Shown here piece after piece: positions 1 to 64,000 of a stretch of 64,000 bases of DNA. Origin of the DNA: Vicugna vicugna (taxonomy: Eukaryota); NCBI GenBank assembly GCA_013265495.1, contig MU057416.1, positions 118,545 through 182,544 of the forward strand, read 5' to 3'. A program made the translations under genes and the position numbers. The notes below the pieces were generated by a model. The model had not been told where the DNA came from and did not search any database. It was given only the letters and a program-made list of their open reading frames with translations. How positions within the stretch are numbered: the first letter of the stretch is position 1; each line of letters starts with the position of its first letter.

Positions 1-68
1 CCTCCTCCTGCACGCCCCTCATCCGTTTTGTGACCAGTCCCTCACAGGGCAGACAGGAGGGGGCTTAC

Positions 69-150
69 TCCTTTTGGCTTCCTCGAGCTTGTCCTTGGCC
101 CTTTTCTCTGCCTGGAGGAGCTGGTGGATCCCCTGGGACTGGCTGGCCGT
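69..150 (-). CDS. ATP6V1G3: V-type proton ATPase subunit G3, first coding exon (82 nt; start codon reads ACG)
   Basis: Minus strand reads gccggccacc-ACG GCC AGC CAG TCC CAG GGG ATC CAC CAG CTC CTC CAG GCA GAG AAA AGG GCC AAG GAC AAG CTC GAG GAA GCC AAA AGG A|gtaag = (M)ASQSQGIHQLLQAEKRAKDKLEEAKR. This matches the mammalian ATP6V1G3 N-terminus (MTSQSQGIHQLLQAEKRAKDKLEEAKKR). Canonical GTAAG donor at 68-64. Divergent synteny with PTPRC. Confidence 0.95.
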
Positions 151-374
151 GGTGGCCGGCTCCAAGTCAGGTGGCTTCTGAGAATCTGGGAAGGGATGGA
201 AATCACCACAGAGCTCACACTGTTGTGTCAGCAGTGAGCACTCAGCACAGCTGTTGGCTCCCAAGCGGCCTGATCAGGTGGGGGAGCGGGGCTCCAAGGA
301 GAGCCCAAGGGTGGAATCCAGAAGAACAAGTCAAGTCAAGGAAGCTGAGAGCTCACTTCTGCCAGCTTCAGGTC

Positions 375-381
375 TTTTATA
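375..381 (-). promoter_or_regulatory. Candidate TATA box (TATAAAA) of ATP6V1G3
   Basis: Minus strand gcaTATAAAAgac about 225 nt upstream of the start codon, in the gene's orientation; implies a TSS near 350. Confidence 0.55.
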
Positions 382-3300
382 TGCAATCAAGAGAGTTTCA
401 GGGGGTGTTGAGTCTGCTTACAAAGAAAGGAGTAAGATCTCTGCGGGAGGTTAACTTCTCTCTTCTTCCAAAGAACCTTGACGTTTTTGCTGACTTTTTC
501 TTTCAAGTTACAAGGCCTTTCTGTGTTCTTTGTCCTTGTGGTTCTAGTTTGAGGTCTTTTTCTTTAGTTTCCAATGAGTCAATTATCTGCTTGGGACAAG
601 TGTATCAGCCTTTTGCGAGGAAGGAGATCTCCTGGCTTTGTGCACAGAAGGTAGGCAAGGCGTTTACTGTTCTTCCCCAGGCCTCGGGTGACAGGAATGA
701 AGAGGCTTCTCGGGGTGTCGCAAGGCGCTGTAGCAATGCTGCGCGCTAGGGTTCCAGGAAGCCTGCCGCGTGCTGATTAAATCAGCATTAGAGGAAATGG
801 GACTGTAGGTTTTGAGGTTCGCTTAAAATCATCTAAACATGCGTGTTGTGTTACTCTGGGCTTGCCCTGGGGGACGTCCTAGTAAGAGAGTCCAGTAAAA
901 TCCACCTTATTCGAGTGGATTCAACCCGCTAGTGACTGACAAATCAAAACGGCGGGGACAGTGGAGAGATACAAAATATCGCTTACATGAATTGAAAGTT
1001 TTGTTTGAAGTGAAAAGCTAGTCTTTTGACATACGGCCGAGGCTTTTTTCTCTGACATAATTGGCAGATAGGACTGTCACTTACGATGACTTCCACCAGC
1101 TGCACCTCTGTTGCCTCATCATTACATACCAGGTGCAATTTCTTTAAATAGGTGCACAAAGTTAGAGAGTAATGGGAAGCATTCTGCGCGTTAAGTCCGT
1201 AAGGGGTTAATGATAATTCTCCCCTAACAGTTTAAAGAGATCTTGCTGTGATACCTGCATCACAATGCCACGCTCCGGCTTCATCACGTGCACAGATCTT
1301 TCCACACACGCACACACAAAAGCCCTTTTTCACAGGAGCACCTTTCCTTCTCTTTGTGTTCATATTTAATTAGTTTATAAAACTGAACTGTTATTGCATA
1401 ATTACCATCCTTGGTACATCCGGAATAAACAGGTCTGTGAACAAACACAGCTCTTCGTAAACGTGCATTTCACCTGTCAGAGCAGAAGTGTGAAGTCAAA
1501 CCGGCGACTGGCTCGCCAGCCTCTGGCGGGGCCTGGCATCGGCGTCGGCGGACTTTTTACCGAGTGGGGACCGCCAGCGACTTCTGTGAACGTTCAGTGG
1601 AGGTCGTTACAAGCAACTTGCTTTAATCTGATACCAGCAGTGTCTACTGACTTTCTCCTGAGTGCATCCCCCTGGATGAGGCCAGTTCAGGGAACTGGAT
1701 CTTGAGACACAGAGAAGGGATAATCCTGCAGGGAGATCACTGGGGAGGATCTGGGTAAGAAGGCTGATTCCTCAGACTGGCGTTAATAAATACACCGTCT
1801 CCTAAAAGTCTGAAGAGACGGGGTGACTCTGTGAGAGTTCGAACAGGTTGCGTGATCACATTGTCACCAGCGAAGGCTTCCTGAGTCCACAGTAAGCGCC
1901 TCCCTGCCTAACCCTAAGACTCCTTTCCTGGCTGCTGCGTTTTTTAAATTCAAATCTGCCAGAATAATATACTACTAATGTGCATGTGTTTTAAGCCAAC
2001 TTAGAGGGCATTATACTTGCAGACATTTACTTAAAACAGAAAATGTGTGTTACGTGAAATACAAAAGACCACTTTCCACCACCACCACAAGGGACGCACG
2101 TGAGTGACCCCCTTGGGGCGAGCTGTGCGAGCCACACAGAGCCCCGCCCCGGCTGAATTTCACTCTGCGCAGTTCTCGAACCCTGGTCAGGATCCTGGAT
2201 GCAAACTCTGAGAGCAGTAATGACAACTTTCAAATAACCTGGATGTCCAGTCAGAACAGAGGGATCACCATTGCTAGCTGTTGCTAACACAGTTCTATTG
2301 TGGGTCGCTTTCTAAATGCCTGTAACTTGCAGCGAACACGTCAATGACGGAAAACTGTCATCGTGTTTCCTTTAAGATCTCACGCATAGTTTTTCATTTT
2401 ATCACAGAAGTTTTCCTTCTCTTCATTTAATTAACAGAGGAGTCTGTTCCTGGACCAAAAATACCCATAGGGCATTGTGCCATCCTTCCTGCCAACAAGA
2501 TGCCCAGTGGGACGTCGGAGGGGGTGTCCACTCACACAGGAGAAAGGGGGCTTTGAGCATAACTCAGAGTAGGGGGTCAGAACAGTTCTGTCCTCCCCTG
2601 ACCCTCGAAGGACCACCCTCCCAGTGAGGAGGAGAGACAGAAAAACCCACCTGTAAGCAGGGAGAGATCTCATCTCAACCTGGGCTCTGGGAGAAGAGAA
2701 GTAACCACAGGGCTACGCTTGTGTGGGCTGGAGAGGACCGCGCAGGGTCTTCTGCGGACATGAAAGCACGCCGGACCGGAGCGCGCGGTCTGAACTGCAG
2801 GTCTAGTGAGACAGTGAGGCCGGCGGAGGGGGCAGCGTGGGGCGGGGGCCGGCGGCCTGGAGGGGGGGCCTAAACTTTATTATAAATGGAAGGGACTGTT
2901 CTTATCACACTAGTGGGTTACTGACTGTAACTGAGTTAGTCCCCTTTGAAATCAAAGCTAACTCCTCATGCAACTTTTCATTTATAAAATGTAAGATTTT
3001 CAAGCTCATCGCACTCGAAACCTTGTGTCTGTCAATAACCCAGATTTTGAGCCTGGTCTTCACAGATCTTGTGTTGTCGGGCCCTTCATGCACAAGCATT
3101 TCTTTTTCTGTCGGTAACAAAACACCAACAAAGCCGAGCCGACCACGTCCCAGTGATGAGGCACACTTCCCTGCCTTAACCCGTCTGATTCCCAGCGCGG
3201 CCCTGGAAATGGGTGCTGGTGTCACGTGCCACGCGGGTTTCATCAGCAGAGAGACTGAAGTGATATGACTGATGTCGGACACGGTGGCTCAGAAAACCTG

Positions 3301-4269
3301 CGTGACAGGCCCAGGGCCAGGGACCCCAGCGGGAGGACTCCAGTCGGCCGTCTCCCTCCTGCGCAAGCCTGCCTCCCTCCTTCCTCCCACGGTTCTTTTT
3401 TCTTGTTGAAAAAGATGAACAGAAAACAAGGAGTATCAGTTGACATCTTCCTCTGTATAAATCACTATTAAAATATGGACCAAATAAAACGCCAGGGGCT
3501 CAAACAATTGAAAACACAAATAGCAAAACAGAGACTTGGCTGAACTCCGGTCTCCGAGTTAGCGAAGGTTCCTCCTCAGAAATGCTTGTTTCAAGCAACC
3601 CGACTTCTTACTCTTTTCATTTGGGACCATTTGCTCTGGTTTTACTGCTTCTTCTATTCCATTTTATCTTTTTCTTTTATACCTAGAGATTAAAACAAAT
3701 AATACAGTCTTCTTTAATTTGAGGGGTATAAATTGTTCTTTGGTTTTGATGTTAATGTTGATGGTTTCTAAGGGTAACCATGTAAGAAACACAATTTACT
3801 GATATAATTACTTACTATTTGTATTATTTCATATATTATATGATGTTATTTTATTCTTATTTATCACTGTTTTCAATATAAACTGAGTATTTATGTTACA
3901 TATTTTTATAAAAATTTTGAAGCGTAGAAGGGATTTTTCAGACGAGGTAGAGAAATAGACATGTCACTCGCAGGGCCTTTGTGAAAAGGAAGTGCGAGAA
4001 CCAGAATAGGGTGTTTTTAGGTCTTTGCTCTTTGATTCTCTTTTTAAAATACGTTCATATTTCGTTTTTATTAGTGTAAAATGCAAAAACGTTACTAAAA
4101 TCGGCAAAACCTTAAAAACAAAACCTGCGCCCCTTGGACATGTTTCCCTGTTGAATGTTGAATGTTACAGTGACATGCCTCTTCGTTTTGCTTGTACTTA
4201 ACTTGGGAAAACAAATGACATTGAGAGTTCTGAATAGCTATCATTATAAATGTAGCAAGTGTTCAGCCT

Positions 4270-4270
<1 letters not shown>

Positions 4271-4331
<61 letters not shown>

Positions 4332-4452
4332 CTTTTTTTTTCTCTTTTNNNNNNNNNNNNNNNNNNNNNNNNNNNNNNNNNNNNNNNNNNNNNNNNNNNN
4401 NNNNNNNNNNNNNNNNNNNNNNNNNNNNNNNNNNTTTTTTTTTTTTTTTTTT
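4271..4452. other. Poly(T) tract interrupted by an 86-N assembly gap (4349-4434)
   Basis: About 78 nt of nearly pure T, then Ns, then 18 more T. Confidence 0.95.
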
Positions 4453-5649
4453 GGTTTCTCTTGTTTGAAGTTTCGTTTCTGCTCAGACTTCCTCTTACTG
4501 TCCATCCTGCCGTCTCCTCTGCCGATTTCAGCTGATCTTACAATCCTTCTGCCCGTGTTGGTTTAGCCCCTGCGTCTGAATCACAGTGAAAAGTAGCTTA
4601 ATTCCTGGTTTCCTGGAAGTCTGGAGCTCCTAGGTATTTCAAAACTGTAAGCTGCCATTTTTAGGCAAAGCTTGAAGACTTGGTGTGGGTGCTTCTCCAG
4701 GGAGCAGTATCACCATTCACATCGCTTGCTCATTACAGCTGAGCAGTGATGTGTGAAGCACGTATCTGCCACCTACGTTCATCTTCCCTTTTTTCTGTCG
4801 CTGGGCAGGAACACAGTCCTCCTGGCTCCTGTCCCTCCTCCTCGGACCCTCTTCTCCCTCCAGCTCGTTCACCTACTACTCATGGTCTCTTTCCCCCCAG
4901 AATCATTCCTTTGTGCCTTTATTGACTCTTCCTTCTGCCTGGAATATCTTGCTTTCATTTGCCTGGAAAATAAATCATTCAAAGCCCATTTCCAATGTCA
5001 TCTTGAAAGAATGAAGCTTCCTAGATCCTCTTGGACCTGACACGTCCTTGTTTCACCTCTGACTTCACAGGACTCGGCACTGACCTGTCGGAGGGCGTTT
5101 CTCACTCTGTGTGTCTATGACATTGGACCTTCTTCCAGATGAAGCACGACAAATAACTCCGCTTCCTATGGGCGACGTACAGTGCTGTCGCTTCAGGTCT
5201 TCGTGTTTCTTTCGTGGGGTGGAATGGCTTCCCCATCCTCAGTGAAGCGGGTGTCACTTCTCGGGGTGGAGTCTGTGGAAAATCTGGACGGTTCTAGTCG
5301 AGCGACACCGTCCTGAGACTGTTGTGTGGTCGTCTCCACTCCCTGCTCTGCCAGCTGCCGGCACTGAAGGGTCTGGGTCTTGATTCAAAGGGATGGAAGA
5401 TACAGCCCCAAACGCCCCTGCGCTACCGCAAAGGTCGCGTGGGTGTCTCTGGAGCTTCTGGGGCTTCGTCCCGTCACTCCTGGTCCTGAATAATTTATCC
5501 TCTGGGAGGACATTCAGTTAGATTTAATCTGGGCTACATATAGTCCACAGTTGCTCATCAAGTCATTACGTGAATATGTCTGTTTCCACGCTCTCACTTT
5601 CTAGTTGGGATTATGCACTGTCACGAATAAAACAACATAGAACGAATTA

Positions 5650-5835
5650 AGAGCAGGGGCTCGGGAGCAGGCAGCTGAGTCTGTGTCCCGGCTCAGCTGG
5701 GCCCCGCTTTCTTCAGCTGTGAAATGAGAGAAAAAACCCAGCACAGCAGCATGGCCTTACAGGGCTGTTGCGAAGAGTAAATGAGCTGACATTTACAAAG
5801 CACTCAGAAGAGTGTCTGGCACAAGTGAGTGCTAG
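5650..5835. mobile_element. MIR SINE remnant
   Basis: ttcttcagctgtgaaatgag...agggctgttgcgaagagtaaatgag...tacaaagcactcagaagagtgtctggcacaagtgagtgct resembles the MIR core/3' consensus. Confidence 0.65.
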
Positions 5836-8029
5836 CTTTTTAAAGTTAAAAAATTAAATGACAAGTATCCCACACCTTGTATTTAGTCCCCTGACCTCGC
5901 CAGCCTCACTGCTCGCAGCCTTCGGAGTTTTCTGTCTGCCCACCGAGAGAGAACTCACTTCCTTCACTCTGCCAGGCCCTGTCTTATTTTTTTTTAAATC
6001 AAATTTATTATTTCAAGATAAAGTTTTGTTCTCAAGACAACTTCTTTGGCTAAAAGGAATTGCTCATGGAATGGTGACCTGGAAAAAAAAATGCTTTGTT
6101 TTGTGACTTATTATAACATAGTGAAAAGGCTTGTCTTTTGGCCTCGTTTTGCTGTGAAATCCTCTATAGATTTCCAATTACGAAATGTGATGGTTTGAAT
6201 TAGCGACAGTACGTGGCTCAACTCTGTTATCAGGCAAGAATTCTCATTATCAGATAGACCGTTCAGAGACAACATGAAAGGTCTTAAACGGGAATCCATG
6301 GAGGGCCTGGAGGAAAGCAAGACACTTTCATTAAAGACATTTTCTGGTCCTCAGTGTTCAGAACGCATCCCAACTGAAAGGGCAGATTTTTATTGGAATC
6401 CTTCACTCAAGGATGTGCATCATGCGTTTTGTCTCAGAATCCCTTTCAACAAATCTGCAGCCCAACGTCACTACCCTTGGACAAGAGACACTGGAGGGTC
6501 CTGAGGCATTTGTATTTCAGCCACCTTTGCCCCGAAGGCTGAACCCCTGGCGGCTCGACCCTGGCTTGTTCGGGTGTAGAGTAATGCGCCCGAAGACCAA
6601 GAGACTGGGCCAAGTCTCTGCCCCCGGTGAGGCTGGTCATCCTGGGCGTGCTGTGCGGCCTCGCCATGAGACGCCGCGGATGAAACAGCGCCTGCGTCAC
6701 AGGTAAAGCACGAGGTGACGCTGGACCAAACGTGAGACCTGCCCGTGGTGGAGGCAGCGCCCGAGAGCGCCGCTGCCATCGTGGGCTGTGGACAAAGCAG
6801 AGATCGTACCAAAAGCAGCGTGGAAGTGGCCTGCCTCCACACGGCCTTGGCTGTGGCGGTGACCCTGTCTAGTGGACTCCTGAACCGGGCAGTCCCCTCT
6901 CAGGCCATCACTGTGGGACATCCTGGTGGAAGGAGCCGCACGCTGGATCCTGTCGGTTGGGCTTGGTTTTTATACTGTTTTTCAGCCAGGTGACCTCCAA
7001 AGGGCTGCTTTCTGGCTTTTCTTCTGTAAATGGCTGTTGTTATACCCGTCTTTTCCTGTTTTTGTGAGAATCAGAGATGCTCAGCTAAAGACGCCTGCCG
7101 TGATGGTGGCACACAGACAGCTCAGATACACGGTGGCTGCTGGTTGCTGGGGTGCCCGAGTGAAGGAGACTGCAGTGTCAGCAGTAGGCAGCCGTACTGG
7201 CCGTCTTGGGGTCGATTTGCAGCTTAAAAAGCCATTTTAAGTCCTGAAGTCCATGATTTGCCATGTTGAGATACAATTGAAAACCTGTAAAGTTTGGCTT
7301 AATTGAATTGGCTTATCAAAAAGAAAAAAAAACTGTGTGTAGTAATTCCATGAGTCCCAAAGTTTGAAAACCACTGACATAAACCGAAAGAAAACAACAA
7401 AAGGAAAGAGTATGTGGGTATCCCAGGTTTTCTGGCTTTTGGACAACTGTCAGATGCCCAGTGGTGAATGGGGTGAGTTGGACAAACTGGGAAACAGCCC
7501 TGAGTGCCTGGAATGTTTGCTGACCTCTGTTTTATTGTCAATCTGTAACCATAACATATGCCATTAGATGTGCCTGGTTTTGTGAGGATGGAACAGGGTA
7601 ATGGGGGGACCAAGTCACTCAGAGTTAGATTTTAGTGTCAACACAGTAGACTTAGGGTGAGACTCCACCCTGGGTCTTCTAGGAAAAGCTCTCATCAAAG
7701 GCACATGCATGACAGAAAAGGCTCTTTTATTGGACGTATTTTAGATACGCCTAGACGTTACAGGTTCTGGAAAGTCAATAACCCTCCACAGTACATTTTG
7801 TGATAGAAATTAATCGACTTACACTCCATACATTGCATGATGCCACTGGCAACCGCAGCGGCCCCCACCGCAGAGCAGGGCGGGACGCACGCTCGGGTGA
7901 TGTTAATAACGTGATGCGGCCTTTGACCCGACAAGAATACACACGTAGCCCTGGACACTCTGCTGAGCGCTTTCGCGTGTGTGGCCTCACTTGGCTCTCG
8001 CGAGGACACCATGAGGTCAGCGGGGGAAG

Positions 8030-8150
8030 TGCAACCGTGCCCATTTTAGGGATGAAGAAACTGAGATGCAGGGAAGTCAGGTGAGTTGTCCTAGTTATCG
8101 GGCTCCTAAAATGTCAAGGTAGGACCAGGATTTGACACCTACTCTGGCTT
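8030..8150. mobile_element. MIR SINE remnant
   Basis: cccattttagggatgaagaaactgagatgcagggaagtcaggtgagttgtcc...ccaggatttgacacc is the MIR core. Confidence 0.7.
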
Positions 8151-9659
8151 TTAATGTTCTCTCTACTTAATATTCTGTCTTCCTCTGAGGAGGTTTAACA
8201 ATCAAACACCTGTGGATTTGCTTGGGAAAGACTGGGTATTCTGCACGTGGACTGGATTGCTTATATGCGGCACGACGTAGCCGGGAGTGGGCTGGAAGCG
8301 CCCTAGTGTTTTGGTAGACGTCCATCGTTGACAGCCACTGGGCTGTCCTTCCCTGTGCCATTTGTTACCTTCATTAAAAAGGAGGAAAGCAGCAAGTAAG
8401 CTTGGGCTGGAAGATGAAGATGCCGAGCTGACTCCTTGAGATGAAGTGGGACTGAGCCCCCCTGGGCTGGAACCTCGCTGAGGCCTCGGTGAGGCAACCC
8501 CTGGGGGCCCTGTGCTTGGCCGGGTGAAAATTGCTCTTGTGGGACTTAGGGCATCACGAGATCGGGGAGAAGAGGGTGTTTCCCAGCGTGCTTTATAGAG
8601 AACTGAGACTACACGCCACTGCCCCTGACCTCTGCGCTAGAAACGCCCGCCAGGGAGGCAAAGAGGGGGTGGCGTTCCTCTTTTCTCCCGCCCTCGCCCC
8701 AGGCCGCCCTTTGACGAGGCTCCGTGTCTTCTAGGACTGCCTTACACACTCCTTTACCCTGCTTCCCCCATTACGGGTACATGGGAGAGGGAAGGAAGGA
8801 ACACCCATGGGACCACCCTTTGGTGACCATGCGGAATGTTCAGGAAACCCCAGCAGAAGGAAGGAGAGGTGTCAGGGAGAAAGTGACGAGGAGCAGACCT
8901 AGAGAAAGGGGTGGCTGGCGCAGCCTTTTCCCTGGAGCAGGTCCTGTCCCCACGTCCGCCTTCTGCGTCCTGCCTGGGACGCTCCCAGGCCTGCAACTTT
9001 GGCTCCAAGGATGCCACCTCCCCTCGGCCAAAGAAGCACCTTACCACGGGGGATGTGAGAGGCCACGCATGTAGGACGGGGTTCAGGGAGGTTGTGGAGA
9101 GCTTGTGAAAACCACTTGGAGCTCGAGAGAGTCCTCTGTGGCTGGCAACGACCAACGAGACAATGAAGCAGGGAGTCTCCCACGTGAATTCAGGCGTGGT
9201 CATGGGATCGTCTCGGTCGAATCCTGCTGAGAACCCACCATGGTGCTTCCAGCCTCCGCTTCTTAATCCTCCCCATCCGTCTGATAGTTTTGGAGGAAGG
9301 GGCCCAGGGTCTCCCCCCGCACACCAGGCACCCCGTGCTTCTCTCTCACGCGGTGCTCCGTCCTCTGGGTGACGATTTCCCACCGTCCTGTGGGTCTCTC
9401 CAGCTCTCCAAGGTCAGGGACTCGAGTCTTCTTTGTCCGCTTCCCCAGAACCTGGCGATGTCCTTGGGACAGAGCAGCAGGCACTTAAATATCTGTTGCC
9501 TGAACGCATGAGGAAACACAGGAACATTCGATTTTTTTGAATGGACGTTTTAGATCACTTGAGGTAATTATTTTGTTGCCATTAGGACCACGACCAAATA
9601 GCTCTTCATTCACCCGTGATTTTAAGACTGAGGATGAGTGAGAGGATGGTGCCTCGTTA

Positions 9660-9830
9660 CAGGACTTTTGGACTCAAACAGCTTTTTTTCCTAGGTTGGA
9701 CAAGTTGCTCAATCTTTCTGTGGTGTATCTTCTTAACTGTAAAATGGGGACAGTGAGACCTAATGCCTGCAGGGTGACGGCGAGCTTGTAATTTAAGTGC
9801 AATGACGCACAAAAAGTAGCGGAGGGTCTA
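9660..9830. mobile_element. MIR SINE remnant
   Basis: ggacaagttgctcaatctttctgtgg...cttcttaactgtaaaatggggac core motif. Confidence 0.6.
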
Positions 9831-12519
9831 TCGTGATGGAAGCCCTACTTTCCCAGATTCACTGAGAGCGAGCATTTGCTGCTACGTATGGGCACTATTC
9901 CGGGTGCTAAGACTATCATGGGGAACCAGGTCAGCGTCATCACTGTGAGATACAAAGGCTTTAGGTAAAACCACCGCCCATGACGCCCTGTCTCCCAGGA
10001 GGCCAGTGCCGGGGCTGCCCTTAGGGACCCGGAGGCCTCGATCGAACGCAGAATTGTGGGAACGCAGGTGCCCTGTGCACCGGTAATCTGCTACTTGGAG
10101 GATTCGAATCAAATTGGGGATTTGGGTCTGTGCTTTCAAAATCTCCCTTCCCTCGAAGCTTCCAGTGTTGAAGAGCCTGCCTGACTCCAAAGAGCTTCCA
10201 GACCGTTCTGCCTGAGATTACCAGTATTTGGTCCGGCAGAGAAACACTCAGAAAAATTTACCTCGGCCCTTCCTGCAATCTGCTGTGGCTTTTCTGAATC
10301 TGGATTTATTAAGGGAAGCTAAGCATTTAACGAAAGGAAAGCAGGCGCCTTGACCGTGGCACACGCATCATCGATGGTGTCGCCTCCACAGCCCTGGTTC
10401 CTCTGCCGCTGCTGGGGCTGTTGCCGGGATGGGCCTCAGTTTCTTTTGACTGTCTTTTGTGTCCCTTCTCTTTACTGTGATCTTGAGGACAAGGAGACAA
10501 ACGGAAGCATGTGACACCCCTCACCACACAGTTTGGAAAATTCAGGGCGCGCCAGTTCAAAAGCCACGTCCGAAAAGAAACCGAGGCAGCCTCTAAGCGA
10601 GCGAGTCAGAAAAAGTGGCCGACCCCAGGCAAGCTGCTCGCGCTCTTGGTTTAATCTTATACCCGCCTTGATTTTCCATTCATGTGAGTCTATCTGGAGG
10701 GCTGTTTCTGGGAGTATCTGCTCTGGCATCTGGAGAGTATCTTTCCTTTCTTACTTTGGGGAAAAGAAGAGTTGGAGAAAGAAATGTTCTCAGATAGAGG
10801 AGAGAGAGAGGCTACATTAAACAAAATACGATCTAAGGCAGTTTCTGATTTTTTGAGCTCAATTAGAAAATGTTAAGTTCGGTAACTTTGAAAGAAACTT
10901 TGACACCTCACTGAAGTAGTAGAAAGCATTTATTTTGGCAGAGATTTGTGTCTCCAGGCTAATGGTGTAATACAGGATCGCAGGCTTCCAGAAAGTGAAC
11001 CTTAACAGAGTGATTCTTTTTTTTCGGTCTCTCCTCCAAGGAATTCAGCTAATTCTTTTTTTCTTGTTTATGTCTCCTGCGTTTCCTCCTGTGCCGCCGC
11101 CTCCTCCTCCTTCGGGCTTCAGTTGTAGGCTGGGCCGGATCCGAGGAGTTCGGGGTGGGCTTGGCTTATAAAGGGCCTGAAGGAGGTTCTTTGCTACCCA
11201 AGAAAATCGGATTGATTCTAGAACCAACTGAGTGTTTGAATCTGCCCTCAAGTTGGCCTTAGATTATTTCCAAGAAGTTCTGGACAGGTGGACCACCCCT
11301 TGACAATCCTCATCTGGATCCTTAGGCAGGACCCAAAAAAGTTTGGTCTTGGGGTGTGTCCCTGTTTACTTAGGTTAAAGATGTGCAGATATTACAGCTG
11401 ACCTCTGACAGAGGAAAGGACAGTCACTCCCCAATGAAGGCACAGGCGGAGGGGACAGAATGACTCTGCACTCTCGTCAGTCACTGCGCTGGGAGCTGTG
11501 TGGTCTCTCAGCTCCTGGAAATGTCAAAGCAACGGTGGTAGGTGACTGGAGCCCCATTTTTAGTTAAGGAAATTGGTGTTCACATCCTTCATTTTCTAAA
11601 AGTCACACAGCTAAAAGTGGCCCTGGAGGAATCTGGACGCAGTCTATCTGCGTCAGGGCTGGGGTCATTGCTGTCCACGCAGATGGGGCCGCTCCTCAGC
11701 TAACAGGACGCCTTGTGCACACTGCCTTGGTTTCCTTTAAGCTCTCAAGTCCTTCTGAAGGCACGTGTACTGCGTTTCCTAGAATGAGTAAGGCAAGTCC
11801 CCACAGAATGACAGCAGAAGGGTTTGGGAAAGAAAATCGAAACATTTGTGCCACAATCTACAAACCCCCACCCGGCTGAGTGTAGGGTCCCTCCTGTCCA
11901 CCTGAAACTAGACCGAGACCTACTCCCTCAACAAAGCAGTCCTGCTTCCCGAGGGCCGACGTGGGGGTCAATTAAAACGCAGCCCTTGGAGGAGGAGGGA
12001 TAGGCTAGCCCCAAAGGAATGGGAGTTAGAGAGCGGGGCTCCAGGTGGAAGGGCATGACCAACAGGGGTTCACGAAGGAGAGCGATCTGAGCCCGGTTTG
12101 CACCGGTCACCCCTTCCCTGAACTGAAGATAAAAACGTTTCAGTGGCCAGGCGCACGTGCTGCATCGCAGCGGACATGGATCCGGGGCCACAGGTGACAG
12201 GGGCTGCCCGGGGTGTAGGGAGAGCAGTCTCTGGGTTGCAGGAGGACGACCTTTTGGAAAGAAGTTGCTCACTGCCTGGATAGTGGCAGCAACGAGTTAC
12301 TCAGAGCAGCATCTCCGGAATGTGGGGGGAGGATGCACTGGCCAGTTGTCTGTCACGGCTCCCCGCCAGGCCTGGAAAAGGGCCTGCGTTTATCCCTCTT
12401 GTCGTGTTTTACCGGGAGGGAAGAAGGGGGTGGAAAGGTGGAAGCAGGAGGGGAAGCTGCTTTGCTTTTACATTTACTTGGCTTAAGCCAGCCTCGCCGC
12501 TGCATGAACCCGTGCCAAA

Positions 12520-12850
12520 GCCCCCCACGTGACCCAAGGGCCCCACGAAACCAGCCACCGCCGCGCAGAGATGCGCAGAGGTGCGCAGAGGTGCACTGAG
12601 ATGCCCTGGGTGGGGTCGCCTGCGTTCACAGTATTTCAGGCTTCCTGTCGAGAAGGAGGAAGTGCAGGAGCGAGAGTGTGTGTGCGTGTGTGTGTGTGTG
12701 AGTTTCTCACCGCGTGTGAGATTTCATGCGCGTTTCCGGGTGAGAGAGGCGGGGGCGGGGCGGGGCGGAGGCGCGAAGGGCGCGCAGTAAACGAGGCACG
12801 TCCGCCCACTTCAGAGCCCGCCTGGGTGCCCAGTGTCACCCTTCGTTTCT
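12520..12850. promoter_or_regulatory. CpG-rich element with tandem GC boxes and ETS/PU.1 motifs (candidate enhancer or promoter)
   Basis: GGGGCGGGGCGGGGCGG at about 12752-12768, GAGGAAGTG 12656-12664, CTTCCTG 12641-12647, (TG)n 12676-12700, high CpG density. Confidence 0.4.
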
Positions 12851-14139
12851 TCGGGTCTGGGAATGGTTCTTTTTAATTACCTGCTCGGTTTCACTCCCCT
12901 CTTTCTGCGCTACCACATCTGTTTTTTTATTTTCTCTCAATTACAAAAGCAATATATATTCGATGAAGAAAACTTGGAAAATGTGGAAGACAGGGACAAT
13001 GAAGCTGGCTCATAATTCTGCCCCTGCAGTAACCACTAGCATTTTGTTGTGTATCCTCCCAAGTATTTAAGGTTTATAAAAAGGACAGGATGCTCTACAG
13101 GTGGCTTTGTAACCTGCGTTTCCCCTTTGAGTTCCGTTTTAATGTGACGAATCCTCATGTGTTCTGGCTGCTTGAGCATCTCTCCTGGGGAATTCTCCAA
13201 CTCACGCCGACTTTATCATGTGTTCTCTCCAACCACCCCCTGCTCTTCTGTTCCATCACTTCTTTGTTTATGCATTCAAATCCCCTTTTGGGATCACCTG
13301 GTAAAACACTGAACCTCAAAAATAAATCGATTTTATTGTGTCCACTTCACATGAAATACTGCTGGAGAGAAACATGCAACTGCACTGACTTCTCCAAATG
13401 CTATTCCTCGGCAAGGCGTCCCTCTGATGAACAACACATGCTCCTGCTCTGGGCCTCCGAGCGTCCCCTCTGCCCAGAGGGCACTTTGCTGGGCTGTCTT
13501 CTGTGGCTTATGCCTCGACCATCAGGTCTTCCCTTGTATGTCAGCACTAAACTCGGAGAAACCTCTATCCCTGGCCTCCAGAACTGAGTTGAAGCGACCG
13601 ACTCATTTGTTTCCTTTTCTTACAGCCCGGACGCTCCTTGAGGACAAGAACTTACCTACTGGAGTTTCGTCACATAGTAAATGCTCAACGTCTGCCAAAT
13701 AAAAGAATAAATAGATGGAAAAAAAATCTACCTTTCTTTTCCAGTTCCCAAAGGGCTTTTCCGTATACCATCCTGTTTGAGTCTTTTTACAGATTTGTGT
13801 GATATGGGTTGGCGGCAGCATTTTGGCCATTTTGTATCTCCTTTGAGCAGGTCTTGACCAGGTTCACATCGCTCGCAGTGGAGGAGCCAGAAGCTCGGTG
13901 TGACCCGAGCTTTACTTTATTTCCTCCCCTTTCCCACCAAGGAGTCTTAGCAGCAGAAGAAATTGTCAGCCCAGGAGGGGACAGGATGCTGCACGCAGCC
14001 AAGCATGTCCTGCCCAACCTGGCATTTCAGTGGAGTATCGGAATCTTGTTTATCTTAAAATTACCTTAAAATTTGTATAACTTTAGTGTGCTCCTCCATT
14101 ACATGTTTGCTTCAATATTATTTTTTTAAGTAATGTACC

Positions 14140-14745
14140 AATTTAATTTATTTTATTTTTATGTTTTTTAATTGAGGTATAGTTGATTTATAATGTATTA
14201 ATTTCTGGTGGATAGCATAGTGATTCAGTTATGTATATATATAAATCTCCTTTTCATGATAGGCTATTACAGGGTATTGAATGTAGACCCCTGTGCTCTA
14301 CAGTAGGACCTTGCTGTTTATCTGTTTTATATATAGTAGTTACTAACTGCAAATCTCAAACTCCCAGCTTATCCCTTCTCACCCTCTTTCCCCCGTGGTA
14401 ACCATAAGTTTGTTTTCTATGTCTGTGAATCTGTTTCTGCTTTGTAAATAAGTTCATTTGTGTCTTTTTATAAGAGTCCACATATAACAGATATCATATG
14501 ATATTTTTCTTTCTCTTTCTGGCTTACTTCACTCAGTATGATGATCTCCAGTTCCCCTGATGTCACTGTTAATGGCCTTATTTTACTCTTTTTATGGCTG
14601 AGTAGTATTCCATTGTGTATATACCATATCTTTTTTATCCAGTCATCTGTCCATGGACATTTAGGTTCTTCCATGTCTTGGCTGTTGTAAATAGTGCTGC
14701 TGTGATCACTGGGGTCCATGTGTCCTTTCGAATTAGACTTTCCTA
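14140..14745 (-). mobile_element. 5'-truncated L1 (ORF2 C-terminal remnant plus 3' UTR)
   Basis: ORF 14468-14899 contains PKCPWTDDWIKKIWYIHNGILLSHKK...LEIIILSEVSQKEKEKYHMIS, the L1 ORF2 C-terminus and 3' UTR; T-rich tail at left. Confidence 0.9.
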
Positions 14746-15775
14746 AATTATTTGACTCTCCCTCTCCCTTAAGTAAAATGGCCACTGCACAAAAGGCTTC
14801 AGATTCATCCTGTGGCTTTCTTCCCAGACCCTCCTGCCTCCCATCCGTGTCTGCAGAGGGATGCATAAACCCAGTTTGAGGAACAGGGTGCTGCCCCACA
14901 CAGTCTCTCCCGCTTGTGGGTTGGAGGCAGGACTTGACGGTGTTGCTATTTGTATATCAGTGAGTGAAATGAAGTGCACCAGCTCACTTAAGTGGCATGT
15001 ATTCCCAACACGAATTTGCTAAGCAGTATCTGAGCTCCAAGGGTTATCAGAGATTTATAACATCTGGACATGATTTTAAGACATTTTGAAACCCTTCCTG
15101 ACTCCCCCAGATATATAACCACACCCCACTGCTCCCTCATCTGAACAAACAAATGTCCCTCCTGTGGGCAACCGTGACATTTATTGTGCATATTTGGAGG
15201 ATATAATGTTGTTCCCTAGAGAGACAAAAATTAATAAATGCTTATATGTCTGGAATGAGAAAAAGTAAGTGGAGAAGACAAAGTTTCATGTTACTTGACC
15301 CCTAGATACACCTGTTCAACCTTTCAGAGGCCTGAGTTACAATAAAGGATAAAAAGCACAATCTGAGAAATATCAATGCCTATCTTGATTGTATTGCTGA
15401 AGGGTTTCCATTTCATATAGCAGCAAATAACAGGAAATATTCTCTTATTCATGGCAGGTTATTTATGGGGGATAGAATTCTCAAAAATCTGGCTTTCTGC
15501 TTTACAACATTATCTCCAAATACAATAATCAAACCTAAATTCTCTACTTCCTAGTGCAGCTCAAAATGGCCTTTATGAAAAATGTTTTCTTCTATCACCA
15601 AAAAGAAAAAAAATCCAGATGACCTGTTTTGATTTATTGGCTGGAAAATCATTATAAAGTAGCAAGAATACTGCCTTCTTGTGAGGTCAGAAAATACATA
15701 TACGTGGGAAGAAACTGAGCTGTAAAAGCAGAGCTCAGAAACTACACACCTGAACTTCCTTTGGTATTCACCTTG

Positions 15776-15779
<4 letters not shown>

Positions 15780-15806
<27 letters not shown>

Positions 15807-15889
15807 TTAATGGAGGTCCCGGGGATTGAACCCAGGACCTCGTGCATGCTAACCACCTGGTCTGCCATTGAGCTATAATACCACCCCCC
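15780..15889 (-). mobile_element. tRNA-Ala-derived SINE (Vic-1-like) with (TG)n tail
   Basis: Reverse complement tagctcaatggcagaccaggtggttagcatgcacgaggtcctgggttcaatccccgggacctcca closely resembles tRNA-Ala(AGC); (TG)n at 15780-15805. Confidence 0.85.
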
Positions 15890-16129
15890 ACCTCAGTTTT
15901 AATTATCTTTTGTTTTCTTGGATTTTGACATCTGAAAACTGGATCCCTCTTGGAGGGAGACACTGCACGCAGCACAAACTTATAAGTGGATAGAGAACTC
16001 CAAACGTGTAGAATATAATGAAAATTAAAATCACTCAACCAAATATGCAAAATTTAATATATCACTATTTAGATCTCTAACCCTTTATGATTAGGATGGG
16101 CACATGAGGTGATTCAAGATCTCAATATG

Positions 16130-16220
16130 AAAAGGAATATATATATAAATGAGTCACTATGCTATACACCAGAAATTAACACAACATTGCAAATTAACTG
16201 TACTTCAATTAAAAAAAAAT
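16130..16220 (+). mobile_element. L1 3' end fragment
   Basis: gagtcactatgctatacaccagaaattaacacaacattgcaaattaactgtacttcaattaaaaaaaaa is an L1 3' terminus. Confidence 0.8.
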
Positions 16221-17658
16221 TTCAAATAAGAGTGTCATATCAGAATTTTCCTCCCTAGACTAAAATCATACTCCAGGAGTTCTGACCTGGGGGATCTAAA
16301 TTTACAACTTTCTTTGAAAATACTGATTGTATAGTAACATATAGCAGTACGCAGACTTCAGGGAGGCAAAACACATTCGCTCCTTCCTCGCATATCGGCT
16401 TCCTTTACACGGCTCTGCTCCCGTGGCTGCAAGCCAACTCCTGTGGCAAGATATTTAAAAAACAACCCTGTGGCTCTGTATTGATTGGCAATATGACATT
16501 TGGCTCCGTAAAGTCTGGAGAAGGATGCTGTTACCTGCCTGGCTTCAATGTATCTTTGTTTCCTTCCCACAGGAAAAAACAATTTAATCATAGGCAGTTT
16601 ACAGCCTTGGTTAGAGCAGACTGGGGCGGTTCAGTTCTAGATGGACTGGCAAAACTCAGCCAACAGATTTGTGGTTTTATTTATTTATATTTTATAAAGT
16701 CAGTGTTTAATGGCCCATGTGTGATTGAATCCAGAATTTCGTAGTCTCTGCTACTGACCTCTGTTAGAGCCGGGGGCCCTTGACTTTGCCAGGAATCTCT
16801 GGCTCTGTCCATAAGGTGTCAACAGGACCAGATGGAAAGATGCAATGTATTACTGTTAAGAATAGTGAAGTTATTCCTTGTTAACTGTTACCATTAAAAT
16901 GTTCGCCAGAGCTGTCTTCCTGATGGCGAGAAGGAAGCTTGGAGGGGCCCACCTGGAATTAGTAGGCAGTGGGGCCAGAGTTCAAATTCCAGGATTGTGG
17001 TTCCTGAGCCTTCATACATGTAACTATTCAGCTCCAGTCTTTCTCAAGTAAAGGACCCCTTTCCGCTATGTGTGGTCAAGTTCCTGGAAAGTATCATGAA
17101 GATAAACTGTCTACAATTTTATTCCTAAAATAAAACTCCACATTGTATTTGCAGTGGCTGCCTCTGTGGTGGGGGAGGATGTGGCCGGACAGACGGCCGC
17201 TTCTAGCTTCGTATGATAAAATTAAAGTGACTGCAGGAGCTGCAGCTGGCTTGAACTCACAGGTACAGGGCTTGCCAGTTAACTTTATGCTTTCTGATGT
17301 ATTTATTCTCATCGATTGAATTTTAAAAAAAAAGAAACTTGGCAAGCCACATTAAACAAAGGATTTTTTTTTCATCTCTGGAATTGAAATAAAAATATTT
17401 AATTTGACCTGAATCAAAGTTTATAGTGGACCCTGTGTTTCACCAAGGCAAAGCATCTCATCCAAGGCCACGGGACAGAAGCAGAACCAGAACCAAGGGC
17501 TAGCTGAGATATAATGGCCATCTAACATTTTATTAGGTTCATTATATCTGGGTCAGGTGTATGAGACTGCAGTACTCTTTATCTCTAAATTCTTCAACAG
17601 ATACACATACAGTACATCACCTATGTGGTAACATCAAACTCTTTTTGGGGGGGATAAC

Positions 17659-17932
17659 TTTTTTTAAAATTGAAGTCTAGTCAGTTTACAATGTTGTGTC
17701 ACTTTCTGGTGCACAGCATCATGTTTCAGTCATACATGTACATACACGTATTTGTCTTCATATTCTTTTTCACCGTAAGTTACTACAAGATTTTAAATAT
17801 AGTTCCCTGTGCTGTGCAGTATGAACTTGTTTATCTAATTTACATATAGTAGTTAATATCTGCAAATCTTGAACTCCCAGATTAGCCCTTCCCACTCCCC
17901 TGGTGACCGTACGTGTGTTTTCTATGTCTGTG
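17659..17932 (-). mobile_element. L1 3' UTR fragment
   Basis: ttttttaaaattgaagtctagtcagtttacaatgttgtgtc...atagttccctgtgctgtgcagta; same family as the 14140-14745 copy. Confidence 0.85.
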
Positions 17933-19234
17933 GGCAAACTCCTGACAATTCAGGCTGGTTTGCCTTACCGTTCTGGTGCTGGCGACATCAGCTGGGCTCT
18001 CTGCTCTCTCTGATCATGACTTTGGTAACCACTATGATGATGAAGGCGCAGCTGTACAATACAGTGTCCAGCTCAGATGCCTCTGGTCCTCACTATTCCT
18101 TTTTTTTTTTTCTCTCCAGCTTCCATAAAATGTAAGATTTGGGGTATTTTCTAGGACTTCCATGTGTGCCCTACCTATCTTTGAAAGAATTCACTTTGTT
18201 TTGTTTTGTTTTTTCCGTTTCCAATCACCTGTTCTTTCCTGGCCTCTTCCCTTTGTCCTGAAAACATGCTCAGGTGTTCCTTACCGTGGGAAATACTCTC
18301 TTTGCCCTGCTAACACCTACAGCTATAGCCTCCTCCTTCTTCTTTTTCCCATTCATTTCTAAATTTCTTGAAAAGGTCTCTAAAAATAGCTACACTTCCT
18401 GAACATTTATTCGCAGGACCCGACCACGTGCCTGCTTCCCGCCTCTCTGGTGGGACTACTCTGTCAAGGGTCAATGTTAACTAGACTTACGGTGCTGATT
18501 ATTTTACAATATATACAAATATCATATCATTATGTTGTACACCTGAAACTAATATAATGTTAGATGTCAATTAAATCTCAAAAAAGGCAGCACAACATGT
18601 GTTGTCAAATCCAACAGATCTTTCTTCTATTTGAGCTTCTATCACAGGGCTGCATGATTTAATAACATTTTTTTTTCTTGAAAATATTTCCTCTTTTAGT
18701 TTCTGGGACCCTGTCATTTCCTGGTTTCCTCCGTGTCACTTCTCAGTTGTCTCATCTGGTTCCTCCTCTTCTCGTCATTGCGCTCAGATGCTCCCCCACG
18801 GCTCCGACCTCTTTCATTTCCTTCCACAGCTTCAATTATCAGAGGAACTGTTGACTTTCTGAGTCCTGGGGCTCCACTAGCAGCTGATCAAAGCTGTGAA
18901 ACCCACTCCCCGTAACCACCCAAATTTTAACATAAAAATATAACAGCGAACATTCACTGAGCACTTGCGATGGGATCAGCTAAATGCTCCCGACAGTTCC
19001 CTCGTGAGGCTGGAGGAGCCATCTTGCCAAAGAGCTACCCCTGCCAAGTTCACTCGGGTGGGATTCAGAGCCCAGCAGTCCGACTATAAATACATGGTAG
19101 CGCTGAAGTTCTGCACACATCGCTAGCAGAGTCATTGAACTCCTCTTAAGAGACTCATGAACTATCACCATCAAGACGGTGGCTACACCGTCTCTAGCTG
19201 CAACCTGAATCCCATTCACTTCTCCTCTAAAGAC

Positions 19235-22200
19235 AGATTTTATTGAGGCATAATTGCCATACAATAAAGTGCACATATTTAAAGTGTACAATTTAATGTT
19301 TTGACACATGTACGTATCTGTGAAACCATCACCATATTCAAGGCTGTAAACAGATACAACACCGCCGAAAGTTTCCAGGGTGCCCAGCGGATCCTTCTGT
19401 CCCGGGTCTCCCCACCCAGCTCTGCCCAGAGGCAAGCACCGATCTGCCTTCTGTTACTATAAAGCAGGTTGTATCCTTTGGCTTTATATTAATAGAATCC
19501 CACAGCAGGTACTCATTTTCACCTGGCTTCATTCACCCCGCTTACTTGCTCTGAGATCCACCTTGCTGAGTGTTAGTGTCAGACGGTGCCGCCCTTCCTG
19601 GGCAGTGCTCCATCGTGTGGACAGGCTTGCGCTTGCTTGTCTGTTCCCCTGTGATGGCACTTGGCTTCTTGCCATTTGGGGCCATCACAAAGAAAACTGC
19701 TAGGAACACTTTTGTATGAGTCTCAGTATGAAGAGGATTGGTTAGAATATATAATACACATACATTTAATTTCTTTAAAAAGATGCCAGTTTTGCCAAGT
19801 GGCTGCACCATTTTCTACTTCCACCCTGGATGTATGAGAATCACATTTGCTCCGCATTCCTGCCAACACTCAGCATGGTCAGCATTTTTAATTTTCGCTC
19901 TTGTAAGAGGAATGGTAACTTGCAGTTTTAATTTGAATTTCCCCAATGACTAATTAAACTGAGTATCCATTCATGTGGTTCTCTTCTTATCCACATAAAC
20001 TCTTTGTTGAAATGGCTCTTCAAAAAATGTTTTTATTTTAAAAATTGGGCTTTTTTCTCCTTATTATTGAGTTTTGGGAGTTCTGTATATTTTGAATACA
20101 AGTTTCTTATTTCATTTATCATTTGAAAACATTCTCCCAGTCTGACTTTTCATCATTTTAACAGTCGTTTCGTTATCTTAATAGTAGTTTTGGAAGATGA
20201 GAATTTTAAACTTTAATGAAATTCAGTTATTCAATTTTTTTCCTTTATTGATATATTTTTGGTGTTATATCAATAGAAATCTTTGCCTAACACAAGATAA
20301 CAAAGATTCTCTTTTTCCCCCCAGAAACATTAGAGTTTTTGGTTTAGCATTTAGGTGTAGAATCCCTTTTTACTCAATTTTTGTATGTGGTGTGAAGTGT
20401 GACTCAAAGTATACATCTCAAATATAATTATCCACTTGTCTGTGTGCCATTTGCCAAAAAGACAGTCTTTCCACCACAGAATTGTCTTTCCATCTTTGCC
20501 AAAAATCAGTTGTCCACCTACGTTTGGGCCTGTTTCTGGACACTCTTTGTTCCATTGATTTTTGTCCATCTTTATATCAATGCCACCCTTTCCTTAATTC
20601 TCTAGTCTTGAAATCAGGTAAAATGAATCCTCCTTTGCTCTTCTTTTTCAAAATTGTTCTGGCTTTTCCAGGTCCCTTGAATTTCCATGCAACTTTTAGA
20701 ACCAGATTATCAATTTGTACAGAAAAGTCCAGGGATTTTGATCGGGACTACATTGAATCTATGGAACAATTTGAGAAAAATCAATATTAAAAAAAAATCT
20801 TATTTTCTGACCAAAAGCCAAGAACCTCTCCCTATTTGCTTAAATTCCCTTTGATTTCTTTCAGCCATGTTTCACAGCTTTCAGTTTATAGAGCATACCT
20901 ATCTTTTGTCAGATTCATCTCAAAGTAATTGATTTTTTAAATGCTATTGTAAATAGTATTTTTAAGCATTTCGATTCTGATTGTTCACTGCTATTATACA
21001 GAAATGCAATTTTGATCTTCTTCTGCACCGTGTCTAAATTAACTTTTCCCCCAGTGGTGTACTGTCCATCACGTTTTTTATGAAGATGCTCACGTTGTCT
21101 TCAATGAAGACAACCGTGCTTCTCTCTTAGTGCTCGGGGTGGCCTTGGTCTGGCTGCTCCGTGCTTAGTGCTTGGAGTCCTTCATACGATGAAAGGGGGC
21201 GGTGGGCGTGGACATCCGATCTCATTTCTGATCTCAGGGGGAAAGTGTTTATTTTTCACCATTAAGAACTTGCTGGCTGCAGGATTTCCACTGATGCCTT
21301 TTCTTAGGTTAAGGAAGTTCCTTTCTTTCTCAACTGTTGTAGATAATTTTCATCAGAAAAGATGTTGAATTTTGTCAAGTTCATTTTCAGCATCAATGGA
21401 GAAGATCTTTTTTTTTCATTGAAATATAGCTGATGTACAATCTCATATGTCTCAGGTGTACAATACGCTCACTTCATATGGGGGCTGCCTGCACCCTTCT
21501 GTTGTTCTGGGACCAACTACTGTGGGGCCACTGTGGGGCCACTGTGGGTGGGTGGGGCTGGCCCCTGGCCCTGCTGACTGGCAGGCCCTGCCTCATATGT
21601 TGGCTGTGAGCGCGCTGGAAGACAGGGTAGGCTTCCCCCACGGTTGACCGCATGGTCCCGGGGACACAGGGTGCTGTGCACCTGCGCGAGGGTGGGACTG
21701 GGCCTTCAACACCAGTAGGCTGGAGTGAGACTCCAGATGGTGCTTGCCAGCACTGGTGTTATCGCCACAGACTGAGCTCCCCGGAGTGCCTGCCACCATT
21801 GTCCCCTTCCCCCAGGAAGAGTCTCACTTGCTTCCTGACTCTCCAGAAGGCTCTCCAGATCAGCAAATGTGTCTGATGCAGACTCCTGTCAATCTGCTGC
21901 CTCTGCCCTGGGACTTGGCCATGTGAGATCTCGTGAGCGCCCTTTAAACGTGGAGTCTCTGTTCCCTATAGCTATCTGGCTCTCCCAAAGTAACACCTGC
22001 TGGTTTTCAAAGCCAGATGGTCTGAGGGCTTGTCTTCCTGGTGCAGGAGCTTCAGACTGGGAACCCAATGTGGGACCTGGACCCCTTGCTCCTTGGGGAG
22101 AACGTCTGCAGTTAGGGTTGTCCCCCTGCTTGCTGCTGCCCTGGGCGTGTGGCATCCCGACTATACTGCAGGTCATTGTGTTTCCCTCTTTATGTCTTTA

Positions 22201-24785
22201 ACTGTGGAAAAGCTTTCCTGCTAGTCTTCAGGTTGTTCCAACAGATGGCTCTATAAGTTGTTCTAATTTTGGTGTGTCCATGGGAGGAGGAGAATTTAGG
22301 GTCTTCCTATTCCATGATCTTCATCACCTTGTCTCTGGAGTGATTGATTTTTAAATATTAAGCCAATCTCGTATTTCTGGGATTTAACTCAGCATAGATT
22401 CAGCTGGCTAAAATTTTGTCTATTATTTTTGCATCCTATGTTCATGAAGAATATTGGTCTGTAGTTCTTTTTGTGTAAAATCTTTGCCTGTATTTAGTAT
22501 TAGGATATTGCTAACCTAACACAAAATGTTGAGAAGCAGTCCGTCTTCAGCTGTCTGGAATGGTTTTTGTAGAATTGGTATAATTTCTTTCTAAAATACT
22601 TGGTAGAATTCATCAGTAAAGACATCTGGACCTGGAATTTTCCTTTATAGGAAAAATATTAACTTCAAATTTGATTTCTTTAATAGATATTGGGCTATTC
22701 TGATTATATTTTCTTAAGTTGATTATTTGTGTCTTTCAAAGAATTTGTCCATCTTTCTGAAATTTTCTAATTTATAGGCATAAAGCTTTGCATAGTATCT
22801 CCTTATTATATTCTTAATACCCATAAATTCTGTAGTGATGTCAACTCTTTCATTTATGATATTGAAATTTTGTGCTTTATTAATTTTATTGATCTTCTCA
22901 AAGAATGAGTTCTTGGTTTCATTGATTTTCTCTATTATTTTGTCTGTTTCCTATTTCAGTAATTTCAGCTCTAATCTTTTAAAAGTTCTTCTGCCTACTT
23001 TGAGTTTCAATTGCTGTTCTTTTTTAAGTTTCCTAAAGTTTAGGTATGAAGAAAATTTTTAAAAAAATATGTGTTTGGTAATACAAATTCACCTACATAT
23101 TGCTTTTGAGGAATCCCCAAATTTTTAATATACTGGTTTTAATTTTTATTCAAATGCATCATAATCCATTTTAATTTCAAAATACTTTATAATTTTCCTA
23201 TTTCCTTTTTTGAATTATAAATTATTCATAAGTGTATTACTTAGTTTCCAAATATCTAGGGATTTTCCAAAGATATTTCTGTTATTGATTCTAATTTAAT
23301 TTCATTGTTGTCAGAAAACATTTTATAAGACTTGAATCTTTTAAATTTATTGAGATTTGTTTTGATAAGTGTCTCATGCGCATAACCTGCTATTGTTAGA
23401 TGGAGTATCAGTTAGGTCAGTTTGCTTGATAGTATTGCACAAGTATTCTAAATACTTAATAATAGTTTGCCTGCTTGTTCTATCACTTATTGACAGAGGA
23501 GTATTGAAACATTTAACTATAGTTGTATATTTGTTTCTTGTTGTGATTCCATCAGTTTCTGTTGTATGCATTTTGAGGCTCTGTGATCAAGTGCATAGAT
23601 ATTTAGGATTGTTATATTCTCTTGAATAATTCACCCCTTCAGTATAATAAGTTAATCATTTTTACCTCCAATAATATTTCTTATTCTGATCTACTTTCTT
23701 CCATTCCATTTTAAAACTATTTCTACTTACACATCATTTCTTATAGGTAATATATAATCATGTCTTATTTTTATATCCAATATGAATCTTTGCCTTTTAA
23801 GTGGTTTGTTTGAACCATTTACATTTAATGTGGTTGTTAATTTAGTTAGACTGAAATCTATCATTTTGCTATTTGCTTTCTATTTGTCTCATTTGTTCTT
23901 TGTTCCCTTTTTTGGTCTTTCTTTGAGCATTTTTGTTTTGTTTTTGTTGTATCTTTGTTGATTTATTAGCTGTCACACTTTGATTTGTAATTACTTAGGG
24001 TTGGTAGTGTACCTATTTAGTTCATTAGTTTACTTTCAAATGATTATCACTTTATGTGTAGTGTCAGAGCTTTACAATAGTATATTTTTACTTACCGTCT
24101 CCTGCCCTGTGTGGTTTTGTTACATACATTTTACTTTTACGTATGTCAAAAATCCAACAGTACTTTGTTAATTTTGTTCAAATAGTTACTTATCTTCTAG
24201 ATAAATTTAAATAAATAATAAGGAAAAATTTTATACATTTACCTACCTAGTTACCATTGTTGGTGGTCTTCGTTCCTTTTTGTAGATTAATATTTTCATG
24301 CATTAATATTTTCTTTCTGCTGAAGTACTTCCTCTAACTTTTTTTTCAGTAAAAAGATCTGTTGCTGATGAATTCATCAGCTTTTAAATTTCTGAAAAAG
24401 TCTTTTACTTTTAATTTTGAAAGATATTTTTACTGCATATAGAATTCTAGACAGTTTTCTTTTTTAAATTTCAGCATTTCAAATGTGCTTTTTCTCACCT
24501 TTATTGTTTTCAGTGGGAAACTTGTTGTCACCCTTATCACTGGTTTTCTGTATGTACATTACTTTTTTTCTTGATGTTTTCAATACTTTCTCTTTACTAC
24601 TAGTTTTGAGAAACCTGATTATGATGTTCCTGCTATACTTCTCATGTTTTGAGGGTTTTTTGGAACTTCTTGTATCCATGTGGGTTTATAGTTTTCATCA
24701 AGCTTGAAAATTTTTCATCCATTGTTCCCTTAAATTTTTTGTCTGCTCACTCCTCTCTGGGGACTCCAATTAAATGCATATTAGG
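19235..24785 (-). mobile_element. Old, fragmented L1M element with nested insertion at about 21408-22325
   Basis: Begins tttattgaggcataattgccatacaataaagtgcacatatttaaagtgtac (old L1M 3' end). Degenerate ORF2-like translations on minus strand (e.g. 20351-20569 QLIFGKDGKTILWWKDCLFGKW) and ORF1-like 24479-24679 (RNIIIRFLKTSSKEKVLKTSRKK). Confidence 0.8.
21408..22325 (-). mobile_element. L1 5' UTR (about 850 nt) directly joined to a short L1 3' tail
   Basis: Minus-strand start gaagatcatggaataggaagaccctaaattctcctcctcccatggacacaccaaaa resembles an L1 5' terminus; 21408-21465 is an L1 3' end plus poly(A). Confidence 0.65.
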
Positions 24786-24789
24786 TAGT

Positions 24790-27023
24790 GATGTCACCAA
24801 AATGACAGAGTAGGAGACCCCAGCCTCTGTTCCTCAACAAAAATCAACAATTAGGCAGCTGTCCATCACAAAAATAACCCTGGGATAGCTCAAGAGTCCA
24901 CTTAAGAAACTGGGAACACAGTGAAACAAAAAAGTCTCAGAATAGCCATACAAAAAGGGAAGGAAGAGCCGCTTCATTTTGCTTGTGTTCCCCCATCCCC
25001 CAGGCCGAAACTGCTCAGAGCTAAGAGGGAACTCCCCAACTCAAAAGAGTTCCCCTTGCCAGGAGAGGAAGAAACGGGTGGCAAGTCAGCTTCCCAAGCC
25101 TTTTAGGGTTGGGAATGAATGAAGAACCCGCTTTGCATTCACCCTACCCAGAGACCAGCAGAGCTGAGATGAATAGAGACAGCTTGGCACAAGGAAAAGG
25201 GCAGTGGCAACAGTACTAGCACATGGTGGGAGGGGCCGTGGCTCCCAGCGTCAGACTCTGCAGGGAATCCCAGCAGGTTTTGCGGCCGAAGAAGCCAAAG
25301 GCCCGCACAGCCACCGTGGACTGCCTGTAGACTCCAGCACTGAAGTTTTCTTGCTATAGTTTCATCTGTGCAGATGCCAGCAGCTTGAAAATCTCTCCAC
25401 TTCCCCTCGCTACACTCCAGCCCCCATGGGAGCCCAGGATCCACACTGGCAGCCATCCCTGACCTCTGCAGCTGCGCAGGTGCCAGACACCATCCAGACC
25501 ACGGCAGCTGACCATCACTGTTGTGTGCATGCTGTGGGCTCACCCTCCACTTCACCTGCATGCCACTGGCCTGACTCCCATCACAGGCCTCCATGCCATC
25601 GTGTACCTATTATGAGACCCTGCAGCCGCAGTAGCACACACTGACAGCCAGGGCCCCTCAGCTGCTTGTGGGCCCAGATCCAGTCCTGTCTCTTGACACT
25701 GACATGCACTGCTTGGCTTACTCGCAGCTAACCCACCCATCTGTGCATTTGCATGGCCCTGCCCCTGCTCCTGTTACTGGTTTACACTGTGTGTGCTGGT
25801 GGTCCACCAGCCCAGCAGCCACGGGAGTACACACTGACAGTGAAGCCCCACAGCTGACCGGGTGCCCTGCAGTTGACCATGGTCATTGCTACTGGCCCTG
25901 GCCTTCAACAGAATATGTGTCTGCAACCAGTCCTTGTCACTACACAGGCCCCTGCAGCCAACCTGCAGCTGAATATGTGTCTACCACCATTCAAGCTGCC
26001 CCTGCTGTCTGCCCTGGTCCCTGGCTGGTGGACCTGGAGATGCTCCTAAGAACTCAACAGCCTCTGAAACCTCAGAAGTCTCCTGCAGTGCTCACTAAGG
26101 ACCATGCAACTGTCGACGTTATGGACTCCAGCAACCTGAGCAATTGAGACATCACGAACCCCAGATGCAGAATCACCATGTGCCCTTGCACTTCTTGCCC
26201 TGCAGCATTAGACCCAGGGTCCCAGCATGCTGTAGTGAATCCCCCACCCACAGATGAAGGTCTTTCCTTACTGAAGCCAGTCCCTAAAGACTGGAAGAGA
26301 TGACGGCTTCCTCAAGTGTGCAGACACCTACACAGGGCTACAGGAATCACAGAGCATCGGGGGAAGTGTGACACTAACACAGAAACACACAAACCTTCGT
26401 AACCCGATCCTCCCCCCCAAATAGAGATACATGATTTTCCTGATAAAAAAGATCAAAACAATTGTTCTGAGGTTGCTCAGAGAGCAAAAAGCAAACACAG
26501 ATAAATAATTTAAGAGAATCAAGAAAACAATACAAGAACAAAATGAGAAGTCCCTTAAGGGGATGGGGAGACAAAAAAGGAAGCAAGTAGAAATTTGGGC
26601 GCTGAAGAATACAATGACTGAACCAAAGTATTCAGTAGATGGCTTTGGCACCAGACTGGACCAAGCAGAAGAAAGAACTAGTGAAACCTGAAGACAGATC
26701 CTTTGAAATTATCCAGGAGGGAAAAAATAAATAAAAAAGGAAGAAAACCTATGTGACTTACGGGATACCATTAAAAGAAATAATCTACACATTCTTGGAT
26801 TGCCCCAGCAATAAGGGTGAGAGAAAGAGGTGGAACGCTTCTTAAAAGAAACAATGGCTGAGAACTTCCAAAAGTAGGGAGAAACTTGGAATACAAACTC
26901 ACGAAGCTCACGGGTCCACAGACTAAACTCAAAGAGATCTTCTCTAAGACACATTATGCTAAAACTGTCAAAAATCAAAGACAAAGAATCTTGAAAGCAA
27001 CAAGCAAAAAGAAGTTTGAATAA
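24790..27023 (+). mobile_element. L1 5' UTR plus degenerate ORF1 fragment
   Basis: Starts caaaatgacagagtaggagacc (L1 5' terminus-like), GC-rich UTR, then ORF1-like text (agactggaccaagcagaagaaaga; aaagaaacaatggctgagaacttccaaa; aagacacattatgctaaaactgtcaaaaatcaaagacaaaga); ends near AATAAA. Confidence 0.75.
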
Positions 27024-27279
27024 ACATTCTTCTACAATGCATTTTTAGTTGTGCTGGGCTCCCCAAATTCTTGGTTCCATCTCCTCAACACAGGAAGCTT
27101 TCGAGGCTCCCCCTGAGATGCTCTGTCCTGACTCATCCATTGGCGTCTCATTCAAGTAAGGGGCTGAGGCAATCGTAGGGCTTCCTCTGTCTTCAGTCTT
27201 TCAGGAATTTCTCTTCTTCGTTGCCTGATGTCCAACACCTTGAAGATCATTGCTTCATCTATTTTGTCTCATTTTTTTT

Positions 27280-28000
27280 TTGTAACTATGAAGAAACCCA
27301 GAGCAGGGTAGGGGATAGAAATCACAGTAGAATAGAGTGTAGATTCGGACAGGTTTCTCAGGACCCTCTAGGAGCGATTAGTTTGAAGAAACACCAAAGG
27401 AACTGAAGGGTGAGCCATGAGGCTATCTTAAGGAAGAACAATTGAGGCAGAGAGATAAGAAAATTTAAGAACAATGGTGGGAACTTAACTGGCTCATCAA
27501 AGAACATGTGGAGGTCAGTGTGGCTCCAGCCAGCTGATAGGACTGAGAAGGTGAGCCTGGAGAGAGAGCCAGGTGCTCAGGTAACAGGAGAGTCATACGA
27601 AGGAAGGACTTTGCATTTCATTCTAAACGTGATGAAAACTACTGTAGGATTTTTAGTAAAGATGTGTTTAAAATAAGAGACTTAGTATTTTAAAGGATAA
27701 TATTAGGTGCTCTGCAGAAAATTGATTGTAAAGTGTCAAGAGTGGAATCCAGTTTGGACAAGGGTAGTTAACACTGGAGGTGGAAGCAAATGATTCAGTT
27801 CCAGAATATTTTAAAGGAGATGCTGATAAGATTTGACAGATTGAATGTGGGTATTTGAAAAAGAAGGGGTAAAGATGTATTCTCAAGTTTTTGGCCAAAA
27901 TAATGGTCTAATTTTCTAACATGGTTAATGATGGAGAGAAAAGGGCTGTTGGGGAGAATCAAATCATGTTAAGTTTGTGATGCACGTGGAAATGTCAAGG
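27280..28000 (-). mobile_element. L2 LINE remnant
   Basis: gggtgagccatgaggctatcttaaggaagaacaattgaggcagag...ggaggtcagtgtggct...aaggactttgcatttcattctaa are typical of reverse-strand L2. Confidence 0.7.
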
Positions 28001-28004
28001 GACT

Positions 28005-28085
28005 CCTCAGCCTCTGTAACTGTGTGAGCCAGTTCCCCCCACCCCCTGTTGGTTGTCTGTCTTTCTCTGGAGAATCCCAGCTACT
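28005..28085 (+). mobile_element. MLT2 (ERVL) LTR 3' fragment
   Basis: cagcctctgtaactgtgtgagccagttcc...ttggttgtctgtctttctctggagaatcccagctact resembles the MLT2 3' end. Confidence 0.55.
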
Positions 28086-28287
28086 CCACTAGTTAATCCT
28101 AGCTAATCCTAGCTAGCTCCGTTTTGTCCTTGAACATAATCAATCAAATAATGAGGCTAAAACATGGCTGCTCCAATTGAACCTTCAAAAACATACTCTG
28201 TTATTGGACATCTTGAGTCAAGTAGGGCATTTTATTGAGCACTCCCAAGATGGTTGGTCCTGATCTGGGTATCTGAGTTCTTTCATT

Positions 28288-28550
28288 GGGAGTGGGGTGG
28301 GGTGGAGGGAGGGATAAATTACGAATGTGAGATTAACAGATATACACCACTATACATAAAATAGACAAACAACAAGGACCTACTGTATAGCATAGGGAAC
28401 TATATTCAATTTCTTGTATAACATATAATGGAAAAGAACCTGAGAAGAAAACGTATATATGTATGTGTGTGTATAACTGAATCACCTTGCTCTCCGCCTG
28501 AAACTAACATGGTAAATCAACTACACTTCAAAAAAAATAAAATAAAAAAT
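28288..28550 (+). mobile_element. L1 3' UTR fragment
   Basis: G-rich tract, then gagattaacagatatacaccacta...aacaaggacctactgtatagcatagggaactatattcaa and an A-rich tail. Confidence 0.85.
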
Positions 28551-29954
28551 GGGGTTTTTTGTCTGGATAGAGTAGGTTATGGAGTGGGAGCCAACAGCCT
28601 CAGCATCTCAGAAACTTAGCAGAACCAAGTTGTGTTTCTTGCTCATACTACACACTACGCAGGTTGGCAGGGCTTTTTCTCTCCCTGCCCACTGCAGTCA
28701 CTCAGAGATCAGCCGTGGTTCTGCCTGCGAAAGGCAGAAACTAAGTGAATCATACATACCCTGGATTTTAACGTCGCCACCCAGAAGTTACACATTACCT
28801 GCACTCACACTTTATTGGGCCAAGCAAGTATGATTGTGGAACTTTTCAGGCTTGAGTAGAGAACAACAAAACCACATCGTTAAACCAAACGGTGGTTCTC
28901 AAGGTTCATGGCTGGGTTAGTGCACTGTAGTTAGAAACACAGCTGCCAATAACTGGGGCTATAAGAGCTACAGGTTTAATGATCCAAGGCCAGGAACACG
29001 GGTCAGGAAAGCATTTTAAAGAGGGAGAACCCACAGGGAGACTTGGCTGGGATAGGGCAAACTGCTGAGCTGTAACAACACAGATTAAGCAGGCAGATCG
29101 CAGGGCCTCTCAGAGCACCTGGCCTGGACACCTAAAAGTTTTCCTCTTCCATCTGATATTGACTCACATGTTTATTCCCCTGGACACAAAATGTCTAGTT
29201 CTTTATAGCCCCCTTATTTTTGGGCTCAATTCCTGAACTCAAAGAACTTCAAACCAAGTAGATTCTTGTTTCAAGTTATTTCACCATATAATAAAAATGA
29301 ACACTTTACTGGACTCTATACTTTATTTCCACCAGATATTACATATGAAAACAGTTCTGGCTAAGCGTCTATTAATGGTCTCATCATAAATTAGCCACAG
29401 TTATTGCTCTAGAGGTGAAGTGTTGGATATTTATTAAGAATATTCTCTCTGCTAGACATTCGATATGTATTATATCGTCTGATTCTCATAGGAGGCCTGT
29501 GGATTTATCATAAGGAATCTGATGCTCAGAGACTTTACCACCTGCTCACCACATCCCAAGCCCGTGCACTGCGTAGTGTACATGGACTGTCTCATTCAGT
29601 GCTCACAACTTTAGGTAACCACAGAAAGGTCAGGCAGCTTTGCCAATAGTCACAAAGCTAAAACAGAGAGGAGCAGATTTGGGGATTAAGTTTGTCTGCT
29701 TGGCAAACCCAAATCCATGACACTAAGTTCCTTTGTTTACTGAAAAGAGATTCTAAGTGGAGAATAACTGAAAAAAAATCTAGTTTATCCCATCATACAC
29801 TATCAATTAAAGTTTCTGTTATGTTGGACCCATACAACACTATGCATGGCTTATCTGCTCTCCATTTATATATATATATATTTTTTTTACTGAAACTGTC
29901 ACTTGGATGTACCACCTATCAGCAAGGATTAATTTATAACAGAACACACTACTA

Positions 29955-30380
29955 ACTGTCGTTTCAAGTATGAAGATACTTGTTGCTTTCTTAACAAGAA
30001 GTCTGGAGTTGATTTCTCAAATTTTGGGGTTGGTATTTTGTAACTCTGCAGGACTTGTTAATGCCGCCACCCAGATATGACGCCTCACGTCCACTCGCAT
30101 TCTGTCCATCCAAGCAAGGAGAACGGCAGAGCAACAGCTTGAGGAGAGACAGCTAAACACATCGCTAGCCCAGACGGTTCCCAGCTCCCACATCAAGGGC
30201 TTGGGGAGAAAGCAAAGGGGCATTTAAGGAAGAGGGAGGGAAAGAAGAGGGCGGGAGCGCGAGCTCCTCTCACCCTCTGACTTTCTCCTATCAGGTAAGG
30301 AGCACCCTTTCTGGAAGCCCATGTGGCAGAAGCATGTTTCCACTCGCCTCTTGTTGGAAATTACAAGTCCACCTTGCAAC
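29955..30380. mobile_element. MLT1-type (MaLR) LTR remnant
   Basis: cagacggttcccagctcccacatc...ctttctggaagcccatgtggcagaagcatgtttccactcgcctcttgttgg resemble MLT1 motifs. Confidence 0.45.
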
Positions 30381-32139
30381 CCTGGTCTACAAGGAGGGGC
30401 TGAAAAAAGGAAGCTTCTGACTGTTTCAAAATTGGTCGTGGGTGGTACTTTTCCAAAGTTGGTTGAGGGGGTGGGTGGAAAGGGAGAGGAGTTAGGGAAC
30501 CACCATTAGAGAGGCCTCCTAGCTGCTGTGAAATGATTCAAAACCAGTTTATTTTTGTTCAGCCTTGGAATTCACCCTATTACCCAGTTTCAGTGTCAAA
30601 ACTCTCCTTTAATTCAAAAATTTATGTCACCCAATTTACCAACAAGTCCTTCTAGTTTTGACGTTTCCTTTGGTGCCTGTATTACAGTACCTAGAAATGG
30701 ACTTCTGGGTTTAGTACAAAGAGCCTTCCAATTTTGAACCTGTCAGCTTTCAAATCTCACCCCACCTCATCCTCACCACCATGTTGGAAACGGTGACGTC
30801 ATGTCCTGTCAATCCTCCATCAAAACTATATTTGCAGCCTGTCCATTTCCCTCAGCCTCAGTCTTCCTGTCCTCATTTCCAGCCATCATTTCCCATGTTA
30901 CCATGGCAACGGCATCCAACTCGATTCCCTCACTTCCATTCTGGATTCTCTGTGACACACTATCTGCAGAGCAGTTAGAGGAGATTAGAAAATTGTAAAT
31001 GGGATGATGTCGCTCTTTGCTTAGAGCCGTGAGACAGGACAGCATCGACTGACAAGCCACGTTAGTACTGAGATAATGTATATGAAAACAACGTATCTAA
31101 CTAATAAGCTATTTCCAATTATGTTGTTTTACAGAATTTTCCTACTTGAAGCGTCAGTATTTTGTCTGAAAGTATTAGTAGTTGGACCCACCATTTTACC
31201 ATCTGAAAATGATGCTTCAAACAACTCTTTGAGCATTCAACCACATAATGCTAAAAAAAATTACTAGAGGCAGGGAGCCTTTCCTGTGGAATACACATCT
31301 AGCTTGTGAAGCAGTTTAATCCAAGCATAAACACATGTCTGCTCTCCACCCGTAGTCCAAAAATTTAACAACAACGTTTTTCTGTACCAGTTTCCATTTA
31401 TTCTTACCTGATTATTAATGCGAATTGTAGTCAGAAGCAATTCATGCAGTTTTCTTGCTCCTGGTCCTTCGGGTGAGTTTCTTCTTTTGACACCTCTCTC
31501 CACATCCTTTGTGACGTACTCTGGTCCAGATCCCAAGCTAAGTCAAAAGCATTCACATGGATGGCACTCTGCCTCAGGACTGACACCCTAATTAGAGATG
31601 AGCCCTTGCCCCTCCACGGTTACTCCAAAGACAGTTGGTTAAAGCACCGTGTGTTCATGAGCCTTGAACTCCGCTGTCACGGGTCGGCTGTTTCTGTCCA
31701 CGTTTGGCACCCCAGAGGCAATACAGTCCCTCCATTACAGGGGCCAGTTATACGATGCCTGGACGCGAGCTTGCTCTCCTCTCGGAATCTGCACAGTATG
31801 AGAGGTTTTCCAGAGACAAACATTTCCTTCTGCGCTGCTCTGAAGAACCTTTCCAGTGCTACTCAGAAACCCCTTTCTGACTTTGCTTCGCCCACCACAT
31901 GTCAAAATTCATATTCTCTACCCACCCTGCTCCTGATAACAGTAACAATAATTTAAAACTATCTGCTTGTTGTTCACTGGGATCTTACTATTTAACTTAA
32001 AAAAATAAAAATGCTCCATTGTGTATTAACAAAAGTGTCCTCTACACAGCATTGTAAACTGACTATATACTTCAATAAAAAAAAAGAATGCCAGGAAAAG
32101 GTGTCCTCTGAAGTACAAAACTATCAATGTAAAAATATC

Positions 32140-32355
32140 ATTTTATTTTTTAGTGGAAGGATAGAGGATTTACAATGTTGGGTTAGTTTCTGCTGTACAG
32201 CGTAGTGATTCAGTTATACATACATATGCTCCCTTTCCTATTCTTTTTCATTCTAGCTGACTACAAGGTATTGACTAAAGTCCCCTGTGCTCTACAGTAG
32301 GTCCTGGTTGTTCATCTATTTTATATACAGTGGTTAGTATCTGCAAATCCCAAGT
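32140..32355 (-). mobile_element. L1 3' UTR fragment
   Basis: gatttacaatgttgggttagtttctgctgtacagcgtagtgattcagttataca...ccctgtgctctacagtaggtcc. Confidence 0.85.
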
Positions 32356-32611
32356 ATCACTGCATTTTTAAGTGTAACTGTTTCCTTTGATTTTTTTATT
32401 TGTCCATTTTTGTGATGATTCTACTTGTGACGTATTAACCCCTCTGCTTTCTGCCGTGGTGCTTCTTATGGATTACAGCAAATGGCCCTTATTTAAACAT
32501 TATGTGTCAAAGATAATGCTTATAAAGTGCAATAAGTAGGCTCTATTTTAGATCCTTACTTGAATTAAATCAGAAAGTATTCATTTGTACTGAATACACA
32601 TGAATTTCTAC

Positions 32612-32703
32612 AGTTTTGTTTTGATTTTTTTTTTGAATGGGGGTACTGGGGACTGAACCCAGGACCCCGTGCATGCTAAACACACGCTCTACCACTGTCC
32701 CCC
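32612..32703 (-). mobile_element. tRNA-Ala-derived SINE (Vic-1-like)
   Basis: ggggactgaacccaggaccccgtgcatgctaaacacacgctctaccactg with T-rich tail. Confidence 0.85.
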
Positions 32704-33519
32704 TACAGGTTTTATAAAATCAAAATGCACTTGGTTAAAAATCCTTTTTCTTTTTAAGATATCACGTGCTTTAAGGGCAAGGCTTTCAAAGAATTAAAAT
32801 CCCATTTGCTTCACTTAGACATAGTGTCGCTTACCGACCGCTCACCTTGAGTTCACTGCGGCGTGACGCAGTGAAAATATTGAAAAGTATTATTTCAAAT
32901 GAACCTAATGTACTAGTGGTATAAAGACCACACTAACCGGCTGAATTTTGAGGAGTCCTACGTGGTCTAATTTGTCGGTGGTTGATCTGGCAGTATTTCC
33001 TTACTAAAATCCTAAGGCACTTGGTTCCCTGCTATTCAGTCACGAATGAATGATTGACAGCCTCATCTCACAGCCCGGCTTTCGCCTGGACACGCAGCGA
33101 CGCAGAGGTTGCGGACCTGGTCGGGAAACACGCGAGGATCAGGCGTGAGGGGGTGTAGCTGCCAGAGAGAACTGGCGTGCTCCTCACGGCTTTGAAAGAC
33201 ATCCGCTTGTGGCTTAAACCACTCACGAAAAATGAAACGCCACTGCTTCCTGCGGAGTGCGTTCCTCTCCATTTCTTCTCCATCAAGACATTCGGCCAAA
33301 CTGAGAAATTAAGTCTCCAAGAGTTTCCCTTTCCTTGGGAAAATAAAATCAGTGACCCTGGCCTTTGAAATACGGATAATCAGTGGAATCTAAATCTGAA
33401 AGTTAAAAGGAGGGGGTTTCTTTTGGGGAAAAGAGAAGCCATCTGATTTTTGAGGCCACTGTTGTTTCCGGCGGTGAATGTACAGCATCCCTACAGCGAC
33501 AGCGCACAACGGAACGACA

Positions 33520-34330
33520 GACACTTGCCCGTGCGACGCTAAGCCAGCGGCTCTAGCCAGGGGCAGTGTCACTGTCACCCCAGGGGACACGCGGCAGCGT
33601 CTGGGGCAGTCTCGGCTGTCACCCTGGGGCGGGGGTCGCCGCCGGGTCTGGAGGGCGCGGGCCGGGCGCTGCCCCGCACGCCCCCCGCCCAGGGAGGGCC
33701 CCCCCCCAGGGAGGCAGCCGCCGGAGCGGGGAACGGCGGGAGGGCCCGGTCGGCGGGAGCGACGTCTGCCCGCAAGGCCTCAGCACCGGGAGAGTTCTGC
33801 GGGAAAGGCTAACTCCCGGAGCGCTTTCCTTTTTCAGGGGTAGCTAAATCTCCGCTGTCAAAACCCAGGAGGAAAGCGAGCGGCTCGGAGGGCCCGGCCC
33901 GCGGGGCAGGAGGCCGCCTGCTGCGGGGCGGGCAGGGCCTGCGGGGACCTGGGCTCCGCCCGCAAGCGCAGAGCAGCGCCCGGAGCGGCCCTTCGGAGGG
34001 AAGGCCTGTCTCCCAGGCACAGGCTGTGCCTCCCGCTCACTGCTTCTCCGACCGCACAGGGCTCTGGGCGGGAGACGCCTCCGCCGGGGCTGCGGGCGGC
34101 GGGCGGGCGCGAGGAGCTCAGGTCTGCGAGGGACTAAGTTACAAACATGCCATGAGGCTGTAAACTCACGGCTGCACCTGCGGCTGCAGGCCAGCAGCCC
34201 CGCAGGAGCGCCCCTGCCCGGTGCCCGCGCTGGGGGGCGTCTTCCGGGGGGTGCCGCGCGGGGCGCAGCCGCCCAGAGCAGCCCCCGCGCCGGGCTCCCG
34301 CAGCCGGAGAGCAGCGGGGACCCATGTAAA
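33520..34330. promoter_or_regulatory. Intergenic CpG island
   Basis: About 800 nt of very GC-rich, CpG-dense sequence with multiple GGGCGG boxes; no coding exon recognised. Confidence 0.8.
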
Positions 34331-34605
34331 TGCCCTGCCTCGCTGAGAGTCACTTTGGAGGACACAAAGCCTATTCTTTCTCCCTTGAAAAGCTACCAAT
34401 TTCTGCTGTCATGTGCGTCAGAGATGGAGATTTTCCATGGACCCGAGAGCAGTCCAGGGACCATTCGTGTGCCTGTTTTGTGCACACGTGTGCAGCCCTC
34501 CATCCGCTCTGCCCTGGTGACGCAGCATCCTTCCCCACCTCCCTCAGGACTGTGCTTCAGAGCTGCAGAAGCAGAAGGGGAAGACTGCCATCAAGACCTA
34601 CGTGA

Positions 34606-35325
34606 TGGCTGGGTCATATGGTAAAGCTTTTAGTTTTTTGAGGAATCTCCGTGCTGTTTTCCATAATGGCTGCACCAAACTGCGTTCCCACCAGCAGTGT
34701 AGGAGGGCTCCCTTTTCTCCACACGCTGGGGCATATATCCAGAGGGAACCCTAATTCAAAAAGATACGTGCACCCCAATGTTCATAGTACTCAGTAGCCA
34801 AGACATGGAAGCAACCTAAGTGTCCATCGACAGATGTCTGGATAAAGAAGCTGCTGTGTATTTATACAACGGAATACTACTCAGCCACAAAAAAGAATGA
34901 AATAATGCTATTTACAGCAACATGGATGAACCTAGAGATCATCATTCTAAGTGAAGTAAACCAGAAAGAGAAAGAAAAATACTATATGATATCACTCATA
35001 TGTGGAATCTAAAAAAACAAAGGAAAAGGAAAAAAAGAGGACACTAATGAACTCATCTACAAAACAAATAGACTGGCTGTCATAGTAAACAATCTTATGG
35101 TTACTGGTGAAAGCGGATGGGAAGGGATAAATCTGGGAGTTTGAGATTTGCAAATGTTAGTCACTATATATAAAAATAGATAAAAAATTTCTTCTATATA
35201 GCACAGGAAACTATAGTCAGTATCTTGTAATAACCTTTAATGAAAAAGAATATGAAAACAAATATGTGTATGTATATGCATGCCTGACACGTTGTAACTG
35301 AGTGTACTCCAATTAAAAAAAAAAA
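34606..35325 (+). mobile_element. 5'-inverted (twin-primed) L1 insertion with target-site duplication
   Basis: 34606-34724 is antisense L1 ORF2 end; 34726-35325 is sense L1 through poly(A). Flanked by aagacctacgtga (34593-34605) and aagtcctacgtga (35324-35336). Confidence 0.9.
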
Positions 35326-35427
35326 GTCCTACGTGAACTGAAAGCAGCTGTGAACCAGTGCCAGGTGGCAGCGGGTGCCCTGCGCTACTGTGTCTCGTTT
35401 ACTTTTTAAACTTCCTAATGCCCGATA

Positions 35428-35649
35428 CAGGGCTATCAACTGGGGGCAAATTTACCCTCCCACCCCTACCCTCCCCCCAGGACAGCTGACACTCCCTGGA
35501 GACACTCCTGGTTGTTACAACGGGGAAGTCTTCCTGGCTTCTAGTGGGAAGAAGCCGGGAACGCTGTCGAACGTGGGCCCATGCTCAGGACCGGCCCTCA
35601 CAACAGTTATCCAAGTGCAATGCTGATGGTGCAAACCTGAGAAATCCTG
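35428..35649 (+). mobile_element. MER20 (hAT-Charlie) DNA transposon
   Basis: caactgggggcaaattta...ctggagacactcctggttgttacaac...ctggcttctagtggg...ctgagaaatcctg is colinear with the MER20 consensus over its full ~220 nt. Confidence 0.8.
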
Positions 35650-37369
35650 GCCCGATCCGCTGTCGAGGACATAAGTGCACCCAATGCTTGTCTTTTATTG
35701 AACAATGAATATGTCAAGTACATAGTCCATCTACTTAGGGAAACTCCACAATAATTCGGAGAGTCAAAAGCTTTTGCTTCAAACTTTCTGGAACTTTTGA
35801 AGATAATTGTTACAGATCTTGAGTATGAAATTAGTCAAACTCACACCTACTCACTCAGTCATACTGCCTGAAGAGTACCTCTTTGTCCAAAAGGGAAAAT
35901 TAATTTAATTATAATAAAGTTAGGAGTAATAAACAAAAGAATGTCAATCTCAAAATACAGAGCAATCACCGGAGCTCATCAATGAACGAGTTATCTTGTG
36001 TAAACCAGACACGGCCGCTTTAACTATAACGTCAGCAGCAGCGCTTTTTAAACCCCTTTATGTCATAAATGCTGTATTAGATGGAAAAGTGTTAAATGCT
36101 TCAAATGAACCAGGACTATTACAACTTCAGGACACCTAGTTCAAACCTCAGAACCTCATTTATTAATCCTCACTTACAAATAGAAGTGAGTATCTCATAA
36201 GTTTGTTTTTGCTGTTTTCTAGTTGTTTTTTTTAAACTACCTGCTTGCATTTTCATATTGCAAGTTTAAGTATAAAAAAGCCAAAATCTTGAAATTAAGG
36301 TTATTTAGGAAAATACATATTCCAAATCATTTTGTGTTAAGTTTTGTGAACCGTTTTTGTTTGTTTGTTTGTTTTGGCTAAACTGAGGGTCTGATCCCAT
36401 GAAATTTAAACTCAGCCTCCCAGGCTGGAGTCAACGTGGATCATTATGTAAGGGCCCTATTTTGCTCTCTCTTAGGTGGTCAGCGTTGTGCATGACACAA
36501 GGTTCAAAATGTACTTTATGTACATCAGGCTTTGGGCATTTTCTTTAAGTATTTATATTTTCTTTTATATTTGGAAGTGCTAAAATAAATGATTTCCCCC
36601 CCAAATTTAGCAAGTTCCCAGATATCAGTTTCTTTTTTCACTGCATAAAAATTGTCTTTGTGCCGGGGGGAGATGCACCTCACCGCTCTCCGGTTAGTGC
36701 AGGGGAAGCACAGCGCTGAACACAGTACTTGAAGGCCTTCTGTCCGTCAGATCAGCGCTGGCCACGTCATGTAAAACAGGTGACAGCACCTGCCGGGAAA
36801 ACGGAAGAGCTACCTCTGGTCCTGTTCATACTAGTTGACTTTGTTGTTAAAGACTTTTAAGACATGTTGCTTTATGACGTGGGCTGAGGAGCCGTCCGCG
36901 GGCTGTGATGATCACTTGCCTGCAGTACTGACGGGGCAGCGCTGTTACCGCCTCCACCCCCGCGCTCTCATCACCCCTTCAGGAGACAAAGGCCACTCCA
37001 GCGAAGTCAGGTGAAGTGAAAAAGAGAATTCTAAAGTTGCTGTTCCAGGTACTACCCAGGCACGGAACTCCAGAAATGTGATTCAGCCTCCAGATCAGAT
37101 GATAATTCGCCATCAGCTGTGGTCTTATAGGAGAACCATGACTGGGCTCCAGTGGTCCCCTGTGTGGGATGAAAGAGCTCCCTGCAGCCATCCACTCCTC
37201 TCAGGACCCCACGGGGCCCTCCCAGAACAGACCTCCCCGCTCCATGTCCTTCGCCTGCTTCTTGTCCTCCAAAAGACTTTAGTCTCTTAGGCTTCCAAAG
37301 AAAACATCTAATCAGAAGGGAGACAGTGCAGAGAGAAGGAAAACAGTGAAGCAAGACAAAACAATGGTA

Positions 37370-37740
37370 GTTTAGCCATCAAACTAAGTCCACGGCCTTT
37401 AGAGCCTCCTCAGGGCTGTAGGTAGGATTCTGAGTCACGTCTTTTAAGCTGTTTCGCAGATACAAGAACCCGCATGGGGTGGAAGGAGTTAACCTCATGC
37501 TGGCCACCAGTGCAGAGACCCCAGACCGGTTGGAACCAAAAGGTTGATGGTGCTGCCTCCTGATGACCTCCCCACCCACCCGTCAGTAGAACGGCCATGA
37601 GCTGGTCCCACGCCCCACAGCCCCTCCCTCACCCTGTCTTTGAGATCCTTCCCCTGAAAGCCTCTGGGGAGTTTGGGTCTTGTGAGCACCGTCTCGCTCC
37701 TCCCAGGACAATCCACATCCAGCCAGTGATCCTCTTAACT
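37370..37740 (+). mobile_element. ERV LTR remnant (family uncertain)
   Basis: gagaccccagaccggttggaaccaaaaggttgatg...ccctgaaagcctctggggagtttgggtcttgtgagca resembles LTR U3/R sequence. Confidence 0.5.
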
Positions 37741-37839
37741 TGTTGGAAACAGATGTCGAAAGAGTCTAGGCTGGCAGGGAGGTTCTGTGTCTTGGAATAT
37801 GCTCTCAAGTCTTAGATGGTTGAGTTTTAGATTCAACCC

Positions 37840-38650
37840 TGAAATGCATCTGGCAAATATAAATCAAAACAAAACTATCTTCAGACCCAGAAACCCTCTC
37901 CACAAAGGTAGCAGAGAGAGGAAACACTTCTATTGTTGAATAAGCATTATTGAATAAGAATGTGATGTGTGTCACAGACCATCTGCCAAGAAATTGTGAG
38001 ACAAAGAAGCCTCATCTTCTGATACAGCCAGACAGACACAACCCACCATGGGCTTGTCTTTCAGATTCAAAGAAAGGCACAACTAGTCCTCAAGTCTGCA
38101 CACTCGGCAGTCACACAGAGTTCACTGTGAGTTTACCGTGATAATGGAGTCACCATCTAGGTTGGCTGATTAACTTTCTCCAGAGGAAAAACCCATGTCT
38201 ACTCTCTTTATGGCAGGATGTATGTAGCTTTAGTGCTTTTTAATGCAAGTGCTGGGGATTGAACCCTGGACCTCATGCATGCTAAGCATGCACTCTACCA
38301 CCAAGCTATATCCACTCCCCAAAAAGAGGTAGTTTTGAATCTGGAGCAAGGTATTCACTGCAGTTGGGTTTCTACCCTCCCACGGAAACTGGGAGATTGG
38401 GGAGCTGCATGCCTTGATGCTACCTGTCAAAGATAAGGTGCCTGAGAGAGAGTCCTGCTCATGAAACTGACAGAAGATCTATCTTGTTTTCGAAAGGATG
38501 TGTAGACATGTTTCAAAGAGAGGAGAATGCACTTAACATGAAAAATTTTCCAAGGTAAATGCTTTAAGAAGAAGGAGGGGAGGGAAGCCTTTTCCCTTAC
38601 TTTCAACAGGGAGCAGTAAACGCTTACGTTTAATTTGTATTTGCCCCTAA
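37840..38650 (-). mobile_element. MER34-like (ERV1) LTR, interrupted by a SINE
   Basis: cccagaaaccctctccacaaaggtagcagagagaggaaacacttctattgttgaataagcatta...aatgtgatgtgtgtcacag resembles MER34-family LTR. Confidence 0.6.
38237..38320 (-). mobile_element. tRNA-Ala-derived SINE (Vic-1-like)
   Basis: gctggggattgaaccctggacctcatgcatgctaagcatgcactctaccaccaagctata. Confidence 0.88.
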
Positions 38651-39599
38651 AATGTCATAGATGAAAAGCCCAGGTCACTGAGGGGGTTTTGTCACAACTG
38701 TCTGATGAATCATCTTTGTGTGACGACTTGTCATATTGAAGTTTGTCTTGTCTGGATAAGATGTGGCTTATCTTAGACTTTTTTAATACAGATTCTTTCC
38801 AGGTACTCTTTTGATGTTGGAAACCAGATTAATGAACTTAAGTTTTCACTTTTTGTTGTAATCTTTCTTGATCGACCCTGTCTTACATCTGTGGCTCTCG
38901 AGCAGTGAAAAAGGGGACCCAGGAAACCCAGTGTGGCTCTCAGGCTGACGAGGTCTATGCTTCTGACCCCTGCTGTGACTTTTCTTAACTGTGCTATGCC
39001 ATGCAACATGTGTTTCTGCACAGAGTTCTCCATCCACTTGATAAAGACATAAAAACCATCTGATTTAAAAATGGTTGTAATTTGGCTCCTATTTTCAGCA
39101 ATACAATGATTACTTGATTTAAAAAAGTGCATTGCCCATTTGTACACTGTATTTTTTTAACTGTTCTGTAACATTTAGTATTATTGATCATTGTTTCCTC
39201 TTTGAGACTCTGCTGTTAGAATGGAAAGCAGCCTGAGGAATGGCGAGTCCTTGCTTCCTGTGTTACAGATGAGGACACAGTGGCCGCAGAGGCAGAAAGA
39301 CTCCTCGGAGGTCACAGACTTAGGACGCGCCTGCACGCAGCTCTGCTGGACCCCTCACCTCCTGTCTCCTCCCGAAGCTGCTTTGTGTTTCGCAGGAAGG
39401 ATGCCTCGAACACTGTTCCTTTCTTCTATCTCTGCTTCCCTGTGATCTCTTTCTTCTATCTAAAGGATTATAGAATCAACTCTATATGAGAAGGAAGATG
39501 ATGGACTTGGGAGTAAGACAGGATGGATTTGAATCTTTGCTCTTTTACCTCCTATTAACTTATAAATGTGTCACACTGATCTTAGACAAATTAAGGGCC

Positions 39600-41900
39600 A
39601 TTTAAAGGATTTTAAAGCCAAGTGCTGTTGGAGATGAAGGAAGTAATATAAATGAGTAACGCTGGTGGTGTTAAACAATCTTGGATGCTGAAAACCGAAG
39701 ATCTAAGCTTCCATCCCAAGAAACTAGAAACGAAATAGTGAATCAAACCAAAGTACCATACTAGAAAGGAAGTAATATATGTAAAAGCAAAACAACAGAT
39801 CAATTACGTAGAAAATAAATATGGGTGAGAAAATTAACAAAACTCTCAAAATTGGATGCTGGAGGTCCATCCTAGTGCAGTAAGTCAAGACAAGAAATAA
39901 AAGGCATAAGGCTATGTCTTATGAAAGAAAAATGGTCAAGTATATAGAAAATCTAAATGAATCTACAAATTGCTAAAATTTACAAGTGACTTTATCAACA
40001 TTGAAACTACGGTTGCTGAATATGAGGTCATTATACAAAAACCAACCTCATTTCTAAGTATCAGGAGCAAGCAAATAGAAAGTGAAAGTAAAAACACAAT
40101 GCAACTTACAGTAGTATCAAATCGCATTAAATATTTAGAAATGCATCTAATAAAATTGTGCAAGACACCGACAGTTAAAACAACAGACCATCCCTGAGAA
40201 AAACTGACTATCTAAATAAATGGAGATACATACTATATTCATGATTTGGGAGACAAATAATTTAAAGATATAAATTATCTTAAAATTGATCTATCTAATG
40301 AAATCTCAATCAAAATCTCAGAAGATATTTTCAGAAAATTGCCAAACTCTTCTTAAAACATATGTGGAAATGCAAAGGACCAGCATTCGTCAAGATAATC
40401 TTGTGGGGCAACACTGAATGTCTTACATTTTTGTGTATCATTGTTTTTTCCTAAAAGGACAGTAATTAAGCCAGTGCAGTATTGGTATAAGAATAAACTG
40501 CCCAAAGAGCTGAATAGAGTCCAGAAAAAGACCCAAACGTTAACTGTGTAACAATTTATGACAAAGGTGTCACTGCAGTTTTAGGAATTGTTTTTTCAAT
40601 AAATGGGGCTGGGTCAGTTGTATACCCATGTAGAATACAATGTTCTGACCCGTACTTGAACACCATGGACGAAGAGCAATTTCACAGGGATTATAGATCT
40701 GAATATCAAGAGTTAAATAATAGCTATTCGAGAACTTCATGAACTTCAGATAGGCAACACTTTTAAACAGGACCCAAAAGTTCATAGAAGGAAAAGTACA
40801 AAATGAATAAAATAGATGACTGAATCAATAAATGAATGAAATAAAAAATGAGAAAAAATGGAAAATTGGATGACATTAAGAAGGAAAAATTTTGCTCACT
40901 AAAAAAACACCGTTGAGGGATTAAAAAGTCAAGCCACGTGGTGAGAGAAAATAATTGGCAGTACATACATCTGACAAAGTCTTACCTCTGCAACACTGAA
41001 GGGGTTTCTACAAATCAACCAGGAAAGGAAGAACAACTCGAAAAAATGGATAAAAGGCTGACATGCACTTTACAAAAGAGAATAGTAAATGGTCAACAGA
41101 CTTACAAAAAGTGTTCAATTTCATTCTTCATCAGGGAAACACAGATTAAAAAGCATGATGTGATACTATTACACTCCCATTGGAATAACTAAAATAGAAA
41201 GGAAATGGGGAGGGCAGAAGAGGGAAGGTGAGAACTGGGAGCGGTTAGAATACTCATATACTTCTGATAGGGGTGTAAATTGGTACAATCACTTTGGAAA
41301 TATTTTTGACAACAATTAAGCTGAGCATAGGCATACCGTATAGGCATACGGTATGACCCAGCAATTCTACTCCTAGGCTAATTCTTGTAAGAAAATGCAT
41401 GTATGCTCACCAAAAGATATGCACCAGAGTATTACAGCAGCATTATTTGCAATAGCCAAAAACTCGAAAGAAGCCTGGTGTCTATCAACAGCTGAAGGAA
41501 TAAACAAAATCAATATATCTGGGTGTGAGATTCTATACCACAAGCAGAATGAACAAGCTAAAAATAGCACAGTGCAACATGAATGAATCTCAAAAATACA
41601 GTGAGGAGTGATAGAAGCCCCACACAGAAAATAAATTGTGTATCATTTACGTAAAATTCAGATACAGGAGAAAAATAACCTATGTGCTAGAGTCAAGGTA
41701 GCGAAGACCTTGGCGGGGAAATACCTGGAAGCGAGCACAAGGCGGGGCTGGAAGTGTTGCTGATGGTCTGTTTCTTGACTTGGGTATGTCTTACCTTTGT
41801 GAAAATTAACTTCCTATTAACTTTGTGAAAATTCATCAAGCTGAATTCGAATTGTTTGCCTTCGACTAAAATATATGTTAGAGGACAGTTGATGTCTTGT
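39600..41900 (+). mobile_element. Old L1M element (ORF2 remnants and 3' UTR)
   Basis: Degenerate ORF2-like peptides (39970-40197 IKYLEMHLIK; 40938-41192 KKCSISFFIRETQIK; 41395-41586 ITAALFAIAKN). Confidence 0.8.
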
Positions 41901-43068
41901 TTAGGGAAGGCATCCATTATGCACTTTCAGCATGTTATTGTTTTGTAAAAATATAGGCCCTAAGGGAGCACACAGTCTTCTAGTCTTTTAAGAGAAATTA
42001 AAATGAAAGAAGTTAGTTCAGAAGGATGAATGAAAGCAACCATAACGAAAGGCACCAGGAACTGGGTCGTTTCGCTCTATGCTGCATGTGCTACCCTGAG
42101 TACATTGGCTTGAATGGCGCTGAGCAGGTTCTAATCCACAAAGGAAGAAGGTAAGGAAGTCATCACTGTCCTCCCCAGGCAACAGCTCTTATCATGTTCT
42201 GCTCATCACAAATTACTCATTTTTAAAAATATTTAAATGAACCACTTTGTAGGTGGGGTCCAAGTCTAGCCACAGCAAACATCTAATAAACATGGCTGTA
42301 GATGTTAACAATTAAGAATAAGTTTCATCACCGTAATGAGCCTGATGAGGGAAAGTATACGCTTCACAATGATGTGATTTTGAATTAACTCAATTGCGTA
42401 ATTACGTCCATCAAATGAAAACGATGTTTGTGCAACTTACACACCGTGAAGTGGGAGTCAAAGTCAAAGGGTAGGTCTGTGGAAATGCACGAACTTGCCT
42501 TGCTGGTGATAATTTAAATGAGTAGAAAGGGTTTTCATTGAAAATGTAACAGCCTGTTTGATTTCTCTTATGGTTTAGCTTGCCAACAGGAGATGAATAA
42601 TTCTTTCCTTAGGTAGAGAGGAACATACAGTGTTGGAGAACGTTGTTTATTACAATTTCAAACTCTCTGAAATAAAAACCACACACTCAGGTACCATCCT
42701 AACTGGAAAAGGAAAAGAAATATGAGTGTAAGTACAACCTAAAAATAGCTCAGTGCCTTTGCATTTTTCTTGCAGAACTCAGTACCATGCCTGTACACTC
42801 TGTGCACAGAATATGTTTCTAGTTAACAGGTCCATGTATTTCTTAAATAGGACATGATTAAAGTCCATGCGATTAAAGTCCAAAAGAAATCTTTTGCTTT
42901 CTTAGTCTTTTGTGTTTTAAAATGATAAAACACTCATTACAAAAAACCAAGCGAGAGAAACACATATAAGGAAGAGAATGACCTCGCCGACAGCCCAGCA
43001 CTCAGAGGTGGTCACTGCTTGCTTCTTGGCAAATGTACTTCTGGTCATTTCTATGAACACATTCATGT

Positions 43069-43118
43069 TCACACACCCGCAGACACACACACACACACAC
43101 ACACAGACACACACACAG
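43069..43118. repeat. (CA)n microsatellite, interrupted
   Basis: Visible dinucleotide run. Confidence 0.9.
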
Positions 43119-46100
43119 AGTTTTATACCAACGAACTCTTACAAAATGTGCTCTACAGAACCTTTCTTTACATCCATCAATAAACAGAGTCATTTTATAG
43201 GACGATGGAGAAATTTTCCTGTGAACGTGTATTTGGGAGTAACCTTTTTCACTGAGCTTCAGTGGCACATGTTTTTAACATAGTAGCAAAGTGGATGCTA
43301 CTGAATAAGGTAACACTGAGTGTTAATATTTCAGAGGGTGAATATCAAATAGCTGTAGTAAGATATTATTAATTGGAAGCCAAGCCTGAGAGCTAAATTT
43401 GCATGTTGGTTACCTACATTCTTTTAAAAAAAGTTGTATTATGAAATTTTAAACACAAATAAAAAGAAAAGAATTGTATGCTGATCACCCATATCCCTCA
43501 CCTGCATTCACCAATTTTTAGCATTTTGCTTTATTTTCTTTGTCTGTCTGCCTATCCAGCAATCTCTTGGTTTAATCTCTTCCACTTTTTTTCCTGAACA
43601 TTATAAAAACATCATTTGACAGTTTGCTCCTAAAGAATTCAGCCAGCGTGTACAAAATTATGAATATTTTTCTACATCCACTTTCATATCATCATCATAT
43701 TATTACCACATACCTACCAAAATTACAATATAATCCCTAATATCATTTAATATAGAGAATTGCCTTTTTTTTAAAGTCAACTTTCTAAAGCTAGGAAACA
43801 ATTTCTCTTTAATTACAGTAGGACACACAACCATGTGCAGTTTTGCACATAATCTTCTTTACACTTTATTTGTGGTAAATGTCTGCTGTCTCCAGTGTTA
43901 ACGTTTGTATGCTTCAAGCCAAAACAGCTGTTTCTACCACTGGCATGGAAGCTCCTCCTGTTTGTGGGACTCACTTCTTTGTTCAGAAACCCTAGAATCG
44001 TTTACATCCTTTAAAACCACCACCCTGGACCACTGGGCAGAGTATCACTGTCTTCAAGCACAGTAAACCATGGTCCTGGTTCTTGTATTTCAAAGAAACA
44101 AAGATTATAATAGACAAAAAAAAAAAAAAAGAAAAGAAAAGAAAAAGAAAGAAAAAAGCTAGCTTGCTGGGATTTTATTGGTTGACTCTGCTGAGATCAC
44201 ATGGATGACTCCAGCAGGAGGAACTGAGTTCCTTCGGTTGTCTTTAATCAGTGACTAGGATTAGAATACATAATTTTCTTCGCCAGACACTTGAGACAAG
44301 TCAGTTTTGCCATTGATAGTGTCCTATTCAACGCCCCTCCCCATTTTCCTTTGCAGTCATCACGTCACTATTAAACGGACCACGGCGTCATGGTAACCGG
44401 GGTGCCCTCTCTCCTCACTCGTCTGTTTCTGGGCTTAATAGATACTTCAACCCAGTCGAAGTGTCCTCAGATTGTACCTTCTTATTTAAATGGAGAAGGA
44501 CTCCATCCAGAGGAAGGAGGTGCATGTTGGTTGAGGGCAGAGATGGGGGTGAGCCCTGTCTGTGTCAGGGTGTGGGGGCGGGGATGCTGTCCACACTGCG
44601 CCTGGACACATAATGAGCCTTGATCTTGTCACTTCTGCTAACCTGCCTCCGCCAGGACCTGGGGGGCTCTGCCTGGCGTTGAACTCGGCTCCCCGGCTGG
44701 GAGCTTGGTGCTGGCATCATCTGGGGGGAAGCTGTGCTGGGAGCCCGGCTGCTGCTTCCTGATCCCAGCGCCGCTCCACCAGCTGCTGGAGATCGGTCCA
44801 TAGGAGGGCAGGGTCGAGACAGAGCCAGCTGCCCTGTCCCTTCAGAGAGGCTTCACAGGCAGTCAGAGAGGCCAGGCTGCGTGCGAGCAGGTATTGTGAA
44901 AAGGGGAGCCAACCGCTGACTTCCTGTGAGTTGGCAGCTCAGCCAGCTCTCAGCAGAGTGGAGGCTGTCAGTGCATCACAAAGGAAGAGCTCTCAGCTCC
45001 CTGCAGGCGCTGCTCCCTGAGCAGGCGCTGTGGGTGGGGAGGGCATCCTATGGGGAGACAGGACCCCCTTCCTATGGTTCAGGCCACCATGCCTCCGGTT
45101 CTCCGCTGGCTCCTGACTTAGCCCCACAAGTCACGGCTCTGTGGCTCCCAAGGGTCACAGCACACGCTTTGCAGCTGCACCGCCTGGCGCGGGGGTAGGG
45201 GTGGGGGACCAGCAGAGCACTGTAGGCTGAGCTCATTTCCGCCCACATCAGAAGCAGCCGGGGCGTTTGTGGGGAGCGACACTTGAGCCCCCCATTAGCT
45301 GTTTTACATCTTAGAGACCGAGGTGCCACTTCCTATACCCTGTGTTGGGTGGAGGGTGGCACATGGACACAGTGCAGAGAGGCCTGGCCTTGAAAGGGCG
45401 GGGGGGGGGTGGTTTAAGGACCTTCTCCTCCACAAGCCTTCCTGGCTTCCCCTGTGGTGCGGCCGCACACATTAACTCCACTCCCCAACCCTGCCGCAGT
45501 CCCGGACACTCTCTGAGTTCCTGAGCGAGAGACAAAGAAGGAAAGACAAAGGAAGGAAGGAAGAGAGAGAAGGGGGAGGGAGAGCAGGAAGGGGGGCCAG
45601 GGACAGAGAGCAAGTACAAACAAAGGTTTATTAGAAGGCCTGTGACATAAGAAGATGAAATTTTTTTTTGAAAAGGAAGTTATCAAATTGTACATTCTTG
45701 AGGGAAAATGGAAAGTGGGTAGCAGAGAGGAAGAAAAAAACTTCAAAATTATACAGAACAGGAGCTGTTAGAACTGAGTCAGAACAGGCAGCTTCTCCTT
45801 GCATCCGCGCCTCCCAAACCGCCTCCCAGGCCTGACTCGCGTGCGTTCATGGGGATGGGCCGTCTGAGCGTCCTCACTCACCCCCTCCTACAGACGGTCC
45901 CAAACGTGCTAAAGAGACACCTTCAGCTTCTTTGGCTTCTGGCTTCTGGTTTCGACCATCAGCCTCATGGCCTTTCCTTGGTCCTGGCCCCCATCGGGGT
46001 GACATCGCCTAAGCTACTGACAGACTGAGTTACCGAAAGTAGATGTTAGCATCTCCTGCCCCTGCTTGGAAGGCATTGGTGACCCTTCAGTGCCCGCAGG

Positions 46101-47669
46101 CTGAGGTCCAAACTGCTGGTGTCACACCCAAGGCCTTTCCTGACCTGAACAGGGCCCGTTTCTCCAAATTCCTCCCCCTGCACACTCTGATGCTTTGAAA
46201 TGGAAATGTGTGCAGTTCTTCAAACAGAAGTTTTGCTGGGAAGCTCCGGGCGGTGCGGGTCACCTGCTGCCCCTCCCCCACCAGCTCGCATCTCCACACC
46301 TTCTGCTGTCACTCAGGCATAGTGGATAACTTCCTCCTTCAGGCCGCAGTGTGTGGCACTGTTATCACAGTGTATTTGAATTATTTGTTTGTCCGTCTGT
46401 TTCCACCAGGGAGCTCTGGTAGCTGTGGACTTTGCCCCTACGTATTTTTGTGCTCGTGTGTCCCGTCCCCAGTGCCTGGAATATGCTAGATGTAATTCTA
46501 AAGGTATCAGTGGAAGAGGAAATGCAGGAACAGTCCTCTGCAAGGAAGCCTTTCCCCCCGTGGTGACTCAGGATGCTTCCTGTCGCAGCTGTCACAAGAC
46601 TTGACTCAAATCTGATTTCAGCAAAGAGGTAATTTTGGAGCGAACCTGAGGGTGAATAAACACTAAGGGGTGTCGCTGGGTTAGACGTCCGAAGACGGGG
46701 CAGACCAACGTATCGTGGTTTGCCACATCTCTGCGTTCCCATCCCCACGCTTGCATTTCAGCTATTTTGACTTAGGTTTAGAATCATAAATGGTAGCAGG
46801 AGAAAGGTGCTAACTCCAGCCTTTTTTATTTTTTCAAATTTCAGTCCAGAAAAAAAAAAGAGTGAGAGTTCTTTCTCAGAAATACCAAAGTTTTGCCTGA
46901 GCCAAATTGACTCTGACGGGGCTCTGTGGCCAGGAGGACGCGCCCTCTCCTCGACGGCCTCCGGCCGGAGTCACGTGGCTGGGCTGGGCTGTCAGCTTCC
47001 CCAGTGCCCCAGGGCTGAGGGCGGGGAGGGGGGCACACCCTGCGGGGTCCCAGAAGGAAGAGAGCTACAACTGGATGATACAAACTCCCAGGTCTGTTAG
47101 TGGAGGGTATGAAAGAAACGCTTGTTCCTTTAAACCCAGATTTGGGAAGTGGAGAACTTCATTCATTGCCTAAGTGCTCATGGCAAAATCAGAACACTTA
47201 CTTCAGTCTGATTCAAACGCAACTCAGACCTTCCAAGGTGACTTTAAATGAAAACTTTGTTCATTTTGATAATGGAGTTGTACCTATGGCACCAAGGAAA
47301 CTACTTACTTTGATGAACACAATCAAAATTGTTGATTCGGATGGCCCAAGGGAAGAGGGCATTTGTAAGTGTGAAGACTAGTGTGATAGGTGCTGAGTTT
47401 TCAAAAATATTAAAGGTAGATTTTTTTTATTGCCGTTTTGTTATAAGTGTTATTTCATCATCTATGGTTGCTTAACAAATTGTCCCCCAAATTAGGGCTT
47501 AAACAATTGATTACTATCATGTCTCATCCTTCTAGGGACCAGGAACTTGGATAGGGCCCGGCTCGGAAGACTCACCTGGCCTCATACCTGGGACCTCAGC
47601 CGGGATAGCAGACATGTGAGGACGGGAGCGTGTGAGGACGGGCTGGACGTCTCTTTCTCTCTGTGAAGG

Positions 47670-48080
47670 AGTGAAATACTGCCATTTGCAGCAACGGGAA
47701 TGGACCTAGAGATTATCATTAAGTGAAAGAAGTAAGTCAGGCAGAGAAAGACAAATATTATATGATATCACTTATATGAGGAATCTCAAAAAATGGACAC
47801 AAACTTATTTTAAAACAGAGACAAGAAGACAAACTTACAGTTACAAAGGGGAAAAGGGAGGGGGGATAAGTTAAGAATTTGCGATTTGCAAGTACGAACT
47901 GCTGTCTATAAAACAGATGAACAACAAGGCCCTACTGCAGAGCACAGGGAGCCGCGTTCAATAGCTTGTGATGACCTATAATGAAAAATACTTGAAAAAA
48001 ATATGTAGCATAACCGAATCACTATGCTGTACTCCAGAAACTGACGCAATATTGTAAATACTACACGTCCGTTAAAAAAT
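47670..48080 (+). mobile_element. L1 3' fragment
   Basis: gaaatactgccatttgcagcaacgggaatggacctagagattatcat...aacaaggccctactgcagagcacaggga. Confidence 0.85.
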
Positions 48081-48199
48081 TGCAAATGCACCCTGAAGCC
48101 TGTTGTTTTACAGCCTTTGAGCTAAGGGAGGTTCTGCCATTTACTAACTGGACTATGTGTGAGAACCAGGCTGGAGCTGGACCTTACACTGCTTTGTGG

Positions 48200-48800
48200 G
48201 CTCACATATGGGGTTTGGACTTTATTTGAATAGTAAACAGAACCTTTAAGCAGATTTGATGCGAGGATGTAACACAGGCTTATTTACATTTGAGAAGACT
48301 CTCTTGCTCTGTTGTGGAGACCGGTGAGAGGCTGTCTTGGCTCTCCAGGACGGAAGGGATGGCATACAGACATGGCGGCAGGGGGTGTGCGGAGGAGACC
48401 CCACTGACACACATCTTAGACGCAGAGTGGAGGAAACTTGCTCCTGGACTGGGCTTGGCAGCTTGAGACCGATGGGAATGAGGATGACTTCCAGGTACCT
48501 GGCTGGAGTAATGGGGCGGGTGGTGTTGCTGGGGCAGGAGGGCAGGCTTGGGGGACCCCCAAACATGGAGTTCAGGCTCCACCTGGTTGTCTGTGGCCCT
48601 CCCAGGGCCCAGCCATTGTAGGCCGTGGGGAACAGGGCCACAGAGCCAAGGTCTGGGCTGAGGGTAGAAAATATGGATGAATATTTGGATCTGTGGAAAT
48701 CTATGGTGTTTTAATTCATGGGAGTGAATGAGATAATGTTGGGAGAAAGTGTGGAGGAAGTATGGAGCCTTGAGCTACAAAATTCAGAAGCCGGATAGAA
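48200..48800 (-). mobile_element. L2 LINE remnant
   Basis: ggggtttggactttatttgaa...aagactctcttgctctgttgtggag...gaggatgacttccaggt resemble reverse-strand L2. Confidence 0.55.
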
Positions 48801-49202
48801 GAGACTGAACCTCAAAGCCGTGACACATTGCTTTTCATGCTAAATGTGCTTGCACTGCTGGTCACTTCTGAGGGGCAGGAAAGTCCGTTCGACGGAAAAC
48901 GGTTCTTGATCTTGTGTCTTCTCTGTTTCCATTTGAGTTACTTGGAACTCCACTTATTTGCAGGTGAAAACTCCTCAGTGTAGAATGTAGGGCGTTGGGT
49001 GGGGCTCAGGGTCTAAAAGTCAGGACTTGGGTCCACATGGAAGTCCTGTCTCTTATAGAAGAAATGAAATACCAACCCGGTCCTGTTCACTCACCGGAAA
49101 ACGTGATGGCGTAATGCTACCTGCCTCCTACTGGCGCCGTGAGAAAATTCACGTTCACGGGAGCACAGTGCGGGGCCCGTCGTGAGCGACGGGTGCACGA
49201 CG

Positions 49203-49413
49203 GCTACTAACGGTGCCGCGGCCACCACTGCGCCGCCGTTACCCCCCCGCTGCTACCACTGTTACTGCTCCCGCCGCCACCACCACCACCATGACTCCCC
49301 CCCCCACTACTACTGCCACTCCCACCACCAGCACCGCACCGTTACCTCCGCTGTGTGTCACGCCCACCACTACCGCTACCGCCACCATTACTAGTACGAC
49401 GACCACTACTACT
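49203..49413. repeat. Degenerate (CCA/CTA/CCG)n trinucleotide low-complexity tract
   Basis: ccgccgccaccaccaccaccatgact...cactactactgccact...accactactact; produces spurious Thr/Pro/His-rich ORFs. Confidence 0.85.
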
Positions 49414-50361
49414 TTAATAGTGTTTGAGACGACATAACTGATTAAAACCGAAGCTTCCCTGCTGGTACTTTCAATGCAATCTTGAACCGTGCAGGTGCGT
49501 GATTTTTTTCCATTTTCACTCCACTCCACTCGCAACTCTGGTGACTTTGTCCTATTGCTTAGTTTACCGTGATCTTTATTTACCATGAAAATTTACCCCC
49601 TTACATATTAAACGTGTCAGCAATCCATAAAAAACTAAAATGTCAATCTTATTGGACAGGTGCTAAGGTGTCACAAATGCTGTGCCTGACTCTTCTCCTG
49701 TAAAGATTAAAACCCAAGGCTGAAAGAAAATGAAGATAATCCTCAAGATCTAGGCATATCTTGAAGGCTTGAAAAAAATCTCATAGTCATCAAAAAATTG
49801 ATGAACACACACACATCCATTATGTCTTTATGACGCACCATCTTAACCTGTAGTCAGCGGGGCATCTGTCCTCGCCCTCCCTGGCCTGCACTCCAGGTGG
49901 TGTGGGTAATGCCCTCCTCATTTTCACATGCACTGTACTCTACACATAGCAAAATGTCTCTCCCCTCTCATGTTTCTACTTCCAAGTTCTCCTGGACATT
50001 TTGTTTCCTTACCCAAACCCACATTTCGGCAAAAGTGTCTAGCTGTCCTCCCAGACTCCTATGCATTTTCCTTTTCCATAGTATAGAGTTGTCCTGGCGA
50101 GTAAACGTCCGACCAGAGATGACATTTTCCCATCACCCCCCCAACCGTGTCTAGATCTGACGACGCGACGTGTCATTGTCGACAGAAGGGGTGGCAAAGG
50201 GATGCGTGTCACTTCCAGGCCAAGGCTTGAAAGAACTGTGTGCGCCTCACCCATGCTTCCTTTCTCTTTTGCTGCTATATTCAGACAGCAGCAAGGCCAG
50301 GGAGTTTGAAGTCTCCAGATGGAAACCTGGTCCCTGAATCACCACATAGAGAAGAGTAACT

Positions 50362-50757
50362 TAAGTCAAAAATACATTTAATACATCTAGCCTGCAGAAC
50401 ATCAGAGCTTCGCCTCGCCTACCTTTACTGCGCCCAGACGCTTGCATTAGCCCACAGCTAATAATAAAGTGTGAAGTATCTCATGGAACTGATTGAGTAC
50501 CGTACTGAGAGTGAAAAACAGAGTGGTGGTCCGGGTGCAGAATGATTGTGAATGTGGCAGCCGTCACTCTCACGGCCTCGTGGCTGCCCTGGTGCCGCGG
50601 CTCGCTGCAGCTGCCTGGAATCGGGAGACAGCACTGCAGAGTGTGCAGCTAGCCCGGGAAGAGATCAAACCTCCAAATTTGAGGGGTGTTGTCTACTGAG
50701 TGTGATTTCCACCCCAGCGTAAAGTCAGAAAGTCCTAAGCTGAACCATCGTTAAGTT
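50362..50757 (+). mobile_element. MER47 (Tigger/TcMar) DNA transposon
   Basis: aagtcaaaaatacatttaatacatctagcc...ataataaagtgtgaagtatctcatgg...gtactgagagtgaaaaacagagtgg...cgtaaagtcagaaagtcctaagctgaaccatcgttaagt match MER47. Confidence 0.8.
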
Positions 50758-50944
50758 GTAGAGAAGATATGATCTTTGTGACCCTAACTGAAGTGTCCCC
50801 AAAATTGTCACATTCTTGATTTTCTGTATTTCAAGTGAAACCTAGCCTTCTGCCCATTTGATATGAGGAAAGGCGGGACACTTAACCCTCCTCTCAGGGC
50901 TAGCGTTTCGAACAGCCCAGAAACACCAGGAAGGATGCTGTGGA

Positions 50945-51600
50945 TGTTCATTCATCTAACAACTAACTAGAGGTCACCTCTGCCCAGGGGCTGGCCTAGC
51001 AGCCTTCATGGAGCGTGTGGTTTGGTGGGAGAGAAGGAAAGTAATCAAATGATCACCCAAACAATGTGGCTGTGGGGATAAAAAACCCTGGGAGAGCGAT
51101 GGGAGGTCATTTGGTCTAATCAGAAAAATAAAGGAGGACTTTCCAGAGACAGGGACAATTGGTCTACCTGTAGGACTGAAAGAATATTGCCAGATGTGGG
51201 AGAGTTTTTAAAGTAGAGAGGACATTATATGTACAATCTACAGGACGGGGGTTGGGTGCCCAAGATACAGTTTCACTGAGAAAAGATGTCTCTGAATAAA
51301 TGGTGGAAAGGGAGCTGAGGAGTGAGAAGTAATGTTGGAGCAGATACAGGCAGAGCTGCTAGGAGGTCATTCTGATTGTTTGTTCAAGAGATGTTAGTGA
51401 CTTGGACTGCGACGGTGGTGGTGTAGATGGAGAGAAACTGACAATTTTAAGATAGGCTGAGGGAGTAACATAGGGAGAAGTTAACAATGGACTGAAGGAA
51501 GTGAGTTTCGAGAATGACTCTGAGGTTTCTGTTTTCACAACAGGATGGCTGGTGATGCCACAAACTGAGGTAGGAAACTCTAGAACGAAATCTATTTGAT
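50945..51600 (-). mobile_element. L2 LINE remnant
   Basis: ttcattcatctaacaactaact (L2 3' end, reversed)...gagaatgactctgaggtttctg...ggatggctggtgatgcca. Confidence 0.65.
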
Positions 51601-52445
51601 TTTCACCTTCTGTTTCCCACGGGTCATCCCCAGTGTGTCCACTGGGTCCCTTTCCAAGACCATGAGGTCCCTTGAATCTAGCTATGCTGCCAGAGTTCTA
51701 ATTCTTTAGCTGGATGCCCTCAACAACGGCTTGAAATACAGCCTATTGTAATGACATCGGAGAGGGGAAAACGCACAGAAGTCAGAGTAAGAGATGAACC
51801 ACAGACCAGCCCGGAGGGAAAGCTGAGTGTGGGCCCCTTGCACACGTGGCACACCAAGTCACAGAGCCACGTGCTCCCCACAGAAAGCTGGCTTCTCAGA
51901 AGTCACACGTGCACTGAGAGGTTCTTTGTGCAACTCCGCGGTCCAAATGGCAGGTTTTCTCACACCTTCTTCTTCTCGGAAGTGGTAGCTCTGATGTTTT
52001 GAGTTGGGCAGAGTCTTGCAGCTCTTAAAGCGCTCTGTTCACTGGTTTGTAAGAAACAGGTGGAACGTAGACATCCAGTGTTGCCCCAGGTCCTCCCGGA
52101 CAATCTATCCCAGGGGACTTTGGCATGAATCACCCTCTGGGCACAGGCGTTCCATGACTGCCCTCCTGCCAGAAGAGGGGCCGCGCAGGAGGGGCTGGGC
52201 GTCAAAGATCCCTTGGGCGAGGCGGCTTCAGGTCTCCCCGTGCGTGGTCCTTATTCACACAAACAAAATGCTTTATGAGAAATAATGTTTTACATTTTTT
52301 AAAAAGTAATACAGGATTCTAACCCCTTCCAAATAGTTCGGTATATCTCCATTGCCAACCAAAAGATGTCCTTAAGATCGTGCCTAACTGAAACCAGCAA
52401 CCAGGAGCTCACATGCGAAAAACTGTAAACACACCAGACTAGACT

Positions 52446-52775
52446 ATGAGTCTTTTTATTTTATTTTAAAAAAAATTTTTATTGAGTTACAGTCAGTTTA
52501 CAATGTTGTGTCAAGAGAATGAGTCTTTTTAAATTAATTTTTTAACTGAACTATAGTTGATTTACAGTATTGTGTTAGTTTCCGGTGTACAGAAAAATGA
52601 TTTCAGTTACATATACGGAGTTATGTACAAATATACTCTTTTCCAGATTCTTTTCCATTATAAGTTATTACTTAAAAGACATTGAATATCGTGGCCTGTG
52701 CTCCACAGTAGGTCCTTACTGTTCATCTGTTTTATAAATAGTTGATAGTGTCTGCAAACCTCCGACTCCCAATTT
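52446..52775 (-). mobile_element. Two nested L1 3' ends
   Basis: Short tail 52458-52513 flanked by atgagtcttttt (52446-52457 and 52519-52530), followed by a longer L1 3' UTR 52525-52775. Confidence 0.8.
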
Positions 52776-54269
52776 AAATTGCTTTTCGTTTCAGGTAAAC
52801 TTCCTTGGCTTCATGACTTAATTGAATACCTTATTAGATACTTCAGTCATAACATCAAGTGTTTCCTGTGTGCTGAACTTACCACGGTAATTAGCTAGTT
52901 AATTATTGTGTCTTCCACTAACGTAGAATCCACAGGGCAGGGAGCATGTTTTTATTTCACTCACCACTATTTTCCTAATACCAGTAAAGCTGACCGCCTT
53001 GTCTCAGGCGATGGCTGTGTTTGTTGAATGAATGGACGGATGACACCTTCTGCAGTTAATCCCATGTAATCTGTTTCTGTCCTTGTGTAACCTTTACGAT
53101 ATGTAACTAAAAATCTGGGAAAGAGGATGAGTTGAAATAAATGTTATTTACAATTTAAAAATATCACAGCTTAAAAAAAACTATTATAAGTCCGTCAGCT
53201 GTGGTTACTTTGAAAATTACTGATGAAACTTGGAGATGGTTTTGGATCCATACCATTTCCTCCACTCAAGAAGGACCACGCTCCTTACTCCATGGAGACT
53301 CTGACATCACTTCCTGGTCTTTCCCAGTCTCTGCTGTCCTTACAAAGTGCCCGTCCCTGTCTCAGAGTCAACGAGGGGGGCCACATCAGTGTCACAAATG
53401 CTCCTTCTGTTTCTAGGGGGGTTTTCTGCGGCTGCTTGGGGTCAAGTAGAGGAGATTGCCTTGGCCACCTCTCGTCAGACCCTTGCCTCCATGTCCAGTT
53501 TAATGCCGTCCACTGCCAAAGTGGGGGCTGTGCTCTGTCCCCCAGTGGGCTGCTTCTTTCCTGCCTCCCTCCTGACACTTCACTCTCAGGGGTCTTGAAC
53601 CTCTGGCTCCCCACTGCCTCCCTGCTGAGAGCCCTGAATCCTGTCTGAGTTCATCCAGCGCCGTCTCTCTACACCAGGCTGCAGAGCATCCATCAGACAC
53701 TTTGTTACCCCCAGCTCTACTCTTCCTTGTAGACACGATGCTCAGTTTTAACACATGAAAGTAAAACGTATAATCTGATTCATTTGTTCCTAAAGAATCT
53801 CAGGATTCCTTGGGCAGAATTTCTGCCCACCTGTGTGAAATGGGATTGAACCTCTTAATTTCTTACTCTTCCTTCTAAGCTGTGATCTGCAAAGCCCTTT
53901 TCAAAATGTCTCTTTAAGGCTCCCAACCCCTCTCCTTAACTTGTTCAAGAGTACATTTGATTGAATTCACTTCCTTCTGAAAGACTATATGCCACGCACT
54001 TCCCTCCTGGCCTCTAGTTTTACCAAATATCCCGCCATGATCACAGACTATCAGAGCACAAGTATTTGCTTAAAGATACCCAAAGCTCACCCCCAAATAG
54101 ATTTCCATGGCAAATGCCTTTTAAGAAGAAGGCTGAGTTCTTAAATTCGTGACCTCTGACACCTGCTTTTCCTTGGGCCTCCCTGCCCAAGAGCAGTGCT
54201 GGCATTCACACTACTTTACTTGCAAATACATTTGCAAATAGAGAACAAGACCATTTTTATGCTATCAGT

Positions 54270-54393
54270 GTTCTTTTTTGCTTGTTTTTGTTTTTTTTTT
54301 TCTTTCTTCTTCTTCTTTTTTTTTTTTTTTTTTTTACCCAGGACCTTGTGCCTGCCAAGCATGCACCCTACCACTGAGCTATTCCTACCCCCA
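54270..54393 (-). mobile_element. tRNA-Ala-derived SINE (Vic-1-like) with long T-rich tail
   Basis: cccaggaccttgtgcctgccaagcatgcaccctaccactgagcta preceded by about 65 nt of T-rich sequence. Confidence 0.8.
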
Positions 54394-55254
54394 CCTAGGT
54401 ATTTTTAGTGGCTGCAAGGACTCTGTCCATCTCCAAGGCCCACAAGCATTATCTATAGTTCAAATAATAAAGCCTTCTGCAGGCGCCCACTCTGGGTTTC
54501 AAATGCATAGAGATACTGTGACAATGACACCAGCTCACTTCCCTGGGCTGCTGACATCACAGAGGCTCTCTGCCAGCAGGCGTTTTTGTAATTAATGGAC
54601 TAAGAACACCATCAGAATCCTGAAGAACGTTGTGTGTTTATTTGTTGTCTTTTAATCAGAAAGATTGGGAGAACATTGCTGAGGGAAAAACAAAAGTTAA
54701 CTTTGGTCAAAGAGAGCTCTTGATTTAATGACCCTCACGCCCTCATCAGCACCAAGAATGTCCCCAGCCACAGAGCGGTCTTTGCTTTGAAGCAGAATTT
54801 GCTGTAGTGGAGGTGACTTTCTGACTCCGTTCCTGGCCCCGCAAGGAGAGCTGGGAAAGATGTGGGGCAAAGCCGTTAAGTTCTCTGAGGACGCTTTGGC
54901 CTGGGAAATGGTTTAACTGCTAAACCCGCCATCTGGCTGGTGAAAGACCCTGGTCACCAAAAATAACCCGACAGGTAGCTGTTGACTCACTCGTTTGGCC
55001 ATTTTAAAACAAAGACAGGCATTTCCTACCACTTCAATGAGCATTTCATCTCACTAGCCTCCATTTTGTCAGGGCCATGCTGACTCTGTTTTATCATCTT
55101 TAAGTAAGAATTTTGTGGATTTTGGGGGGAAGAGTAGGTGTTACTTTTAAAAAGTTACAATGACCACCTCATGGGAGTGTTAGCTGTATACTTAAGGCAC
55201 ATCTTCCTTGAAGGGAAAACGTTTTAAGGCCTACTAACTCAGTCTAGTTACTTG

Positions 55255-55310
55255 AATTGAGGAAGTAAGATGCCTTTGCAGTGACTTTGAACAACCTTCT
55301 CCACTTCCTG
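55255..55310 (+). promoter_or_regulatory. PTPRC: PTPRC TATA-less promoter region with ETS/PU.1 motifs
   Basis: GAGGAAGT 55259-55266 and ACTTCCTG 55303-55310 directly upstream of or within sequence resembling the CD45 mRNA 5' end (gaacaacc...acttcctgccaagagg). Confidence 0.65.
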
Positions 55311-55456
55311 CCAAGAGGCCCCGTTGCAGCGCTTTTGGAGAACTTGGTGAAACCGAATCTGACGCAGTGCCTCGCAGCCCATGCCGCTGGCGGGCGCTGA
55401 GCTCTGAGGGCGACAGCGGGCGGAATCGCTCCCGTCTGATAAGACACCAGAGCAGC
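55289..55456 (+). other. PTPRC: PTPRC non-coding exon 1 (1a/1b region); 5' boundary approximate
   Basis: ttttggagaacttggtgaaaccgaatctgac...cgtctgataagacaccag resembles the CD45 5' UTR; donor GTACGC at 55457; 82-nt intron to acceptor ttttgcctttcag ending at 55538. Confidence 0.7.
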
Positions 55457-55581
55457 GTACGCGTTTCTTTCTTTTACTGTTTGATTCGGTTCCACAGAGA
55501 AGACCTTTTACGGAGATAACCATTATTTTGCCTTTCAGACGGACGCATGCTGGTTCCCGGGAACACGGCTGATCTCCAGAT

Positions 55582-55654
55582 ATGACCATGTATTTGTGGC
55601 TTCAACTCCTGGCCCTCGGCGTTGCCTCGCTGGACTCCGCAGTGCTGGTTACAG
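55582..55654 (+). CDS. PTPRC: Receptor-type tyrosine-protein phosphatase C (CD45), exon 2 coding part (signal peptide); exon 2 = 55539-55654
   Basis: ATG ACC ATG TAT TTG TGG CTT... = MTMYLWLQLLALGVASLDSAVLVT(G), matching the CD45 signal peptide [25 protein letters not shown]. 73 nt, strong CAG|GTGAGT donor. Exon 3 was not recognised in the window, consistent with the long intron 2. Confidence 0.97.
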
Positions 55655-58327
55655 GTGAGTACGAGGCAGCTCACGCTTGCTTACTGATTAACATTATTAT
55701 CATTTTTTTTTTTTTGGCGGAAGGACATTGGTTTGAAATAGAAAAATCAGTTGCGTGTTGGTGACTGGAGGTGACAGAGCCGCTGGATAAGGGTCAAGGT
55801 TATTTGAGCTCAGAGAGGCATGGCTTGTTATGAGAAGAACACATTGTTTCTGTTTAAAAAGGCCGAGAACTCACAATTTAAAAGGCAAACATTGTTTCTC
55901 TGTATCTTGGTTTACAAACTCTTCAAGGATAGCCCCAAAGCAACACTGTTACCTTATCCTGAAATGACACAAATGTGTTTGAGCAAGAGGTAGATTCTAA
56001 TGACAAAAAAAGTGTATTTTTGTTTTTTTTCTTTCTTAACAAACAATGCATTTTCAAAAAAGCCATAATACGGCTTTGCTTGCACATAAGCCCTCCTCCT
56101 TTCTGACCAGCAGTTTGCTTCCTCAAATTTTGATTGTGACTGAAAACCTTTATTGAGGACTTCACTATATGGTAATTTAAAATAATACACTTAGGTATTT
56201 TAATTAAATATTCACTTTTTGTGAATTCTTATGACTGAATGTATCTGAAATCAAGGTTTTTGGTTCCTTACGGTTGTTGCAATGATTATTTGCTTTGAAA
56301 ATTCTTATGGGGCCACCGCCCTTCCTGGGTGATGGGTAAATATTACAGCCTTAACGAGATAAAAATACTTAAACTCTTAAGAATCATGCAAATGCTGTAT
56401 TCTATAGGAAAATGTACTAAGCAGATGTTCTGCTACCTGTTAAATTTGAGATCTTTATACAGTTATGGTCTATTTAATGGACATTTCTTGAATGGTTTCA
56501 GTTTGGGTCGATGAGTGTATTTTGGTTGATATTTATTATTATTCCTTATGGTGTAGTATCTAAAAGTTATTTTTTATTATTGAAAGGATATTTAAAATGG
56601 TAGTTTTGTAGATTTCTAAGTAAGTTTAAAAAACAGGAAAAATTATTTTAAAAAATATCTTGCTTCTTGTAATTCACTTTGAAATCTCTTTTTGACTTTC
56701 CATCGCTCCCTGTCCACTCCAAGGTCCAGGACAGTAGCTGTCTTCTGAGCGTGCTACATTGTTGATTTATATTTTATGTAACCAAGGACAGTAGAAAGCA
56801 TTGTGGATCGTGTTTTTTTGTTTATTTTTGTTGTTGTTGTTGTTTGTTTTTTCCTTTTCTGTAACTGAAGAAGACAGATTAAAAATTTTTACATAGGTAC
56901 AGCATTTTGTCTCAGGACAGAAAATGTTTATCAAGTTGTCATTCTGATAAAGTTGGTTATCATAACAAAAAATGATAAAGAGTAATCATTTTAATAGGGT
57001 GATAATCTGTGTATTATCACAGATCAGAATAAATTTCCACTAAAAATTCCCACTCGGTAACTGTTGTAAAACATTTCTAAATGAACATAAAGAAAAACTA
57101 AAATATTTTGTTGGCCACAGAGCAAACCATCATAGAAATTTCAACTCAGTCTACCAAGAATGTTTACCATAAGAAATATCTTTGAATTTATAATGAAAAT
57201 AAGAGAGTAAAATGTCCTAGAAGCCATTAAACCAATTTTGCTGAATAATTTATACTATAAATAAATGGGTAGATATACATAGATTCATTTTGAAAGACAG
57301 AGTTTAACTTCAGTTGCTCATATAAATATTGACAGCAAACATTTTTCTAAAAGGCATCAATAGTCTTCCTGATATACACTTATTTTTGAAAAAATATATA
57401 TACGCATAATTATCTGAGTGTGCAAATCTTGTTTATCATACTTTTAAGTTCTGAGAGCTATTTTGTGATTCAATATGTAATTTTGAAAGTTATTAATTCT
57501 TTAAATTATATATTTTTATTAGCAGTGTATGAGTTGGAATATGTTTACTCTAATGTGTCGAAATTGAGTTCAGTGTGTATAGGAAATCCTGGACATCAAA
57601 TTTATATTGTATGTTCTAAAGGCATAAAGAAATAGGGGCAAATGTAGAGAGACATCAAGGGATAAATTGATGCGCGACTCAGATGTGTTATTTAATCTCT
57701 AAAATACAAATCCGGTCAAGACCCAAGTTCAGCTTTGCCAGGGCAGGAACAATGGTGGGTTGATTTTTACATAAAAGTTGGTCGTCTCTTTGCTTTGTGC
57801 TTCTTTGCGGCGATAACTGGAAACCAACACTTTGTTTAATGTTTCCCAATAATTCTAGGGGACAGTGATGGTTTTGAGAGTGCAGGCAGGGACGAGTGAT
57901 CTCTGCCTCCAGTAAAGGTGCCAGGCCAGGCAAATCTGCCACTTCATAACATGACAGCCATGAGTACACGAGTGCTGTGAATTATGAGTCATAACGGTTA
58001 AGAGCCGTTTCCTGGACCTGGGTTTGCATTTTTTCATCTACACAGAAAAGAAATAGCTCATGTTACAAACATGCACCTTGCCTTGCATACCACAGGCATC
58101 CAGTTCTAACTGTGAATTGAATTTGGTGAGCAATGCTGTTAAAGTTCTGGATTCTCTACAATGTAGAGACTTGGGGGTGTGAATATGGTTACTTACTGAT
58201 GTTTTAAAAAGTGTATTCCTGATACAAACCTGCCTGGGATCCTCATCGTCGCTAGAGTTTCAAGTGCGCTTTGTTACAGGAAGGATAAGGGGAGCCCAGG
58301 GGTCTGCCGTCCTTTCCTCCCTGGTTC

Positions 58328-58444
58328 CCTGTGACTGAGCCCGGGGTCAGAGCACTCGGCTGGAGCCGCATCTTCCCTCTGCGCTCCTGTGACTGAGCCC
58401 AGGGTCAGAGCACTCGGCTGGAGCCGCATCTTCCCTCTGCGCTC
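58328..58444. repeat. 58-bp tandem duplication (2 copies, 1 mismatch) in PTPRC intron 2
   Basis: cctgtgactgagccc(g/a)gggtcagagcactcggctggagccgcatcttccctctgcgct occurs twice head-to-tail. Confidence 0.95.
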
Positions 58445-58510
58445 GGCCGCTTGGTGTCCTTTCACCCGGGACAGCTAACTAGTGTGACAATGTAGATGTT
58501 TCCACCCTGT

Positions 58511-58514
<4 letters not shown>

Positions 58515-58549
<35 letters not shown>
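58515..58549. repeat. (CA)n microsatellite
   Basis: Pure CA run of about 17 units. Confidence 0.95.
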
Positions 58550-58550
<1 letters not shown>

Positions 58551-58691
58551 CATGTATAGACATACTAGTTACATTTGTGTGAGTTACAGATCCTGCATAC
58601 TACATGTGTGTTACATCACACACACACAGGTACATATATGTGTATGTATTGGTCTGTCTGTCCTCGATCTGCTGGTTCTCCATATTATCTA

Positions 58692-58932
58692 CTTTTTTTT
58701 AACTGGAGCACAGTCAGTTACAATGTGTCAGTTTCTGATGTGCAGCACAGTGTCCCAGTCATGCATGTACATATACATATTCATTTTCATACTTTTTTAT
58801 TAAAGGTTGTTGCAAGATATTGAATAGATTTCCCTGTGCTATACAGAAGAAATTTGTCTTTTATCTGTTTTTATATGTATAGTGGCTAACATTTGCAGAT
58901 CTCAAACTCCCGAACTTATCCCTTCCCACCCC
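58692..58932 (-). mobile_element. L1 3' UTR fragment with degenerate TSD
   Basis: L1 3' end flanked by ccatattatctactttt (58680-58696) and ccatactgtctactttt (58931-58947). Confidence 0.85.
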
Positions 58933-61425
58933 ATACTGTCTACTTTTAAATATTGGGATTCTGTGGGCGTCAGTCTTTGGCCAGTTTTAGCCTGTTTCTT
59001 GCATTCAGAGTTCCTTATCATCACCTAGTGCATATTAATGGTCCTGGTCCTCTGTCTCCAGAGTGTCACCCCTCAGGGGGGGGAGCCTACCCTCTTTCCT
59101 AAACTGAATCTTGTTTTGTTGTGTTGTGTTTTTGCAAAAAGAAAGAGAGAGAGAGAATCTGAGATATATATTTAAATGTTCCCTGAGGACTATCACTTTA
59201 TTTTTTAATAACCTCTAAAATCTTTCTCCCTTTTTCATCCCCACTGCTGTTGCTTTAATTCATGCCTTCATCACTTTTCACTGGCAGAATTGTAATAGTT
59301 TCCTAATCTGTCCAAAGTCACATGTATTTCTTTTCACACCCACAGCTTTAAACTTAAGTAAAAGAGGAAAAGGCCCCTCTAATATCTTCTTATTTTCTGG
59401 TGTATGCGCTAAACTCATTGCCACTGAGTCCGGCAATGCGCAGGGCCAGGAGCTGGGCGTGATCTTTTTTTTTTAATTTTCTTTCTTTTTTTTTTTTCTT
59501 TTTTCTTTTCTTTTCTTCTTCTTCTTTTTTTTTTTTAATGATTGACCAAAATAGAACAAGTAGGAGGTAGTTTCAACCCCTGGCTGATTCTCAGCACTTC
59601 CTCAAGACTTCTGAGGCTCTGTGCAAATCCTATTTCCCCTCGAAAATTCTCTTTCATCACTTTTGCCATGAAACATCTCCACTGAAATTTTATACTCTTT
59701 ATCGCCTTTCCTGGTCACTTTTCACATACTATTTCAACTTGTTGTCGGCATCATTTACCAATCAGGGCATTACTGCCATTGGGACCTTCGTGGAGGCAGA
59801 AACTGTCTTGCGCTTTTGTGTATCATCTGTACTTGATTTCTTACCAGGCCCTGAAGAAGTAATGGGCATTTTGGGACAGAACTGCAGATTCTAGTCATGG
59901 GGGAGAAGGAGGAGGACGAGAACATTTTCAGGAAGAAAAGGACAGAAAAGGGAGAAACATGAGATAAAAAAAATCAGCCAGAGACAAAATGGGAGGATGG
60001 AGCAGTTAGACAATTTCATCAAGATTAAATACAGTAATTTTGGGTCTAGATCTTTATAGGTTTTGCCTTTTTTTGGTTCCTATTTCCTTCTTGTATCTCC
60101 TGACTTTATCTCTTATCTGGAAAAGCCTCTTGATTTCTTAAAAAGCCATCATTCAAGAATGTGGTTCCTAAATTATCTGTGACCTACTCTGTGGACATTC
60201 CTGCAGGTGGCATTTCATTTGGTGGGTCAGCTTTGTTCTTCAGATCCAGACTCCACAGGAAGAAGGGGAGGGGATGCTCATGAAGCCAGGGGACAAGAAC
60301 CCAGGGTCAGGTCCAGTCTTACAAGTGCTGGCGTGGGCAATGCTCGCTGTGGTGCCCTGGGATGGGTTCCAAGGGCAGAGGAAGAATGGCGCCCCTGCAA
60401 GATGCACTATATGCTCACAGAAAGTCTCCAGGAATCTGGGCATCATTTCTTACTAGATAACGTGGTAACACATTTCAGTCTGAGTAGGGAGAGAGCAGAG
60501 ATTTGCTGTCAGGAAGATTGGCTTTGTTAATGAAAGCATACCTTTAATATAGACAAGGTTTTGTTTTCAGACCATGTGGCTGTAAGTTACTGGTACAGAG
60601 ATAGAACTTATTCATTACCACAGAACTTTGATCTTTCTCAATCTTGCAAGTTTATGGGAATATTTAGACAGGAGAAAAGACCATGGAAATGTAACTTAAT
60701 CTCAGTTTAAACTTCATTTCAATCTTATTTAAATCATTTTGCCAGTATAGATACCCAAGCACATACTAGTTACCTGTCACCAAAAGATGAGTGTTATGAC
60801 TTTGGCATGCATGATGATCATAGTCTTATGGAAGGATAAAGAAAAAGTAAAATATTGCAATATATATAAAACACTAAAAAAGTCTAAAAAGAGAAAAATA
60901 TTGCAGGCTATTCATTTAGCAATATCATATGATATCTATTTCTATGTGATTCTGAAATATACAGAAATAAAAATTATCATGATCATTAGATTTTGCGTAC
61001 ATGGCCCTAGCCAATATTTAGACTAGAAAACATCTAATTATCATCTAAAATCTTTAATATGTATTTCTTTTATATATCAAAATGTTACTTTAATTTCAGT
61101 CTGTCAAGAGTCTGGGGAATGGCTATTATAAACAGAGTATCATGTGTTCAGGACTAACAACAAAAACAAGAAAGAAAAAAAACCAAAGAAATGAAAACCT
61201 TTTTCCTCTTTTTAGCCAGGACAAGTGTAAATACAGAAACAGTCAGTGTTGGTGAAAGACTTAAGCCTCTTTCATTCCATGTATAGTGTCTTCAGTTAAT
61301 TCACTTCTGATAATAAGCAAGATTATCAATGCTTTTATTAGATCATTTACTGAAGACTCAAGCTCAAACAGACTTTAACAGCTTTTACGGTGCATAAGTA
61401 TACAGTGTTTAAAGATCAAACACTT

Positions 61426-61511
61426 GGTGGAAGGTGCTAGCTCAGTGTATAGCACCTGCTTAGCATGCATGAGTTCAATCCCCAGAACCTCCATTTGAAA
61501 AAAAAAAAAAA
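61426..61511 (+). mobile_element. tRNA-Ala-derived SINE (Vic-1-like), internally deleted
   Basis: tagctcagtgtatagcacctgcttagcatgcatgagttcaatccccagaacctcca followed by poly(A). Confidence 0.8.
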
Positions 61512-62671
61512 GAGAGAGAGATTAAAAAACCCCCACTCATTTCCTGTTAAAAATGAGACGCAAGTATCTGCAATAAAAAAAGAGTTACTTTACTAAAACT
61601 TCAATTTCTCCTGTAAATAATTGCAAGTCTGATAAAGTCATAACTACATGCAACAATGTTCAAGAGATGATTGTCATTCGTGTATTACAAATTTACTTCC
61701 ACTAGAGACACCTATGTAAATAAATGTGGTCATCATATTTTAAATATCTCCTCTTAAAAAAGCAATGATTTGTTTACTGATAAAAGAACTATTAAACATC
61801 ACAGCAAATGAGGCAGGAGCCATTCCAAGTTGGAGAAGACCATGGTAGCTGCAGTGGAGAAGTATTTCGGAAATCAAATTCTATGAATTTTTTATCTTGA
61901 TCCAAATCATTTTTCCATCTCTGATGTACAGTTTCCTCATCTATAAAGTGTTGTAAGCATTAAAAGGTATACTGTTTGCAAAAGTACTTTAAAAACTGCG
62001 AGATGCTTGGCAAAGTTTTAAATCTTATTTGTGTAATCCCATGAAATCACAACACACAGGTCCTTACCATTGAAACATGATTCCACATCTCATCTCTTCC
62101 TTTGAGAGAGTCTGAGAAGACAGTTTAAGGCTGTGTGAGAGAGGAATAAACCCTTCTAGATCTTTGAAATCTTTTAACTTTGTTTCTCCTATTTAGGGAT
62201 TTTCCGATTACTCTGGATCCTACTTCTTAAATAGTTTATAGATCCACCCACATCACAGCTCCTGGCTAGAGTTGTACTGTTTCTTACTGTAACGAGAGCC
62301 TGTAATCTCGTCTCCCTTCAGTCCCTACCAGGATAATCTTCGTAAAAGGCACACGCACCTTTGCACACGCCTCCTTCCTCGGCTCCCTGTGGGATAGAGA
62401 GCATCCTGTCCTGGGATTTTGATCTCAAGAGTGTTTTGACTCAACATTTATGAAAATAAACATTTAACTAGAATATCTCAACATTCATGAATTTTCCTTG
62501 AAAATAGATTTCACACAAAACCCTCCATTATACCAGTTTAATTCCCTGAGTATTTTAATGTATCCTGATTAAGTTATTACCAATTTTTATATCTTTATTT
62601 TACTGAATTAAAGTTCAACAGCATCAATTTTCATTTAACTTTACAATTGCTGTTAAATTTATGAATCAATT

Positions 62672-62769
62672 GACAGCTCAGTGGTACAGCTGTATGCTTA
62701 GCATGCACGAGGTCCTGGGTTCATCCTCAGTGCCTCCACTAAAACAAAACAAAAATATATATATATATA
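62672..62769 (+). mobile_element. tRNA-Ala-derived SINE (Vic-1-like) with perfect 18-bp TSD
   Basis: agctcagtggtacagctgtatgcttagcatgcacgaggtcctgggttcatcc...; taaatttatgaatcaatt at 62654-62671 and 62770-62787. Confidence 0.92.
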
Positions 62770-64000
62770 TAAATTTATGAATCAATTATTTCCCACATCA
62801 CATTTTATTGATTATAGTTTATGCCTGTGAGACTTTTCCTTTATGGTTATTATCTTTCAAAATGTGATTTTCCCTGCGAAACAATACAGATCTAAATTCC
62901 CCAAGAAGGTTTAAATGTTTCTATTTAGCCAGAAACAACATTTCCTGTGTGCAGTTTTAGCCACTGTTGGCTTCTTTCTTTCTTTCTTTTTTGCATTTCA
63001 ATGTTACAAAAAATGTAATTTATGTAATACAATTTTTCACTTCTGTCAAATTTTAGATGGGGCAGTACTGGCCGTTCTTACATCTATTTTGCGTTGATAT
63101 TTCTATTGGTAACATCCATTTTGTGATTGTGAGCTCTTTCAGCAAGATTCCTTTTGAGATTTTGAGAGTCCGGGTTATTTCTCAGGGAGCCAAGGGACAC
63201 CTGAGAAATACTTATAGGACTGTGTATATAGTCTAGCATTGTTAGGTTTTAATTCTTATTCATTTGCATGACGTTCTTCTAATTAACTTACATACCTTGT
63301 GCCAACTTCTTACTAACTGGTGGAACAAAAAGTAAATAGAAAGATGAACACAGATTTGAAATGTTCTCAGTGTACAAGGGCAGGTGAGGTCACAATTAGT
63401 TGTCAGACCATCCTCCTTCAGTCTCTGCATTTAGGGAAAATGAAAGCAGTTACACGGCACACATGGTTCTAACTGAATCCCTCGAGATTTCTCCAGCTTT
63501 GTTCTGGGGTCACTTTGTGGCAAGTACTCCATACTCCTCTTGTAAATTTCATTTTCCCCAAAAATATGTTTTTCTGCTTCTAAACTGTTGACCACACTGT
63601 GTTTTCTTCCCTCCACAATTTTTTAACTGGGCAAATTATGATTGCTTCAATTCCACATATGAATATGTATGTGTATATATATTCAACATTTAGTTCAGAG
63701 GTCACCTCCTCTGGGCAGCCCTCCTGCACGCCTTCTGGTCCTCCACCCCTTTCGCACCTGGACGGGTGCTCTTCTGACTTGATGGTCCTGTGGCTGATGC
63801 ACTGGTGACCTCCTCACCTGGCTGTCTCTCACAGTGGCTGGTGAGCTCCTGTCGGTTTTCACTGGGCCTCTGCTGACGCCCCAGTGAGCTGATCGAATGC
63901 ATGGTCTGTCAGTGTAGCCCAATCCTGTACACAGAAACCACTTAATAACTCACTAAAAACAACTTTAGTGGTCCTTTTGTTGTTGCTGTGGCTTAAGTGA

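Follow-up and report, generated by a model that had tools for sequence, protein, structure and literature searches.

The G3 isoform of the V-ATPase G subunit, reported in kidney and epididymis (PMC6276090, in the available part of that review), is encoded by ATP6V1G3. At this locus the initial annotation read an ACG where the conserved initiator methionine codon is expected, and proposed non-AUG initiation, initiation at a downstream methionine, incipient pseudogenisation, or a polymorphism or consensus error. The question is whether a gene with this codon can still specify a G3 protein, and by what route. The window, i.e. the whole stretch of DNA that was analysed, consists of 64,000 nucleotides of Vicugna vicugna (C107:118545-182544), and the gene extends past its low-coordinate edge. 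When the genome from which the window comes was searched in six frames with sheep G3, three coding exons were recovered:

C107:118605-118691, minus strand, G3 exon 1 (six-frame search)
C107:106469-106567, minus strand, G3 exon 2 (six-frame search)
C107:100419-100589, minus strand, G3 exon 3 (six-frame search)

These lie in order on one contig and constitute the single G3-type locus of the genome. They are 93, 70 and 77% identical to sheep G3, compared with 37-54% for the G1-type loci, and exon 1 alone reaches 96% over residues 2-29. The best-matching proteins, among the best 120 of 227 matches (241 candidates), bear G3 names and the PF03179 domain; the similarity being to G3 and not to G1 or G2, the locus is the orthologue of ATP6V1G3 (V-ATPase subunit G, PF03179). 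The remaining matches are to G1, G2 or retrocopies, the genome also containing a multi-exon G1 gene (L008), a G2 gene (L006) and G1 retrocopies. Three intronless G1-type copies (L001, L002 and L003, on C7665, C10921 and C10886), two with open frames of 117-118 codons starting MASQSQG/MASQLQG and one with a TAG, look like processed ATP6V1G1 retrocopies.

The canonical 118-codon frame, opening with AUG and stopping after ...NYR.TN, is absent from this genome. The orthologous copy carries three lesions relative to it: an ACG start and a TAC in place of the stop, both common to related species of Camelus, and an insert in exon 2, found in Lamini only. The start lesion is situated within the window, where the following features were recognized:

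148..150, minus strand, ACG at the conserved initiator Met position of ATP6V1G3 (sequence, contig comparison and alignment)
151..160, minus strand, context GCCGGCCACC, with A at -3 and the G at +4 next (sequence)
69..150, minus strand, coding part of exon 1, 27 codons TASQSQGIHQLLQAEKRAKDKLEEAKR (150-70) plus one base (69), phase 1 (sequence)
63..68, minus strand, exon 1 splice donor GTAAGC, read 68-63 (sequence)
274..276, minus strand, in-frame stop TGA within the 5' leader; the allele is derived in this assembly, the codon being CGA elsewhere (sequence and contig comparison)
365..372, minus strand, TATAAAAG, a putative TATA box (sequence only)

The minus strand reads ...ttgga gccggccacc ACG gcc agc cag tcc cag ggg atc cac cag..., with the ACG at 150-148. 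Since its alignment column is occupied by Met in 29 of 29 non-camelid placental G3 proteins, the ACG is not a chance triplet, and the ACG-GCC assigned to the initiator position is borne out. So are two further statements of the initial annotation, that exon 1 ends in a canonical donor (GTAAGC at 68-63) and that no AUG occurs from the TATA box to the end of the exon. A scripted scan in any frame detected no minus-strand ATG between 700 and 22, the sole one within 1-700 being at 22-20, inside intron 1. The first in-frame stop upstream of the ACG, again by scripted scan, is the TGA at 276-274.

Whether the ACG is real was examined in public sequencing runs. A search with window positions 1-600 listed 24 runs with organism labels A-D, 20 of which contain part of the query and 14 at least half of the sampled words. 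Contig sets were compared over the same 600 positions for four runs from four studies (labels B, C and D; contig depths 9-30), and none of the four differs from the window at 148-150. In X12 (organism B) and X14 (organism C), both DNA contigs, 1-600 is found in one piece with a single difference, A>G at 276 (plus strand). X15 and X16 (organism D, labelled RNA) carry 3-600 in one piece with 19-20 letter differences and two small inserts (~3%). Their differences at 94, 196, 266 and 276 produce K19N, H>Q, R>H and stop>Arg, and the same four changes separate the window from the Camelus models P0011 and P0182, which makes organism D Camelus-like. All sampled 31-mers of 1-600 were found in 10 further runs (word share 1.00, a word match only), and the word share of 0.42 in X15 and X16 is an effect of the ~3% divergence, not of exon-only cover. 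The RNA-labelled contigs of X15 and X16 are 1.5-4.4 kb long, unspliced, and span the promoter, exon 1 and intron 1; being of genomic type, they are uninformative on transcription or splicing. Their sequence departs from the window below position 3, and they could reflect pre-mRNA, an intron 1 indel or carried-over genomic DNA. Other runs, with tick and reproductive-tract labels, form no part of the evidence.

At the Met position the annotated proteins of three named species also have Thr (...PATT-ASQSQ): Vicugna pacos XP_031531738.2, C. ferus EQB78245.1 and C. dromedarius XP_031294134.1. The three exons of the window's gene are 100% identical to the V. pacos model P0008, in support of the earlier guess of a probable camelid. 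That the ACG arose in sequencing or assembly, or is a rare variant peculiar to the individual sequenced, is hardly credible in the face of four unchanged runs from four studies and the Thr in three species' models; all that speaks for it is the general expectation that apparent losses of start codons in assemblies are frequently erroneous. The suggestion of a polymorphism or consensus error is ruled out by the same data. The initiator has undergone a genuine T-to-C change, fixed and old, which, being common to both tribes, predates the separation of Lamini and Camelus. The two camelid tribes split some 17-25 million years ago. The leader TGA, which had been placed just upstream of 264, does exist, at 276-274, but is not fixed: the codon is CGA in four of four contig sets and Arg in the dromedary RefSeq model (P0182). 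The assembly and the 10 runs with a word share of 1.00 seem to carry the derived TGA allele, and the site is probably polymorphic in organism B.

The stop lesion was found in exon 3, which in the window's genome reads ...AAC TAC AGA GTC ACC AAC TAC ACA AGC... The codon following ...NYRVTN, where 29 other aligned placentals end, is TAC, and the frame extends for 28 codons as YTSTPLFNKQCLHATSLLWLLFIVRDVT, passing a hydrophobic stretch, to a TAG 84 nt on. The same C-terminal extension is present in C. ferus P0011 and C. dromedarius P0124 and P0182; because it is common to Lamini and Camelus, the stop loss is shared too. An AATAAA at L009:2393-2398 (minus strand; C107:100397-100392) occurs 21 nt past the lost stop and 57 nt before the TAG, and a second lies 417 nt downstream. 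If the first of these is the poly(A) signal, the mRNA would carry no stop codon.

In exon 2 the canonical acceptor is intact (ttaattttcag|GAAAAGCCAAGCC, C107:106701) and fits the expected (R)KAK... It is followed by a 130 nt copy of an intron 2 segment (C107:106007-105878) with four mismatches (97% identity), past which the exon resumes as ...CAG GCC AAG GAG GAA (QAKEE), for a net gain of 123 nt. Read from exon 1 through the canonical acceptor, the frame gives R-K-A-K-P-K-TGA, the TGA falling six codons past that acceptor. There are 16 AG sites in the 300 nt that precede QAKEE, five of them in frame; four of the five are upstream of the TGA and read into it. The fifth, inside the insert (caaccag|TCTTTAAT), is weak-looking and leaves the frame open, and as an acceptor it could give a protein in which 13 residues replace eight. 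Removal of the insert as a new intron was considered and rejected by eye, as the in-frame TGA precedes the only GT candidate.

The Camelus proteins have an uninterrupted KAKRLRQAKEE without the insert, which makes the insert Lamini-specific, and the alpaca model P0008 contains KCFLIQ, coded by the 3' end of the insert. The evidence for the insert comes from one assembly and one RefSeq model, the latter perhaps derived from the same or a sister assembly. That the insert differs from its source at four of 130 nt tells against an artefact of assembly: a divergence of 3%, albeit with the wide error of four mismatches, is about that between the tribes and would make the insert old. At its right junction the insert (L007:1597-1721) and its intron 2 source (L013) share TCATACA-type microhomology with the native exon, which suggests a local template-switch or microhomology-mediated copy event. 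This insert is the only unambiguously disabling lesion of the three, and the canonical mRNA in this genome cannot encode G3.

Constraint on the protein was assessed with an alignment of 32 hand-picked mammalian G3 proteins, mostly models of 116-119 amino acids, together with three camelid models; it excludes the micro-exon isoforms of 124 amino acids and aberrant models such as Bos mutus P0005 and fin whale P0022. A tree of 118 columns would have little resolving power, and the comparison therefore relied on pairwise counts and Tajima tests. Lamini and C. ferus differ by six amino acids in 110-111 comparable codons. Neutral simulation at the local divergence of 0.032 predicts 7.7-8.0 differences (P(<=6) 0.30-0.34), and, at the amino-acid level only, six or more have a probability of 0.17 under omega 0.5 but of 0.026 under omega 0.3, which is thereby disfavoured. 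The count, weak evidence on rates, is compatible with an omega of about 0.3-1.6, taken from protein-level differences. The simulated probability of any stop arising by substitution was only 0.32-0.35, and the lack of internal stops is therefore unsurprising. In Tajima relative rate tests C. ferus had 12-14 unique changes to 2-3 in right whale (p 0.003-0.012) and 11-12 to 4-6 in sheep or muntjac (p 0.07-0.23), the result being significant against the whale only. At the 32 columns invariant in 29 placentals, camelids differ only at M1, with the addition of Y88H in alpaca; with the invariant columns otherwise kept, any neutral phase would not be much older than the split. These protein comparisons fit, short of proof, a loss of constraint that took place near the time when the tribes separated and not much earlier. 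Against decay it may be said that the body of the frame is otherwise open in all camelid sequences, that the inspected splice sites are canonical, and that Camelus has been hit only at the termini, whereas frameshifts and internal stops form the larger target of neutral decay. By a rough estimate the chance of a second lesion landing on the stop codon would be about 5-10%.

How an AUG might be supplied from elsewhere is best seen from the annotated models. The RefSeq alpaca model draws on two further features of the window:

186..187, minus strand, internal acceptor AG joining the upstream exon into the 5' leader (P0008 residues 23-61 = 186-70)
7196..7264, minus strand, upstream exon of the RefSeq alpaca model, MANHGLQDLKWLFKLQIDPKTA, with donor CCA|GTACGG and an in-frame ATG (P0008 mapping)

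In this model an ATG exon 7 kb upstream is joined to the AG at 187-186, and exon 1 to an 8-residue piece (KTGTGSGA), which is followed by an AG inside the exon 2 insert. That of C. ferus relies on a different pair of upstream pieces, at window positions 7925-7821 and 3307-3230; the dromedary RefSeq model is startless, is labelled partial and reads through the leader; and the GenBank dromedary record begins at exon 2. The KTGTGSGA piece was not found on the gene strand of C107:106600-118600 by regular expression, fuzzy match or tblastn. Its nearest match is GSTGSGA at 116339, without splice sites, and it resembles the KTGTASG of the human 124 amino acid isoform P0063. A run of 86 Ns, either a gap or a withheld stretch, occupies window positions 4349-4434, between the G3 promoter and the alpaca upstream exon. 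No spliced camelid G3 frame derived from Logan was present among the best 120 of 376 protein matches; as the matches of other species are genomic read-throughs too, this protein collection is uninformative on expression. For annotators, the four camelid G3 records (alpaca, C. ferus and two of dromedary) are a warning, since they patch the missing start in incompatible ways.

An upstream spliced exon with an in-frame AUG would have overturned the idea of a lost start, and one does exist in the alpaca RefSeq model. Joined to the AG at 187-186, the exon at 7264-7196 would give a normal AUG and a 35-residue N-terminal extension (XP_031531738.2). The first 22 residues of the model map exactly to the window, the ATG has A at -3 and G at +4, a GT donor follows, the AG at 187-186 is preceded by a pyrimidine-rich tract, and the exon is single copy in the genome, so that its being a repeat was rejected. 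The donor CCA|GTACGG is weak by eye, however, both Camelus models dispense with the exon (C. ferus using other pieces, dromedary none), the alpaca model needs the KTGTGSGA piece as well as an acceptor inside the insert, and the lost stop is left unaddressed. Three mutually incompatible fixes of the start lend weak support to any one of them, and we regard this route as improbable. Initiation at the next AUG, which codes for the Met of ...EEAMAETD within exon 2, appears highly improbable. The canonical mRNA has no earlier AUG, and in Camelus ribosomes passing the ACG would reach it. The product would, however, be a G subunit without its first ~40 residues, including the family's most conserved stretch, SQSQGIHQLLQAEKRAKDKLEEAK, nearly invariant in 29 placentals, and in all likelihood would lack activity; the insert of the window's genome moreover puts an out-of-context ATG (CCAAAATGA) and stops ahead of that AUG. 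Initiation at a downstream Met, as earlier suggested, is thus conceivable as a by-product, at the cost of about 40 N-terminal residues.

Translation from the ACG itself is a more serious, if still unlikely, alternative, in which G3 is functional but hypomorphic through initiation with Met-tRNAi, the 28-residue tail is tolerated, and at least Camelus is supplied with reduced G3; for Lamini it would also depend on splicing to the in-frame acceptor that lies within the insert. A reporter screen covering every -4..+4 context (PMC5778536, available text) gave the exact context CACCACGG a score of 32.2 where CACCAUGG is 100, near the ACG maximum of ~40, and CGCCACGG, CACCACGA and CGCCACGA scores of 19, 9.5 and 5.5; in that screen ACG does better with A at -3 and with G at +4. 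The leader translations Ala-Ala-Met-Thr in cat and Pro-Ala-Met-Thr in rhinoceros imply G at -3 and A at +4, so that at either key position the camelid context suits ACG better than theirs, although ruminants and several other mammals also have the G at +4 (Ala2). The gene has the purine at -3 and G at +4 of a strong near-cognate context (GCCACC ACG G), and the "perfect Kozak" of the initial annotation holds for -6..+4. It does not hold for the longer NAT1 motif GCCGCCRNNXXXG, which is reported to lift ACG to about the level of AUG and to have C-7 and G-6 as key positions (PMC13754004, 2026, available part): positions -9..-4 are CCGGCC, matching four of six, with G for the key C at -7. The leader has no AUG in any frame to divert ribosomes, the Camelus frame is intact with 31 of the 32 invariant columns kept, the lesions common to the two tribes are terminal ones only, and the ACG has been retained in all camelid data despite being a CpG in a CpG-poor region (observed/expected 0.22). 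By a rough estimate, however, such a CpG would be kept by chance in roughly three-quarters of cases. The stop loss, the stop-containing insert of Lamini and an amino-acid divergence that fits neutrality also tell against initiation at ACG. Were ATG beneficial, reversion of the hypermutable ACG should have become fixed; its absence in every lineage would mean that ATG brings little advantage, an outcome expected equally whether the gene is dead or the ACG suffices. For Camelus, lineage-specific non-AUG initiation is conceivable, and the 32% scored by CACCACGG in the reporter screen speaks somewhat in its favour; gene decay is preferred as the general explanation.

Of the possibilities raised at the outset, incipient pseudogenisation fits best, and decay is further along than was apparent from the window, outside which the stop has been lost and exon 2 interrupted by an insert with a stop. 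ATP6V1G3 is probably a decaying, and in Lamini probably a dead, gene, i.e. a unitary pseudogene, on which constraint was relaxed before the camelids split. The incompatible ways in which annotators have repaired the start count as support for this reading. We infer that G3 became dispensable in the camelid stem, probably as the ubiquitous G1 replaces it in the peripheral stalk; the changes of start and stop would then have been tolerated in the stem, and the Lamini copy would later have been broken outright by the exon 2 insert. Dispensability is made plausible by the presence of G1 and G2 genes in this genome, by a review table with no phenotype, knockout or disease data for G3, and by the compensation by G1 of the G2 knockout in mouse given in the same table (PMC6276090, available part). 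Camelus, with the start and stop lesions only, could make a reduced, C-terminally extended G3 from the ACG. That its gene still works in this way, with AUG replaced by ACG, about one-third of normal initiation and a 28-residue tail, the alpaca and llama line having lost the gene later through the insert, is an unlikely alternative.

Decay of this kind has parallels among mammalian lineage-specific unitary pseudogenes (PMC5865188 and PMC6760925, as far as their available text describes them). The likeness consists in a single orthologous locus with start loss, stop loss and an exon-disrupting insertion, in lesions that are partly clade-shared and partly lineage-specific, and in a paralogue able to compensate. 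The difference is that the body of the G3 frame is open and that Camelus has been hit at the two termini only, so that death of the gene is supported for Lamini only. With this reservation the camelid G3 is a further case of a known kind, lineage-specific gene decay. A second comparison is with main open reading frames that start at near-cognate codons, such as EIF4G2/NAT1 (GUG) and the ACG sites with the NAT1 motif (PMC13754004, available part). These resemble the camelid gene in their strong context (G at +4, non-G at +5), in conservation among related species and in the absence of an upstream AUG. They are, however, ancient and supported by ribosome profiling, whereas the camelid ACG replaced an AUG kept in 29 of 29 placentals, has CCGGCC and not GCCGCC at -9..-4, and belongs to a gene otherwise damaged. 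The third is the ATP6V1G2 knockout mouse, which has no obvious phenotype as G1 rises (PMC6276090, available part), i.e. a tissue-specific G isoform is dispensable where G1 is present, and this is the assumed reason why G3 could decay; the knockout differs in concerning another isoform, another tissue and a laboratory allele. Among the papers listed, none linking ATP6V1G3 to camelids or naming this loss was found, and the supplements of gene-loss screens may list it.

Some other observations may be recorded here. Three G3 models from other mammals (P0157, P0015 and P0138) are unusual. The Dugong G3 is flagged LOW QUALITY PROTEIN and has two residues missing, the vampire bat G3 has a 25-residue C-terminal extension, and a slow loris 'G3-like' copy starts MLQQSQ and extends beyond the normal stop position. 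Erosion of G3, or variation at its termini, may therefore affect further lineages. Elsewhere in the window, positions 33800-34700 have a GC content of 0.65, a CpG observed/expected ratio of 0.69 and long open frames on both strands, and look like a CpG island, perhaps the promoter of a neighbouring gene or of a non-coding RNA. The window's single Rfam match is to tRNA (38244-38315, minus strand; 36 bits against a gathering score of 29) and may be the head of a tRNA-derived SINE and not a gene.

What the locus means depends on which of these readings applies. Should the ACG serve as the start in Camelus, it would rank among the few documented examples in which a conserved main-frame AUG has given way to a near-cognate codon, as a natural, clade-wide replacement tuning down a subunit of the kidney proton pump. 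Under gene decay, the preferred reading, a clade-wide loss or strong weakening of G3 would amount to a free 'knockout', indicating that G1 can carry renal and epididymal proton secretion, and it would be relevant to the physiology of animals with unusual water and acid-base handling.
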